Assembly: GCA_965198005.1 (NCBI GenBank)
Contig: CBDAOI010000004.1
Coordinates: 1,504,001-1,568,000 of the forward strand
Source of the DNA: Spirochaetia bacterium
GTDB lineage: Bacteria; Spirochaetota; Spirochaetia; SZUA-6; Bin103
Direction of reading: 5' to 3'
Length of the DNA: 64,000 nucleotides
The position numbers and the translations under genes were made by a program. This document shows positions 1 through 64,000 of the stretch, piece after piece (within the stretch, counting starts at the first letter, position 1; every line of letters starts with the position of its first letter). The notes below the pieces were generated by a model, which saw only the letters and a program-made list of their open reading frames with translations, searched no databases and was not told where the DNA came from.

Positions 1-559
1 GGGTAGCGGCCGCGGTAGATCGCATCGAGGAAGTCGATATCGTCCGGCGTCAGCGAGAGCGGCGCGCCATGGTCGGCAGCCAGCGCAGTGAGCCGGTGTA
101 CGTTGTGAACATGGTCTTGATTGACTTCTCGACGCACTGTTGAGCGTGGCAGCAAGCGCCGCGATGGAACCCGCCGGTTCGGAGGTAGGCAGCGGTGTCG
201 CGTTCCTCCTCGGCCTGCCGGCGCCATGCTCTTGTCGCCTCTCTCATGTAGATGCAGACTCCCTCACTTATGATTTTGCGGACGAATGGGCTGCCCTGAC
301 GTACATACTCGGCCAGGTCCGAGCGGGTTACGACGTAGTCATCGATGTCGTACTTGTGCCGCAACGGCCGCAGCGCCGAGCGGAGCGCGGCACGTCGATC
401 CCGGCTGGTTGGACGGCCGTCGTCGTCCGTTACCACCAGGAGGTCGATGTCACGCCCGGACGTGTCTTCAGCAATTGAGCCGAACAGGATGATCTCCAGC
501 GGGTCGATTGCCTCTACCACCGCGTCGCGTACTACGGCGGCAGTGTCGCGAGTCACCAC
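1..559 (-). pseudogene. MNT nucleotidyltransferase in frame with a HEPN domain; HEPN broken by a deletion/frameshift and runs off the window edge
   Basis: LFGS..DIDLLVV (MNT motif), then MREATRAWRRQAEEE..ACCHAQQCVEKSIK (HEPN N-terminus). The HEPN C-terminus VHNVHRL..DFLDAIYRGRYP continues in another frame at 1-110. Confidence 0.75.
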
Positions 560-619
560 GCTCCTACGGCTACCATACGACTTGCACCCGTGTCCATGCG
601 TTGTGGGCCAAGCGTGGCG

Positions 620-873
620 TCAGTAGAGCTGATTGCGGTTCGCCTCGTCCTCCGAGGCGTCGATTTCGTCGGAGTCCGCTCCCTCGATCTGGTCTGCCAG
701 CACGGGCGGTCGGGCAACAGCAGCGTGCGTTCGTCCGGGACCGCTACGAAGCCGGGAGGATCGCCGCGCGGCGATGCGTCCGCCTGGCCGTTCGCGCCCG
801 CGGTGCTGATCACGCAGAAGGGCGACATCGCGATGAACTTCCGGCAGCAGTGCTGGTCGAGATGGTCGATCAC
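620..873 (-). pseudogene. Pyridoxamine 5'-phosphate oxidase-like FMN-binding protein remnant
   Basis: FIAMSPFCVISTAGANGQADASPRGDPPGFVAVPDERTLLLPDRP, then an abrupt jump to a C-terminal-like segment in another frame. Confidence 0.65.
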
Positions 874-1110
874 CTTGTCTGCCGCGCGCGCATTCGCTCA
901 TGGAGTCGGTCAGTCTGTCGTCGATGCCGCCTGTCCGGCACTCTCTACTATGGCGGTGGACGCTGGGCAGGGATCTCGACCCGTTGCATAAGTGGCGCGA
1001 CCAGGGATTCCGGGGGCTGCCGTCGATAAGGTCGTGGCGCTCGGCCCCGCGCGTCCTGCGCGGTCGAGGGGCTGAGGAAGAGCGGAGCAACTACCGGTAA
1101 CCATCGAGCT

Positions 1111-1574
1111 CTATCGTGCCGGCTGCGCACTGGCGGGCGCAGGAGTGAACGCCCGATCACCGACGACCAAGACACGCCCCACTGCGCGAAGGGCCGCCTC
1201 GACTTGGCCAATATGGGAGCGATGACGAAGGTCAAGCAGCCGAGCGACTGCGGATTGGCTTATGCCCAGCCGCCTCCCGAGGTCAACCTGAGTCACGCCC
1301 TGACGCCGCATCGCGGTATACAGTGCGAGCTTGGCGGCCACGACAGAGGGTACCGCTACCAACTCCTGGCCGGCCACCACGTCACTCGGCACGGGGATGT
1401 CTCTGCGACCATCGACGTAAAAGCTGAGGGCGACGGCGAGAGCATCCTCGCCCTTTTCAAGGGCTTCCATACGGCAATCCCACAGGTCAGCGCTTCGGGC
1501 ACGTCCGGAAACGACACCGAGAAGCCGCCGGCCTCCGGTTCGGGGGTCAATATGCACGGGTAGGTGTATCGCAT
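1111..1574 (-). pseudogene. hicB: HicB-family antitoxin with C-terminal HTH, frameshifted near 1480
   Basis: MRYTYPCILTPEPEAGGFSVSFPDVPEALTCG in one frame; EALEKGEDALAVALSFYVD..IPVPS..KLALYTAMRRQGVTQVDLGRRLG in another. Confidence 0.8.
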
Positions 1575-1640
1575 CAAAAGCTTGGGGATTCCGAGTTGTT
1601 TGAGCATCGCATGATACGTACCGGGCAGTTCGCCCGACGG
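1575..1640 (-). pseudogene. HicA toxin C-terminal remnant
   Basis: ELPGTYHAMLKQLGI directly upstream of hicB resembles the HicA C-terminal helix. Confidence 0.55.
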
Positions 1641-1875
1641 TGGTTTCGCCGTGAATGAGCGTTCCGAAAAAGGTGCACCAAGAGACAGGCGTTCCGGAAC
1701 CTCCGCGGGGGGTCTAGCCGGTGACGTGGGCCGGTCACATCCGTACGCCATCCCCCGCCTGCGCATCGTCCGGGAGTAGCGTCGGCTGGGCTCAGCCCGC
1801 TCCGGAGCCGTCATTCGCCGGCAATTTGGCCGTCCGCAGGCCGTTCGCTGTCCAAGTCGGCCGCACAGCGGCCCG

Positions 1876-1955
1876 CTGAAGACGACGATTGACATCCACG
1901 ACGAGTTGCTTGCCCGGGCGGAGCAGTACGCGAGGGATTCCGGACGCTCGTTATA
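1876..1955 (+). pseudogene. VapB/RHH-type antitoxin N-terminal remnant
   Basis: Translates LKTTIDIHDELLARAEQYARDSGRSL. Confidence 0.5.
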
Positions 1956-2008
1956 CGCCGTAGAAGTCCATCGTACCTACAAGAGTCGGATCGAAACGTT
2001 GCGTAGCG

Positions 2009-2239
2009 ATGCGGCGCTCGATGGTTCTCGTCGATAATGGAAACCTGCGTGCTGTGTGGGATGGGAACGACGGTGAGCATTTCGGGCTTCAGTTTGTCGG
2101 CAGCCACGCACTGCAATACGTAATCTTCCGGCGACGCACGGGAAGCAGCCACATCTCACGGGTGGCGGGGAATGATACCCTTGACGGCGTCAAGCGCCAG
2201 ATACGAGCCTTTGAACTCGAAGCACTCCTGGAAACGTGA
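2009..2239 (+). CDS. Hypothetical protein, probably a 5'-truncated fragment
   Basis: Protein-like composition (LVDNGNLRAVW..FGLQFVG..LQYVIF); no family recognised. Confidence 0.35.
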   Translation: MRRSMVLVDNGNLRAVWDGNDGEHFGLQFVGSHALQYVIFRRRTGSSHISRVAGNDTLDGVKRQIRAFELEALLET

Positions 2240-2472
2240 CGGACAACCACCTGCCGGACGAGCAGCTTGAGCTTGCGGCGGAGGGTCCGCTCTGGTACCG
2301 AATCGTCACCGGCACCTCGCTGCGTATCTGAAGCTCGATCTCCCGACCATACCGCTCACCGCTGCGCCGCGCGCCATGAATCGCATGCATCGAGTCCTGG
2401 TGGACATCCGTGCCCCGGCCACACATCGTTGAACACCTATTGCGTCCGCGCCGAGCGGGTGTGGAAATTTCG

Positions 2473-2516
2473 TTGACGTTGTAAGATAATCATAGTATAT
2501 TTCTGACCATCGTCAA
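2473..2516 (+). promoter_or_regulatory. Sigma70-type promoter overlapped by an imperfect inverted repeat (probable AbiEi operator)
   Basis: TTGACG(2473)-17 bp-TATATT(2496); arms TTGACGTTGTAAGA / TCTGACCATCGTCAA. Confidence 0.65.
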
Positions 2517-2554
2517 GGGTTAACCGGGGTTAACCGCAAAGAGGGCGTGATCCG

Positions 2555-3178
2555 ATGACCCCTATGGCTGACAAGATCATGAAGAGGGTGTCCGCGCACG
2601 ACAACGGGAGTTGGGTGTGCACGCCGAAGGACTTCCTGGACCTCGGGAGCCGGGAGGCCGTTGACCAGGCTCTGTCGCGGCTTGTCAAGGCTGGCCAGTT
2701 GCGCCGGGTCGGCCACGGCCTTTACCACATGCCCAGGTTCAGCAACGTGTTGAAGCGGTCCGCGCCGGTCGACCTGGACGCGGCCATCGCAGCGCTGGCA
2801 AGGCGGGACGGCGTTCGGATCATGCCGGATGGCCTGGTGGCCGCGAACCAGCTCGGTCTCACGAACGCAGTACCTGCAAAGGTCAGCTTCGTGACGGATG
2901 GCTACTCGAGGACGCTCAAAATTGATGGACGAACGGTCCGGTTCCGGCACGCGGGGCCGAGCGTCATGCAGTGGGCGGGGAAGCCGGCGGCGCCGGTGGT
3001 TCAAGCACTGCGGTGGCTCGGCCCGAACACGGCCGCAGACGCGCAGGTCGTTTCGACTCTGAGTCGCCGTCTGCCCGACGATGTGAAGCTCGATCTATTG
3101 AAAAACAGCCGCGATCTACCCGGCTGGGCGCTACCGCTTGCGCGCGACATCACAAGTGATCAGGCCGTTCCCGTATGA
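2555..3178 (+). CDS. AbiEi/DUF6088-family antitoxin (type IV TA)
   Basis: TPKDFLDLGSREAVDQALSRL..GLY, AANQLGLTNAVPAK..VTDG; ATGA overlap with the next gene. Confidence 0.85.
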   Translation: MTPMADKIMKRVSAHDNGSWVCTPKDFLDLGSREAVDQALSRLVKAGQLRRVGHGLYHMPRFSNVLKRSAPVDLDAAIAALARRDGVRIMPDGLVAANQLGLTNAVPAKVSFVTDGYSRTLKIDGRTVRFRHAGPSVMQWAGKPAAPVVQALRWLGPNTAADAQVVSTLSRRLPDDVKLDLLKNSRDLPGWALPLARDITSDQAVPV

Positions 3179-4218
3179 GTGGAAACACCGAGTCCTTTCT
3201 GACTCTACCGGAGCAGGACAGGCGCGATGTCTTCGAGGCGGCGGCAAGCCGCCTCGACACATTGCCCGGCTACGTGGAGAAGGACTTTTGGGTCTGTCTC
3301 GTCCTCGACGCGCTCTACAACCGGCTGCCCGACGGGCATCCGAGGTTGCTCTTCAAGGGCGGGACGTCCCTGTCCAAGGCCTTCGGGCTGATCAAGCGGT
3401 TCTCCGAAGACATCGATCTCGTCGTCTACCGTGACGATCTTGGCTTCGAAGGGGAGCGCGACCCGACCATAGCAAGTAACCTGTCCAACAAGAAACGCGC
3501 CGCCCTGTTCAAGGAACTCAGGGCGGCATGCAGCAGCTACGTTCGCGGAAACCTGCAAACGGCCCTGACGAGGCTGATCGACGAGATTGTGGAAGGGTGC
3601 CACGTTGGTCCGGATGAGGACGAGGTCGACGGGCAGACGCTCTTCATCGAGTACCCCACCCTGTACCCGAGCGGCGATGTCGCCTACGTGGCGCCGCGAG
3701 TGAGGATTGAGGCAGGTGCGAGGTCGGCGCTCGACCCGAGCCTGACCTGCACCATCGCCCCGTATGTCGCCGACGAACTACCCGACTGGTCGTTCGACGT
3801 GGGCGCCGTCAGGGTGATCGCGCCGGGGCGCACCTATTGGGAGAAGCTGCTGATCTTGCATGGCGTCCACTGCGGATACCGAGACGCCCAGCGGCTGCCC
3901 GCTGACAAGGATCGGATCTCGCGCCACTACTACGATGTGGCAATGATCGCGGCGAGCGACATCGGACGGGCCGCGCTATCCAACATCGACCTTTTGGATG
4001 CGGTTCGGAACCACAACCTCATCGCGTTCCCGCAAGCCTGGAAGCGGTTCGAGGAAGCCGTCCCTGGATCGGTCAGATTGATTCCACAGCCTGAACTACG
4101 AACGGTGATTGAACGGGACTACAGAGCCATGGAGGGCATGATTCTCGGTGAGGCTCCGGACTTCGCTTGGGTTATGGAACACTTTGAACGCTCTGAAGTT
4201 GCGATCAACGGGATTTGA
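3175..4218 (+). CDS. AbiEii/AbiGii-family nucleotidyltransferase toxin
   Basis: VEKDFWV, LLFKGGTSLSK..IKRFSEDIDL, RTYWEKL, SRHYYD motifs. Confidence 0.9.
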   Translation: MSGNTESFLTLPEQDRRDVFEAAASRLDTLPGYVEKDFWVCLVLDALYNRLPDGHPRLLFKGGTSLSKAFGLIKRFSEDIDLVVYRDDLGFEGERDPTIASNLSNKKRAALFKELRAACSSYVRGNLQTALTRLIDEIVEGCHVGPDEDEVDGQTLFIEYPTLYPSGDVAYVAPRVRIEAGARSALDPSLTCTIAPYVADELPDWSFDVGAVRVIAPGRTYWEKLLILHGVHCGYRDAQRLPADKDRISRHYYDVAMIAASDIGRAALSNIDLLDAVRNHNLIAFPQAWKRFEEAVPGSVRLIPQPELRTVIERDYRAMEGMILGEAPDFAWVMEHFERSEVAINGI

Positions 4219-4230
4219 TGAAGAACCCTC

Positions 4231-4760
4231 GCGTTTGACGGCGGTCGACTGACATCGGACAGCGGCGTACTGCTGCTTCGCGAAGCTGACAGGTTGTTCG
4301 ACGTGAGCGGCAGACTGGCGGCCTGTTTTGCTGACCATCGCGATCCAGCGCGGGTCGAGCATCGTCTCGAGACCCTGATCGCACAGCGGGTGCTGTCTCT
4401 GGCGGCCGGCTCAGATCCGCCAACGCTGGCCGGCTACGAAGATCCTGGTACGCGGTGACTCGGGATTCTGTCGTGAACAGATCATGGCTTGGTGTGAGGG
4501 GCAAGGCGTCGATTATGTGTTCGGCTTGGCGCGCAACGCACGCCTGCAGAAGCGTATCGACAAGGCGCTGCGCAAGTCGCAGCGACGCTGTGCGGTGACC
4601 GGGAAGGCGGCGCGGCGGTTCCGGGAGTTCCGCTACCGGACGCTCGACTCGTGGAGCCGCCGGCGCCGGGTAGTGGCCAAGGCCGAGTGGCTGGCCGGCG
4701 CCGGCGGCGGCAATCCGCGTTTCGTGGTAACCAGCCTCGACCGGCAGACGATTCGACACC
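4231..4760 (+). mobile_element. IS1380-family transposase remnant (internally deleted)
   Basis: AFDGGRLTSDSGVLLLREADR..DHRDPARVEH, then LVRGDSGFCREQIMAWCE..VDYVFGLARNARL..RRVVAKAE..NPRFVVTSL. Confidence 0.85.
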
Positions 4761-5117
4761 TACGCCGTCGAACCGGAGCGCAATCGCCAACTCCACACCG
4801 CCACGCTCGGACTCACCTTGACCCGTGACGCGGTACGCCTCAGCACCCGCTACCGCGGCACCGCGCGCTTTCCCTTCGGGGCAGCCAGCGAGGTGGAACC
4901 GCGCTTCTCCCATCTGGTGAACGTGTCGCTGCGGGTCGACCTCGCCAAAGTGGAGTAGTATCCCCTGGTGACCGAGGGCCCAGCATACGCCGAGGCGCTC
5001 CGCCTGCTCGATCGTCGGCAGTACCACGCGGCAATTGCCGCGCTCCAGCGGCTGCTCGAGGAAGATTCCAGCGGTACCGCACACGCCTTGCTGGGGGTCG
5101 CACATTTCCAACTTCAG

Positions 5118-6200
5118 ACTTCCTGACCTCAGCCAGAATCAGGTGACACTTCTGGCGGCGGATCGCCGGCCAACTCGTAGACGAGCCTGAGTTCGGTTCC
5201 GGGATAGACGTCGAACAGCCGGCGCCACGGCTGGCTGCCGCCGTGGTGGGCGCAGGCGTGGTGAACGCGAGTGGACGCGGGGGCGCCTACGGAGCGATCA
5301 GCCGGAGCGGTTAGTTGTTTCTCAGTTTGCTCGGTTGTGCGACGGGGAGGGGGGGGGGACTCCTCACCATTAAGCAAGCGCGCCGCGAGCTGATTTTCAG
5401 CAAATCTCGGCGAGCGGCTGTCGGGGGAACAGAGTGTCATAAGCGTTGACGTGTTATAGGTCACTCAAGCCCTCCGCAGGTGGGGGCCCCACCATTTGTC
5501 AAACCCCGCCGCGAAAGGATTCCAGTCTGGGGGGGGCAAGGGTCCGGGGGGGGGGCAAGGGTAGGACACGCCGGTTGCGCTGCCGCTAACCGGTGGCAGC
5601 GCTGAGTAGTGTTTTCAGCCATCTTTTGCATCCGTTGCGCCGTCTCGCCACCGGTCGCCAAGTGCCAGTGATCACCATCAGCTCCGCCGTGAAGCCTCTT
5701 CGATATGGCTCCAACGGACCGCTCATGCGGACCCGCGACAGTCTGAACTTCCTGACCTCAGTTCCAGCGGGCCCATGGATCGGTACCTCGAGCGGGTGGA
5801 AGTCCTCCTCCGGCCAGTCCTCGCCCGTGAAGTTCTTGTGCCAGGTGATGCAGGCGATGCCGCGCCGGGCCAGCCGCTTGAACAGGTCCGGGCTCCAGCC
5901 CTCGCGGTCGAACACCAGGGTGAGCGCCGGCGCACCGGCCTCCGGCTGGGTCAGGTCGGGGGCCGCTTCCGGCACCACCCCCAGTTGCAGCAGGTGCGGC
6001 ACCACGTCCTGCTCGATGGCCTTGATCAGCTTCGGGTCGAGCGCCTGGTGCAGGCACAGCAGGGGCGTGCCGCCCAGGGCGTTGATCCAGTAGCTCACGG
6101 ACGCCGGCAAACACAGTTTCTGGCGCGCGACGAAGTGTTTCGGCAGCCGACCGTTGCGCCCGGCGTATACCTTCACGTGGCCGTCCACCACGAAGGGCAA
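5118..6200 (-). mobile_element. Putative transposase remnants (central part 5762-6195; C-terminal part 5129-5215)
   Basis: VDGHVKVYAG..LPKHFVARQKLCLPA..LVFDREGWSP (DDE-like); VYPGTELRLVYEL; identical 15-mer ACTTCCTGACCTCAG at 5118 and 5747. Confidence 0.6.
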
Positions 6201-6393
6201 CGATTTTTTTTCTGGCCGCCCGTTCCGGCCGTGGTCGGCGCAGCGGTGGTGCAGTCGAAGGTGCGCGGCCCGCCGCGTGGGTAAAGCGCGGAGCGTGCGG
6301 GGAGGTCAGCGGGAGCGGTTAATGTTGAGTCAATCGAACATCACGGGCAGCAGGTTGCGCAACCGCCCAACCAAATGCTAATACGAGTGTGCA

Positions 6394-7155
6394 ATGAATC
6401 GACTCGACGACAAGGTAGCGATCATCACCGGCGGCGCCGGCGGCATTGGCGTGGCCGCGGCGCAGGAGTTTACGGCTGCAGGCGCGAAGGTGCTGCTGGT
6501 CGACCTGGACCCGGGCGCCCTGGAGGCGGCCGCCGCCACGGTAGCCGGCGAGGTCAGCACCTTCGCAGCCGACGTGACCGATCCGAAGCAGGTCGAGGCC
6601 TACGTCGCGGCGGCGCTGGAGCGCTACGGTGCGGTCGACGCGTTCCTGGCCAACGCCGGCATCGAGGGCGGCGTCGCCTCGATCATCGACTGCGACGTCG
6701 AGAACTTCGATCGGGTGATGGCGGTAAACGTGCGCGCTGTGTGGTTCGGTCTCAAGTACGTCATGGCGGCGATGCGGGAACGCGGCGGCAGCATCATCAT
6801 TACCTCGTCCACCGCCGGGATCAAAGGGTTGGCCGGGATGGCGCCGTACCACACCAGCAAGCATGCGGTTATCGGCCTGATGCGCTGCGCGGCGCTGGAG
6901 GGCGGGGAATACGGCATCCGGGTCAACACCGTCAACCCCGGCCCGACCGAGACCCGCATGATGCGCTCGATCGAGGACCAGTACCGGCCCGGCGAGGGCG
7001 AGCGGTGGAAAGCGGGCGCGGCGGCGCGCATTCCGCTCGGACACTACGGCCAGCCCGCCGACGTGGCCAGGATGATGTTGTTCCTTGCCAGCGACGCCGC
7101 CGCCCACTGCAGCGGCGGCGTCTACATGGTCGACGGCGGCCAATCCGCTCACTAG
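6394..7155 (+). CDS. Short-chain dehydrogenase/reductase (SDR)
   Basis: TGGAGGIG, NAG, YHTSKHAV, GIRVNTVNPG, VDGG. Confidence 0.95.
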   Translation: MNRLDDKVAIITGGAGGIGVAAAQEFTAAGAKVLLVDLDPGALEAAAATVAGEVSTFAADVTDPKQVEAYVAAALERYGAVDAFLANAGIEGGVASIIDCDVENFDRVMAVNVRAVWFGLKYVMAAMRERGGSIIITSSTAGIKGLAGMAPYHTSKHAVIGLMRCAALEGGEYGIRVNTVNPGPTETRMMRSIEDQYRPGEGERWKAGAAARIPLGHYGQPADVARMMLFLASDAAAHCSGGVYMVDGGQSAH

Positions 7156-7501
7156 ACTTAGCGGTACTGCTTATGGAACAGTTCTTGAACCTGCGTTCAC
7201 TTCGCTCAGGTATCAAACAGACTCAGGTCCTCGTCAAAGGCCTCCTTCGCCAAGTGTTCACGAATCAGCTCGACCGACCACGGGCCGTGCTCAATGATTA
7301 TACTGCTTCGTGCGGCGCTGGTGGGGGTGCCGCTGGCTTTAAACCGACGTGGCGCCGCCGGCAGCCAGGCGCCCCCCGTCGCGCAGGCGCGGATCGAGCA
7401 GGTCGCGCATGGCACCGCCTTCGGCGAGACGCGACACTTGACCGGTCAAACCGCACCGACGATACTTCCACCGTCATGGTCAAGTGGTTGCTTGCCCGTA
7501 A

Positions 7502-7738
7502 ATGGACATGGACAGAATCGTAGTCGACTCCAGGGTTCATTTCGGAAAGCCGTGCGTTGTCGGTACGCGTATCACGGTTCAAGACGTTCTGGAATTGGTT
7601 GACCAGGATATTCCGTTCAGCCAAATCATACAGGACTACTATCCTGATTTGACCTCTGCGGACATCCATGCGTGCATTCGGTACGCGATCGCCTTAGTAG
7701 GGGCGGAGGACATCCGCTTACGGTCGGCGTCGGTCTGA
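7502..7738 (+). CDS. DUF433-family antitoxin
   Basis: RIVVDSRVHFGKPCVVGTRITVQDVLE..YPDLTSADIHACIRYA. Confidence 0.9.
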   Translation: MDMDRIVVDSRVHFGKPCVVGTRITVQDVLELVDQDIPFSQIIQDYYPDLTSADIHACIRYAIALVGAEDIRLRSASV

Positions 7739-7870
7739 GATTTCTGCTAGACCAGGACGTCTATGCGGCCACGGCCCGACACTTGGCTGATGTGGGGCAT
7801 GACGTTGTTCGTGCCGCTGATCTCGGTCTGTCGAGAGCCACCGACGAAGAACTACTCATGGCGAGGAGAC
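7735..7870 (+). pseudogene. DUF5615/PIN-like toxin, truncated
   Basis: LRFLLDQDV..LADVGHDVV..LGLSRATDEELL, then loss of similarity; overlaps the DUF433 stop. Confidence 0.75.
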
Positions 7871-7989
7871 ATTGGCGCAGGCATTCGTTGTCGTCGGCCC
7901 GGGAGGGCATAGAATCAGAAGGCTCGCGGATCACTCCTCGTCTCTCCGCCGTGAAGATCGTTCGGTTCAGTAGTGAGCTGGCCTTTGCC

Positions 7990-8300
7990 CGCGCCATAGC
8001 GGCCAAGGCGGCCGCGCAGCCGGGGATCCAGCAGATCGCGCACCGCGCTGGCTTTAGACCGGTCTAAGAGACCGGCCGCCGCCTCCGAGCGCATGCGCAG
8101 CAGCAGGCCGTCGGCCTTGGCGGCCAGCTCGAAGCCGCTGGGGTCGGGCGCCGCCAGCAGCGAGCCGCGCGCCCCGAACGCCGCCAGCACCAGGCCGACG
8201 CCGGTCTCGATGGCGGCGGCCGCCTCCGGCACCGCGTCGCCCACCAGCAGACCGAGCGCCGGCGTGCCGCCGTCCGTGTCCACCGCCGCAGCTACCCCGG
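7990..8300 (-). pseudogene. Mosaic of an autotransporter-like fragment and a DppC-type permease C-terminal remnant
   Basis: GARGSLLAAPDPSGFELAAKADGLLLRMRSEAAAGL, then AVRDLLDPRLRG (the same motif ends the permease at 58.7 kb). Confidence 0.35.
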
Positions 8301-9179
8301 TCACCGCAGGCCGTCGTCGGGAAGAGCTTCGGCGGGTTTCGGGGGGATCCCCTTCGCGACCCGCTCGTACACGCCCGCCATCGCCTCGAGGAACGAGGTG
8401 TCGCGGTGCCAGAACTCCGGATAGTCTCCTTCCCGACGCAGTAGCAGGGCCGAGACTGGCGGGGCTTGGCCCTCCGCCGTCACCTCCCGAGCCAGCGGCC
8501 TGCCGCGCCAGAACGCCCGCAGGTCGGAGGCGGGGGTCTCGCTACCGCTCTCTTCCACCAGGGGGAAGCGCGGTTCCCGCACCGCGGCCGCAAGATCGGG
8601 ATCTCCCGAGCCGGCATCGCCGAGCAATGCCGCGCCGAATTCGGACTGCGAGACGGCCTGCCGGAGCTGCCGGCGATCCATGCCCCGGAACTCGAACAGC
8701 AACAGGGGATCGCGGTCGAGCAGCGACGCGACGTGGTAGTACACGCCCGCCACGTGCTTGCACGGATTTGCCCAGTCGGGACACGAGCAGGACGAGCGAA
8801 TCTCCTGGCGCGTTCGCGGCAGCAGCTTGACCTTCGATCCATCGAGCGCCTTCTCGATAGTGGGGGGCACCTCGCCCAGAATCAGGTGCGTTACCCAGTC
8901 GGCATTGGATCCCAATCGCTTGAGGATTGTTTTCCAGCGCGCGGCGGCGACCTTCTCGAACTCGATCTTCACGGCGTAGTAGGGCGTCTTGTAGACCCCG
9001 AAATACGGATTGACGTTGCCGACGATCGTGGCTTCGATCTTGCCCTGCCGAATCGAGAACTCCTCCCGCCGGTGCGGCGTGGCGTAGCTTCGACCTCTCG
9101 ACAGCCGGCCCGAATCCATGCAGCCCTCCAGGGCGTTCAGGAACTCCGCACCCCACCAGGTCTTGCTCCGCCCTGCCAT
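8301..9179 (-). CDS. SWIM zinc-finger protein
   Basis: TWWG..GRLSRGRSYA, CSCPDWANPCKHVAGVYY..DRDPLLLFEFRG. Confidence 0.92.
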   Translation of the reverse strand: MAGRSKTWWGAEFLNALEGCMDSGRLSRGRSYATPHRREEFSIRQGKIEATIVGNVNPYFGVYKTPYYAVKIEFEKVAAARWKTILKRLGSNADWVTHLILGEVPPTIEKALDGSKVKLLPRTRQEIRSSCSCPDWANPCKHVAGVYYHVASLLDRDPLLLFEFRGMDRRQLRQAVSQSEFGAALLGDAGSGDPDLAAAVREPRFPLVEESGSETPASDLRAFWRGRPLAREVTAEGQAPPVSALLLRREGDYPEFWHRDTSFLEAMAGVYERVAKGIPPKPAEALPDDGLR

Positions 9180-9194
9180 ACGCCGCCCTCCTCG

Positions 9195-12100
9195 TCAGCC
9201 CACCACTGCGTCGCCGCGGTCCAATGCAATCAACTTTCGAAAGGCATCGTTGTCCAGGTTCGCCAGCCAGGATTCGTCGCCCCCAACGATATCTTCCGCC
9301 AACTTTTTCTTGGACTCGATCAGCTCGTCGATGCGCTCCTCGAGCGTGCCCATGGTCACCATCTTGTGGACGAACACGCTCTTGCGCTGCCCTATGCGGT
9401 AGGCCCGGTCCGTCGCCTGGTTCTCGACGGCCGGATTCCACCAGCGATCGAAGTGAATGACATGATTCGCCCGCGTCAGCGTGATGCCCGTGCCGCCGGC
9501 ACGCAACGACAGCACGAAGATCGCCGGCTCGGTATCCGGATCCTGGAACTCTTCCACCATGTGCTCCCGCCGTGCCCGCAGCGTGCCGCCATGCAGGTAG
9601 TAGACCGCTCCGCCGTACCGCCGGCGGAACAGGACTTCCAACAACTTGCCGATTACCGTGAATTGAGTGAATACCAGCGCGGATTCGCCCTCGGCCTCGA
9701 TCTCGTCCAGCATCTCGCAAACGCGCGCGAGCTTGTGCGAACGCGTCTCGGCGAACTCGCTGGCATCCTGGAGAAACTGTACCGGATGGTTGCAGATCTG
9801 CTTCAAACGCATCAGAGTGGAGAGCAGCAGGCCCTGGCGCCCGATTCCCTCGGCGTCCTTGAGCTTCGCTTCCAGGTCGCGGACAACCGCTTCATACAGG
9901 GTGGCTTGCTCGGGAGTCAGATTGCAATAGGAGTTCTGTTCGACCTTGTCGGGCAGATCCTTGATGATCGCGCGGTCGGTCTTCATGCGGCGCAAGATGA
10001 ACGGCCGCACCAGGCTGCGCAGACGCTCGGTCGCCGCACGATTGCGGTCGCGCATGATCGGACGCTCCACGTTCTTGCGAAACTCGGCCATGGTCCCCAG
10101 GAACCCGGGATTCAGCACGCTGAACAGCGACCAGAGGTCCATCAGCCGGTTCTCGACAGGAGTGCCCGTGAGCGCGATGCGCCGCGCCGCCGGGATGCCG
10201 CGGATTGCCTTCGTCACTGCGGCCGTGGGGTTCTTGACGTTCTGGGACTCGTCCACGACGAGGCGCCACCAGCGAACCTTGTTCAAGACGGCTGCGTCCA
10301 ACCGGGCGACTCCGAACGAGGCAACGACAATGTCCATCCCCCGAATCGCTTCCTCGAGGGCTTCCCTGGTCTTGACCCGCTGCGGCCCGTGGTGGAGGTA
10401 GGTGGCGAGCGTTGGGGTGAAACGCCGCGTTTCCCGCTGCCAGTTCCCGACCACCGAAGTGGGCGCGACCAGCAGAGTGGGCCCGGCATCCGGGTTTCGG
10501 GCCTTGTCTTCCAGGACCGCCGCCAGCACCTGAACGGTCTTTCCCAACCCCATGTCGTCCGCCAGGCAAGCCCCGAAACCGAGCCGCTCCAAGTACGCCA
10601 GCCAGGAAAAGCCTCGCATCTGGTACCCGCGCAACTCGCCGGCGAACCCGGCAGGCTGGTCGAGCATATCGAGCGAGCCGGTGCCGCGGAGTACGGCGAG
10701 CATCCGGCCGATCTCGCCTTCGCACACGACTTCGAGGGCGTCGGAACCAGCTTCGGCGCGCAACAGGTCGGCCACCGTCATGCTCTGCGAGCTGGCATCG
10801 GCCGCCCAGTATTCTTCCAGGCGGGATACCTCGTCGCCGCGCAACTCCATCCACTGCCCGCGCAGCCGGACGAGACCTTCCTTTGCCGAAACCAGGGTTT
10901 CCCACTCGTTCCGTGTGATCGGCTGGCCGTCCAGGACCACCTGGGCCTCGAACGAGAGCAGCGTGTCGAAACCCAGCACTGCCGGCGACTCGGTTCCCTG
11001 AGCGGCTGCGCCGCCCGAGCTCCGCGAGGTCAAGCGCAGGCGCAGGCGTCGCTGGCCGGTCGCGGTCCACCAAGCCGGCACGATCACGCGGAACCCCGCG
11101 CCCTGCAGGATCGGGGCCTGCTGCCGCAGGAATTCGAGCGCCTCGGCGCGATCCAGGACGACTTCCGCAGGAGCCTCGCCGTCCATACCTTCCCAGAGCT
11201 TGGCGTAGATGCGCGCAGCCTGTCCCAGTTGGAGCAGGACCTCGCGCACGCTCCGCGCCGCCGGCCGCTTGGAGTTCCCGGATCCCCAGAAGTCGGCGAG
11301 CGGAACGAGCAGTGACGGATCGCGGCGCGAAGCAAGGAGCCATTCCAGAGACCAAGTGTCGGGCGAAGCGCGCTTCGCGTCTGCCAGACGGAAGCAGACC
11401 CGTTCGTCCGCGTCGAGCACCGACCGCCGTATCCGGTCGCGCCAGCGCCGCCATTGCATCCAGGTGCGCTCGCCGATAGGGGCCTGCGAAGCCCACTCCG
11501 CCGAGCGAGCGGGCGTAGCGGGCGTAGCGGGCGGCGGCAGCGCTTGCCCGAGAAACGACCCTTGGACGCGTTTCAACGCCGACTGCGTGAACCGCGTGCC
11601 GCGCACGAACCGGTCGAGATGCACTGCCAGGAAGTGGCGTACGAGAGCACGTGGCTCGTGCATCTCGGCCTCCTCGTCGGTGTTTGGAGGCGCTTCCGCC
11701 CGAAGCGCCCGGCACGCCCCCGGCATCGCCCGGGCGAATGGCTCGACGACGCCCTCCTCCGCGGTGTCAGCGAATTCCCAGCCCGCTTCGAACCGAACGG
11801 CAGTCTCTCGGACCTTCCTGCGACGGTTGCCGCGGGCCTTCGGAGCCTCGGGTTCCGTGGCGTAGATCGCCGGCAGGTACTCGTGGTGGCGGACGGCCCG
11901 CTCAAAGCACGCGGCCAAGCGGCTCCAGAATCGGAGATCGTGCCCAATCCGGACGTTCTGGGTCATTCCCGTGCGCTGCGGATCGAGCGACCGGAGCAGG
12001 GCAAGCGGGTTGGCAACCTCCGCCGCGTCCACGCGCCACGTCCCCCAACAGGTTGGGGTGGCGATCTCCTCATCCAGCTCCGCCTGCAGCTCCAGCGAAG

Positions 12101-12377
12101 CGGCGGGCCGCACGCCGTCGCCTGGTAGCACGGCCCAAGCCAAGCTCCGGTCGGACGAAACACCGGCTGCTTCAAACAGAGACGGCCACGCCTCCGATAA
12201 CGCCTCCGTGAGCTGGTCCCAGCGCAGTTGAAACGGATGGTCGCCGGCGCGCGGCCGCCGCGTGCGGTGCGCCGTTTCGGCCCAAACGAGGAACCGGCCG
12301 CCGGACTCGTCGGGCACCCACCCGCCGTGCACGACGCACGCAACGCGTGGCGTCCTGGCCGATTCGGTGGTGGCCAT
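9195..12377 (-). CDS. SNF2/SWI2-family helicase-like ATPase (DUF3670-type)
   Basis: LRGYQ..GACLADDMGLGKT, DESQNVKN, ALTGTPVENRL, LSLRAGGTGITLT, DRWWNPAVENQATDRAYRIGQ; start placed at ATG 12377. Confidence 0.95.
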   Translation of the reverse strand: MATTESARTPRVACVVHGGWVPDESGGRFLVWAETAHRTRRPRAGDHPFQLRWDQLTEALSEAWPSLFEAAGVSSDRSLAWAVLPGDGVRPAASLELQAELDEEIATPTCWGTWRVDAAEVANPLALLRSLDPQRTGMTQNVRIGHDLRFWSRLAACFERAVRHHEYLPAIYATEPEAPKARGNRRRKVRETAVRFEAGWEFADTAEEGVVEPFARAMPGACRALRAEAPPNTDEEAEMHEPRALVRHFLAVHLDRFVRGTRFTQSALKRVQGSFLGQALPPPATPATPARSAEWASQAPIGERTWMQWRRWRDRIRRSVLDADERVCFRLADAKRASPDTWSLEWLLASRRDPSLLVPLADFWGSGNSKRPAARSVREVLLQLGQAARIYAKLWEGMDGEAPAEVVLDRAEALEFLRQQAPILQGAGFRVIVPAWWTATGQRRLRLRLTSRSSGGAAAQGTESPAVLGFDTLLSFEAQVVLDGQPITRNEWETLVSAKEGLVRLRGQWMELRGDEVSRLEEYWAADASSQSMTVADLLRAEAGSDALEVVCEGEIGRMLAVLRGTGSLDMLDQPAGFAGELRGYQMRGFSWLAYLERLGFGACLADDMGLGKTVQVLAAVLEDKARNPDAGPTLLVAPTSVVGNWQRETRRFTPTLATYLHHGPQRVKTREALEEAIRGMDIVVASFGVARLDAAVLNKVRWWRLVVDESQNVKNPTAAVTKAIRGIPAARRIALTGTPVENRLMDLWSLFSVLNPGFLGTMAEFRKNVERPIMRDRNRAATERLRSLVRPFILRRMKTDRAIIKDLPDKVEQNSYCNLTPEQATLYEAVVRDLEAKLKDAEGIGRQGLLLSTLMRLKQICNHPVQFLQDASEFAETRSHKLARVCEMLDEIEAEGESALVFTQFTVIGKLLEVLFRRRYGGAVYYLHGGTLRARREHMVEEFQDPDTEPAIFVLSLRAGGTGITLTRANHVIHFDRWWNPAVENQATDRAYRIGQRKSVFVHKMVTMGTLEERIDELIESKKKLAEDIVGGDESWLANLDNDAFRKLIALDRGDAVVG

Positions 12378-12568
12378 GCCGGCAGGGTAGGCCACAGTCA
12401 CGGGCGCATGCAAGCTGCCTCAAGCTGCCTGCCGCTAATAGTCGCGTTGCGTCCTACCTGAACCTCCAGGCGGCGCAGGCTCGTCATCACGTTTCATCAC
12501 GTTGAGCGGGTCGAGTCAAAATGGCATGATCGAGGTGGCGCCGCTGAGGGCGCTGAGGGCGCCGCACT

Positions 12569-13036
12569 ATGACCGACCTGCTTACCGAACTTCGCTGCAT
12601 TACCGATGCGCTTGATCTCGCGCGCGTAGACTACGCGCTGTGCGGCGGCGTCGCACTGGCGATCTATGGTATCCCGCGTGCCACGATCGATATCGACATG
12701 CTGATCATGCCGGATCAGGTGCGGACCGCCGAGGACGTCCTCGGACAGCTTGGCTATCGCCTTGCGGCGGCCGCAATGAGCCTCGCCGGGGGGGCGGTGA
12801 CCATCTCTCGGTTGGTGAAGCCGGAGCCCGAATCGGAGGACGTTCTGATGGTCGATCTGCTGCACGTTACGCCGGCCCTGGAAAGCGTGTGGCAGTCTCG
12901 CCAGCGCGTCGCATGGAACCACGGCGCCATCGGAACGGTGTCGCGAGCCGGGCTGGTGGTGTTGAAACGGTTGCGCGGCAGCGGGCAGGACCACGACGAC
13001 ATCAGCAGACTGACGGGAGAGCCCGAGTGCAGGTAG
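12569..13036 (+). CDS. Nucleotidyltransferase-superfamily protein (DUF6036-like)
   Basis: YALCGGVALAIYGIPRATIDIDML..LVVLKRLRGSGQDHDDI. Confidence 0.8.
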   Translation: MTDLLTELRCITDALDLARVDYALCGGVALAIYGIPRATIDIDMLIMPDQVRTAEDVLGQLGYRLAAAAMSLAGGAVTISRLVKPEPESEDVLMVDLLHVTPALESVWQSRQRVAWNHGAIGTVSRAGLVVLKRLRGSGQDHDDISRLTGEPECR

Positions 13037-13059
13037 ATATCCAGGTAGATATCGTAGAT

Positions 13060-13218
13060 ATGTCCGCGCAGGCGGTCACGGTTCGGTTGCAGCGCTTGAG
13101 CCAACTGCGCGCGCTCTGCCTGTCGCTGGCCGCTGCCGGCCGGCGCGCCGGGCTGGCACCGCATCCCGCCGGTTCGACCCCGGACGCCGGCGCCAATTGC
13201 GTGGCGATGGCGGATTGA
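13060..13218 (+). CDS. Small hypothetical partner protein of the nucleotidyltransferase
   Basis: MSAQAVTVRLQRLSQLRALCLSLAAAG; lies directly after the NTase. Confidence 0.5.
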   Translation: MSAQAVTVRLQRLSQLRALCLSLAAAGRRAGLAPHPAGSTPDAGANCVAMAD

Positions 13219-13277
13219 TCCGCCGCGGTGCGTTACGGCTGCGGGCGTCCGGCGGGTAGCAACTGTGACCGGTCTTT

Positions 13278-13348
13278 CGAATTGTCCCGAGCAGGACAAT
13301 TCGTTTGTCGATCAGCCCGTTCGGCCGTATCTTTCCCGATCGGGAAAG
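13278..13348. promoter_or_regulatory. Two palindromic operators upstream of hipB-like gene
   Basis: CGAATTGTCC-cgagca-GGACAATTCG (13278-13303) and perfect palindrome CTTTCCCGATCGGGAAAG (13331-13348); both are TCC-N6-GGA. Confidence 0.7.
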
Positions 13349-13355
13349 GCAGGAC

Positions 13356-13586
13356 ATGAGTCCCCAGCAGATCGGACAGCTCGTTCGCGGAGTGCGGCGC
13401 GCTCAGGGCTTGCGGCAGGATCAGTTGGCGGCGGCCGCAGGCGTCGGCGTACGCTTCCTGGTCGAGGTGGAGCGCGGTAAGCCGACCGCACGACTCGGCA
13501 AGGTGCTCGCCGTTCTCGATGCGCTTGGGTGCAGGCTCAGGATCGAGCTGCCTCCCGACGTTGACGAAGTGCAGGTCGGACGGTGA
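13356..13586 (+). CDS. hipB: HipB-like (y4mF-family) HTH antitoxin
   Basis: IGQLVRGVRRAQGLRQDQLAAAAGVGVRFLVEVERGKPTARLGKVL; GTGA overlap with hipA. Confidence 0.88.
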   Translation: MSPQQIGQLVRGVRRAQGLRQDQLAAAAGVGVRFLVEVERGKPTARLGKVLAVLDALGCRLRIELPPDVDEVQVGR

Positions 13587-14848
13587 CGCGCGCGCTGACG
13601 GTGTGGTGGGCGGGCGCGGTGGTCGGGTCGCTGGCGCTCGACGCCGACGGGCAGATGCGATTCACCTATGCCGAGGAATGGCTGGCGGGAGAGCACTCGC
13701 CGGCGCTCTCGTGCTCGTTGCCGAAACTTCGGGAGCCGTTCCACCGTCGCAGGTGCCGGCCGTTTTTCGAGGGCCTGCTCCCCGAGGGAATTCAGCGTGA
13801 GGCGGTGGCCGCCGTCCTGGGAGTTTCACCGGACGACGAATTCGGGCTGCTGGAGCGGCTCGGCGGCGACGTCGCGGGCGCGCTTACCCTGTGGCCCGAA
13901 GCAGAGACGCCACCGCTACACGAGGCGCAGGAGCAGACCAACGCGCTGTCCGATGAAGGCTTGGTCGCGCTCCTTGATTCCCTGCCGGCGCGCCCCTTCC
14001 TGGCCGGCACGGAGGGCCGGTTGAGATTGTCCCTCGCGGGGGCGCAATCGAAGATGCCGGTGGTCCTCGTCGGAAATCAGGTCGGGATTCCGGCGCCGGG
14101 GCAACCGACCACCCACATCCTCAAGCCGGCGGTCGACCACTTTCCCGCGACTGTCGAGAACGAAGCGTTCGCGATGCGCCTTGCCGCCGGCCTCGGACTT
14201 TCCGTCGCGGCGGTCGAGCCGCGCTCGGTAGCAGGGCGGCCATACCTGTTGGTCGAACGCTATGACCGGCGCACCGGCGCGGATGGCCGCGTGCGACGGC
14301 TGCACCAGGAGGACTTCTGCCAAGCGCTGGGTCTGTTGCCGCATCGAAAGTACGCGGCCGATGGCGGACCAACGGCAGAGCATTGTTTCGCGCTGGTGCG
14401 GCGTGCCTGCAGCCGCCCGGCAGTTGAGGTCCTCAAGCTCCTCGACGCATTCATCGTCCAGGCGTTGATCGGCAATGCGGATGCGCACGCCAAGAATTAC
14501 AGCCTGTTGTACCGTGGTGCAACGGTCGAGCTCGCTCCCTTGTACGACGTGCTGTCAACCGTGGCGTATCCGGAGCTGGATCGAGGGTTCGCGATGAGAA
14601 TCGGCGGGCGCAGGACACTGGCAGAATTGCGGGCCGGGGATTGGGACCGGTTCGCGCGCACGGCTGGACTCGGTGCGCCGTTCGTGAGCCGACGGATACG
14701 GGAACTGGCCGAGCGCGCACTGGAGGGCGCCGATGCGGTAGCTGCCGCGCTGTCGCTGCCGGCGTTGAGTGACGAGGTGCTTGCCGGCTGTGCCACCCGG
14801 GCGGCCGAGCGGGCGCAACGGCTGGCCGGTACCGGTACCGCACGATGA
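13583..14848 (+). CDS. hipA: HipA-family kinase toxin
   Basis: PFFEGLLPEG, LSLAGAQSK, THILKP, RLHQEDFCQALG, IGNADAHAKNYS, LAPLYD. Confidence 0.95.
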   Translation: MTRALTVWWAGAVVGSLALDADGQMRFTYAEEWLAGEHSPALSCSLPKLREPFHRRRCRPFFEGLLPEGIQREAVAAVLGVSPDDEFGLLERLGGDVAGALTLWPEAETPPLHEAQEQTNALSDEGLVALLDSLPARPFLAGTEGRLRLSLAGAQSKMPVVLVGNQVGIPAPGQPTTHILKPAVDHFPATVENEAFAMRLAAGLGLSVAAVEPRSVAGRPYLLVERYDRRTGADGRVRRLHQEDFCQALGLLPHRKYAADGGPTAEHCFALVRRACSRPAVEVLKLLDAFIVQALIGNADAHAKNYSLLYRGATVELAPLYDVLSTVAYPELDRGFAMRIGGRRTLAELRAGDWDRFARTAGLGAPFVSRRIRELAERALEGADAVAAALSLPALSDEVLAGCATRAAERAQRLAGTGTAR

Positions 14849-15405
14849 GTGACACGCTGCAACGGGAACCTGCCACGCCGGAGGAGGTGTGGGCGATCTT
14901 GCGCGAGGTCAGCGCGAGCCAGAAGGAGACCGACCGCCGGATGCGGGAGACCGACCGGCAACTGCGTGAGTTGAAAGATCTGTTCAACGGTCAATGGGGC
15001 AAACTGATGGAGGCCCTGGTGGAAGGCGACCTGGTCAATCTTCTCCGGCAGCGTGGCATCGAGGTCGACCACACGGTAAGCCGCCTCAAGAGCGGCAACG
15101 GCGCGCGGCGCTGGGAGATCGACATCATCGCCGCCAACGGCGAGGAAGTGGTGGCGGTGGAGGTGAAGACCACCCTCAAGGTGAGGCAGGTGGCGGAGTT
15201 CATCGAGACGCTGAAGGTGTTCCCGGATGAGGCGCCGACGGTATACCGCGGCAAGCGGGTATACGGGGCGGTGGCGTACCTGAGAGCGGACGAAGCGGCG
15301 GACGTGTACGCGGAGCGCCAGGGGCTGTACGTCATCAGGGCGACCGGTAGCAGTGCGAGCATCACGAACGGGCCGGATTTCAGCCCGCGGCCGTTCGGCG
15401 GGTAG
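14845..15405 (+). CDS. PD-(D/E)XK nuclease-like protein with N-terminal coiled coil
   Basis: QKETDRRMRETDRQLREL..WGKLMEALV, EIDIIAANG..VAVEVKTTL. Confidence 0.75.
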   Translation: MSDTLQREPATPEEVWAILREVSASQKETDRRMRETDRQLRELKDLFNGQWGKLMEALVEGDLVNLLRQRGIEVDHTVSRLKSGNGARRWEIDIIAANGEEVVAVEVKTTLKVRQVAEFIETLKVFPDEAPTVYRGKRVYGAVAYLRADEAADVYAERQGLYVIRATGSSASITNGPDFSPRPFGG

Positions 15406-15445
15406 CAGAATTGGTACTGCGATGGCGGTCGCCGCCGGTTGCGCG

Positions 15446-17080
<1,635 letters not shown>

Positions 17081-17108
17081 GGTGCCCTCGTGGTGCGGTC
17101 GCCGAGTA

Positions 17109-18239
17109 TCACGGAGCCGCGCGGCGCGCCGATCGGCGCTCGTGACGCTCGAGTGCGAGGTCGATCAGCCGCCGCAGCAGCTCCTTGAACGGGACTCCGG
17201 CAGCTTCCCACAGCTTCGCGTACATGCTGATCTCGGTAAACCCGGGGATGGTGTTGACTTCGTTCACCAGCAGCTCGCCACGGCCGCCCGCGGCGCCGGG
17301 ACTGCGCAGAAAAAAGTCGACGCGCGCCATCCCCTCCACTTCCAGGATACCACAGACCCGGCAGGCGAGCGCGCGAGCGTCAGCCCGTTGCGCGTCGCCC
17401 AACTCCGCGGGGATCAGCAATTCGGCGCCGGCCGCGTCCCGGTACTTGGCGTCGTAGCTGTAGAACGGGTGCGCCGGACCGGTCACGATCTCGCCCACCA
17501 CCGACGCTTCAGGCCGCTCATTGCCGAGCACGGACACCTCCAGCTCGCGGCCGGCCACGTATTCCTCGATCAGCACCTTGCGGTCGTACCGGAGCGCAAG
17601 GTCCACCGCCGCCGGCAGCTCTTCGGCGGAGACCGCCTTGGTAATGCCCACCGAGGAGCCGAGGTTGGCGGGCTTCACGAACAACGGCAGCCCCAGGCCG
17701 GCGGCATGCCGGCCGGCCGCGGCCCGTGACACCGGGGCGCGCACGGCGACGAACCGGGGAACCGGCACGCCCGCGTCGCGCAGCAGGCGCTTGGTCACCT
17801 CCTTGTCCATCGCAATGGCGGAGCCCAGCACCCCGGCGCCGACGTAGGGGATGCCGGCCATCTCCAGCAGCCCCTGAATGGTGCCGTCCTCACCGTACGG
17901 ACCGTGCAGCACGGGAATCACGACGTCCAGCGGCGGCAACGGCGAGCGCGCGCCCAGGTCGACCAGTTGCGCCTCCCCTGCGCGGTTCAGCAGCGCCAGG
18001 GGACCGCCGAGGGGCTCCGGGGCGGCGGCGGCCTGCGGCGGCCCGGCCGCGGGTGCGATACGCGGGCCGTGCGCACCGGGAAACCGGAGCGGGTCCGCCC
18101 GTTGCCAAGTGCCGTCGCGCTGGACGTGAATCAGCTCGACCTCATGCTCGGCGCGCAGGGCGGCCACTACCGCGCGGGCGGAACTCAGCGAAACGTCGTG
18201 TTCGGCGGACTGGCCGCCGCAGATGACGCCGATACGAAT
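17109..18239 (-). CDS. ddl: D-alanine--D-alanine ligase (start codon uncertain)
   Basis: IGVICGGQSAEHDVSLSSA upstream of the called start; LHGPYGEDGTIQG, KPANLGSSVGI, NEVNTIPGFT. Confidence 0.93.
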   Translation of the reverse strand: MRIGVICGGQSAEHDVSLSSARAVVAALRAEHEVELIHVQRDGTWQRADPLRFPGAHGPRIAPAAGPPQAAAAPEPLGGPLALLNRAGEAQLVDLGARSPLPPLDVVIPVLHGPYGEDGTIQGLLEMAGIPYVGAGVLGSAIAMDKEVTKRLLRDAGVPVPRFVAVRAPVSRAAAGRHAAGLGLPLFVKPANLGSSVGITKAVSAEELPAAVDLALRYDRKVLIEEYVAGRELEVSVLGNERPEASVVGEIVTGPAHPFYSYDAKYRDAAGAELLIPAELGDAQRADARALACRVCGILEVEGMARVDFFLRSPGAAGGRGELLVNEVNTIPGFTEISMYAKLWEAAGVPFKELLRRLIDLALERHERRSARRAAP

Positions 18240-18391
18240 GGTGTTCGCGCCTCCCCGGTCGATTGTCCCGCGCCGCCGGGGGCGGCGTCAAACCGGGGCA
18301 GCGCCGGCGGCAGGGGTCGTGCGCGCCGTGCCCGGAGTACCCGCGCCGTGTCCGCGGTGCCCGCCGCCGGCGTTTTCAGTACGTTACCGCC

Positions 18392-20143
18392 GTGAGTGAC
18401 ATTCCGGACGATCCGGTCGTGCGGGCGCCGTCCGGCGGCGGGGCGCGCCTGCGCGCGAGCCTGGAGCTGCACCTCGGCCGGTATCTGGGCCCGGTGGAGC
18501 AGGCGTGCGCGCGGGCGCGCGCCGCGGGGCTGGTGCGCCGCATCCGGGCCCATGACCATACGGTTTGGAAGCCGGACCCGACCGAACTCGCCGATCGGCT
18601 CGGCTGGCTGGACATCGCGACGGTGGTCCAGGATGAGCTGCCGCGGCTGCAGCAGTTCGCGGCCGGCGTGCGGCGGGACGGGTATACGCATGCCGTGTTG
18701 CTGGGCATGGGCGGCTCCAGCCTGGCGCCGGAAGTGATGGCGCGCACGTTCGGTCCCCGGCCCGGGTTCCTGCGGCTGACCGTGCTCGACAGCACCGATC
18801 CGCAGGCGGTAGCAGCCACCATCACGGAGCGGGAACTGCGTACCGCTCTGTTCCTGGTCTCGTCCAAGTCGGGCGGTACGGTCGAGACCATCTCGTTCTT
18901 CAAGTACTTTTACAACGAAGTGGCGGCGGCGGTGGGGCGGGCCGCGGCCGGCGCCCAGTTCGTGGCGATCACCGATCCGGGCAGTTCGCTGGCGGAGCTC
19001 GCCGAGCGCTATTCGTTCCGGGCGACGTTTCTCGGCGAGCCCACGATCGGCGGCCGCTACTCCGCCCTCAGCGTGTTCGGCCTGGTGCCGGCGGCGCTGC
19101 TCGGTCTGGATTTGCGCGCACTGCTGCAACGCGCCCGGCTGGCGGCGGAGAATGGTGCCGGCGTCGCCGCCCGCCTGGGGATTACGCTGGCCACGCTGGC
19201 GGCCGCGGGCCGCGACAAGCTGACGCTGGTGACCGGCGCGGAACTGCGGAGTCTGGCCGACTGGGTGGAGCAGCTGATCGCCGAAAGCACCGGCAAGGAG
19301 GGGAGGGGGATCCTGCCGGTAGTCGGCGAGCCGGTGGCGGCGCCTGAGCTGTACGGCGACGACCGGCTGTTCGCGTATCTGCGGCTGGGTGCCGAACCGG
19401 AGCTGGACGCGGCGCTCGCCAGCCTGCGCCGCGCCGGGCAGCCGCTGGTCACGCTGCATCTGGCCGACAGGTACGACGTCGGTGCGCAGTTCTGGATCTG
19501 GCAGATGGCGACGGCGGTGGCCGGCTCGCTGTTGGGCATCAACCCGTTCGACCAGCCCGACGTGGAGGCGGCCAAGCTCCAGGCGCGCCGGCTGGTGGAT
19601 GCCTATCGGACCGCGGGCCGGCTGCCGGACCCGCAACCGGCGCTGGTGGGCGACGGCATCGCGGTGTACGGCGCGGTGGCGGCGGACACGCCGGCCGCGG
19701 CAGTGGCCGACCTGGTGGACGGGGCGCCAACCGGCTCCTACTTCGCCGCGCACGCGTACGGGCCCCCGACCCCGGCCACCGACGCCGCGCTGGGCGCACT
19801 GCGCAGCGCGGTGCGCGCCCGCACCGGGCTGGCCACCAGCGCGGGGTACGGTCCGCGCTTTCTGCATTCGACCGGCCAACTGCACAAGGGCGACCGCGGC
19901 CGCGGCCGGTTTCTGCAGATCGTCACGGCCGGCAGCCCCCACCTGGCCATCCCCGACCTGGCCATCCCCGACCGGGCGGGCGACGCGGCCTCCGGGCTCA
20001 CGTTCGGCGTGCTCAAGGCGGCCCAGGCGCTGGGCGACCGCCAGGCCCTGCTCGATGCCGGCCGAACGGTGCTCACGCTCGCCGTCGAGGGCGATGCCGC
20101 CGGCGCGGTGCTCCGGCTGGCCGCCGCCCTCGGCCGCCGGTAG
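18392..20143 (+). CDS. pgi: Glucose-6-phosphate isomerase (similar to the PGI domain of Tal-Pgi)
   Basis: RLGWL, LLGMGGSSLAP, SSKSGGTVET, IGGRYSALS, EQLIAESTGKEG, INPFDQPDVE, GPRFLHSTGQLHKG. Confidence 0.88.
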   Translation: MSDIPDDPVVRAPSGGGARLRASLELHLGRYLGPVEQACARARAAGLVRRIRAHDHTVWKPDPTELADRLGWLDIATVVQDELPRLQQFAAGVRRDGYTHAVLLGMGGSSLAPEVMARTFGPRPGFLRLTVLDSTDPQAVAATITERELRTALFLVSSKSGGTVETISFFKYFYNEVAAAVGRAAAGAQFVAITDPGSSLAELAERYSFRATFLGEPTIGGRYSALSVFGLVPAALLGLDLRALLQRARLAAENGAGVAARLGITLATLAAAGRDKLTLVTGAELRSLADWVEQLIAESTGKEGRGILPVVGEPVAAPELYGDDRLFAYLRLGAEPELDAALASLRRAGQPLVTLHLADRYDVGAQFWIWQMATAVAGSLLGINPFDQPDVEAAKLQARRLVDAYRTAGRLPDPQPALVGDGIAVYGAVAADTPAAAVADLVDGAPTGSYFAAHAYGPPTPATDAALGALRSAVRARTGLATSAGYGPRFLHSTGQLHKGDRGRGRFLQIVTAGSPHLAIPDLAIPDRAGDAASGLTFGVLKAAQALGDRQALLDAGRTVLTLAVEGDAAGAVLRLAAALGRR

Positions 20144-20175
20144 GCACGGGCCGGATCAGCCACCGCGGCGCGGCG

Positions 20176-21108
20176 TCAACGGGGCTGCAGGAGCCGCTCG
20201 ATCTCGGCGCGGCCGAACTCGTAGCGGGTATTGCAGTACAGGCAGGTGGTGACTACCGGCAACGGCCCCCGCGCCAGGATGCTCTCCAGCTCGCCCCGCG
20301 GCAGCGCGCCCAGGTGCAGGCGGAATCGCGCAGCGCTGCAGTGACACATGAACGACACGCGCCGCCGGCCGATCACCGCCGGCAGGTGGCGACCGAAGGT
20401 CTGTTCCAGCAGGGACGCCGGTTCCGTGCCGGCGGCGAACGCGGCGCCGACCGAAGGCAGCCGCTGCAGCAGCGTCCGTTCAACGTCCGCGACCCTGGCC
20501 GCGGAAGCGCCCGGCATCGCCTGCAGGAACACGCCACCGGCACCGGTCACCCGACCCTGCCGGTCGAACGCCACGCTCAGGTTCAGGGCGGTCGGGGTCT
20601 GGGCGGAGGTGGTGAAGTAATAGGCGAGATCCTGCGCCAGGTTGCCGGAGCGCATCTCCACCACGCCGCGGAACGGACGAGTGCCGCCGCCGAGGTCGGT
20701 GGTCACCGCCAGCGTACCGGTGCCGAACAGCTCCCGCAGACTCGGCACGCCGTCCCCGGGCGTCACCGGAATCGGCGCCTCGGCCAGGTAGCCGCGGACT
20801 TCGCCGAACGCACTGACCTCCACCGTCAAACCGGCGATCGGGCCGTAGCAATCGACGCGGATCTTCAGCCGTCCGGGCGGCTTGAGGTTGACGCTGAGCA
20901 GCCCCGCCGCCACGTAGGCCTGGCCCAGAACCAGGGTCTCCAACGGCCCCAACTGATGGTTGGCGCGCATCTCGAGCACCACCCGGGTCGCGTGCAGCAG
21001 CGCTCCCCGCACCTCGCCGTTGTCCAGCAGTACCTGGTAGAGCTGGTCACGGGCACCGGCGTGCAGGCGGCGCGCCAGCGTATCCCCGGGCAGCGGCCGT
21101 TTTTCCAT
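20176..21108 (-). CDS. hslO: Hsp33 redox-regulated chaperone
   Basis: GEVRGY, DLAYYFTTSAQTPT, AGGVFLQAMPG, CHCS..CLYC zinc motif. Confidence 0.92.
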   Translation of the reverse strand: MEKRPLPGDTLARRLHAGARDQLYQVLLDNGEVRGALLHATRVVLEMRANHQLGPLETLVLGQAYVAAGLLSVNLKPPGRLKIRVDCYGPIAGLTVEVSAFGEVRGYLAEAPIPVTPGDGVPSLRELFGTGTLAVTTDLGGGTRPFRGVVEMRSGNLAQDLAYYFTTSAQTPTALNLSVAFDRQGRVTGAGGVFLQAMPGASAARVADVERTLLQRLPSVGAAFAAGTEPASLLEQTFGRHLPAVIGRRRVSFMCHCSAARFRLHLGALPRGELESILARGPLPVVTTCLYCNTRYEFGRAEIERLLQPR

Positions 21109-21111
21109 GGT

Positions 21112-22390
21112 TCAGCTTCCCCCCAGCTGCCGCTGGACCAGTTCGGGCACCGGCGATGCCGCCAGCCGCGCATGCAGCACCCGCAGTTCGCGCACGCGCC
21201 GGAACGCCACGATCAGATCGCGTCCCGCGCGCAGCGCGCGGAAGTCCTGCACCGGGTACGCCCCGCGCACCAGGACCCGTTTGCGGTACCCGTCGCCGTC
21301 CGGTTCCACCAGCGACAGCCGGTACTCGGGCTCGCCGTCGGGGTCCAGCGCGCGCTCGGTGAACAGCACGGTGAGCACCGGGCGCCCGGTCTCGGCCTCA
21401 CCCGCGCCGGTGCCGCCACCGGCGGTCGGGGCCGCGTAGCCGCTGGGAAACACGGCCAGCGCGCCGACTTCACGCGCCAGCGTGACCTTGGTTTCCTGCC
21501 CGTTGTGCAGATCGACCGCGACGATCTCCAGCGCGTCCAACGCCGCCCCCGCGCTGGTGGCGCCGGCACCCGGATCGCGGCGCGTGTACGCGGCCATCAT
21601 GACCCCGGAATGGCAGCCGATCCCGATCGGTCCGCCGGCCTCCAACTCCACCCGCCGAATCTGTTCGGGGCCTTCGATCAGGAGCGCCTCGGCGTCATGC
21701 TCCAGCAGCAGCCCGCTCCGCTCGTCGCAGGCGTACGGGCTGGCCGCCGGAGCGGTTATCCCGTTCAGCGCCGTTGCGCGCGGACCGGAGACCGTTTCGG
21801 CCCGCAGGGTATAGGTAACCAGGCGCTGCTGCTCGCGGAGCACTCCGAACAGGGTCAGACCGGCGTCCGGCGCCTGCGCGGAGCCGGGCAGCGCGGCCAT
21901 CGGCAGCGGTGCGCGCGGGACCAGGTCGACCATCCACGTCGCTTCCGCACCGGCGGCGGGCGGGGCAGCCTCCCGGTAGATCCACTTCGTGACCCGTTTG
22001 TCCGCCAACTCCTGGTCGACGTAGAACAGGTGCTCCACGCCGTCGTGGGTCACGTAGGCATGCTCGCCGAGATCGGGATTGACTCCCGGAGGCACGTCGA
22101 TCCGGTCGATGGTCGCCAGGGTCGTGACCGCGGCGCGGTGCGCGGCTATCCGTCCGCGGGCGTACCTGAGGGTGAGGTGGTGGGCATCCGCGAAAATCAC
22201 GACCCATTCGTCGGGATCTGCGGCCGGCTGCAGCGAATAACGGGGCGCTGCCGCTTCCGCCAGCACGATGGTGACGGGGGTTGCCGGCGAACGGGGGTCC
22301 TGGCATGCTGTGACGATGATAACCCCAGCCACTGCGACCGCGATGCGCACCGCGACGCCCACCGCGACGCGTACGGAGCCGGGCGTCACG
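21112..22390 (-). CDS. Hypothetical lipoprotein-like protein
   Basis: Hydrophobic leader ending IVTAC; co-oriented with and adjacent to hslO; start approximate. Confidence 0.6.
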
Positions 22391-22415
22391 CGCGGATCCT
22401 GAACGCCGTCGAGGC

Positions 22416-22829
22416 ATGCGCTCCGCAGTGGTCTTCTTCGAGGGCCGGAACCGCCGGCGTCTCCTCGGCTTGGCGCAGGCACTGGCGCGCGGCGTGGAGG
22501 CACAGGGACATCAGGTCGACGTCATCGACGGCAGCCGCGAGGTCAACCGCAAGCTCACGATATACCGGTACGTCGCGGTCGGGGCCGAGCCGGTTACGTT
22601 CCTCGCGGGGAAGTTGCCGCCGGCCGTAGTGCGCTACCTCAAGGACGCCGGGATGGTGTCCGGCAAGCGCAGCTATGCGTTCGTGTCCAAGGCGGCGCTG
22701 AGCTCGGCGCGCGCGTTGCAGCGGCTGATGACCGCCATGGAGGCGGAAGGGATGTACGTCAAGAATTCGGGCGTGCTCGCCTCCGAGGTGGAGGCGGAGG
22801 CGATCGGTCGCCGACTGCACGTGGCCTAG
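22416..22829 (+). CDS. Flavodoxin-like fold hypothetical protein
   Basis: LAQALARGVEAQGHQVDVID..YRYVAVG..GKRSYAFV. Confidence 0.65.
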   Translation: MRSAVVFFEGRNRRRLLGLAQALARGVEAQGHQVDVIDGSREVNRKLTIYRYVAVGAEPVTFLAGKLPPAVVRYLKDAGMVSGKRSYAFVSKAALSSARALQRLMTAMEAEGMYVKNSGVLASEVEAEAIGRRLHVA

Positions 22830-22934
22830 CAACGCCTTCTTCGCCAGCAACCCCAACATCGCCGGAGGGAGTGTAGCGTGCGCGGGGGACCTGCCGGAAC
22901 ACCCTGTCCGGGCCCGGCGCCCGCGGAACGATTC

Positions 22935-22963
22935 TTGACACCGCCGTCAGGTTCCTCTATAAT
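22935..22963 (+). promoter_or_regulatory. Perfect consensus sigma70 promoter upstream of the DnaJ-domain gene
   Basis: TTGACA(22935-40)-17 bp-TATAAT(22958-63). Confidence 0.85.
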
Positions 22964-23061
22964 CGCGGTAGAATCGAATGGACGGTCCGGCGGGCCGTCG
23001 TGGACGGGCGAGACGCTGACGGGAGGGGCGGCATCAGCACGGGTGTGAAACGGGGTTTGCT

Positions 23062-23865
23062 TTGGATGCCGACTACTATAAGACTCTCGGATGCTCACCC
23101 CAAGCCAGTGCGAACGAAATCAAGCGCTCGTTTCGCCGGCGCGCCAAGGAGTTGCATCCGGATACTGCCTCCGCCGGCTCCGAGGAGCGCATGCGTTCGC
23201 TGATCCATGCCTACGAGGTGCTCAGCGATCCGCACCGGCGCGTCAACTACGACCGTACCCACGCCCGACTGTTACGCAACGTTACCTTCGACTATCGCGA
23301 GTTCCTGCGTCGGCAGCGCAACGACTACGCGAGCCAGAGCAAGCTGATCTTCTACGACCTGCTCCATTCAAACGACGACGAGGCGCTGGAGATCTACGAG
23401 CAGTTGGCCGTGGCGCACGTCGACCTGCACGAGCACATGTCGCACGAGGACTTCATGGACTGTTCCTTCCTCCTGGCGGAGGCGTTCGAACGCCGCGGCG
23501 ACGCGATACGCGCGGTCGAGATGTACAAGTCCCTGTACCGGCGGGAACGCGCGCGGCCCTACTTCCACCACTTCATCGAGGAGGTGGTGGAAAAGCTGCG
23601 TACGCTGACCTGCTTCAAGATGGCGGCAACCATGCCGGCGCCGCTGGTGATCGAGCAGATCCAGGCCTTGATCGACCTGGACATCTCGCGCAAGGAGTCG
23701 GCTTTCTTCCACAAGAAGATAGCCGAGATCCATTCCCACCATGGCGACAACGAACGCGCCGCCGTCCACCTGCAGCGCGGATTGGAGCTGGACAGCAAGC
23801 TCGCCGGGGTCAAGAAGCTCAAGGAGAAGATCGGCTTCCGGGAGGTCGCCCAACCGGTTTCCTGA
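23062..23865 (+). CDS. J-domain (DnaJ-like) protein with TPR-like C-terminus
   Basis: DYYKTLG..EIKRSFRRRAKELHPD..AYEVLSDP..YDR. Confidence 0.9.
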   Translation: MDADYYKTLGCSPQASANEIKRSFRRRAKELHPDTASAGSEERMRSLIHAYEVLSDPHRRVNYDRTHARLLRNVTFDYREFLRRQRNDYASQSKLIFYDLLHSNDDEALEIYEQLAVAHVDLHEHMSHEDFMDCSFLLAEAFERRGDAIRAVEMYKSLYRRERARPYFHHFIEEVVEKLRTLTCFKMAATMPAPLVIEQIQALIDLDISRKESAFFHKKIAEIHSHHGDNERAAVHLQRGLELDSKLAGVKKLKEKIGFREVAQPVS

Positions 23866-23932
23866 CCGGCCGCCCCGGCCGCCGGTTGCGCTCGCCACGC
23901 ACGGGGCGAGTCGTGGTACACTCTAAGGACCA

Positions 23933-25009
23933 GTGAAAGCACTCATCTCACGTACGCCGGCCCTGATCCTGGCTCTGGTTACGCTGGCTGCGGGTACGGC
24001 CGCGGCGCAGGCGATCGACCGGCCCGCCGCGACCGTGCGGCTGCACAAGCTCGACGTCATCAGCGTCCGCCAACTGCGCAAGCACATCGAGCTGCTGGAG
24101 CAGCGCAACGGCGTGCTGATCGCCAAGGAGCAGCGCCAGCGCGTGCTCGACCTGCTGGTCGGCGAGCGGCTGATCGAGCAGGCCGCGGCGCGCGCGCGGA
24201 TCTTCGTATCCGCCGACGACGTGACCATCAGGATCGAACAGCTCAAGCAGCAGGAAGGCCGGCGGGTGCAGCTCGGACGGCCGCTGACGGACGCCGAGTA
24301 CCGCGCGCTGGTGCGGCAGACCGGCCTCTCGTGGGAGGCGTATCGCGAGCAACTGCGCAGCGCGATCATCCAGCAGCGGTACGTGGCGCGTACCCGCGGC
24401 GAGGAGCTGAGCAACATCGTGCTGCCCACCGAGGACGAGGTAGTCGAGTTCTACGAGGCCAACAAGACGCCGCTGTTCGTGCAGCCGGACATGGTGCAGT
24501 TCAAGCACATCTACGTCGATACCCGCGCCCTCACCGGGGAGTCGGAGCGGGCTCAGGCGCGGCGGCGGGCGGACGAGATCTATCGTGAGCTGCAGCAGGG
24601 CGCGGACTTCGACGACCTGGTGGTCAAGTACTCCGACGACGAAGGCTCCCGCTACAGCGGAGGTACGTTCGGGACCTATCTGCGGCGTGACGATCAGGTG
24701 ACCAGCGACCTGCTCGGACGGGAGTTCTTCGAGGCGCCGTTCCTGATGCAGGAAGGGGAGACCAGCGGGGTGCTGCAGTCCAATGCCGGCTTCCACGTCA
24801 TTCGCATCGCCGACCGGGTGCCGGCCAAGATCCTGGGGCTCGATGACCCGGTCAACCCGATGTCGGAGGACTTGGTGCGTGACCAGATCCGGCTGCTGCT
24901 GGCCAACGACCGGCAGGTCCAGGCCTATCAGCGGGCGTTGTTGGCCGCTCTCGAAGAATTGAAGGAAGAAGCCAACATCCGCATCTTTACGGACAACTTG
25001 AACTGGTGA
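23933..25009 (+). CDS. SurA-like parvulin peptidyl-prolyl isomerase
   Basis: Signal peptide; VLDLLVGERLIEQAA, FKHIY, FDDLVVKYSDD, SNAGFHVI. Confidence 0.88.
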   Translation: MKALISRTPALILALVTLAAGTAAAQAIDRPAATVRLHKLDVISVRQLRKHIELLEQRNGVLIAKEQRQRVLDLLVGERLIEQAAARARIFVSADDVTIRIEQLKQQEGRRVQLGRPLTDAEYRALVRQTGLSWEAYREQLRSAIIQQRYVARTRGEELSNIVLPTEDEVVEFYEANKTPLFVQPDMVQFKHIYVDTRALTGESERAQARRRADEIYRELQQGADFDDLVVKYSDDEGSRYSGGTFGTYLRRDDQVTSDLLGREFFEAPFLMQEGETSGVLQSNAGFHVIRIADRVPAKILGLDDPVNPMSEDLVRDQIRLLLANDRQVQAYQRALLAALEELKEEANIRIFTDNLNW

Positions 25010-25025
25010 CGGACGGGCGACGGGC

Positions 25026-25511
25026 ATGGGAGCACGGCACGACGGACGGATAGTGGCTTTCCAGACCTTGTACCGGTATGAGATTGCGCGCGCGCCGCTG
25101 GCGGCGCTGTTGGACTTCTCCTGGAACGACGGGGCAGCCGCGGGCACGCTGTCCCACGCGGCCGTGCAATTCGCCAGACTGTTGGTTGCCGGCTGTCTCG
25201 AGGAGCTGGACACGGTAGATGCCACGATCGGGCGCCAGCTCGAGCACTGGGAGATCGACCGGATCTCCCGCGTAGACCTGTCGGCGCTGCGGCTCGGCGT
25301 GTACAGCCTGCTCCATCAGCCGGAAATCCCGAGCGCGGTGACCATCGATGAGAGCGTGGCCATCGCCAAACGGTTCGGCGGGGACGAGTCGTACCGGTTC
25401 GTGAACGGGGTGTTGGACGGGATCCGGAAGGGCAGCGGGCGGTCGCCGCGGCCGCGTGCGGATTCGTCCGCCGAGGCACTTGGCGCCGGTGGCCGTGACG
25501 TAGTACGGTGA
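25026..25511 (+). CDS. nusB: Transcription antitermination factor NusB
   Basis: RHDGRIVAFQTLY, WEIDRISRVDLSALRLGVY, VTIDESVAIAKRFG..FVNGVLD. Confidence 0.95.
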   Translation: MGARHDGRIVAFQTLYRYEIARAPLAALLDFSWNDGAAAGTLSHAAVQFARLLVAGCLEELDTVDATIGRQLEHWEIDRISRVDLSALRLGVYSLLHQPEIPSAVTIDESVAIAKRFGGDESYRFVNGVLDGIRKGSGRSPRPRADSSAEALGAGGRDVVR

Positions 25512-26203
25512 GAGCGGTGTTACCTGATATGTGTCGTCGTCCGACCCGCGTTCTCGTCGCCGTGCTTTTCTGTCTTGCCGTGGCCTCACTTGCGCCGGTG
25601 GCCGCGTTCGCCCAGGAGGGCGAGGCGGTCGAGGTCGAGGCGATGATCCCTCGCTACGGGCCGGGCGACTACGTACTGTCCCTTCGCCTCGGCTTGAACC
25701 TGCCGCTGTTCTGGTTGTCCACGCAGCCGATCGGGCTGCCGGCCGCGGCAGGCGAGCGCACGCAGGCGTCGCCGCACGACCCCAATCTGAATCTGATGTA
25801 CATGGCGGCCTTGAGTTGGAGTACCTACCTGAGCGAAAATTGGACCATTGGGGCGGAGTTGGCGGGCACGTTCGGCGTCGACATCAACAACAACACTCTG
25901 TTCATGGTGCCGATCCTGGCCCGTGGCGGTTACGTATTCAATCTGCCGGAGTTCGAGATCCCGGTCACGTTCGGGCTCGGCGGCCTCGTCATGCGGCTGA
26001 GCGACCGCACCAGTTTCGCGTTCGTGGCGCTGCCGGGGGTGTCGGTGCTGTGGCGCGCCACCTCGAACTGGTCGTTCGGGGCCACCGCCGAGTATTGGTT
26101 CGCCTGGGAGCCGCCCTGGGAGCAGCCGGCCGATGGCCCGGAGCTGCCTCACATGTTCGGCAACTTCGTCAGCCTGACCGCCACCGCGGTCTACCACTTC
26201 TGA
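25508..26203 (+). CDS. Outer-membrane beta-barrel protein (TP0733/OmpW-like)
   Basis: Signal peptide, alternating amphipathic strands, C-terminal TAVYHF; position after nusB. Confidence 0.7.
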   Translation: MRAVLPDMCRRPTRVLVAVLFCLAVASLAPVAAFAQEGEAVEVEAMIPRYGPGDYVLSLRLGLNLPLFWLSTQPIGLPAAAGERTQASPHDPNLNLMYMAALSWSTYLSENWTIGAELAGTFGVDINNNTLFMVPILARGGYVFNLPEFEIPVTFGLGGLVMRLSDRTSFAFVALPGVSVLWRATSNWSFGATAEYWFAWEPPWEQPADGPELPHMFGNFVSLTATAVYHF

Positions 26204-26229
26204 GGCCCCCGGTGAGACGCGTGGCACGA

Positions 26230-27382
26230 ATGAGCAGCTTGCGAGCGATCCGGAGCACGGCCCGGGCGGCGGCGGTCGGCTTGGCGCTGGCCGTGCTCGC
26301 CACCTGCAGCGGCGGCACGGCGGGCATCTTCTATACGCTCGCCACTCAGACTTCCCGTGAAAACCGCAACCTCGACGACAACCTGGCCGTGGCCAACATC
26401 GTGTACGCCGATGGTGGCTACTACGTGGCTGCGGCCAGCATCTACCGCACGGCCAAGATCGGTGAGACCTGGGACCAGGTGAACAATCCGCCCGCCGGCG
26501 ACGACGACGTGGTGCAAGTGCGCGCACTGGCCTACTACGGGGGTTATCTGTACGCCGCCTTCCACGTCGAAGGCGCCTCCAGCGTGTATCGTCTGTACCG
26601 CGCCAGCCCCGCCACTTCGTCGCTGGATTGGAAGGACCTGGAATTCGGTGAGCAGGTGGTGCGGCTGCTCGTGGTCGGCGACGGAGACAAAGCAAAGCTG
26701 CTGGCGATAACTGCGGACGCGGAGGCCGGCACGGGTGCGTTGTACGACCTGAGTGATGGGGGCCCGGCCGAGATGGTGCTCGCCGAGCGCGCGCGTGATG
26801 CCGCCTGGGACGGTACGGACTACTGGATAACGACCGCCGACGCCATCTACCGCGGTCCCGACCTGAGTGCGTTGGATACAGCGCCGTCACCGCGCCGGCT
26901 CGCAATGGCAACGACGCCGAGTAGCAGGTGTAATCGTCGTAGAGCCTACGTGTACGTCGCGGACGGCAACGGCAACCTCCACTGGGCGGCGATCACGCCA
27001 ACGGCCACGGCGGACACCGGCAGACCCCGCGCCTCCGGCAGAAGCCCTTGTCTGGATCTCCGACTCCGTCACTGCCGAGGACGACGCGCTCACCGAGTTC
27101 GGCAGAGTGGGGCGGAAGATCCTGGTCGGCACCCAGTCCCAGGGCTTTTACGCGTTCGACGTGGAATCGACCGGCGCCCCGCTGCCGCTCAGCCCCGGTC
27201 GGGAGGGCGTCAGGGTGACGCGCCATCCCCACTTCACCAACGAGCAGCTCTACAAGGCGCATGTGCTGCGGTTCGCGGTTCTGCCGGACGCCGAGGAGCC
27301 CGACTACCTGTTCGCCCTTACCGCTACCGACGGGCTGTTCAGCACGACCCCCGACAGCCTCGACATCTGGAACCAGGAATAG
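26230..27382 (+). pseudogene. Beta-rich lipoprotein, frameshifted between about 26890 and 27060
   Basis: Lipobox-like LATCSGGTAGIFY; C-terminal ILVGTQSQGFY..WNQE is in a different frame. Confidence 0.6.
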
Positions 27383-27449
27383 TTCGCGTGGTACCTACGG
27401 CGGTAACCGTGGTTCTCAGTGGTCAGGCACACGACATCTGGGGGCGCAA

Positions 27450-27580
27450 CTCCCAATAACGCGAAACAGCGCGGCTGCAGCGCCGTCGGCTCGCACCCGC
27501 ACGGTGTTTGACGGCAGCGTGCCCAACTCAGCGATCCGGCTGCGAAAACTGTGCACCGGCAGAGGATATCTGCGGTCGGC
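27450..27580 (-). mobile_element. IS1634-like transposase C-terminal remnant
   Basis: LPVHSFRSRIAELGTLPSNTVRV. Confidence 0.4.
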
Positions 27581-28039
27581 CTAACCCCCAGCTATAGCTA
27601 TCACGCATGGGGCTCGCTGTCCACAGGCTCTGCGGCGGTCAACATTCGTTCTGCCACCACTCGCTCGGCGGCGTCGGTCTGACCAAACCGCGCCAGCAGC
27701 GACCCAGGCAGCGACTTCTCATCTACCGGCGGCATAAGCCGCGCCCGCCAACTCTTCTGTTCGCTTGCGCGTGGTCCCGTTGTGCATGCTGAACACCAGC
27801 AGAAACACCGGCCCCAGATACACCCGCCGGCCCCAGAACCGCAGCGCCCGCGGCGTCACCCGCTCGCGGCACCCCGCCGCCGCGCAACAGAAACTCGCCC
27901 GCCGCTCATACTTCGGCGGAAGTTCGCTCGGCCCGCCGCGCGGCTTGCGCTCATAGCGCGCCGAGTGCAGAACGCCCCCGCTACCGCAACCGGCATAAGG
28001 ACCAGCGCCGGACGTCGGCGTACCTCCGCGCACAAGCAG

Positions 28040-31000
28040 CTACATCAGCGCCATACACTCGTCGAGGAACTCGCTGATGTTCCGGGTGAGCCGCGCCCAC
28101 CCAAGTACTACGCGCGCCTGCCGCTTGAGCGCGTCCGCATCGACCGGGCCGCTGGCTGAGAGCCTCCGCAGCAACGCGCCGATTTCGTCAGGGGGAAGCT
28201 CATCGAGCTCTCGGGGGCCACGCTCGCGGGGGAATCACCTCGGGGCTCTCCGGGCTGCGTAGCACGAGTTGCGCTTGTCCCGTGCGACCGAGTGGATTGG
28301 CGACCGCCACGACGCCCGTTCGCACCGCCGCGGCGCAGGCTCGGTTGAGGGCTCGCCGCGCCAGTGCGGTAAGCCGGCGACTGCCGGAAGCGCGATCGAT
28401 CAAGCGGTAGGCGCGGATCGCGACCACCGGCCCCTCGTAGCGAGCTACTTCGGCCAGCAGAGCGATGAGTTCACCCTGTCTCGCAGTGCGCGGATCGGGA
28501 ACGTGGCCGGTCGATGCCCACTCCCCGTAGGGCGCACGTGCGGCCACGGGAGCGGCACTCTTTGATAGTTGCCCGGCGCGCGGAATCCCTTGGCGGACAG
28601 CCGGCCGGTCGACGGTCTGCAGTATGGGCTGATCGGGGCTGATGCCTTCGCGTTCAGGTGACCGCTCAGGCACAGGGGGTGGGCCAGGTCGCGGCGGATC
28701 ATTCCCCGCAACGGCGGCTTGGTCCGATGGATGAGCGTTTCCACCCGTCACGGGCGGTTGCCCGGTGGGTCGTTTCGCGTGACGCTCGCCGTCGTGCGTG
28801 GCCGACTCTCGTTGCCCCTGAGCGCTCAGCGGATCGTGCACGACAAGTTCTGCGATTGGCTCGGACGGCCGTGACGGCGGCATCTCGGCTCGCCGTTTCT
28901 GCCTGCTACGGCGATCGTCGTCCTCGGCTGCGGGGAAGATTCCGCGATCGTTGAGCGCGTTCCAGAGACCCGCGAGCGCCTCGTCGGAGTCGAGCCGGAA
29001 CGCACTTTCGCGAACCCGCCAGAACGTCCAGCCGCAGCGTTCCAGATCGCGCTGGCGGCCAGCGTCCCTTTCATATTGGTCCGCCCCGTGCCAGGCATCG
29101 CCATCGCACTCGACCGCCACGCTGCCGTCCATGCCCTGCACGACAAGATCGATGCGGTAGACTCGTCGAGGTGTTTGCGTGCGTTGCGACGGTGCTGTGG
29201 CGCGTACTTGCCGGTACCCCTCCCGATGGAACGCACCGACTTCGACCAAGCTACCAAGTGCTGTCGCTGGTTCTCCGTCATCCGCGTGAAGCAGTGCGTC
29301 CACGCCTTTTCAGCCGCGAGTCGTTCCAGCGTGCGAGCGATGTCTTGCTTCGTGTGATCGAGTTCGAGGCGGTGCTGCTCCTCCGCACCCGGCTTGATCA
29401 GACGCTTCACCCAAGCGTACGCCCGCGACCAGTTCCAGGCGCGCCCGATCTCACCGGCCCGCTCATCCCAGACAGAGGCAGCAAACGTCCCCTTGATCTC
29501 ATCAGCCAGAACCGGCGCTCCGGTTGTCATCCGGTGCAGCAACTCGCGCTTGCGGTCCACTTGCGCCGCGAGTTCCACGTTGTCTGCCGCTCGCTGCAGC
29601 GCGCTCGCGTATTTCCGCGCGTCGCGATCCACGATAGCGGCGCGTATCTCCTCCGAGGTGGGGTCGAGCGGCCAGAGTGTTCGCTGCCCGAGTGTTTGCT
29701 GCGCCTTCAACCGTTCGCAAGCCGATTCGATCTCACCTTGCGCGGCAGCGTATCGGTACGTCGTCTCCACGGCGGCCACCGACTCGCCGTAGCGCCGCAG
29801 TGATGCCGGGTCAGACCAGTCCGGCTCGGGGCTTCCCGGCGTGCGCTCCACGATTGCTGCCAGGTCGCGCTTCAGAATCAGGGCCGCGAGTGCATCTTCA
29901 ATGGGCGCGCACAGATCCTGGAGTTCGGTCGCCAGATCGGTGAAGGTACTCGCCCTGAAGTCGTGATAGCGCCCCCAGCGCTCGCGCAGACGGAGGATTT
30001 CGAGTTCGCCGTCGACCCGCCTCACCAAGTCGTCCACGGCGTCTGCCACCGTGCACGGCCGACCGCCTATGCGCAAGTCGCGAATGTAGCGGGCACGCTT
30101 CACTACCTTGGGGCGGAGTGGACCGAAGCCCCAGCGTCCACCGGCCCCAAGGTGGTCGAGCAGGGCGTTGGCGTCGGCGCGCAGCGTCTGCAGGTCTGCT
30201 GTCGGCGGCGGAGTGATCGGGTTGGCGTCGAGCGCGCGAGCGGACCCGCCCAGTGACTTCGCGGCGTTCAGGGTGTCCTCGTGCAACTGCCGCCACGTAC
30301 GCTCCAAGCCGCCGAGAATCTCCTTCGTTGCCGTTTCCGCCCAGGCCAGCGGTTGTCGCTCCATCTGTTCGATCAGCCGGAGGAGCTTCTCCAGTCCGCC
30401 CGCGAGATCACGGCGGTCGCACTCGACCATCTGTTCCAACGCGTCGTACTCGCCGCGATGCCTGATTGGCGCGTTGATTTCGTGGGCCGCACGTGCTTCG
30501 GTCTCACTTCGTACGGCTCGTTCGAACTCCTCAGGAGCAGGCAAACCGCCGAGGTCGACGCTCACCCATCCGTTCGCTTCCCAATCCCGGAGGTGCTCGT
30601 TCCTGAACAGCGAAACCAGTTCGGCGAACTGATCTGCAGAGAGCGGTGGATCGATGTCTTCCGGGGTGTCGTCGGGAATCCAGGAGAGCGACTCCCGCTC
30701 GTCGCGCAGCGTTTCGGCGATGCGGGCAAGGTCCCGTTGTAGCCAAACTTCGCCTCGTGACGGGTCTCCCGTTCCCCAATTACGCGCAGGTCCTGAAGTA
30801 CCTTGGCTTCATGTCTTCGGGCGCGATCCAGGTCGCCGTCGAGGCGCGCAATTGTTGCGTGGCTCTCCTTCGCATTCCAGGTGTTGTGCCGGGTCGTGAT
30901 CCCCTGAACGGACCCCTCCATGGCATCCAGGGCGTCGCGGTCGTCGCCAAGCAGGACGACCGCCAGCGGGGCGAGGTCCGGTGCGTGCTCGAGGATCATG

Positions 31001-32165
31001 TGGCGCAGCACCTTGAGCGCCCGCACCGTGTGGCTGGTCACGAGCACCCGCCGGCCGTTGGCGAGCGCGTGGCAGATCAGGTTGACGATGGTGTGCGACT
31101 TGCCGGTGCCGGGCGGCCCCTGGACCAACACGCCCTGGTTGGTGGCCAGCCGTTGGATGATGCCGCGTTGCGCCTCGTTCGCGGGGAGCGGGAAGTAGGT
31201 TTCTTCCGGATCGGCACCGTTGCCGCTGTTGCTCATCATGCCGGCGGGAGGGCCATCCTCCGAGATGCTGATGAAGCGCGCCACGCCCTCGGGCACGGGA
31301 TCCCCTTTCTCGAGTTTCTCGATGATCCTCTGGAACGCGCGGATGAACGAGCGCTCGGTTCTGCGCCGCAGAATGAGTGCGGGCGCGAACTGAACCACGG
31401 GCGCCGGGCCGGGCCGTCGCGGCTTGAGGGACGGGCGGTACTCGCCTTCCGCCGACGCCGAATGCGCCCAGCTCTTGAGCAGACCGTCCAGCGGACCGGG
31501 CGCCCACAGGGAATCGCCAATCTGCTGCACCGTCTCCTCAATGGCACGAAGCTCCTGCGGGTCGGGACGGTGCTGCGGGTCCAACATGTCCAGTTCCAGG
31601 GTGGGACGGGCGCCTTCCCCCGCCGGCGTGACGGTCAGCGTTCCGTGCTGCGGATCAAGACTCACGGCGGCCTGGGCGGCCACCAAGTGTCGCTGCACTG
31701 CGTAGCTGCCGGGAACGTTCCAGCTCAGCAGGCCCAGCCCGAAGACGACTTCGAACCGCTCACCCACGCTTTGCTGACGTTGGTACATCAAGAAGAGCTC
31801 CAGGTACACTTTGCGGACGGTCCGCTCACGCCGGTCGCGCTCGGCCCATGGCCACCAATGGTTCTCGATCCAGGCATCCCACGCCTGCTGAACCTCGGGA
31901 TGGTCCTCCAGTTCCAGCGGGGGATGTTCGTCGGACTGGCCGCGAATGGTCGGCCGACCTCGTCGGTGCCATCGCCTCCGGGGGCATCGGAACCGCAGCG
32001 CCTCCACGCGATGCAGTCACAGCCGCTCTCACGCGGAACGTCGGCGGCCCAGATGACCTGCCCCTCCTGCTCGTAGCGGGAGATGTCGCGGACCGTGGTC
32101 GTACGGAGTTGCGTGAACTCGCTGAGGAAACGGTACAGGGCTACGGCCCCTTCGCGGTCAGTCAC
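28040..32165 (-). pseudogene. Large SF1 (DNA2/NAM7-like) helicase with Vsr/DUF559-like endonuclease and DUF3320-like tail; several frameshifts and a large deletion
   Basis: GGAGG-GTG start at 32165; FPLPANEAQ, VQGPPGTGKSHTIVNL, RVLVTSHT; YRIDLVV..VAVECDGDAWHG..RQRDLERCGWTFWRVRES; EVARYEGPV; LGWARLT near the end. Confidence 0.85.
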
Positions 32166-32499
32166 GGAGGCACCTCCAGAAAGCGAGTCTAATCTAACGA
32201 ACGGCGTCGTGAATCTCCATATCGTGGCTGTGGTCCGCGGCGCCGGCGGCAGGCGGGCGATCCCCAAATGAGGGCGAGATCAGGCCCGCCCGGCACTCTG
32301 CCGTCCGACAGCAGAAGCGTCCGGTGCGTCGCATCGCCGCCAAACGGGAGATCAATTCACCAGCTCGACGAACACCTCGAACGTCTCCCGGCATTCGCCG
32401 GCGACGGCAGTGATCCGATAGGCTCCGCCCATTGGGACTGCGATACCGGCATTGCCCGATTCTCTCACCGCAACGCCGTCCAGAAACCAGGCGAGATCG

Positions 32500-32850
32500 G
32501 GGTGGTTCCACTGACGGCGACATCCACCCCGAGGCCAGCATCGGCGAGCGGTTCTTCATCGACCACGGCACGGGAGTGGTGATCGGCGAGACCTGCGATC
32601 GGGCGCAACGTGCGGGGATCTATCAGGGCGCCACGCTCGGGGCCAAGAGCCGCCCGCTGGACCGTCACGGCAGCCGGTGAAGGGGATACCGCGCCACCCG
32701 ATCGTGGAAGACAGCGTGATCATCTACTCGGGGGCGACCATCCTGGGGCGCACGCGGCTCGGCCGGGGTTCGATCATCGGCGCCAACACGTGGGCGACGC
32801 CGGACGTGGAGCCGGAATACAGCCTCTATCCGTCGGACGCCATGGTAGCA
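32500..32850 (+). pseudogene. cysE: Serine O-acetyltransferase remnant
   Basis: [55 protein letters not shown] across frames. Confidence 0.85.
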
Positions 32851-32889
32851 TGAGCCCGCTGCCAAGGATTCTGGCATGTCTCTCGATCG

Positions 32890-33251
32890 TATCAATAGGG
32901 TGTAAGTCTCGAATTGAGCGATTAGAGGGGGTCTGGTGCGACTCCAGGACAGGTTGGACGCGCGACGGTGACAAAGTGTCACGCGCCGGGAGGTAGCGGC
33001 TCCCAGCACCGGTACTGCGGCTGTCCCGGAGGCAGCGGTCGGCGTGATGGCAGGCGGGGGAAATGGGTGCGAGGTTTGCCCCGGTTTGGGCCGTTTGGGG
33101 TAGGGGGTAGCAAAGCCTCCCAGTCGATAGCACAATGGCTATGACTGGGAGGTCAACTATGGATAGGGTGTAGGTCTCGTATTGAGTGAATCAGAGGGGC
33201 AAGATCTGGTTTGGAGGACGATTGCAGCGCAGGGGTGACAAAGTGTCACGC
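32890..33251 (+). repeat. Diverged ~95-bp direct repeat (32890-32984 and 33158-33251)
   Basis: TATnnATAGGGTGTA(A/G)GTCTCG(A/T)ATTGAG..AGAGGGG, then GGTGACAAAGTGTCACGC at conserved spacing (73 vs 72 bp). Confidence 0.85.
33116..33152. other. Strong stem-loop
   Basis: CCTCCCAGTC-G-ATAGC-acaatg-GCTAT-GACTGGGAGG. Confidence 0.8.
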
Positions 33252-33543
33252 AGGGCGGTGCGAGCGCGTGCGACCGCTGACCTCCTCGGGCGCGCCCGAG
33301 CGGGCGCGGGGTGCTCTCCAAAAAAAATCGAAAAATCGCTGTTGAGCGGCGTTTGGAGCTTGACACGGTTTTCACAGCTCGCCGCGGCCCCGCGCCAACC
33401 CACGCCACAATCTCCCGCACAAGCGGCGTAGCCTGCGCTGGAGCGGCCGCCAACCCAATCCGGCCCCGAAACTCCAAAATCGCCGAACCAAGCCCGTCAC
33501 GGCCGCGTACGGCCCCGTCCAAAACCGGGTGTACCATACAGCC

Positions 33544-35223
33544 ATGGAAACCGCCATGGAACAATCAGCATCCCGCACGGCGCCGCCACCGGCCCCGGCG
33601 CCGGCCGCCCCGCTCGACCTGGATCAGCTCGGCGACCGCATCGCCGAACTCTCCGCCCGCATCCAGGCCGCCACCTACGACCTGCTCTGTGACCTACGCG
33701 ACTTCGACCGCCGCCACGGCTGGGAAGGCTTCCGCTCCTGCGCCCACTGGCTCAACTGGCGCACCGGCCTCGACCTCGGCGCCGCGCGCGAGAAGCTGCG
33801 CGTGGCCGCCGCCCTGGCCGACCTCAACCACGTGAGCGCCGCCATGGCCTGCGGCGTGCTGTCCTATTCGAAGGTACGGGCGCTTTCTCGGGTGGCGACC
33901 CCGCTCACCGAGGCGCGGCTGCTGGCGGTGGCGTGCGGCGCGACCGCCGAGCAGGTGGAGCGGCTGGTGCGCGGCTGGCGGCGGGTGGACCGGGAGGCGG
34001 CGGCGGCCGGCGACGATGGCGCGCAGGTGCGCCTGGCGCGGCGCGGGTTGAGCCTGCGGGTGGACGAAGACGGGACGGTGGTGCTGCGCGGGCGGTTGCT
34101 GCCGGAGGTGGGGGCGGTGGTGCTGCGGGCGCTGGAGGCGGCGCTGGAGCAGGTGCCGGCGGCGGCGGCGGACGGCACGGAGTGCACTGCCTCGCAACGG
34201 CGCGCGGATGCGCTGGGGGTGGTGGCGGAGAGCGCGCTGGCCGGCAAGCTGGACCCGGGCGCGGCCGGTGACCGCTACCAGGTGACGGTGCACGTGGACG
34301 CGGCGGCGTTGGCCGCCGGTGAGACTGCCCCCGAGACTGCCTCCGACGCGCCGGAGATTTCCGCGGAAACGTGCGCCGGTGCTCCGGCCGCGGCAGCGAG
34401 CGCCCCGGCTGCGTCGGCAGCCGGCTGCGCGGCCGCTGACGCCGGCGCAGTTTCAGCGGAAACGCGGGGCACCGGCCGGACTGCGCCACCGGCGATGCCG
34501 GCAGCACCGTGCGCCGCCGGTGAGACTGCCGCCCAGCCGGTCGCACCGCCGGTCACCGCTCCCGTCGCGGACGCCCCTGAGCACACCGCCGCCGGCGCGC
34601 AGGTCCCCGCACCGGTGGCGCCGGCGCCGGCAGCCGACTCCACCCCCGCCGCCGGCGCGGCGGTCATCGAACAGGCGAATGGCATTCACCTCGCTGCGAC
34701 CGCAGCCCGCCGCATCGCCTGCGACGCCGGCCGCGTGCTGGTGACCCACGCTCCCGACGGCGCAGTCCTGGAGGTCGGGCGCAGAACGCGCACGGTGCCG
34801 ACTCCGTTGCGCCGCGCGCTGGAGGTCAGAGACCACCATCAGTGTCAGTTCCCCGGCTGCCAGCTCCGCCACTGCGACGCGCATCACGTCGTGCACTGGG
34901 CGGACGGCGGGGCGACGCGGCTCGAGAATCTCGTTTTGTGCTGTCGCTACCACCACCGGGCGGTGCACGAGGAGGGGTTTCAGGTGGTCTCTGACGGGGA
35001 TGGGCAGTTTGTGTTCCGGCGGCCGGATGGTACGCCGCTGCCGGCGGTGCCGGTGGCGCCGCGTTGGGAGGGAGCGCCGCTGGAGCCGACCGAGGCGCGG
35101 CTACGGCAGGCGGGGATCACGATCGGCCCGCATACGGCGACGCCGGAGTGGTACGGGGAGTCGCTCGACCTGGCGGCGTCGCTCGACGTGCTTTGGGAAC
35201 CGCCGCCGGCCGGCGGTTCATGA
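33544..35223 (+). CDS. DUF222 (13E12-repeat-like) HNH endonuclease
   Basis: GFRSCAHWLNWRTG..AREKLRVA, LSYSKVRALSR, RRIACDA, RRALEVRD..CQFPGC..DAHHVVHWADGGATRLENLVLCCRYHHRAVHE; start at ATG 33544 or GTG 33529. Confidence 0.92.
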   Translation: METAMEQSASRTAPPPAPAPAAPLDLDQLGDRIAELSARIQAATYDLLCDLRDFDRRHGWEGFRSCAHWLNWRTGLDLGAAREKLRVAAALADLNHVSAAMACGVLSYSKVRALSRVATPLTEARLLAVACGATAEQVERLVRGWRRVDREAAAAGDDGAQVRLARRGLSLRVDEDGTVVLRGRLLPEVGAVVLRALEAALEQVPAAAADGTECTASQRRADALGVVAESALAGKLDPGAAGDRYQVTVHVDAAALAAGETAPETASDAPEISAETCAGAPAAAASAPAASAAGCAAADAGAVSAETRGTGRTAPPAMPAAPCAAGETAAQPVAPPVTAPVADAPEHTAAGAQVPAPVAPAPAADSTPAAGAAVIEQANGIHLAATAARRIACDAGRVLVTHAPDGAVLEVGRRTRTVPTPLRRALEVRDHHQCQFPGCQLRHCDAHHVVHWADGGATRLENLVLCCRYHHRAVHEEGFQVVSDGDGQFVFRRPDGTPLPAVPVAPRWEGAPLEPTEARLRQAGITIGPHTATPEWYGESLDLAASLDVLWEPPPAGGS

Positions 35224-35347
35224 CGGCCGCGCCACCTGCCGGCGGGATGCGCCCGCGCATGGTCGAGCTGGCACACGGCCGTGCTGCCTTGACCGGTCAA
35301 TTTGAGACCTACGCCGTATCAATAGGCGCGTCGCTGATGGCACACGG

Positions 35348-35617
35348 TCATCGACGCTTCCGGATTGCAGACGGTGGACTGAAGGGCTCGATCCGGGGAT
35401 TGGAGTAAGGACCTTCCACTTGCCATCCCGAACCACTCCGAACCTTGGCCGCCGCGCTGTCCGCCACGAGGATCGTGAACAGGCCCTCGTCAGAGTCGAT
35501 CTCTACAACACCGAAGCTCTCGTCGAATTCCGCCGCGGTGAGTCCGTATCGAGAACGCACCGACGCTACGGTCGGCCGCTTCCCTTTCGCGCGAATTGTG
35601 AGCATTACTCCGCTCAT
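35348..35617 (-). CDS. Small hypothetical protein downstream of S8 peptidase
   Basis: Intact 89-aa ORF, ..FDESFGVVEID..GPYSNPRIEPF. Confidence 0.65.
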   Translation of the reverse strand: MSGVMLTIRAKGKRPTVASVRSRYGLTAAEFDESFGVVEIDSDEGLFTILVADSAAAKVRSGSGWQVEGPYSNPRIEPFSPPSAIRKRR

Positions 35618-35626
35618 GAATTCATC

Positions 35627-36560
35627 CTAACCACATGCGAACCGGTCGGCGATCCAGCAACCGTTCACGGTGCCCCATCCGTACTCGAAGTCGTAGCCGA
35701 TACCACCGGCTTCCTTGGCGCTCTTAGTGAGTATGTCCCGTACGGCCGCCGGGGATGTTTCGGGTCGGGACGGGTCGTACGGGAGCTTTGTACGCAGCGC
35801 CGCCACGACACCGGCCACGACAGGTGTGGCAGCCGATGTGCCCGCATCCGCCGCGTACACGCCGGAGCCCTTGAAGTGGGTGTATCCCGCGAGATCCGGC
35901 TTGCGCCGTGCCAGACGGCCCGGTCCGATGCTAGAGTATCCCACGCGGTTCCTGGTCACGTCGACACCGGCGACACACGTCACCTGGGGATGAGAGTTCG
36001 CGCCGTAAATCGTGTTCGCCGTGATGTTCTGGCATCGCGGATCGGGGCAGTCCGGGCCGCAGTTGCCCGCAGCAAACAGGATGTCGGCGCCCGCGCGTTC
36101 CAGGACTCCTACGATGCGATTGAACGGATGGTTCTGATTGTCGCTGTAGTTGCCGGGCAGTCGGCGTATACGCCGACCACGCTCTCGCTGGCCTTCACTT
36201 CCCTGTTGAACGCGGATTGCGCCTTGTCGGCAACGGACCCACGCAGGAGGTATGTCGCGTGTTTCGGGTCCAGGTCGGGTACGTATGTCGGCAACGGACC
36301 CACGCGTGTTTCGGGTCCAGGTCGGGTACGTAGCGTTCGCTCACGTCGAGCGAATTCGTCGGCGGTCCGATGGGCATGCGTGCGGGTACGTCAATCGGGG
36401 CGAACGTCGTGTCCCATTCAATCGCGCTCAGCGTGGGAGCCGCCTTGTCGTCGAGGCTGCGCTTCCCTGCGAATCCTGCCGTTCGACAAGCTTCGTGTAG
36501 TTCGTCGGAGTGTTTTGCTTCGACAATGACTTGAAATGGTCTATCGGACGCTTGACGCAC
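35627..36560 (-). pseudogene. S8 (subtilisin-like) serine peptidase, central part deleted or rearranged
   Basis: GADILFAAGNCG, ANSHPQVTCVAGVD, YSSIGPG..KPDL, GTSAATPVVAGVVA, YGWG. Confidence 0.82.
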
Positions 36561-36699
36561 CTCTCGCCTCCTTGAGCGGTCGTCGACCTCGTCTTTGTCA
36601 ATCGGCCCGCGGAATTTCGAGAGTTACATTGAGATGTATTGTGTCGCTTGTCAACGCCCCAGTGGGCGCAAACGCCGCCGGATGACGGTTGCTGGAGCG

Positions 36700-36870
36700 C
36701 ATCTCGGCGCCGGAGTGCCAACCGCGGGGCGTATGGTGGCTCCGCCATCGACGCCGAATTGCAGGCCGAGGGTGAGCGAGTCGGACAGCAGCGGGTGGCG
36801 AGGCTGATGCAGCAGGACCGGCAGCGAACGGGTCAGTCGCCGCGCTCGGCCAGCACCACAACGCGTGACG
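36700..36870 (+). mobile_element. IS3-family OrfB N-terminal remnant
   Basis: NRGAYGGSAIDAELQAEGERVGQQRVARLMQQ. Confidence 0.65.
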
Positions 36871-36956
36871 CGGTGTCTGAGCGACTGACCGCGCTGCGCA
36901 GGTTGGCCGGGATGATCACCTGGACGCCGCCGCCGTAGTAGTGCAGCGCCCGCTCG

Positions 36957-37274
36957 TTGGAGCGGATCCAGTCCTCACGTTGTTGCGTGGCGCTTGGTCT
37001 CCACATAGGTCAGTTCGCTGGCCCCGAGGATCGCCACGAACGTTTCCACCGGCTGCGCCGCGTTCAATACCCCTTGACGTTGACCAGATTGAAGGCCGAT
37101 CCTCTGTTGTCAGGGTTCACAGAAGAACAGATAGAGACGACTCTCTACCAGATGGAATTGGGCAATCTCGTCCGCTCTGAAAACATGGAGCGAGCGGTCG
37201 ACGGGAACGACAGGATTATCCAGATAGCAGAGTCTGGTATGCGTATAGTCGAGCGAGATTGTGTTCCTATGTGA
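36957..37274 (+). CDS. Hypothetical protein (winged-helix-like?)
   Basis: Lower-GC ORF with protein-like composition; family not recognised. Confidence 0.35.
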   Translation: MERIQSSRCCVALGLHIGQFAGPEDRHERFHRLRRVQYPLTLTRLKADPLLSGFTEEQIETTLYQMELGNLVRSENMERAVDGNDRIIQIAESGMRIVERDCVPM

Positions 37275-37280
37275 TCGTCC

Positions 37281-37590
37281 ATGCCGAGCCGCCTGCGCGA
37301 GGCGGTGATCAAGAATACCATGCCCGAGCATCTGGTCGGGCATGGGTCGCGCGACTCGACGGCGATCGAGGGGCGCGAGAAAGCGACGCCGAAACCGCCG
37401 TCTCGGGCCAAGCCCAGGCGCAAGCCGGGCGTCCGTGCAGGGGCGAGGAACGACCGAATGATGAGCCGACACGTCTACATCGGCAGCGGGAAATGACGCC
37501 GGCACAGAATGCTCGACGACCTGCCCCAGGCGTGTGATGTCGGCACCAATCGCAACGCCAAGAGATACCAGCAATCCTGGATCGGGCTGC
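37281..37590 (+). mobile_element. IS5/IS1182-like transposase remnant
   Basis: PSRLREAVIK..LVGHGSRDSTAIEGREK; LDDLPQACDVGTNRNAKRYQQSWIG. Confidence 0.6.
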
Positions 37591-37659
37591 CGGCTCGTTC
37601 GGACGGTGAGACTCACGACCGCTTCGGCGGTTACTCGGCCGCTCGGCGAGAGCGGCAAA

Positions 37660-38409
37660 TCAGTCGGACGCGGTCAGGACCTCGGTGTGATCGGCGAAGA
37701 TCGCGATGGTGTGCTCGAAGTGGGCGGAGGGCCGACCGTCGCTGGTGACCACGGTCCAGCCGTCGGACAGCACCTCGGTGTCGCCGGTGCCGAGGTTGAG
37801 CATCGGCTCGACCGCCAGCACCATGCCCGGCTTCAGGCGCGGGTTGTTGCCGCGGCCGGGAACGTTGGGAATCTGCGGCTCTTCGTGCACCGCGAACCCC
37901 AGCCCGTGGCCGCAGTACTGGCGCACCACGCCATACCCGGCGCGATGGGCGTGATTGAAAATGGCGCGTGAGACGTCCTTTACCCGGTTGCCGGCCACCG
38001 CCTGCTCGATGCCGCGCCACAGGCACTGCTCGGTCGTGTCCACCAGTTTGCGCAGCTCGGCCGAGATCGTCCCCACCGGCACGGTCAACGCGGCGTCACT
38101 GAAGTAACCGTCGATCTCGACCCCGAGGTCGAGGCCGACGATGTCGCCCTCCCGCAAGCGCCGGTTGCCCGGTATGCCGTGGATCACCGCGTCATTGATC
38201 GAGACGCAGATCGCGGCCGGATAGTCCATGTAGCCCAGGAACGCCGGTCGCGCGTTGCGGGCTGCGAGGTGGGCCGCCGCCAAGTCGTTGAGTTGACGCG
38301 CGCTTATGCCCACGGCGACGTGGGCGCGCAGCAGCATCAGGGTCTCCCGGAGAACGGTGGCCGTTTCTCGAATCCGGTCGATTTCGGCCGGGCTCTTCAG
38401 GCTCGTCAT
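37660..38409 (-). CDS. map: Type I methionine aminopeptidase
   Basis: CVSINDAVIHGIP, DLGV..GYFSDAA, YCGHGLG..HEEP, AVEPM, AHFEHT. Confidence 0.97.
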   Translation of the reverse strand: MTSLKSPAEIDRIRETATVLRETLMLLRAHVAVGISARQLNDLAAAHLAARNARPAFLGYMDYPAAICVSINDAVIHGIPGNRRLREGDIVGLDLGVEIDGYFSDAALTVPVGTISAELRKLVDTTEQCLWRGIEQAVAGNRVKDVSRAIFNHAHRAGYGVVRQYCGHGLGFAVHEEPQIPNVPGRGNNPRLKPGMVLAVEPMLNLGTGDTEVLSDGWTVVTSDGRPSAHFEHTIAIFADHTEVLTASD

Positions 38410-38861
38410 CCAGCTTCGGCAACACGATTCCGGTCGACCCGCAAGGGGGCCTTCTTGGGACCTTCAAACGCCTCGGCGGCGTCGGCTCCGTAGGAACTGG
38501 TAACGGTTTCCACGACCTGGTCGGGGTTGTCCGGCGTAATCGTGACGTTGCCGCTGGTCACCACTCCCGGCTCCAGCGTCAGTTTGGGGGTGGTGATGTT
38601 GCCCAGGATCTTGCCGGTTTGCATCACGTAGACCTCTTCGGTAGCGGTGATGTTCCCGATCAGGGTGCCGGCAACGACCACCCGGGTGGTGGAGACGTCG
38701 GTCTTCGCCTGCCCGGAGCGGCCCACCACGACCTCACCGCTGCTGAGCACCGTTCCCTGAAACTTGCCTTCGATGTGAATCGTGCCGCTGATCTGAAACC
38801 GGCCGTCGAAGATCGAACCCTCGCCGATGATGCAGTTCGCCGTGTTTTTTTTGATTGCCAT
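38406..38861 (-). CDS. Bactofilin (polymer-forming cytoskeletal protein)
   Basis: IIGEGSIFDG..IEGKFQG..VVVAGTLIGNI..GKILGNITTPKLTLEPG. Confidence 0.9.
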   Translation of the reverse strand: MAIKKNTANCIIGEGSIFDGRFQISGTIHIEGKFQGTVLSSGEVVVGRSGQAKTDVSTTRVVVAGTLIGNITATEEVYVMQTGKILGNITTPKLTLEPGVVTSGNVTITPDNPDQVVETVTSSYGADAAEAFEGPKKAPLRVDRNRVAEAG

Positions 38862-38981
38862 GCGTTTCCTCAGGTCCGCGGACCACGCCCGATCATACTC
38901 GTGAGGCGCCGGCGTGGCAACCAATGGACGGCGGGGGATTGGCGTTGCTATTGTTAGTGTCAGGTCAGGCGAGGGGGAAGC

Positions 38982-39329
38982 GTGAACGAGATCGTACCGA
39001 GAGAGCAGGTCTCAAAGCAGGGGGTAAGGGCCGCGGGCGGCATCGCCGGCGGCATCGGGTTGTTGGTGCTGACCGCGCTGCCGCCGCTGGTAGGCGCCAT
39101 CGCGGGCGCTCTGCTGGTCGTTCTGGGGGTCAGCCAGTCCCGCTCCAAGGAGGATCGCCGCCCCGGCTGGCTGCTGGCGGCCGCCGGCGCGGCCGCGCTC
39201 GTGGCCAGCGTCGTGCCCGGGATCGGCGCTGTGGGCGGCACCCTGCTGACCCTGTCCGGCATCGGGCTGCTGGCTACCGGGGGCTACAACCTGTACCAGT
39301 TCATGCGCAATCTGCGGCGCCGGATGTAG
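38982..39329 (+). CDS. Small membrane protein
   Basis: Several Gly/Ala-rich hydrophobic segments. Confidence 0.65.
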   Translation: MNEIVPREQVSKQGVRAAGGIAGGIGLLVLTALPPLVGAIAGALLVVLGVSQSRSKEDRRPGWLLAAAGAAALVASVVPGIGAVGGTLLTLSGIGLLATGGYNLYQFMRNLRRRM

Positions 39330-39388
39330 GCGGCCCGTGCTGCCGGAATCGAATCCTGCGCCACGTCCCGCGTGCCGATAATCAACCC

Positions 39389-39934
39389 GTGAGCAAGCGG
39401 TCACGTCGCAAGAGCCCGGAGTCCGGACCAGCGCCGGCCGTGCGGCGCCGCGTACGTCCGGCTCGGGTGCGGGCCGCTGCGCGCCAGCCGATCCCCTGGA
39501 AGATGATCGGGTTCATCGTCCTGCTGATCCTGTTCACCGCCTTCACGGCGCTGAACCTCGAGCACCGGTCGGACGTCAACATCGGCCTGTATACGTTCAA
39601 GCAGGTACCGGTGTTCCTGACCGGGCTGGTTGCGTTCATCCTTGGTTCCATCCTCGTGCTGCCGCTCGCGCTGCGCCGGCCGCCGCCGGGGCGTCCCGCC
39701 CCGCCCGCGCAGTTGCCGCCGGCGCGGAGCGCGGAGCCTGACGGTGCCGCGGCCGAGCCGGCCGAACCGGGACCGCCCGCGGAACCCACGCCGGCCATGG
39801 CTGATGCGGCCGGCGAGGCTGACCAGCCGGCGCCGCCGGCCCCGGTAGAAAGCGCCGACGGAGCGCCCCCGCGCCGGCGCCGGTGGCCGTTGCGACGCGA
39901 TCGGGATTCGGAGTCGGAGTCGGAGTCGGAGTGA
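39389..39934 (+). CDS. LapA/DUF1049-like membrane protein with low-complexity tail
   Basis: FIVLLILFTAFTALNLEHRSDVNIG..FKQVPVFLTGLVAFILG. Confidence 0.65.
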   Translation: MSKRSRRKSPESGPAPAVRRRVRPARVRAAARQPIPWKMIGFIVLLILFTAFTALNLEHRSDVNIGLYTFKQVPVFLTGLVAFILGSILVLPLALRRPPPGRPAPPAQLPPARSAEPDGAAAEPAEPGPPAEPTPAMADAAGEADQPAPPAPVESADGAPPRRRRWPLRRDRDSESESESE

Positions 39935-41415
39935 CCCCCGCAACCGGGCCGGCGGCCGCGGTGCGCCGCCGCCGGCGCCTGCTGATCGTGCTGGCAAGCA
40001 TGACAGTCTGCCTGCGGCCCGGATTTGCCGCCGAGCCGCCGAGCGACCGCGCGGCCGAGCTCGCGGCCGCGGGCGACTTCGCGGCTGCCATCGAGGTGGT
40101 GGATCAGTGGCTGACGCAGCATCCGGGTGATCCACGGCTGTACCCCATGCTGGTGCAGGTGGTGGCGACGGCGCCGCGGTCGGGCACGGCCCGCGCTTTG
40201 CTGGAGCACTACGGCCGGTTGCTGTCGGCGGAGCAGGCCGGAGTGCTGCGCGCGGCGCCGGCGGACTGGGCCGAGTTGCGCGGGGCCGTGGAGCAGGCGA
40301 TTACCGCACTGGAGCCGGGCGTGCCGGACGCCGCCGAGCGGCGCCAGGTGCTCCTGCTGGAACTGGGCCGGAGTCCGAGCGAACCGGAGGTAGACCCGAT
40401 GGTCGCGTCGGTGGCGGTAACGGCCGGGGCGGCACGGTACGCGGACTGGCATCAGAGTGACGGAATAGAGACGCGGTTGCGCGCCGCGTTCACCTTCGCA
40501 CCCGACCCCGAAGATGGCGGCACCACCGGGGTGATCGCCGGCTACGGACTGGTGTCGCTGCTCGCAACCAGTGGTCGGAACGGGGAGGCGCATACGGTGT
40601 TGGAACAATTGCGTGAGCGTTATCCCCGCAGTCCGGAGTACGCGCTCGCCGCGGTGGAGCTGGACGCTGTCGCCGCCGGCGGATCCCGGTGGCCGCGGAT
40701 CCTGCCGTTGCCGTCACCTGCCATGTTGCTGGGAGCACTGCGCTTGCCCGCGGCAGATCTCGCCGGGGCGGCGCCGTCCGCGCCGGTTGTCCAGCTCGCC
40801 CCCGCCGCGGCGGCGCCGATCGCACCGGAGGAGCCGGCCGCGCAGCCGAAACCTGGCGTGCGCCCTGCACCGGTTGGCGTGGCGGAGCCGCCGCCTCGGG
40901 AACGCGTTGCGGCGGCCGCGCCTGGCGTGCGTCGGGAACCGGAGCCGCTTGCCGGCCATGCAGCCGCGCCGTCGCCGGGATCGGTGACGGTCGCCACGAG
41001 CAGTCCGGTGCGACCGTCGTTCGGGCGAACCAGGTGGACGGAGCCGGTCGAGAGCCCCGCGGCGGAGGCCGTCGAGTCCTCTCCCACGCCGGCGGCGAGC
41101 CGCCCGCACGTCGGACCGATCACGGTCTCGGCCGTGCCGGATCCCGCGGTCTACTTCGTCGAGGTCGGCCGCTTCCACGACTCCGAGAAAGCGCTCGGCA
41201 TGGCCCGCGCCCTGCGCGTAGTGGGATATTCCGCCGCGGTGCGCGAGCGGCTGCAACCGGATGGGGCGGCCATGCAGGTCGTGGCGGTGAGCCGCAACCT
41301 CACGCGCGGGCAGGCCGAACGGTTGCTCATGCGGTTGCGCACCGCCGGCTACGACGGCCAGCTCAATCGGCGGACCCTGCACGAGGCTCTGCGCCGGCCT
41401 GATCGTCAGGGGTGA
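39931..41415 (+). CDS. Exported TPR-like and SPOR domain protein
   Basis: Signal peptide; LEQLRERYPRSPEYAL; C-terminal YFVEVGRFHDSEKA..LRVVGY..AERLLMRLRTAGY. Confidence 0.7.
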   Translation: MTPATGPAAAVRRRRRLLIVLASMTVCLRPGFAAEPPSDRAAELAAAGDFAAAIEVVDQWLTQHPGDPRLYPMLVQVVATAPRSGTARALLEHYGRLLSAEQAGVLRAAPADWAELRGAVEQAITALEPGVPDAAERRQVLLLELGRSPSEPEVDPMVASVAVTAGAARYADWHQSDGIETRLRAAFTFAPDPEDGGTTGVIAGYGLVSLLATSGRNGEAHTVLEQLRERYPRSPEYALAAVELDAVAAGGSRWPRILPLPSPAMLLGALRLPAADLAGAAPSAPVVQLAPAAAAPIAPEEPAAQPKPGVRPAPVGVAEPPPRERVAAAAPGVRREPEPLAGHAAAPSPGSVTVATSSPVRPSFGRTRWTEPVESPAAEAVESSPTPAASRPHVGPITVSAVPDPAVYFVEVGRFHDSEKALGMARALRVVGYSAAVRERLQPDGAAMQVVAVSRNLTRGQAERLLMRLRTAGYDGQLNRRTLHEALRRPDRQG

Positions 41416-42955
41416 CCACCACGATCGCCCCGGCATCGTCGGCCGCGGTCTCCTCCTGCACGATCTCGACCTGCTCGAACCGCAGCCCGGTAGCGGCCGT
41501 CGCAACCACGCCGGTGACCTCCAGCGTCGCGGACCGCAGCAGGAGCGAGCGGAACAGGCGATCGCCGATCCGATGCTCGTCGTACTCCACGACGTAGGTT
41601 CGCAGTTCGCGCGTGACGCCCGCCGGTGACATGATCTTGAACACGATCACCGGTTGGCCGACCGAGTAGAGCCCATAGCCGCCGGACGCGCTGTCCGTTC
41701 CGTTCAACCAGGTGAAGCGCGGTGGCTCGAAGATGATCGTCTGGTCATGGTCCGCGGCGCGGTACACACCGGACAGGGGGAGATCCAGCGGGCGCGGATC
41801 GACGCCGGCGGACCGGGTCAGTTCGACTTGCCGGCTGGTCGTGAGCTGTTCGTAGTGGTGGTCGGCGTAGTCGCCCGACTCGCGGCCCTTGATCACCACG
41901 CGGATGGCGCGCAGCGAGTTCACCTCGACGTTGATGGTCTTCTGGATCGAGTCGACCAGCTCGTTGCGCACCCAGATGCCGAGCCGTGACGACAGCAGGC
42001 GATGCGAGACGTCCCAGGTGTAGATCTCCTGCACGTCCCCGTCGAACAGCGTGATGCGGCGCTGCTCCGGCTCGAAGTGGATCACTTCCGTGCCGCCCGC
42101 CGGACGCCCCTGGCCGGGTTCGATCATGCGATACCACGGCCCGGCCAGGAACTCCTCGAACGCCGCGGTCCCGCGACTGCCGAACAGCTCCCGCAACTGC
42201 CGTTCCTCCACCACCGCGCCGGGGATCCGTTCCGTCGGCAGGGCGTGATACCGCTCGTCTTGCGCCCGCCATTCGTATGCGGTCCTGAGAAGATCGGTCA
42301 CCTCGCTGCCCTGCGGGTCGGTTGCCTGCACCACGATCGGGAACGGGACTCCGGGGGTCCGATCCTGGATCTCTATGGCGCCCTCGGCTGCCACGGACAG
42401 GATCGAGACGAATGCGAGCTGCGGTCCGGCCGGCGCCTGCCGGTACACGTCGAGGGTGCGTTGGTCGCTGGCGTTGATGCCGCGCGCGACGATTTCAAGC
42501 TGGTGATCGCCGGTGACGTCCTGGACCTGCACGTTGAACGTGCGCGGATCGGTAGCGCGGGTAGCGGCCTCCCAGGTTCTGCGGTGCGGTGACCCGGGAC
42601 CGGCGGCGTCGACCACTATCAGCTTGATGACCGGGTTGCCCTCGACTTCGGCGCGGACCAGCACCAGTTGTTCATCGCCCTCGTCGCCGTCGAGATTGCC
42701 GGCCATCAGCCACAACAGTTCCTCGCCGCTCTGCAGCGGGGCCCACGGCTCGTTCTCGACCGTGTCGGTGGTGAGCGCCGGCGCGGGAAGTTCAGCGTCC
42801 GCGGTGGCGGGCGGGCGTACGGGGCCGATGGCCGCCGGTGTCTCGCCGGCAGGGTCGGCGGAGCGTTCCTCTCCGCATCCCCCCGCCAGCACGATGCCCG
42901 CGGCCAGCGCGCCTGCCGCGCCAGCCGCGCGCACCCGGCGCAGGTGCTCAGCCAC
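41363..42955 (-). CDS. Lipoprotein, pallilysin-related adhesin-like
   Basis: Lipobox LAGGC; NLDGDEGDEQLV, DVTGDHQLEIV, FEEFLAGPWY, IHFEP..QEIYTW. Confidence 0.6.
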   Translation of the reverse strand: MAEHLRRVRAAGAAGALAAGIVLAGGCGEERSADPAGETPAAIGPVRPPATADAELPAPALTTDTVENEPWAPLQSGEELLWLMAGNLDGDEGDEQLVLVRAEVEGNPVIKLIVVDAAGPGSPHRRTWEAATRATDPRTFNVQVQDVTGDHQLEIVARGINASDQRTLDVYRQAPAGPQLAFVSILSVAAEGAIEIQDRTPGVPFPIVVQATDPQGSEVTDLLRTAYEWRAQDERYHALPTERIPGAVVEERQLRELFGSRGTAAFEEFLAGPWYRMIEPGQGRPAGGTEVIHFEPEQRRITLFDGDVQEIYTWDVSHRLLSSRLGIWVRNELVDSIQKTINVEVNSLRAIRVVIKGRESGDYADHHYEQLTTSRQVELTRSAGVDPRPLDLPLSGVYRAADHDQTIIFEPPRFTWLNGTDSASGGYGLYSVGQPVIVFKIMSPAGVTRELRTYVVEYDEHRIGDRLFRSLLLRSATLEVTGVVATAATGLRFEQVEIVQEETAADDAGAIVVVTPDDQAGAEPRAGSAD

Positions 42956-43490
42956 GGCAGCGGGCGAGGCAGGCGCGTACCGCCGCAGCCGCCCGGCGCG
43001 CGGCGACCGCCGGCAGCAGACACTCGTCGCGGAACGTGGCCGCCAGGAACGCCTGGATCGAATCCAGCACACCGGCGCGGGGCAGGAACAGAAACGCGAA
43101 GTCCGTGCCGCCCGGTTGCCCGACCGTAACCGGACCGGCGGCGGCTACCGGCCGCGCGCTGACCAGCACCCGGGCTCCGGCATGACCGCCGACGATCGCC
43201 AGCTCCGAAAACCGGTGCGGGATGCGGCCGTCCGGCGTGCGGCGGAACGGCTCCACGTCGTGCTCGGCGTGGCCGGCAGGCTCCACCAGCACGTACACCT
43301 TGTCGCCGGCGGCGTCGAGGGTGAGCGCGGCCGGCGACAATACCAGACTGCGCGCCTCCCGGTAGACCACGATCTCGAACCGCGTGATCGGGGACCCTTC
43401 GGCGGTAGCGGACGAAACGACGTAGCCGCCGCCCGCCGGCAGCTTGCCGCTGCGGTAGGCACTGAACAGTTCGAGCGCCTTGGTCACCAT
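42948..43490 (-). CDS. Conserved hypothetical protein
   Basis: ALELFSAYRSGKLPAGGGYVVS..FEIVVY..VYVLVEP..IPHRFSEL. Confidence 0.65.
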   Translation of the reverse strand: MVTKALELFSAYRSGKLPAGGGYVVSSATAEGSPITRFEIVVYREARSLVLSPAALTLDAAGDKVYVLVEPAGHAEHDVEPFRRTPDGRIPHRFSELAIVGGHAGARVLVSARPVAAAGPVTVGQPGGTDFAFLFLPRAGVLDSIQAFLAATFRDECLLPAVAARRAAAAVRACLARCRG

Positions 43491-43567
43491 GGGATACCGT
43501 CTGCCACGCTACCACTACCACGGGGGCGGATTCTGGACAAACCGGTGCCCAGCCGACAGACTGACGT

Positions 43568-45016
43568 ATGGAGCCAAACGAGCGGTTCCGGCTGCTCTCT
43601 CCGCTCGACCAGCGCTACTGGATCGCCAACCGCGCCCGGTTCGAGGCGCTGGCGGACTACCTCAGCGAGGAGGCGGCGGTGCGCTACGCGGTGCGGGTGG
43701 AGCTTGCGCTGCTGGCGGAGCTCGCCCGCCGCCTGCCCGGAGTGTCCTGGACGCCCGAGCTGGATGAGCAGATTCGGGCGGCCGGAGCCCGCGTCACGCC
43801 GGCCGCGGTGGCCGCCGAGGAGCGCACCACCGATCACAACCTGCGGGCGCTGGTCAACGTGCTGCAGCGCGAGCTGCCACCGGAAGTGCGCCACCTGGCG
43901 CACCTCGGCGCCACCTCCTACGACATTACCGACACCGCCAACGCCATGCGCTACCGTGACGCGCTGGGCGGAGTGGTCATTCCGCTGCTGGTGCAGGTCG
44001 AGCGCGCGCTGATCGACCTCACCGAGCGCGAGGCCGCGACCCCGCAGGTGGGGCGCACCCACGGCCAGTACGCGGTGCCGCTCACGTTCGGCTTCGCCGT
44101 GGCCGAGTACGTCGCCCGGCTCGGCAAGTCGATCGAGCGGTTGCGGGAGCGGGCGGCCGACCTGCGCGGCAAGCTGGCCGGGGCGGTCGGCGCGTACAAC
44201 GCCACCGCGCTGCTGGTCGACGACCCGGAGGAGCTGGAACGCGCGGTGCTGGCCGCGCTGGGGCTCGCCCCGAGCGAGAGTTCCACCCAGATCGTCGAAC
44301 CGGAGTATCTGCTGGCGGCGCTGCTCGAGTTGAACACCGCGTTCGGGATCCTGGCGAATCTGGCCGACGACCTGCGCCACCTGCAACGCTCGGAGCTGGC
44401 CGAGGTGCGGGAGGCGTTCGCCGCGGGCCAGGTGGGGTCCTCGACCATGCCCCAGAAGCGCAACCCCTGGAACTGCGAGCACGTCAAGAGCCTGTGGAAG
44501 GAGTTCATGCCGCGGGTGGTGACGTTCTGCCTGGACCAGGTGTCCGAGCACCAGCGTGACCTGACCAATTCCGCCTCGGCCCGGTTCGTGCCGGAGTTCG
44601 TGGCCGGGCTGGTGGCCGCGGCCAACCGGATGCTGGGGGTGATCACCGGCCTGCAGGTGGATCGCGCGGCGATGCGGCGCCGGCTGCTGGAGGCCGGCAC
44701 CGACGGCGTGCTGGCGGAAGCGGCCTACGTGATGCTGGCCGCCGCCGGCGACGAGCGCGCGCACGAACGCATGCGCCGCCTGGTCCGGGAATGCGCGGAC
44801 CGGGGGACGCCGCTACTGGAGGCGGCGCGGCGGGACGCGGCCGTGTGGCGCCGGCTGGAGGACGCGGTGCAGGCGCGCTTCGGAACCACGGCGCTGGCCT
44901 TCTTCGGCGCGCCCGAGCACTACTGCGGCCGCGCCGAGGTCAAGGCGCGGGCGCTGGCCGCCCGCTATCGGCAACGCATGCAGGCGATCGGCCGGATGGC
45001 GGCCGGCCGGGGGTAG
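43568..45016 (+). CDS. purB: Adenylosuccinate lyase
   Basis: LSPLDQRY, HLGATSYDI, GRTHGQYA, GAVG, GSSTMPQKRNP, EHQRDLTNS; upstream of guaA. Confidence 0.92.
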   Translation: MEPNERFRLLSPLDQRYWIANRARFEALADYLSEEAAVRYAVRVELALLAELARRLPGVSWTPELDEQIRAAGARVTPAAVAAEERTTDHNLRALVNVLQRELPPEVRHLAHLGATSYDITDTANAMRYRDALGGVVIPLLVQVERALIDLTEREAATPQVGRTHGQYAVPLTFGFAVAEYVARLGKSIERLRERAADLRGKLAGAVGAYNATALLVDDPEELERAVLAALGLAPSESSTQIVEPEYLLAALLELNTAFGILANLADDLRHLQRSELAEVREAFAAGQVGSSTMPQKRNPWNCEHVKSLWKEFMPRVVTFCLDQVSEHQRDLTNSASARFVPEFVAGLVAAANRMLGVITGLQVDRAAMRRRLLEAGTDGVLAEAAYVMLAAAGDERAHERMRRLVRECADRGTPLLEAARRDAAVWRRLEDAVQARFGTTALAFFGAPEHYCGRAEVKARALAARYRQRMQAIGRMAAGRG

Positions 45017-45027
45017 CGGGGCGGCCG

Positions 45028-46608
45028 GTGGACACGATCCTGGTACTGGACTTCGGCGGCCAGACCTGTCATCTCATCGCGCGCCGCATTCGTGACCTCG
45101 GGGTGTTCAGCCGGGTGGTGCCCGGCGATGCCGGGCCGGCGGCCGCGGCGCCGCTGGACGAAGTGAAGGGGATCGTGCTGTCGGGCTCGCCCGCGTCGGT
45201 GCACGATCCGCAGGCGCCGGTGCCCGACCCCCGCCTGCTGCACCGCGGCGTGCCGGTGCTCGGCATCTGCTACGGCATGCAGCACCTGATGCAGCAGGGC
45301 GGCGGCCGCGTGTCGCCCACCCACGTCCGTGAGTATGGGAGCGCCCTGGTCGAGCACCGGGCCGAGTCCCCGCTGTTCGCCGGGATACCCGCCCGCTTCC
45401 GCTCCTGGATGAGCCACGGCGACGCGGTCGAGCGCACCGCGCCCGGGTTCCGCGAGATCGCGCGCTCCGAGCACGGCGCCGTGGCGGCGGTGGAATCGGC
45501 GCCGGCCGGCGAGCGGCCGCCGGGGTCCGGCCGGCCGCCGGTCTACGGCATCCAGTTCCATCCGGAAGTGACCCACAGCGACTACGGCAACCGGCTGCTC
45601 GACAACTTCGCCACCGCGATCTGCGGGGCGCGCCGGTCGTGGGACCTGGAGTCGTTCGAGCGGCGGGCGCGCGCCGAGCTGGCCGCGACCGTCGGCGGCC
45701 GGCCGGTGGTGCTGCTGATCTCCGGGGGCGTCGATTCCACGGTAGTGGCGGCGCTGCTGCTCAAGGCGCTGCCGCCGGAGCAGGTGCATCTGCTGTACGT
45801 CGATACCGGGTTGATGCGGCGCGGCGAAACCGACCAGGTGCGCCGTACCCTGGCCCGGCTCGGCGCCACCCAGGTGCGCGTGGTGGACGCGGCCGCGCGC
45901 TTCTACGCCGCGCTGGCGGGGGTGACCGACCCGGAGCGCAAGCGGCGCATCATCGGAGACCTGTTCATCGAGGTGCAGTCCGAGGCGGTGCGGGACGAGC
46001 TGCCGGACTGGTTTCTGGCCCAGGGCACGCTGTATACCGACCTGATCGAGTCGGGCCGCGGGGTCGGCGACAAGGCGGCCACGATCAAGTCCCACCACAA
46101 CGTGGCGGCGCCGCTGGTAGCCGCGCGGCGCGCCGCGGGGCTGCTGCTGGAGCCGCTGGCCACCTTGTACAAGGACGAGGTGCGCCGTCTCGGACGGGTG
46201 CTGGGCGTGCCCGCGCCGGTGATCGAGCGCCACCCGTTTCCGGGTCCGGGCCTGGCGGTGCGCATTCCCGGCGCGGTGACGGCCGAGCGGTGCGAGCTGC
46301 TGCGCGCGGTCGATGCGATCTTTCTCGACGAGCTGCGGCGGCGCGATCTGTATCGGCGGATAACGCAGGCGTTCGCCGTGCTGCTGCCGGTGCGTTCGGT
46401 GGGGGTGATCGGCGACAGCCGCCATTACGGCGTGGTGGTGGCGTTGCGGGCGGTGGTGACCGACGACTTCATGACCGCCGACGTGTTCCGGTTCGACGCC
46501 GACGTCCTGCTGGAGATCTCCGCCCGGATTACCAACGAGGTTCCCGCCGTGGGGCGGGTGGTGTACGACGTGTCGAGCAAGCCGCCGGCCACGGTGGAGT
46601 GGGAGTAG
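45028..46608 (+). CDS. guaA: GMP synthase (glutamine-hydrolysing)
   Basis: LDFGGQ, LGICYGMQ, IQFHPEV, SGGVDS, IKSHHNV, RHPFPGPGLAVR, KPPATVEWE. Confidence 0.97.
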   Translation: MDTILVLDFGGQTCHLIARRIRDLGVFSRVVPGDAGPAAAAPLDEVKGIVLSGSPASVHDPQAPVPDPRLLHRGVPVLGICYGMQHLMQQGGGRVSPTHVREYGSALVEHRAESPLFAGIPARFRSWMSHGDAVERTAPGFREIARSEHGAVAAVESAPAGERPPGSGRPPVYGIQFHPEVTHSDYGNRLLDNFATAICGARRSWDLESFERRARAELAATVGGRPVVLLISGGVDSTVVAALLLKALPPEQVHLLYVDTGLMRRGETDQVRRTLARLGATQVRVVDAAARFYAALAGVTDPERKRRIIGDLFIEVQSEAVRDELPDWFLAQGTLYTDLIESGRGVGDKAATIKSHHNVAAPLVAARRAAGLLLEPLATLYKDEVRRLGRVLGVPAPVIERHPFPGPGLAVRIPGAVTAERCELLRAVDAIFLDELRRRDLYRRITQAFAVLLPVRSVGVIGDSRHYGVVVALRAVVTDDFMTADVFRFDADVLLEISARITNEVPAVGRVVYDVSSKPPATVEWE

Positions 46609-47621
46609 GGGGCCGCGCCGCCCGTCTCGGGGCGCTCGCGGTCGCGGCCGTGCTCGCCGCGGGCTGCGCGGCCGGACAGCGCGACACCTACCTGCTGGCA
46701 GTGGAGCGTCCTTTCTGGTACGCCGTGACCGAGGCGTTTCCGCAGGTCGAGCAGCACCTGCGCGCCACCCTGGAGCAGGCCGGTCACCGCACGCGCCTGC
46801 TGGTGCTCGAGGATCCGGCCGCCGCGCTGGACCGGCAGTTGGCGGCCGGCCGCTACCGGGGGGTGGTGCTGACCCCCCTGCTGGCGGTCGGTGGCACCGA
46901 GCTGGCCGCCGCCCACCGCGACCTGCGCTTCGTGCTGCTCACCTGGCAGGGGACGGTCGCGGCCACCGGTGACGACCCGCGGCCGGCGGCGCTGCCGGCC
47001 AACGTGACCGAGGTGCGGTTCGCGCGGACTGCGGCGTACACGCGGGCGGGGAGACTGGCGGCCGCCTATCTGGCCACCCGGCAGCCGGCCAAGGCGGCGG
47101 TGGTGTACGCGGTGGACGGCGGCGACGCAGCGCTGGCGCGCGTGGCCGCCTTCCGGGCCGGCTTCAGCGCCGGGGCCGGCGGCGGCGCGCGCCGCCTGCT
47201 GGAACGTTCGCTGCAGCCCGAGTCCGACGCCGGGCGGCTGAACCGGGTGCTCTCCCGGCTGGAGGGCGAGGGCGTAACGCTGGTGTATCTGGAAGTGGGC
47301 CGACTGGTGCGCGGCGGCCTCGAGGCGGTGGCGCGCGAGGGCATGCAGGCGATCGTCGCCAACTGGGGCGAGCGGCCCGGCTTCGAGGCGACCGTGCTGA
47401 TCGCCGTGGACGACGATCCGGCGGCGGCCCTGGCGGCGGGACTGGCCGCCGCCGGCGGCGAGCGGGTAAGCGTTCCCTCCCGCGTGGTCTGGGGTCTGGC
47501 GGCACCCCTGCCTCCGGACGCCACCCCCGACTGGTACGACCGCATCCGGACGCCGGACCAAGCGGCGCCGGCAGCGGCGGAAGCGCCCCAGGCGCCGGAC
47601 CCACCGGAGCGCACACGCTGA
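46599..47621 (+). CDS. Lipoprotein, periplasmic-binding-protein-like
   Basis: Lipobox LAAGC; AYTRAGRLAA..RVAAFRAGF; start approximate. Confidence 0.55.
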   Translation: MGVGGRAARLGALAVAAVLAAGCAAGQRDTYLLAVERPFWYAVTEAFPQVEQHLRATLEQAGHRTRLLVLEDPAAALDRQLAAGRYRGVVLTPLLAVGGTELAAAHRDLRFVLLTWQGTVAATGDDPRPAALPANVTEVRFARTAAYTRAGRLAAAYLATRQPAKAAVVYAVDGGDAALARVAAFRAGFSAGAGGGARRLLERSLQPESDAGRLNRVLSRLEGEGVTLVYLEVGRLVRGGLEAVAREGMQAIVANWGERPGFEATVLIAVDDDPAAALAAGLAAAGGERVSVPSRVVWGLAAPLPPDATPDWYDRIRTPDQAAPAAAEAPQAPDPPERTR

Positions 47622-47631
47622 CGCGGCTAGC

Positions 47632-47769
47632 GCCGATAACCGCATGCTTGCTGGTGTGGTACGGCGCCATGCCGGCATGATGATGCTGCCGCCGCGTTCG
47701 CGCATCGCCGCCATGACGTACTTGAGGCCCAACCACACGCCGCGGACACGTTTACCGCCATCACCCGAT
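47632..47769 (-). repeat. Partial inverted copy of the SDR gene (6710-6876) with an internal ~30-bp deletion
   Basis: Reverse complement matches ATCGGGTGATGGCGGTAAACGTG..CATCATCAT / GCCGG.ATGGCGCCGTACCACACCAGCAAGCATGCGGTTATCGGC. Confidence 0.85.
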
Positions 47770-47833
47770 TGGGCGGCTGCGCAAGCTGCTGCCCGTGATC
47801 CTCTCGCGCTCTCGCGCCCGGCCCGCCCCGTCT

Positions 47834-47876
47834 TGCGACGATCACCCTTGCGAACGTCGCATGAGCGCTCTATATT
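47834..47876 (+). promoter_or_regulatory. Promoter and operator of the Xre-RES module
   Basis: TTGCGA(47848)-17 bp-TATATT(47871); inverted repeat TGCGACG..CGTCGCA (47834-47861). Confidence 0.55.
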
Positions 47877-47882
47877 CGTCAT

Positions 47883-48374
47883 ATGATGCCCGCATCCTCC
47901 GAACGGTCCACGACTCTTCAGGCGTATGCTCACCCGGCCGAGATGCCGGCGAACGAAGCCACGCGCGTCGCGATGCTCCTGGCAATCGACGAACCTGACA
48001 CACGGAGCGACGTACAGCTCGCGCGGCTCGTCGCTGGCGGTTTGCTCCCGGCGTCAGCCATCGCCCTGGCCGAGGTGCTTGGGCGGAATCGGGTGGTAGG
48101 ACCGGTAGTCCCCGAGGCGACGCTCCGGCGAGTGCGCAGAGCCAGGAAAACGCTGTCCAGACAGCACAGCGAACGACTCTATGAAGTGGGACGCGTCGTC
48201 GATGCAGTCAGCCGCGCCTACCACGGAGACCGGGACGCAATCGAAGCGTTTCTGGGCCGTCCGCACCCATTGCTCGAGGGCGAGACGCCGTTCGATATGG
48301 CGCGCTCCAGCTCGGCAGGCGCGGACGCGGTCCTGAATCTCATTCGTCGGGCGGAGGCCGGCGTGGCTCTTTGA
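47883..48374 (+). CDS. Xre/MbcA/ParS-type antitoxin
   Basis: VPEATLRR..LSRQHSERLYEVGRV..FLGRPHPLLEGETPFD..GADAV. Confidence 0.88.
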   Translation: MMPASSERSTTLQAYAHPAEMPANEATRVAMLLAIDEPDTRSDVQLARLVAGGLLPASAIALAEVLGRNRVVGPVVPEATLRRVRRARKTLSRQHSERLYEVGRVVDAVSRAYHGDRDAIEAFLGRPHPLLEGETPFDMARSSSAGADAVLNLIRRAEAGVAL

Positions 48375-48712
48375 CGACACCGCGAACGCTCCCGCGGACG
48401 ATGCGCGCCTATAGGATCGGCGATCCCGCTGGCCAGTTTCCGGTGTGGAGCGCGGCAGGCGCCAGGCGCGTGGGGGTGGTAACGGCCGATATCGTTCGGG
48501 ATTGGTCCCATCCGGGCGGGGAGGCGGCCCGCCGGTTCGGTCGCACATGGTATGCCGAGAACCGCAGTACCCTCCTGATCGTCCCATCCGTCGTGGCGCG
48601 TATGGAGCGCAACATCGTCATCAACACGCGGCATGCAGATTTCGCTGGCTTGACGGTCGGTCTGGAAACCCCGGTCTGGTGGGACCAACGCCTCTTTCGC
48701 GACTCCGACTGA
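48371..48712 (+). pseudogene. RES-domain toxin with an internal in-frame deletion
   Basis: AYRIGDP..WSAAGARRV joined directly to ..FGRTWY..LIVPSVVARMERNIVINTRH; the GRW..YASE segment is missing. Confidence 0.8.
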
Positions 48713-48717
48713 CCGCC

Positions 48718-48810
48718 TAGATGGTGTCCACGACGGCGCGCGGCGCTCCCGCCGGCTTGAGCGCTACGCTGATCAATAACGTTGGTGTCGACAACGATGC
48801 GCTCAGCTCT
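48718..48810 (-). pseudogene. PIN/VapC toxin remnant
   Basis: MRAERIVVDTNV, then frameshift and stop; overlaps the Phd stop. Confidence 0.7.
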
Positions 48811-49048
48811 CATCCGCAAGAAGGGCGTCGAGCTTGGCGTCGGTCAGTCCTCGTGCATATGCTTCCTCTCCCATTGCGTCCATGGTCGAGGTGAGACGTT
48901 CCCACGCCGAGCCACGGAGCTGGTCGTAGAGCTGCATCATCACCGTGACCGCTCGGCCGTTCTTGGTCACGCGTACAGGAAAGCGTTGCGCGGCATCGAG
49001 CAGTTGACCGAAGCGGTTCTTGGCTTCTCTCGCAGTGATCTCCTTCAT
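48803..49048 (-). CDS. Phd/YefM-family antitoxin
   Basis: MKEITAREAKNRFGQLLDAAQRFPVRVTKNGRAV. Confidence 0.9.
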   Translation of the reverse strand: MKEITAREAKNRFGQLLDAAQRFPVRVTKNGRAVTVMMQLYDQLRGSAWERLTSTMDAMGEEAYARGLTDAKLDALLADES

Positions 49049-49051
49049 GCG

Positions 49052-49073
49052 AGCTATAGTAGCTACAATAGCT
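49052..49073. promoter_or_regulatory. Tandem palindromic operator over the phd -10 box
   Basis: AGCTA-tag-TAGCT overlapping AGCTA-caa-TAGCT; TACTAT on the minus strand 7 nt before the ATG. Confidence 0.6.
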
Positions 49074-49088
49074 TGTTACGGCAACAGG

Positions 49089-50088
49089 GTGCACGGTGCC
49101 CGGTCGATGCCGACCACGTCGACGATCGACGGCATCATGATGATGCCACTACCAGTACTCGAGAATCGCGCGACCCATCACGTCCCCGGCACGAAGCGCG
49201 TCGCAGGCATCGTTGATCTGCTCAAGGCGGTAGCGATCGGTCACCAGCTTGTCCAGTGGGAACTTGCCCTCGGCATATAACCGCAGGAACATCGGGAAGT
49301 CCCGATCGGCGTCGCTGGCCCCGTGGCTGCCCGTGTAGGTGCGTTGAAACGGCATCACCAACATCGGGTTGATTGTCATCTCCCGCTCGGCGGGCACCCC
49401 AACCAGAACCGCCGTCCCGCCCTTGCTCGAAGGTCCCACCCAACCGGGACGCGTTGCCGCCAGGATCTGCTCGGTCGTCGCCCGGACGCCGATGGTGTCG
49501 AAGGCGTAGTCGACCCCGCCGTTGGTCAGCTCCTTGATAGCCGCCACCGGATCCTCGTTCTTGGCGTTGATGAGGTGGGTAGCGCCGAACTGCCGCGCCA
49601 TCTCCAGCTTGTCGTCGCGCAGGTCGGCGGCGATGATCGGATACGCCTCCAGCATCGATGCCATCCAGATGGCCGACAGCCCCACGCCCCCGGCGCCGAT
49701 CACCGCCACCGAGTCGCCGGGTCGTACCCCGGCGGTGTGCTGAACCGCCCCGGCGCCGGTCAGCACCGCGCAGCCGATGACGCAGCTCAGATCGGTGGGC
49801 GCGTCGCCGGCAATGCCGACCACGTGCTCGCCCTCGGTAACAACGTGCTCACTCCAGGTGTGCACGCGGTGCTGGGCAAACAGCGGCGTTCCCCGATGGG
49901 TCGCGCCCAGCGGGCCGCGTTCCTGCATGGTCAAGTCAGGGTGGCGCCGCACCCAGGTGACGATCGCGTGGTCGCCCTCCTTGACGTGGCTCACGTGCGC
50001 GCCCACCGCCATCACCACGCCGGTGCCCTCGTGTCCCAGCACCATCGGCAGCGGCTCGTCGAGCGACCCGTTCAACTCGTGGAGCTGG
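49089..50088 (-). pseudogene. 5'-truncated duplicate of the Zn-alcohol dehydrogenase at 61109-62173
   Basis: 1000-bp near-identical copy of 61049-62048 (about 9 substitutions counted by eye); lacks the N-terminal GVCHS zinc ligand. Confidence 0.9.
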
Positions 50089-50200
50089 TGATGACCATCG
50101 GCACGCCCGGCAGGCCAGGCGAGCGCGACGGCGATCCGTTCAATCTGCCCACCGATGTGGGCGTAGCGTCCAACGGCGAGCTGTTCATCTCCGATGCTTC
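50088..50200 (+). pseudogene. NHL-repeat protein fragment
   Basis: VMTIGTPGRPG..PFNLPTDVGVASNGELFISD. Confidence 0.6.
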
Positions 50201-50645
50201 GTGGCATGACCACCTCAGCCCGCCTCAAACTACCTCAAACTGCCTCAGACCTCGGCCACCGGTCAGTCGGCCGCGCCACTCGCGCGAAGCGCCGAAGACG
50301 CACAAAGAAAGGGCCGAGCCGGATGACAGGAAATCCGACTCGGCACCAACATATGGAGAAGACGTATGAATATCTTCATCACATAGAACAACCATCGGCG
50401 AGTTTTGTTACTCGGGGCGTGCATGCCGTTAGCCGAATCCTCCGAGCACAGGGTGGGCACAGGCGCTCTCACCTTGTCGTCTTCCGGATCTGCGCATCCG
50501 AGCTTGGCCCCGGTGATTGAAACGCGCTCGGAAATCCCCATGAGTTGGGCGCGGTAGAATGAGCCACGAGTGGGCATATTCACTCCCCGCTCGCGGCCTT
50601 GGGAGGCTGGTGTGATGGCGGGCTGCTTGTGGTACCTTCCCCATC

Positions 50646-51025
50646 ATGCAGAGCACTGACAGCGCAGGCGTGACCAAGCAGGTCGACGCGGTTCCCCGCC
50701 AGCCGGTGGCAGCCGGCACCGCCACCGAGACGCACGTCCTGATCGGACCGGAAGATGGCGCCCCCAACTTCGCCCTGCGCCGCTTCGTCATGGGGCCGGG
50801 CGGAGACATGCCGCGCCACACCCACGCGGTAGAGCACGAGCAGTTCGTCCTCGCCGGGGCAGCGCGGGTCACCATCGGCGACACGGTGCACCAGGTGCAG
50901 GCCGGCACCGCCCTGTACATCCCGCCGAAGTACCCCACTCCTACGAGGTAACCGAGGCCCCGTTCGAGTTCCTGTGCATCGTCCCCAACCGCGAGGACTG
51001 TATCACCCTGACCGAACCACAGTGA
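50646..51025 (+). pseudogene. Cupin-domain protein, frameshifted near 50925
   Basis: LIGPEDGAPNFALRRF..HTHAVEHEQFVLAG..; VPHSY..PFEFLCIVP in another frame; followed by an amidase-like N-terminal scrap (MTADDLCFLPALEL). Confidence 0.75.
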
Positions 51026-51140
51026 CCGCCGACGATCTCTGCTTCCTCCCCGCCCTGGAGCTGCGCACCCGCAGAGCTGTATGGGCATCGCTCTTCACCG
51101 GATTGACGCGAGGAATCGGCGGTCGCGGTTTGGCAAGGCG

Positions 51141-51524
51141 CTACTCCCTTTGCAACGCGAGCTCCGTAAGGCGGCGCAGGTGCTCGTCGGCGTGGAGCAA
51201 ACCGGCACCGTGATGGTTGGCACAGGCCTGCACCACAATGTCGGTGGTCGGCACGGTGAGACCCTGTCCCCGGGCCGTGCGAGCGAGCTCGTACGCCGTA
51301 TCCCACACTTTCGGCGTCAGCGGAAGCTCAACCAGGTCGCGCTCCATGTCGCGAAGCACCGCCTCCTCATGACCGGCGCGCGCGCCATTCCACAATTCTG
51401 CGCGGATGATCGGACACCAAGCCGCAGTACCGGCAGCCAGGAGTGCCCGGACTTGGTCGCGCACCTCTCGGTCGCCGTCTCGGCGCAGGCTGTGAATCCA
51501 CGCCGACGTGTCGATCAGCGTCAC
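51141..51524 (-). CDS. vapC: VapC PIN-domain toxin
   Basis: LIDTSAWI, IRAELWNGAR, VPTTDIVV..LLHADEH. Confidence 0.9.
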   Translation of the reverse strand: MTLIDTSAWIHSLRRDGDREVRDQVRALLAAGTAAWCPIIRAELWNGARAGHEEAVLRDMERDLVELPLTPKVWDTAYELARTARGQGLTVPTTDIVVQACANHHGAGLLHADEHLRRLTELALQRE

Positions 51525-51724
51525 GAACTGGCGCGCAGGTCCGCGAGTTCTGCAGGAGAAATCAAATCGTCACACGTGCCGAGGTGACGCGCGAGCGCCG
51601 CCATGCGGGTGCGACGATTGAAATCAGCAACTGCCGTGACGATGGCCTCTCGTTTGGTCTTGGCGCCCGTCATTCGCATTGCTTCTTCCAGCATCTCTCT
51701 TGGAATATCAACTGAGGTCTTCAT
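51521..51724 (-). CDS. vapB: VapB antitoxin
   Basis: MKTSVDIPREMLEEAMRMTGAKTKREAIVTAV; GTGA overlap with vapC. Confidence 0.88.
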   Translation of the reverse strand: MKTSVDIPREMLEEAMRMTGAKTKREAIVTAVADFNRRTRMAALARHLGTCDDLISPAELADLRASS

Positions 51725-51781
51725 GCTTCCATAATGACAGAAGGGCACTGCCGCGTCAATGACGCGAGTTGACGCGAGAAA

Positions 51782-52197
51782 CGCGGCTGGCAGTGGGGTA
51801 GCGTAGGCGGCATGAGAATGGAGCATGTGGCCATGTCCGCCTGGTACGTCGAGGAGTGATGGCGCTTCCCGCGGCACTGTTCGAGTTCCTCGCCGAGTTG
51901 AAGGAGAACAACGACCGCACCTGGTTCCAGGCCAACAAGAGCCGCTACGAGGAACAGGTGAAGGGGCCGCTGCTGGCCTTCATCGGAGGCTTCGAGGAGC
52001 GCTTGGGGCGCCTGAGCGGCCACTTCGTGGCCGACCCACAGCCGGTGGGCGGGTCGCTGTTCCGTATCTACAAGGACTTCACGCTCACCGCCACGCTCGA
52101 CCAGCAGGCGGTAACCGCCGACGACTTCCCTGCCCGGCTGGTGCAGCGGTGGTCGCACTGCCCAATGCGTCGTTTTCGTGCTCTTCCGTGTCATGGA
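51782..52197 (+). pseudogene. Deleted and rearranged copy of the DUF2461 locus (60244-61052)
   Basis: Near-identical to 60244-60533; 324-bp deletion; ends with an inverted copy of 61010-61052. Confidence 0.9.
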
Positions 52198-52210
52198 AGC
52201 TATGCGGGAA

Positions 52211-53302
52211 TCACTCGATCCCGCAGTATGAATCGATGGTCGCACGGATGGTGTCGTCGGCGGCCTGGGGCACGAGGCCGAGCTCCTGCATCGCCAGCAG
52301 GCAATACGCGCGCGGCGCATCGTGGGTGTCCTGGGCGGGCCGATCGCCTTCCATCTCCTCGCCGCCGATGTCCTTCACCCCTGGAAAGAGCTCGTGGAGG
52401 CGCTGCTGCAGCTCCCAGGTGAAGAGTTCCCCGGAGCGGTCCCTGGCCGACAGGATATAGCGCGAGCCATTCGTCGCCGTGGTGCTCTCGGCCGCGAGCC
52501 GATGGGCCTTGCCCGCGTCGCGCACGTCGACGATGTTCCACAGCATGCGGCCGCCGGGCGTCTTGGTATAGGGCTGCCCCGACATCATGCGCTGCATGCA
52601 GTTCTGCCAGCTCCAGCCCTGGTCATGGTTGGCGCTCATCAGCGGGCCGATCACGTGCACCGGCAGGATGGCCATCGCGTCGAAGCTGCCGTCCCGGTCG
52701 GCGGCTTGGTAGATCATGCGCTCGGTGTTGGCCTTGGCCATGGCGTAGGCGAGATCGCGGTTTTCCGGAATGCGCTCCTGTGTCCACCTGCCGCGATAGG
52801 CCTCGAGGTTGTCGCCACACCAGTCCTTCTCGGTGAAGACGTACCCTGCCGGTCGCGGATGGCTGACTGCGGCGAACGAGCTGGTGAAGACGAAGCGCTT
52901 GAGACTGCCGGAGTTTCGCGCCGCGGCGAGCACGTGGTCGTTCTCCGTGAAGCACCCGTCGTACACCTCCTGCGGCGTTTCACGGTTGTATCCGACGGTC
53001 GCGCCGGCGTGGAGCACCGCGCTGCAGCCTGCGAACGCTTGGTCGTAGCTGCCGCGCTCGAACAGCTCGCCGCGAAACAGCTCGACCTCGCCGCGAAGGT
53101 CGCCATCGTTGTTGAGCGCGGTCAGATGGTCGACCTTCGCAGGATTGTTCAAGTCCCGGACGCAGGCGTGGACGCGGTAGCCTTGCGCCATCAGATCGTA
53201 GACGATCCAGGAGCCGATATACCCGCTCGCGCCGGTGACGGCGACAGGACCGTCGGCGGGTGAGATAGCAGTCCCGCTCGTGCGGTGTCCTTCAGATGTC
53301 AT
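52211..53302 (-). CDS. NAD-dependent epimerase/dehydratase (dihydroflavonol reductase-like)
   Basis: VTGASGYIGS, FVFTSSFAAV, YAMAK, VDVRD. Confidence 0.88.
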   Translation of the reverse strand: MTSEGHRTSGTAISPADGPVAVTGASGYIGSWIVYDLMAQGYRVHACVRDLNNPAKVDHLTALNNDGDLRGEVELFRGELFERGSYDQAFAGCSAVLHAGATVGYNRETPQEVYDGCFTENDHVLAAARNSGSLKRFVFTSSFAAVSHPRPAGYVFTEKDWCGDNLEAYRGRWTQERIPENRDLAYAMAKANTERMIYQAADRDGSFDAMAILPVHVIGPLMSANHDQGWSWQNCMQRMMSGQPYTKTPGGRMLWNIVDVRDAGKAHRLAAESTTATNGSRYILSARDRSGELFTWELQQRLHELFPGVKDIGGEEMEGDRPAQDTHDAPRAYCLLAMQELGLVPQAADDTIRATIDSYCGIE

Positions 53303-53365
53303 GCCGCTACCCTATCGCAGTTCGCAGCGTTCCGGGAAGGCCGCCTACCTGAGTGTTCCTGAGTG

Positions 53366-54583
53366 TCACCACTCGGTCAGCAGGAACTCGCGGACGTGGA
53401 CGTGGCGGATGCCCTTGTGCCCTGCTCCGATGACGGGATCCATCGAAACCACGAGCTTCGGGTAGTTGTCCGGGATCTCGAGCAGGTTGCCGAACTCCCG
53501 GGCGTGGGTCGCTGCGTCGACCAGAAGGTAGGCAACCTGTACGTACATGGTTTCCTCCCCGCGCGTTGCCACGAAGTCGATCTCGCGCCGGTCCAGGCGG
53601 CCGGTGGTGACCTGCCAGCCGCACACACGAAGATGATGATAGACGAGGTTCTCGAGCACCTTCGCGATGTCCTGTTGCACGAACGGCTTCACGGCGTGGC
53701 GCAGGCCCAGATCCTCGAAGTAGTACTTCTCCCCGATTTCGAAGATGCGCCGCCCGACCACGTCCGCCCGGTGCACCTTGGCAAGGAAGCACGCGTGGCA
53801 CAGATGGGCGAGGTACTCCAGCACGGCGTTGGGCGATATGCGTACCCGTTGCGACTTCAGGTAGTCGCTGATCCGCTTGGCGGTTACCACGCTGCCGACG
53901 CTGTCGGCCACGAACCGGACCAGCCGCTCCAGGAAATCGATATTGCGGATGCGGTACCGGGCGACGACATCCTTGAACAGGATCACGTGGTAGAGGTTGC
54001 CGAGATACTCGTAGACGACACGGTCCGTCAACTCCAGATCGACCAGGTGCGGGAGACCGCCGTAGCGCAGATACCGGCGCAGCGACTCGTCGCTCTCGTC
54101 GAGCCGATGGAATGCGAGGAACTCCCCGTAGGACAGGCCGCGTACCGGCACTTCGACGGCGCGACCGGCCAGCAGCCTGGCGATGTCGCCGGACAACATC
54201 TCGGCGTTGCTGCCGGTGCAATAGAGGTCGAACCGCTTCTCCGCCGCGAGGCTGCGCAGCGCGCGCGACCAGTTCTCGATCTCCTGTACCTCGTCGATCA
54301 GGATGCAGCCCCGCCGTGCCGATCCGAGTCGTCGCACGGTGAGATCGAGGAGATCGGCGTGGGTGCGGACGTCGTCGAAGGCAGCCAGTTCCTTGTTGAC
54401 GTAGAGGATCGGACAGGCGGGATCGCGCTCCTTGATCATGTCCACGACGTGATAGAGCAGGTAGCTCTTGCCGACCCGCCGCTGACCAACGAGCACCTTC
54501 ACGACGTCTTTCCCGACCAGCGGTTCAAGGCGCTTGACGTAAATCGGTCTGGTGATGTACTTGGGGATGTCGATGTTCAGCAT
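53366..54583 (-). CDS. AAA_14 ATPase with DUF4143 domain
   Basis: GQRRVGKS, IDEVQ, CTGSNA, YGGLP, KYYFEDLGLR, LENLVY, EIDFVA..YVQVAY. Confidence 0.92.
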   Translation of the reverse strand: MLNIDIPKYITRPIYVKRLEPLVGKDVVKVLVGQRRVGKSYLLYHVVDMIKERDPACPILYVNKELAAFDDVRTHADLLDLTVRRLGSARRGCILIDEVQEIENWSRALRSLAAEKRFDLYCTGSNAEMLSGDIARLLAGRAVEVPVRGLSYGEFLAFHRLDESDESLRRYLRYGGLPHLVDLELTDRVVYEYLGNLYHVILFKDVVARYRIRNIDFLERLVRFVADSVGSVVTAKRISDYLKSQRVRISPNAVLEYLAHLCHACFLAKVHRADVVGRRIFEIGEKYYFEDLGLRHAVKPFVQQDIAKVLENLVYHHLRVCGWQVTTGRLDRREIDFVATRGEETMYVQVAYLLVDAATHAREFGNLLEIPDNYPKLVVSMDPVIGAGHKGIRHVHVREFLLTEW

Positions 54584-54919
54584 GTCCGGTGTCCGGCAGA
54601 GTTTTGGACATACCTAAAACTTCTTGTCTCCTGTTGTCAATAGTCAATAGAACGGTATGATGTGGATCGACGGCAGGACGATCACCATGGTGGCGATCCG
54701 GAACCCGGGCCTGCCCGTACCCGCGCACGGTCGAGGGTCCGCGCCGGTCGCACCGGTCCCACCGGCCGCCGGGGCAGCCGCATGAGCAACGGATCCCACC
54801 CGGTTCTTTCCACCTACTTCATGGCGTCCGAGATCGGCCGCTATCTGTCCACCGCGGCGGCCGTCGCCGACGTGGTCCGCGAGTGCCGGCGGCATGGGGC
54901 AGGCAGGGCCAGCGCGGCC

Positions 54920-55260
54920 AGCACATGGTCTGGTGGAACTTGCCGAACCCCGCGGTGCGGTAACCGTGCTCGCGCAGCACCTGGGCGTAGGTCGGCAGGT
55001 CGCCGGCCAGGGCGAAGTTGTTGGCGATGATCCCGTGCACGCAGGCCGAGCGTCCGGTGAGGAACGACGCGCGGCTGGGGGCGCACACCGGGTGGGTGGC
55101 GTAACAGCGGTCGAAGCGCCCGCCCGCGCCCGCCCGTCCAGCACCGGGGTGGACGGCACGCCGCTGCCGTAGCAGCCGAGGCGGCAGGCCGCGAGCTGGT
55201 CGGCCATGATGAACAGGATGTTGGGCGGCCGCGATCGGTCGCGCGTGTCGGGTCGCATCC
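54920..55260 (-). pseudogene. Sulfatase N-terminal remnant
   Basis: PNILFIMADQL..; CAPSRASFLTGR (CxPxR); GYRTAGFGKFH. Confidence 0.85.
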
Positions 55261-55280
55261 GACGGCTCCGGGCTCAAGCC

Positions 55281-55730
55281 CTACCGGTCGGGCAGGAGTA
55301 GCTCCCGGCGCGGGCCGAGCAGCCGTTCCTCGGTGCCGAGCGCCTCCAGGAACGCGACGTAGTCCGCGTGCAGGCGGCGGATCACCTCGGGGTGGTCGGC
55401 CGCGACGTTGCGCTGCTGGCGCGGGTCGCGGGCCCGGTCGTACAGCTCGTGCGCGTTGCTCGCCGGGGCCAGCAGCAGCGACCGCAGGTCGGTGGTGAGG
55501 GTCGCCGGCGTGTACTCCGTCACCAGCCGCGCGGCGTCGTCCACGATGCGGGAGGTCTCTCCGGGGTTGCGCAGCTCCATGGTGGAGAGGGTGAAGTCGC
55601 GGTGGCCGCCTGCCCGGCCGCGCAGCAGCGGCCAGAACGAACGACCCTGCATGGTGGCCGGCACCGCCAGCCCCAGCGCGTCGAGGATCGTGGCCGGCAC
55701 GTCCGGCAGCGAGACCAGGGCCCAGGCGAT
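55281..55730 (-). pseudogene. Sulfatase C-terminal remnant
   Basis: LVSLPDVPATILD..MQGRSFWPLL..ELYDRARDPRQQRNVA..HPEV. Confidence 0.75.
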
Positions 55731-55889
55731 GTGGACGGCCACAGCGGTCGAGCGCAGCCACCTGGAGCCGCCGCTGCAGGGCCTGGAGTTGAGCGCGGGG
55801 GAAGTACCGGCGGCTGCCGGGGCGGGAGTTGGCGGACGGAGCGCTGGCGTCCCCGCTACAGTGTGGACAGTGTGGCGACCCGGCCAGAA

Positions 55890-56757
55890 GACCAACCCCG
55901 AAATCCAGGTGAGCAGTTATTTCCAGCGGTCGTTTACAACCGTTACTCTGAACACTCGTAAGTCGCCCTTGGACGACATCAGGGTGCGCCACGCACTGCA
56001 GATGGCACTGGACCTCGAGACGATTAACGATACCTACTATGGCGGCTATTCGATATGGGAACCTATGGGGGGACTTGCCGTCAAGCCGTATCTCTTCCCA
56101 TTTGAAGAGTGGCCCGAAGATCTCAAGCAATACTACAGGCATGACCCGGAAGGTGCTGAGAAGCTGCTTGACGAGGCTGGATATCTGCGAGGCGCGGGCG
56201 GCGTTCGATTCAAGCTCACCTATGACCACCGCGACATCATGGATTTAGGCTATGTAGAAATAGCTGCCGGATACTGGGCTGATATTGGCATTGATGTAGA
56301 GATTAATGTAGTACCAGGTTTGACGTGGTGGGGTAACAGAGGAGGGTCTGATGGAGATGAGGGAGACATTACTTATGAGATGAGCACTGGCGACAGTGGC
56401 TTTTATAGTGCCCCAACCGTGTGGGTAGGCTTTTATACCACGGCCTTAACATCCCTGCGCGAATACCAGGGCGGAAACAACACGGGCGGAAAGAAGACCC
56501 CTGAGTTGACCGCCGCGTATGATGCCTTTATCGCCGCTAACACCAAAGAGGAGCAGCTGAGGGCATTCAGAGAGTATGATTTGTTCCTGTTAAAGCAGCA
56601 CAATCAGATATGGGGTCCTATGGCTCCAGTTTATCAGGTGACCCAGCCGTGGGTCCAAGGTTTTAACGGTGAATGGATGCTCGAAGAATCGGGCGTACGT
56701 GACGTCCTCATACACCTTTGGATTGACCAGGCGCTGAAGGAAGCAATGGGACACTAG
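55890..56757 (+). pseudogene. ABC peptide-binding protein (family 5), C-terminal portion only
   Basis: PLDDIRVRHALQMALD, YRHDPEGAEKLLDEAGY, QPWVQGFNGE; no N-terminus or signal peptide; GC visibly lower. Confidence 0.8.
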
Positions 56758-56919
56758 GAGTCTGTCGGATTGCGACCGACTCCTAGTGATCGTACGGGAT
56801 GGGCCAAAAGCGTCGACCCGGGCGACGGTGGGGCGCTAGGGAGTTCGCCCCTCCTGACTACGTGAGAATGGGGCTGGAAGCGCGTTCGGAGCGCCACTTC
56901 TGATCGCGCTTCCGAGCCC
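56752..56919. other. Two intergenic stem-loops between the binding-protein and permease genes
   Basis: CACTAGGAGTC..GACTCCTAGTG (56752-56788); GGGCT-GGAAGCGCG..CGCGCTTCC-g-AGCCC (56871-56919). Confidence 0.7.
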
Positions 56920-56943
56920 TCACTCAATGAATAAGGTGTCCCC

Positions 56944-57900
56944 GTGAGAGTCTATCTCATCAGGCGATTGTTGCTGATAATCCCCACCCTGTTTATCTTG
57001 ACCATCCTCGTCTTTCTCGGGGTCCGCTTCATCCCCGGCGATGTAATAGACGCAATGGTGCTGAGGATGGATACTTCGACCGGCCGGATTGACCGTGAAG
57101 CTGTTGAGCGTAGGCTGGGATTAGACCTGCCTGTTTACGTACAGTATGGACGCTGGTTAGGAGATATTTTCCTGCGCGGCACCCTTGGCGAATCACTGGT
57201 TGGCGGTTATACGATAGAGGAGAGGATACTAGAAAGATTGCCAGTAACCGTTGAGCTTGGTGTCATGGCAATCGTTCTCGGCCTGGTAATAGCCCTGCCC
57301 GTCGGCATCTACTCGGCGATTCGCCAGGATACTGCCGCTGACTACGCGGGGCGCTCTATTGCCATCATCGGCCTGGCCACACCCAACTTCTGGCTGGGCA
57401 TTATGGTCATGATCTACCCCGCCATCTGGTGGGGCTGGTCGCCAGCGATGGAGCTGGTTCCTTTTCAGGAAGACCCGCTGAGCAATCTCGGCATGTTCCT
57501 CGTTCCCAGCCTGATTTTGGGGACGGCCTCGGCTGCAGGCGCAATGCGGTTGACGCGCACCATGATGCTGGAGGTGCTCCGGCAGGACTACATCAGGACG
57601 GCCTGGTCCAAGGGTCTCAAGGAGAGGGTAGTTATTGTGAGACACGCCGTCAAAAATGCGCTCATCCCGGTGGTGACCCTGATCGGCCTGCAGCTGCCGA
57701 TTCTGGTGGGTGGCTCAGTGATCATGGAGAACATATTTAACCTGCCGGGGATAGGTCGTCTCCTGCTGACTGCACTCGAAAACAGAGACTACCCGGTGGT
57801 CTCCGGAATAAACCTGTTCTTCGGCGCCACGGTTATGGGGATCAATCTAATGATCGACCTGATTTATCCTTTTTTGGACCCCACGATCCGTTACAGATAA
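56944..57900 (+). CDS. DppB/OppB-type ABC permease
   Basis: YLIRRLL, RLPVTVEL, ATPNFWLG, QDYIRTAWSKGL, HAVKNALIP, GGSVIMENIFNLPGIG. Confidence 0.95.
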   Translation: MRVYLIRRLLLIIPTLFILTILVFLGVRFIPGDVIDAMVLRMDTSTGRIDREAVERRLGLDLPVYVQYGRWLGDIFLRGTLGESLVGGYTIEERILERLPVTVELGVMAIVLGLVIALPVGIYSAIRQDTAADYAGRSIAIIGLATPNFWLGIMVMIYPAIWWGWSPAMELVPFQEDPLSNLGMFLVPSLILGTASAAGAMRLTRTMMLEVLRQDYIRTAWSKGLKERVVIVRHAVKNALIPVVTLIGLQLPILVGGSVIMENIFNLPGIGRLLLTALENRDYPVVSGINLFFGATVMGINLMIDLIYPFLDPTIRYR

Positions 57901-57918
57901 AGGGGAAAAACCACGAGT

Positions 57919-58809
57919 ATGGGTAATGTCACAGGGATACCGTCACAAGCAGGTGAGCCAAAGAGACGTACCAAGCTGGCTGATTTCTTTATCAGGCTGT
58001 GGAGGGAGAAACCACTAGGTATAATCAGCGGGATTATGATATTGATATTGATTCTTGTGGTTATCTTCGCCGATGCTCTGGCTCCTTATCGTTACATGGA
58101 AATACACCTGGCAGACAGGATGCAGGGCTCATCAGCCCGGTATCTCCTGGGGACCGACTACGTGGGGCGAGACTTGTTGAGCCGCCTTATCCACGGGGCT
58201 CGTCTTTCGTTGGCTGTCGGTTTGGCGGCGACCGCTCTCAATGTTGTCATCGCTGTCCTGATAGGCGGCATTTCAGGATTCTTTGGCGGTAAATTGGACC
58301 TGACTGTGCAGAGATTCGTCGATGCCTGGATGGCTTTCCCCGCACTGCTCCTGTTGTTAACGATAATGTCCATAGCGGGGCGAGGTCTGCCACAGATTAT
58401 ACTGGTCCTGGGGATATCAGGAGGCATCGGCAGCTCAAGAGTAGTCAGAGGCGCCGTTATTGGCGTCAAAGAGAAAGTCTATTTTCAGGCAGCGGCGGCG
58501 ATTGGCAGCTCAAAATGGAGAACTTTTATCCGACATGTCCTGCCCAATGTTGCGGCTCCCGTAATTATCATATTTAGCATCAACATCGGGGGGGTGATTA
58601 TTTCTGAGGCTTCCCTAAGCTTCCTCGGATTCGGTTTGCCAGTCGACTTTCCTAGCTGGGGAGGTATGCTCAGCCGAGAAGGGCGTAAGTATATGGAGGC
58701 GGCGCCATGGCTGGCTCACATGTTCGGTGACGCGGTGAGGGACCTGCTCGATCCAAGGTTGCGGGGTGGTGGTGGGGTTCTCGCTGGCAGCGGCGCCACG
58801 TCGGTTTGA
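57919..58809 (+). CDS. DppC/OppC-type ABC permease, last transmembrane helix apparently deleted
   Basis: LGTDYVGRDLLSRL, RHVLPN, EASLSFLGFG, SWGGML; APWLA joined directly to HMFGDAVRDLLDPR. Confidence 0.85.
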   Translation: MGNVTGIPSQAGEPKRRTKLADFFIRLWREKPLGIISGIMILILILVVIFADALAPYRYMEIHLADRMQGSSARYLLGTDYVGRDLLSRLIHGARLSLAVGLAATALNVVIAVLIGGISGFFGGKLDLTVQRFVDAWMAFPALLLLLTIMSIAGRGLPQIILVLGISGGIGSSRVVRGAVIGVKEKVYFQAAAAIGSSKWRTFIRHVLPNVAAPVIIIFSINIGGVIISEASLSFLGFGLPVDFPSWGGMLSREGRKYMEAAPWLAHMFGDAVRDLLDPRLRGGGGVLAGSGATSV

Positions 58810-58879
58810 GAGAGTGCGCGTGCGTTCCGCACCCAGTATCACGCCGGATGCACGGTGACCGCCACCCGTGGCAGCCTCC

Positions 58880-59090
58880 CTGCCGCCCCGCTCAGGCAGC
58901 GGCTTGAGGCCAAAGTCATCCAGCACAAGGAGAGCTACGGTCCCGACTTGGCGCAGCCGGCGCTGGTAGGTGCCGTCGCCGCGGCCGGCGTGGATCCAGT
59001 CGAACAACACGCTGGTGCGCTCATAGGTGACCTCGTACCCCTTGCGACAGGCGATGTGCCACAGCGCCTGAGCTGCGTGGCAGCTGGTGG
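58880..59090 (-). mobile_element. IS21-family IstB ATPase remnant
   Basis: HAAQAL..ACRKGY..GRGDGTYQRRL..LLVLDDFGLKPL. Confidence 0.75.
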
Positions 59091-59191
59091 GTACCGCGTA
59101 GTAGTTGAGCCGCGGCTGAGCATTCCGCCCCAGCTGGGTAAGTCCGGAGGCAGTCCGAGGCCTATCGCTCGCAACGCCGCGGCGGGGTTCC

Positions 59192-59220
59192 TTGACCGGA
59201 AATATCAATAGTGGTATACA
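59192..59220 (+). promoter_or_regulatory. Sigma70-type promoter of the RelE-HTH module
   Basis: TTGACC-17 bp-TATACA. Confidence 0.5.
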
Positions 59221-59226
59221 CATTCA

Positions 59227-59425
59227 GTGGATTATGAAGTCATCGTGCTTCAGCCAGCGGAGGACTTCCTACGGAAGCTCGAGACAAAGCTTCGAGCGAA
59301 GGCCTTTCGCTAGGGTCTACGTCGTGACTTCCGGCTACGTCAAGAAGGCTCACCGGACCAGTCGCAGTGAGATCGACAGAGCCATGAGACTGAAGAGACA
59401 GTACGAGGAGGCCAGCGAGCAATGA
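59227..59425 (+). pseudogene. RelE/HigB (Gp49-like) toxin with internal deletion
   Basis: MDYEVIVLQPAEDFLRKLETKLRAKAFR*, then VVTSGYVKKAHRTSRSEIDRAMRL in another frame. Confidence 0.75.
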
Positions 59426-59715
59426 AGGCAACCAGGTACCAGGATTTGCTGAATGAGCAGCTTCGGGACCCCAACTTCAGGCGGGAGTATGAGGCGCTAG
59501 AGGAGGAGTTCACCTTGGCCACGGAGATCATTGCGCTGCGCAAGAGATTGAACCTCACGCAAAAGGAGCTCGCAGAACGAGTCGGTACATCTCAACCCGC
59601 AATCGCCCGAGTCGAATCGGGCAATTACCGCAATCTATCGTTATCGTTTCTCCGGCGTCTGGCCGATGCGCTCGAAGCAGTCCCCGAGATTCATCTACGC
59701 AGAAAGGGTGCTTGA
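59422..59715 (+). CDS. HigA-like XRE HTH antitoxin
   Basis: LRDPNFRREYEALEEEF..LRKRLNLTQKELAERVGTSQPAIARVESG. Confidence 0.9.
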   Translation: MKATRYQDLLNEQLRDPNFRREYEALEEEFTLATEIIALRKRLNLTQKELAERVGTSQPAIARVESGNYRNLSLSFLRRLADALEAVPEIHLRRKGA

Positions 59716-60317
59716 TCCATCGGGACCTTCACGAGCTCCCAGTGGCCAACGCGAACGAGACGAAGGTTTTCTTTTTGGGGGCCCCCAACCGGCGTGCGCC
59801 CGATCCTGGCTCCGACGACACCGACCGGCAATCGACTCGCGCGCGTCAGCTCACGGTTGGCTGGCGTTTGCCCGCCGTTGGTCTGCGTTGCCCGATGATG
59901 CGCCGACACTACGATGCCACGCGCCGCTTCGAGCTGACCGGCCAGGTCACGCCGCTACCCAGTCCGGCGCCGCCTGCGGCCGCAGCGCTACGACCAGGAG
60001 GTGCTGTCGGTTCTGAAGAAGATCTGGTACGTCAGGCGTGATACCGTGGGAGGTGCCGGTCGGCGGCGCGAACTTCGTTCGCGCACCCACGGGTCCACGG
60101 GTCCACGGGTCGGCGCTGTTGACAGGGTGGCCGCGCGCGGTTGCGCCTGAAAGGCCGCACGCACACCAAACCGGGCAGCCTCCTGAAGCACCAAGTCCCG
60201 ATCCTACAATATGTGTACGCCCTTGGCACTGATGGGGTGGCGGCGCGGCTGGCAGTGGGGTAGCGTAGGCGGCATGAGAATGGAGCATGTGGTCATGTCC
60301 GCCTGGTACGTCGAGGA

Positions 60318-60995
60318 GTGATGGCGCTTCCCGCGGCACTGTTCGAGTTCCTCGCCGAGTTGAAGGAGAACAACGACCGCACCTGGTTCCAGGCCAACAA
60401 GAGCCGCTACGAGGAACAGGTGAAGGGGCCGCTGCTGGCCTTCATCGGAGGCTTCGAGGAGCGCTTGGGGCGCCTGAGCGGCCACTTCGTGGCCGACCCA
60501 CGGCCGGTGGGCGGGTCGCTGTTCCGTATCTACCGCGACGTGCGCTTCTCCAAGGACAAGTCGCCCTACAAGACCGCGGCCGGCATCCACTTCCGGCACG
60601 AGCGCGCCAAGGACGTGCACGCTCCCGGCTACTACCTGCACCTGGAGCCGGCGGCGTGCTTCGTGGCGTGCGGGCTGTGGATGCCGGCCAGCGCGCAGGC
60701 GCAGCACGTGCGGGCCGCCATCGAACGCGACCGGGCCGGCTGGCTGGCGGCCCGCGATACAGCGCAGGCGGGCGGCTTCGGCTTGAGCGGCAGCTCCCTC
60801 AAGCGCCCGCCGCGCGGCTATGCCGCCGACCACCCGCTGATCGAGGACCTCAAGCGCAAGGATTTCACGCTCACGGCCACGCTCGACCAGCAGGCGGTAA
60901 CCGCCGACGACTTCCCTGCCCGGCTGGTGCAGCGGTGGTCGCACACCACGCCCTTCATGCGCTTCGTGACCGAGGCACTAGCGCTCTCCTTCTGA
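60318..60995 (+). CDS. DUF2461-family protein
   Basis: FLAELKENNDRTWF, FRIYRDVRFSKDKSPYK, GYYLHLEP, LKRPPRGY. Confidence 0.92.
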   Translation: MMALPAALFEFLAELKENNDRTWFQANKSRYEEQVKGPLLAFIGGFEERLGRLSGHFVADPRPVGGSLFRIYRDVRFSKDKSPYKTAAGIHFRHERAKDVHAPGYYLHLEPAACFVACGLWMPASAQAQHVRAAIERDRAGWLAARDTAQAGGFGLSGSSLKRPPRGYAADHPLIEDLKRKDFTLTATLDQQAVTADDFPARLVQRWSHTTPFMRFVTEALALSF

Positions 60996-61108
60996 GTCGG
61001 CACGGTCACTCCATGACACGGAAGAGCACGAAAACGACGCATTGGGCAGTGCACGGTGCCCGGTCGATGCCGACCACGTCGACGATCGACGGCATCATGA
61101 TGATGCCA

Positions 61109-62173
61109 CTACCAGTACTCGAGAATCGCGCGACCCATCACGTCCCCGGCACGAAGCGCGTCGCAGGCATCGTTGATCTGCTCAAGGCGGTAGCGATCGG
61201 TCACCAGCTTGTCCAGTGGGAACTTGCCCTCGGCATATAACCGCAGGAACATCGGGAAGTCCCGATCGGCGTCGCTAGCCCCGTGGCTGCCCGTGTAGGT
61301 GCGTTGAAACGGCATCACCAACATCGGGTTGATTGTCATCTCCCGCTCGGCGGGCACCCCAACCAGAACCGCCGTCCCGCCCTTGCTCGAAGGTCCCACC
61401 CAACCGGGACGCGTTGCCGCCAGGATCTGCTCGGTCGTCGCCCGGACGCCGATGGTGTCGAAGGCGTAGTCGACCCCGCCGTTGGTCAGCTCCTTGATAG
61501 CCGCCACCGGATCCTCGTTCTTGGCGTTGATGAGGTGGGTAGCGCCGAACTGCCGCGCCATCTCCAGCTTGTCGTCGCGCAGGTCAGCGGCGATGATCGG
61601 ATACGCCTCCAGCATCGATGCCATCCAGATGGCCGACAGCCCCACGCCCCCGGCGCCGATCACCGCCACCGAGTCGCCGGGTCGTACCCCGGCGGTGTGC
61701 TGAACCGCCCCGGCGCCGGTCAGCACCGCGCAGCCGATGACGCAGCTCAGATCGGTGGGCGCGTCGCCGGCAATGCCGACCACGTGCTCGCCCTCGGTAA
61801 CGACGTGCTCACTCCAGGTGTGCACGCGGTGCTGGGCAAACAGCGGCGTTCCCCGATGGGTCGCGCCCAGCGGGCCGCGTTCTTGCATGGTCAAGTCGGG
61901 GTGGCGCCGCACCCAGGTGACGATCGCGTGGTCGCCCTCCTTGACGTGGCTCACATTCGCGCCCACCGCCATCACCACGCCGGTGCCTTCGTGTCCCAGC
62001 ACCATCGGCAGCGGCTCGCCGAGCGACCCGTTCAACTCGTGGAGCTGGGAGTGGCATACACCGCTGGAAATGAGCTTGACGGCAACGTCGTCGGGTCCGA
62101 CGTCGGGCAACTCCACCTCGTCGATGACAAGTGGCTCGTTATAGGCGGTCAGTACCGCAGCTCGGGTCTTCAT
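61109..62173 (-). CDS. Zinc-binding alcohol dehydrogenase
   Basis: GVCHS, LGHEGTG, GCAVLTG, GAGGVG, GGVDYAFD. Confidence 0.93.
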   Translation of the reverse strand: MKTRAAVLTAYNEPLVIDEVELPDVGPDDVAVKLISSGVCHSQLHELNGSLGEPLPMVLGHEGTGVVMAVGANVSHVKEGDHAIVTWVRRHPDLTMQERGPLGATHRGTPLFAQHRVHTWSEHVVTEGEHVVGIAGDAPTDLSCVIGCAVLTGAGAVQHTAGVRPGDSVAVIGAGGVGLSAIWMASMLEAYPIIAADLRDDKLEMARQFGATHLINAKNEDPVAAIKELTNGGVDYAFDTIGVRATTEQILAATRPGWVGPSSKGGTAVLVGVPAEREMTINPMLVMPFQRTYTGSHGASDADRDFPMFLRLYAEGKFPLDKLVTDRYRLEQINDACDALRAGDVMGRAILEYW

Positions 62174-62288
62174 GGTGAGGCCACCCTATCATGCCCAGGC
62201 TGCAGGGACAAGCAGGACAAGCACGACGAGCACGTCGAGACAGGACTGCAATGCCGGAGCCGCGCAGCCCAGCGTGGGGGGCGGTTTC

Positions 62289-62579
62289 TCAGTCGGGTCC
62301 ACGGCGTGCCAGGGCGCGTTCGAAGCTCACCAGGCTGCGGATCAGGGCGTTGTACTGCGAATGGGCGCCGTTGCCGTGCTGCGCCGCGAGCAGTCGGTAG
62401 AGCGCCAACTCCGGCTCGCGGTAGAGACCGGGTTGCGCGGGCAGGTCGAAACCGAGGCTGCGCAGCCGCGGCCGGCCGATTGCGACCAGCAGCGCTGCGC
62501 TGCTGGTTTCGCCCGCTCGATACGAACGCAGGCCGGCGTCGATCAGTGCGGCGGCGGGGAGCCGGGGGTCGAGCTTCAT
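62289..62579 (-). CDS. Hypothetical partner of the DUF6036 nucleotidyltransferase
   Basis: ATGA overlap; LPAAALIDAGL..ALLVAIGRPRL..PELALYRLL..AHSQYNALIRSLVSFERAL. Confidence 0.7.
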   Translation of the reverse strand: MKLDPRLPAAALIDAGLRSYRAGETSSAALLVAIGRPRLRSLGFDLPAQPGLYREPELALYRLLAAQHGNGAHSQYNALIRSLVSFERALARRGPD

Positions 62580-63106
62580 CCCTGCAGCTCCGCGACCGTG
62601 CGTTCGACCTGCCGCCGCAAGGTGGGCGGATCCAGGGCGGGGTAACGCACGAGCTGGGATGCGATTGCCTCGAACAGCCGCAGCAACGTATCCGGCTCGA
62701 TCAGCTCCAGTCTGTGTAGGGCCGCGACATCCTCCAGGTCCTGGGCGTGACCACGTTCGATCTTGCTCAGTGCCTGAGCGTAGAAGTCGTAATGATGGAA
62801 GGAGACTTGGCCGTGACGCGCCACCAACGGGCTCCGCTCGCGCCATCCCGGTAGCGGCGGAATGAACTGATCGGGAGCAGCCAGCTCGATGTTGATGTCG
62901 AGCCTGTCCTTAAGCTCGGCGATCGCCTCGAACGCCCCGGCCGGCTCGGGGTCGAGCTTGAGATCCACGTCCACCGTGGCGGCGCGCCAGCCGAGCAGCA
63001 CCGCCGATGCGCCGCCAACCAGGTAGACACGGCCGGCGCCGCGGCAGGAGTGGCCGAGACTCGCCATGAAGTGCTGAAGACGCTCGGCGTCAGTGAGCCG
63101 GCGCAC
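62576..63106 (-). CDS. DUF6036-family nucleotidyltransferase
   Basis: VYLVGGASAVLLGWRAATVDVDL, INIELAAP..FIP, ALSKIERGHAQDLEDV. Confidence 0.82.
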   Translation of the reverse strand: MRRLTDAERLQHFMASLGHSCRGAGRVYLVGGASAVLLGWRAATVDVDLKLDPEPAGAFEAIAELKDRLDINIELAAPDQFIPPLPGWRERSPLVARHGQVSFHHYDFYAQALSKIERGHAQDLEDVAALHRLELIEPDTLLRLFEAIASQLVRYPALDPPTLRRQVERTVAELQG

Positions 63107-63199
63107 GGCCCGCCTCGCCGTCGGTCGCTGCCAGGAACGCTCGCACAGGTCAATCATAGGCCCATATGTGGTTCTCTGCGAGATCGGCGTTACCGGGCG

Positions 63200-64000
63200 T
63201 TGCTGGCCGCCGACCACTACTGCGTGCCGCCGCTCGAACGAATCGATCTGGGCGACATCCTCTCGCTGATCGGCACCAAGCGCTACTTCGTGCTGCACGC
63301 GCCGCGCCAGACCGGCAAGACCTCGGCGCTGCTGGCCTGCGCGATCTGCTGAACGGGGGCGCCACGGCAGGTACCGCTGCGCCTACGTGAACGTCGAGGC
63401 CGGCCAGGCGGCACGCGAAAACCAAGCGGAGGCGATGCGCGCCATCCTCAGCGAACTGGAAGTCGAGGCGGAGGCGTCGCTCGCCGACCCGTTGCCCGCC
63501 ACCCTGTGGCCGGGGCTGCTGGATCGAGCCGGCCCGCTGGGAGTGCTGCGGCAAGTGTTGACGCGGTGGGCGCAGGCCGACTCCGCGCCGCTGGTGCTGC
63601 TGATCGACGAGATCGACACGCTCGTCGGCGACACGTTGATCGCCGTGCTGCGCCAGTTGCGCACCGGCTACCCGCACCGCCCGCGCCGCTTCCCGCAGAG
63701 CGTCATTCTGTGCGGCGTGCCCGACGTACGCGACTACCGCATCCATTCTTCGGCCGAGAACGCGATCGTCACCGGCGGCAGCGCCTTCAACATCAAGGCC
63801 GAGTCGCTGCGCATCGGGGACTTCTCGGAGGCCGAGGTGCGCGCTCTGCTCGACCAGCACACTGCCGAGACCGGACAGCGGTTCGCCGAGGAGGCGCTGC
63901 AGGCGGTGTGGGATCTGACCGCCGGCCAGCCGTGGCTGGTCAACGCCCTGGCCCAGCAAGCCTGCTTTCGGAACGAAGCCGGGCGCGACCGCAGCCGCGG
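63200..64000 (+). pseudogene. AAA-like ATPase, frameshifted, runs off the window edge
   Basis: HYCVPPLERI..YFVLHAPRQTGKTS; YVNVE..LVLLIDEIDTL..LRQLRTGY..GGSAFNIKAESL in other frames. Confidence 0.82.

Follow-up and report, generated by a model that had tools for sequence, protein, structure and literature searches.

How a DUF222-HNH gene is carried from place to place in a genome is the question raised by this locus, a segment of about 2.4 kb within a 64,000-nucleotide stretch of Spirochaetia DNA that was analysed as a whole (the window). Many genomes contain DUF222-HNH genes in multiple copies, and no mechanism for their spread is given in the available parts of PMC10589994 and PMC13157036. 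The family comprises 24,436 clusters at 50% identity (E ≤ 0.001). The first-pass annotation of the window had seen a single transposon-like element with a DUF222-HNH gene as its only gene and proposed either a new class of mobile element in which the DUF222-HNH protein drives mobility, or a non-autonomous element with terminal inverted repeats (TIRs) that is mobilised in trans. The segment is here interpreted, with good confidence, as a composite of a stub of an ISKra4 family insertion sequence (IS), termed B, and a transposase-less element, termed A, which is mobilised in trans; the two would have moved together, with the nuclease as a passenger.

Structure of the segment

The 12-bp direct repeat CGTATCAATAGG that had been reported at both edges of the segment is indeed present at 32888-32899 and 35315-35326, its two matches in the window comparing with 0.01 on average over 100 shuffles, none of which reached two. 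The reported inverted arms GGTGTAAGTCTCGAATTGA (32899-32917) and TCAATTTGAGACCTACGCC (35297-35315) are likewise both found and pair at 16/19 positions. The true target-site duplication, however, is not 12 but 8 bp long, and the repeat is extended beyond it by the adjoining C, the penultimate base of the right end and the GG with which the left end opens. The site is AT-rich and intergenic, 37 bp after a cysE-like gene (Table 1).

Between the duplications, the segment 32898-35316 consists of two parts, a B stub at 32898-33165 and the complete element A at 33166-35316, which is 2,151 bp long, has a left end of its own and lacks a transposase. The repeats that had been taken to delimit one element at 32888-35326 are real, but what they enclose falls into two parts, the left 268 bp being a fragment of an autonomous IS. 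Nor do the approximately 650 nt before the ORF form a single non-coding leader, as had been supposed, given that a second left end begins at 33166, and the idea of a known structured RNA in this leader is left unsupported by Rfam, which gave no match in 30000-38000 on either strand at E ≤ 1.

Table 1 Features of the composite segment (positions in the window).
Feature	Position	Strand	Basis or remark
Left 8-bp target-site duplication, TATCAATA	32890-32897	.	Read in the sequence
Left-end fragment of B, first 268 bp	32898-33165	+	98% identical to intact B positions 1-269
Subterminal palindrome GTGACA-AAG-TGTCAC, B left end	32968-32982	.	Repeat search, alignment
TATGGATA, last 8 bp of the B fragment	33158-33165	.	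B homology to 33165, A GGG tip from 33166
A left end, TIR tip GGGTGTAGGTCTCGTATTGA at 33166-33185	33166-33315 (inner limit approximate)	+	B-like subterminal DNA
Subterminal palindrome GTGACA-AAG-TGTCAC, A left end	33235-33249	.	Repeat search, alignment
Cargo upstream region, TTGACA at 33360-33365	33316-33528 (start approximate)	+	Homologous to the region before sister-species DUF222-HNH genes
DUF222-HNH ORF, 564 aa from GTG 33529	33529-35223	+	Pfam
Break site in 7 other A copies or fragments, codons around the HNH Asn	34922-34942	.	Intact in the window copy
A right end, TIR tip at 35297-35316	35261-35316	+	B-like; in-frame transposase last-codon remnant ..ELAHGRAA
Right 8-bp target-site duplication, TATCAATA	35317-35324	.	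Follows the A right end

The stub ends a few bases before the expected start of the B transposase ORF, and the left flank that A has in the window is B sequence, TATGGATA, which probably marks the target of an earlier insertion of A into a B copy, the second duplicate having presumably stayed behind at the donor site. The outer duplication TATCAATA brackets a B-type left end and an A-type right end, which indicates that the pair moved as one unit; a single transposase would then have to recognise both types of end. In the alignment with B, the right end of the composite is A-type throughout, which argues against a recombinant of the B and A right ends.

One could also suppose that no composite was ever co-transposed, and that either A landed beside a dead B stub or an A-bearing B copy lost its right part, with the TATCAATA match being due to chance or a leftover. 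The genome is rich in broken mobile-element pieces, and the terminal base of the A right tip is G in the window, as opposed to the C seen at both right tips of B and at the 6 other right tips of A. Both observations would suit such a course of events. It is nevertheless very improbable: an exact 8-bp match at both outer tips, which in fact extends to 9 bp, is unlikely to arise by chance, and a deletion through recombination between the A and B right ends should have left a B-type tip, while the tip observed is A-type at the diagnostic positions.

The ISKra4 family partner

The IS to which the stub belongs is present intact elsewhere in the same genome. A B copy of 2,160 bp at G000:C4:2300442-2302601 contains a 620-aa transposase ORF that scores 214.4 bits on the NF033572 model 'ISKra4 family transposase' against a curated cut-off of 205, which places B in the ISKra4 family. 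It is the sole full-length copy of its transposase in the assembly by tblastn, the B loci of the genome amounting to 1 intact copy and 7 fragments. The TIRs of B start with GGG, and the 8-bp sequence TTTCCTTT flanks the element on both sides. An uninterrupted paralogous copy of the B target lies 5.5 kb away and has TTTCCTTT once, and so represents the empty site.

The first-pass annotation had raised the question whether any transposase gene has the same TIRs, and B does, in near-identical form. The left tips of A and B are identical at 18/20 positions, with similarity over ~115 nt and a 15-nt palindrome common to both (74-75% identity over about 90 nt by BLAST), and the right ends are 85% identical over the last 53-54 bp. 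The tips of A differ from those of B at 2/20 positions on the left and 2/20 on the right, so that B may not be the actual helper, and the assembly, being 90% complete, could lack an A-specific partner. What A retains of the ISKra4-type element is ~150 bp at the left and ~56 bp at the right; as it holds only last-codon remnants of a transposase gene, A itself is not an IS.

Copies of element A in the genome

About 22 A loci are present in the genome. Genome-wide, A-type tips number 7 on the left and 7 on the right, each with a different flank, which answers in the affirmative whether other DUF222-HNH copies pair these TIRs with different surroundings. All other A copies begin at a tip matching 33166, and none at 32898. 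Both tips are kept in only 2 of the about 22 loci; one of these, the copy at C4:75269-77471, has a simple matching duplication with the 8-bp TAAACATT on both sides, and the other is the composite. The A copies are mutually 82-95% identical, which suggests that the family did not arise very recently and that its activity may have ended. No recombinase was found in A by a Pfam and NCBIfam search of the DUF222-HNH ORF.

The break points in other A copies fall at query positions 2063/2064 and 2074/2083, and at one such break, at the HNH asparagine codons, a three-recombinase element is located. A third left-end-like tip occurs at C3:473147 beside an Rpn-type gene; it lies outside the repeat unit of that gene, a second copy of which starts 40 nt inside. 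Two further tip-like matches, at C3:782429 and C4:1589104, are situated within paralogous coding sequence and were taken as chance.

Related ends in other genomes

In species genomes, 52 loci match the tip pattern, and 23 of them contain a gene for an ISKra4-type transposase, with identity to B of up to 57% (22 in an Endozoicomonas metagenome-assembled genome (MAG) and 1 in another gammaproteobacterial MAG); DUF222-HNH is found at 0/52. On this comparison, the tip is a lineage feature. The same ends also bound miniature inverted-repeat elements (MITEs). A 191-bp MITE in a 'Candidatus Entotheonella' MAG occupies 19 loci, has 8-bp duplications in 6/6 examined copies and carries the GTGACA-AAG-TGTCAC palindrome in its left-end portion, and a 198-bp MITE in a Spirochaetia MAG, one copy of which has an 8-bp duplication, contains the palindrome with one base different. 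Both MITEs are like A in their tips, subterminal palindrome and 8-bp duplications, and the Entotheonella MITE and A also have in common the right-end remnant of the last codons of the transposase, so that the 8-bp transposition signature is common to A, B and the related MITEs. In contrast to A, the MITEs contain no gene; A looks as though a 1.95-kb gene unit had been placed between the halves of such a MITE, and the ends that A has kept (~150 + 56 bp) together come close in length to the MITEs of the lineage (191 and 198 bp). Neither the exact 32-nt A left tip nor a degenerate 26-nt left-end pattern had a match in JGI metagenome contigs.

The DUF222-HNH gene and its product

The ORF scores 68.1 bits for DUF222 (PF02720, cut-off 24.4) and 22.4 bits for HNH (PF01844, cut-off 21.4), and contains no other Pfam family in its 564 residues, in agreement with its initial description as a DUF222-HNH gene unaccompanied by a recombinase. 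The more likely start codon is ATG 33544 rather than GTG 33529. An Ala/Pro-rich disordered linker spans approximately residues 269-371, and the HNH zinc-finger motif occupies residues 439-480 (about 34843-34968), where C444, H452, H453, N467, C472, H475, H476 and H480 are invariant in 48 aligned homologues. The AlphaFold2 model of the protein has a mean pLDDT of 76.8, with values below 50 in the linker, and a Foldseek search of PDB structures with this model gave 0 matches at E ≤ 0.001. The C-terminal part resembles the HNH domains of McrA and IscB, and a helical stretch the DNA-binding region of ParB/Noc, in both cases weakly, locally and not significantly (E 0.2-1), so that these resemblances are leads at most.

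Three intact copies of the ORF are found in the genome, only 27-40 substitutions apart, and their dN/dS of 0.36-0.60 suggests some constraint on the protein, a pattern compatible both with a useful cargo gene and with one that contributes to the success of the element. The protein probably still works as a nuclease. Upstream of the gene, non-coding conservation in the alignment with units of the sister species G001 and G007 peaks around TTGACA, and the cargo upstream region may act as a promoter. A consensus promoter scan of 32800-35450 did not call the TTGACA block and found no terminators; it gave one promoter-like site, on the minus strand, which overlaps the left duplication, points away from the element and is given no weight here. 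No LexA box was seen by eye before the gene.

The cargo in sister species

The same gene is multicopy in the sister species G001, G003, G005 and G007 (75-83% DNA identity). In G001 and G007, the repeat units that were examined measure about 1.9-2.2 kb, have ragged ends and lack these TIRs, and a search for the 20-nt tip with ≤5 mismatches gave no convincing match at six DUF222-HNH loci (in G001, G003, G004, G005, G006 and G007). The cargo of A comprises its own upstream region, the gene and about 40 nt past the stop codon. At the 3′ side it matches the sister-species unit to within roughly 10-20 nt, while its left junction is not sharply defined in the alignment, and compared with the native unit no extra host DNA is detectable at either side. 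By these alignments, the cargo is foreign to the ISKra4-type ends, and that it equals the sister repeat unit with no additional DNA hints, if modestly, at a unit that is itself mobile as a module.

The first of the two earlier proposals, that A is an autonomous element of a new class whose DUF222-HNH protein recognises the ends and drives insertion in a homing- or transposase-like manner, draws on several of these observations: DUF222-HNH is the only gene in A, it is intact in three copies with a dN/dS below 1, it is multicopy in sister species where no vehicle is known, its family is very large, and the available parts of PMC10589994 and PMC13157036 offer no mobility mechanism for it. The ends of A, however, are ISKra4 ends down to the remnant of the transposase gene, the same ends and 8-bp duplication occur on an ISKra4 IS and on gene-less MITEs, and the sister-species units examined do not have such ends. 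Staggered 8-bp duplications together with TIRs mark DDE transposition and not HNH homing. This reading is therefore highly improbable; the annotation had itself named TIRs belonging to a known IS among the findings that would speak against it, and the ends and duplications of A are those of an ISKra4 DDE element that is intact in the same genome. Its second proposal, a non-autonomous TIR element mobilised in trans, is supported by the transposase gene with near-identical TIRs and by the varied flanks of the copies.

An intermediate reading would keep the mobilisation in trans and assign the nuclease a helping role. According to it, a self-inserting unit entered an ISKra4 MITE or IS and now helps its carrier to persist or to gain copies, for instance through cleavage of vacated or empty sites that repair then refills with the element, by analogy with TnpB/IscB in the IS200/IS605 elements. 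The correspondence of the cargo to the native unit, in which no surplus host DNA is detected on either flank, the MITE-sized ends of A, the excess of A loci (~22, compared with 1 intact copy and 7 fragments of B) and the partial constraint on the protein would all be in line with this. Direct evidence for any nuclease target is absent, though, the left junction of the cargo is blurred, and the protein has neither a RuvC domain nor a guide RNA; moreover, non-autonomous derivatives often outnumber their autonomous partners with no helper function involved. Such a role for the nuclease is accordingly considered unlikely.

Empty alleles of the A insertions were sought among congeners and in contigs from public sequencing runs, and none was found. 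For the window site, the cysE-like gene is kept in the corresponding loci of 3 congeners, from which the right flank is absent, and the two flanks of the A copy at C4:75269 are far apart in G001, G006 and G007. Among the public-run contigs (4 runs, 3 studies), which by their nature cannot reveal rare empty alleles, none joins 32897 to 35317. Contigs from runs X8 (35260-35480) and X2 (35286-35900) cross the junction at the right end and hence show a filled site, and those from X1 and X3 extend only 27 letters into the left end, short of the 31 letters set as the rule.

Proposed mechanism and significance

In the preferred model, that of a composite moved by an ISKra4-type transposase, A would be a non-autonomous derivative of the IS lineage of B in which a DUF222-HNH unit has taken the place of the transposase gene. 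Unable to move alone, A would be cut and integrated in trans by an ISKra4-type (Mutator-like DDE) transposase that makes 8-bp duplications at AT-rich targets and may come either from the sole intact B copy in the assembly or from an unassembled close relative. Indirect support for such action in trans comes from the one duplication that brackets a B left end and an A right end, and from the spread of gene-less MITEs with these ends in other genomes. The composite would then have arisen in two steps. A would first have inserted at TATGGATA in a B copy, directly ahead of the transposase ORF, and the B left end and the A right end would subsequently have paired and carried the whole block to its present place at TATCAATA. 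The HNH nuclease would ride along as a passenger, as nothing indicates that it is needed for the movement.

A known transposon type, ISKra4, accounts for the many copies of this gene in this genome, through a transposase-less derivative that a resident transposase could move. Repeats around a multicopy DUF222-HNH gene hence need not mean a new kind of element, and caution is advisable where they are encountered. With its 150-bp and 56-bp ends, a transposase that is a candidate for the helper, and a composite with hybrid ends, the locus also provides a compact natural system suited to testing both ISKra4 transposition and the effect of a selfish nuclease on the fate of its carrier. Should the nuclease turn out to help after all, it would be a protein-only counterpart of TnpB/IscB retention and give the first mechanistic handle on the spread of the DUF222-HNH/REP13E12 family.

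Comparison with known systems

Two types of mobile nuclease gene do not match the element. A free-standing homing endonuclease gene would be expected at one homologous target, whereas the copies of A lie in unrelated flanks with TIRs and duplications. An IscB/TnpB-type guided nuclease is equally disfavoured, with NF040563 reaching 29 bits against a cut-off of 175 and covering the HNH region only, Foldseek matches of the protein to IscB being local and not significant (E about 0.5-1), and no guide RNA near the gene among Rfam matches in 30000-38000 at E ≤ 1.

The REP13E12 repeats of Mycobacterium tuberculosis are not known to have ends of the kind found here. The protein of A is like REP13E12 in having an N-terminal DUF222 and a C-terminal HNH zinc finger, with both domains above their cut-offs and the catalytic and zinc residues invariant in 48 sequences, and in being multicopy within its genome. 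Unlike REP13E12, every copy here lies within ISKra4-type ends or their remnants. The available parts of PMC10589994 and PMC13157036, in which REP13E12 or the '13E12 repeat family' denotes DUF222(-HNH) genes of M. tuberculosis and other Actinobacteria (Gordon et al. 1999, cited in PMC10589994), do not describe TIRs or target duplications for it.

ISKra4 elements correspond to the p-MULT 4 group of Mutator-like transposases (Guerillot et al. 2014, PMC3942029, in the parts available), where four of them are noted to carry, next to the transposase, additional genes whose function is unknown, and some members to favour insertion ahead of sigma-A promoters, at 13-17 bp from the inverted-repeat junction. 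B conforms to the known ISKra4 elements in its transposase above the cut-off, its TIRs starting with GGG and its 8-bp duplications, and the targets seen for A and B here are AT-rich 8-mers. A is unlike the ISKra4 ISs in having lost the transposase altogether.

A close parallel is MIC231 of Bacillus cereus, a mobile insertion cassette on which the IS231A transposase acts in trans (Chen et al. 1999, as related in the available part of PMC3913671). As in MIC231, the inverted repeats of A are those of an IS family, a transposase is lacking, a passenger gene and target-site duplications are present, and the cognate transposase is encoded elsewhere in the genome. A has no transposase or recombinase and shows a duplication of the cognate length, the 8 bp being found at A (C4:75269/77471), at the window composite and at B alike, and we infer that A is a mobile insertion cassette with ISKra4 family ends, dependent on a transposase supplied in trans. 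A differs from MIC231 in belonging to ISKra4 (Mutator-like DDE) and not IS231/IS4, in that its mobilisation in trans is deduced, and in its passenger, which is a multicopy 'selfish' nuclease gene and not a metabolic or resistance gene.

A composite of two related elements

The segment 32888-35326 had been described in the first-pass annotation as one transposon-like element; the observation proved real, but the boundaries did not hold, as the segment consists of a stub of element B, an autonomous ISKra4-family insertion sequence, and a separate element A, which lacks a transposase and carries the DUF222-HNH gene. The reported 12-bp direct repeat CGTATCAATAGG at 32888 and 35315 was recovered; it occurs twice in the window, where 100 shuffles give 0.01 occurrences on average, and both inverted arms were found with their 16/19 pairing. 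A repeat search also located a further left arm within the segment (32890-32921 pairs with 33158-33189 at 84%), and 33157-33185 is complementary to the right arm (83% over 29 nt). When the genome to which the window belongs (G000; 4.89 Mb, 4 contigs, 66% G+C, 90% complete) was searched with 32860-35360, other near-full copies retaining their ends started at about 33166 and stopped at about 35316, while 32898-33165 behaved as a separate repeat, 98% identical to one other place in that genome, C4:2302333-2302601, the left end of B. The insertion sits 37 bp past the stop codon of a cysE-like hexapeptide acetyltransferase gene. That gene is split over two frames and is either frameshifted or hit by an assembly error.

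Features of the composite and related loci of G000 (window positions unless contig C3 or C4 is named)
Feature	Position	Remark
cysE-like gene	32414-32853	frames 32414-32680 and 32515-32853
TATCAATA	32890-32897	
B left end	32898-33165	ends in TATGGATA directly before B ORF start position
Complete A	33166-35316	2,151 bp
Intact A ORF, window copy	33529-35223	564 aa
TATCAATA	35317-35324	
Intact A ORF	C4:75633-77369	
Intact A ORF	C3:421821-423539	
A copy with both tips	C4:75269-77471	TAAACATT at each side
B	C4:2300442-2302601	2,160 bp
Paralogous gene segment, 5.5 kb from B	C4:2307934-2308066	uninterrupted, single TTTCCTTT
Third left-end-like tip, GGGTGTAGGTCTCATATTGAGCGATTCTGA..	C3:473147	L102 ~3648, minus strand
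Element with recombinase trio	C3:529382-532771	L103 1883-5272; 3,390 bp

The flanks of A itself mismatch in the window, with TATGGATA on the left versus TATCAATA on the right; the flank of the B left end exactly matches that of the A right end. In the simplest history, a copy of B would first have taken up A at TATGGATA, after which the transposase would have synapsed the B left end with the A right end and moved the whole block. Alternatively, a full B with A inside could have lost everything between the two right ends, but such a deletion requires recombination confined to the final one or two bases, and every diagnostic position of the composite right end is of the A type. Insertion followed by co-movement would mean that one enzyme handles both A and B ends, and of all the data the composite speaks most strongly for this.

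Kinship of A with an autonomous ISKra4-family element

A genome-wide check of the ends, as proposed at first pass, found other copies that pair the A tips with the DUF222-HNH element, each in a different flank. With ends aligned in register, the left tip (GGGTGTAGGTCTCGTATTGA) and the right tip (reverse complement GGGCGTAGGTCTCAAATTGA) are each sharp at 7 G000 loci, and the flanks differ at all 7 left and 7 right tips. Altogether, A sequence is present at about 22 G000 loci, of which two retain both tips, 12 retain a single tip or near-terminal piece and 8 are internal fragments. Beside the left tip at C3:423856, 66 bp of the flank C3:423857-423925 are repeated at three other G000 places (88-90% identity), and since these repeats begin precisely at the A junction, the end of another repeated element seems to touch A there.

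The search for a transposase gene with near-identical terminal inverted repeats likewise succeeded, the gene being that of B, whose 620-aa ORF reaches 214.4 bits against the cut-off of 205 for the NCBIfam model NF033572 ('ISKra4 family transposase') and whose tips are GGGTGTAAGTCTCGAATTGA and, as the reverse complement of the right end, GGGTGTAAGTCTCAAATTGA. The left tips of A and B match at 18/20 positions, their left-end similarity runs for about 115 nt with an identical palindrome GTGACA-AAG-TGTCAC, and their last 53-54 bp are 85% identical. The B right end codes for the transposase C-terminus ..EIELAHGRAA and stop, and the A right end retains the corresponding codons, ..VELAHGRAA, without the gene in front. 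From the shared ends and these leftover codons, A can be traced to an ISKra4-type element, or to a gene-less miniature element (MITE) of that type, that lost the transposase gene.

B splits a membrane-protein-like reading frame, with TTTCCTTT on either side; as the uninterrupted paralogue holds TTTCCTTT once, the filled-versus-empty comparison sets the target duplication at 8 bp. No second full-length B transposase was found by tblastn in the G000 assembly, only fragments and distant members at 27-40% identity. In the sister species G001, a 486-bp segment present seven times on C1 (e.g. 5607335-5607820, locus L109) is 83% identical to B 193-684, the 5′ part of the transposase gene including the N-terminal extension; the remainder of B had no matches at these copies, among the matches listed.

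The tip lineage in distant bacteria

A degenerate-tip scan over one genome per species, from which the window's genome or a very near one may be left out, returned 52 loci. An ISKra4-type transposase gene was identified by tblastn at 23 of them (22 Endozoicomonas and one other gammaproteobacterial MAG), with 48-57% identity to B in the main group, and a DUF222-HNH homologue at none of the 52 at E<=1e-5. That the DUF222-HNH nuclease is itself the mobility enzyme appears very improbable, and A is likely a cassette mobilised in trans.

Another 19 of the 52 loci, all from a 'Candidatus Entotheonella' MAG (including L050, L056 and L058), hold a 191-bp MITE in which a right end that keeps the remnant of the final transposase codons is joined to a left end carrying the GTGACA-AAG-TGTCAC palindrome; perfect 8-bp duplications flank 6/6 copies read. 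A 198-bp MITE of like build, with TTTCAATT as its 8-bp duplication, occurs in a Spirochaetia MAG (locus L075, 4097-4294), and no ISKra4-type transposase was found in the loci of either MITE. The ISKra4 lineage of A and B thus regularly yields spreading non-autonomous derivatives, and the retention of the subterminal palindrome in all derivatives suggests that it may be needed in cis.

In G000, the third left-end-like tip precedes a multicopy gene by about 145 nt and falls outside the repeat unit of that gene, which by reading of its N-terminal sequence is a putative Rpn/YhgA-type nuclease gene.

The DUF222-HNH gene and its product

In DNA searches of ten same-genus genomes, matches to the DUF222-HNH coding region were 73-86% identical; the region is multicopy in the sister species G001, G003, G005 and G007, and none of the matches listed (34 and 72 further ones unlisted) covered the A left or right tip. 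The repeat units at loci L037-L049, six of them in G007 with 7 copies and seven in G001, measure about 1.9-2.2 kb and extend from a few tens of nt upstream of a conserved TTGACA block to 30-45 nt past the stop codon; their ends are ragged, and inverted repeats and ISKra4-like tips were absent from these copies. In A, homology to the congeners begins upstream at about 33316-33320 and ends 35-40 nt past the stop, followed by B-like sequence. The cargo of A thus appears to equal the sister-species unit, any other DNA being limited to a few tens of nt at most, which argues that the gene entered the ISKra4 ends as one unit, either by the unit's own mobility or by illegitimate recombination.

The window ORF is, as first annotated, the sole intact one of the segment and matches DUF222 (PF02720, 68.1 bits) and HNH (PF01844, 22.4 bits), Pfam being otherwise empty. 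The family is very large, with 24,436 representatives reaching E<=0.001 and 2,305 reaching E<=1e-30, and the HNH zinc-finger residues are invariant against 47 homologues of 37-67% identity. AlphaFold2 gives confident helical DUF222 and HNH domains joined by a disordered Ala/Pro-rich linker (aa 269-371), where most length differences among copies arise as indels; the model had no PDB matches at E<=0.001. Besides the three intact A ORFs, one copy is frameshifted and one degraded. Among the intact copies, dN/dS values of 0.38, 0.60 and 0.36 (27-40 substitutions) weakly suggest constraint on the protein. A bolder variant of the trans-mobilised cassette, with a nuclease that benefits the element carrying it, is considered unlikely.

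Seven of the A copies or fragments share a break point, at window-equivalent 34922/34942 in the codons around the invariant HNH Asn (loci include C3:529382-532771, C4:817248-818301, C3:132165, C4:1899446, C4:1168152 and C4:115842). One break holds a 3,390-bp element of the recombinase-in-trio type, whose three Xer-like tyrosine recombinase genes lie in tandem; two right-hand A pieces in inverted orientation bound this element. A second partial copy (99.7% over 1,040 nt) adjoins another break, and two or three further breaks hold only a 32-nt perfect palindrome with two TAATGCGG arms.

Comparison with known elements

The excerpted literature on DUF222 that was searched yielded no mechanism for its spread, and no link of DUF222 or HNH passengers with ISKra4 was found among the papers searched. 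In Guerillot et al. (2014, PMC3942029), ISKra4 is placed among the Mutator-like DDE transposases, four ISKra4 elements bear extra genes of unknown function, and some members prefer insertion upstream of promoters. A, an ISKra4 derivative that lacks a transposase, carries a DUF222-HNH passenger and follows an autonomous-IS stub, fits best among the mobile insertion cassettes, an established kind for which PMC3913671 provides the definition and the trans-mobilisation of MIC231.
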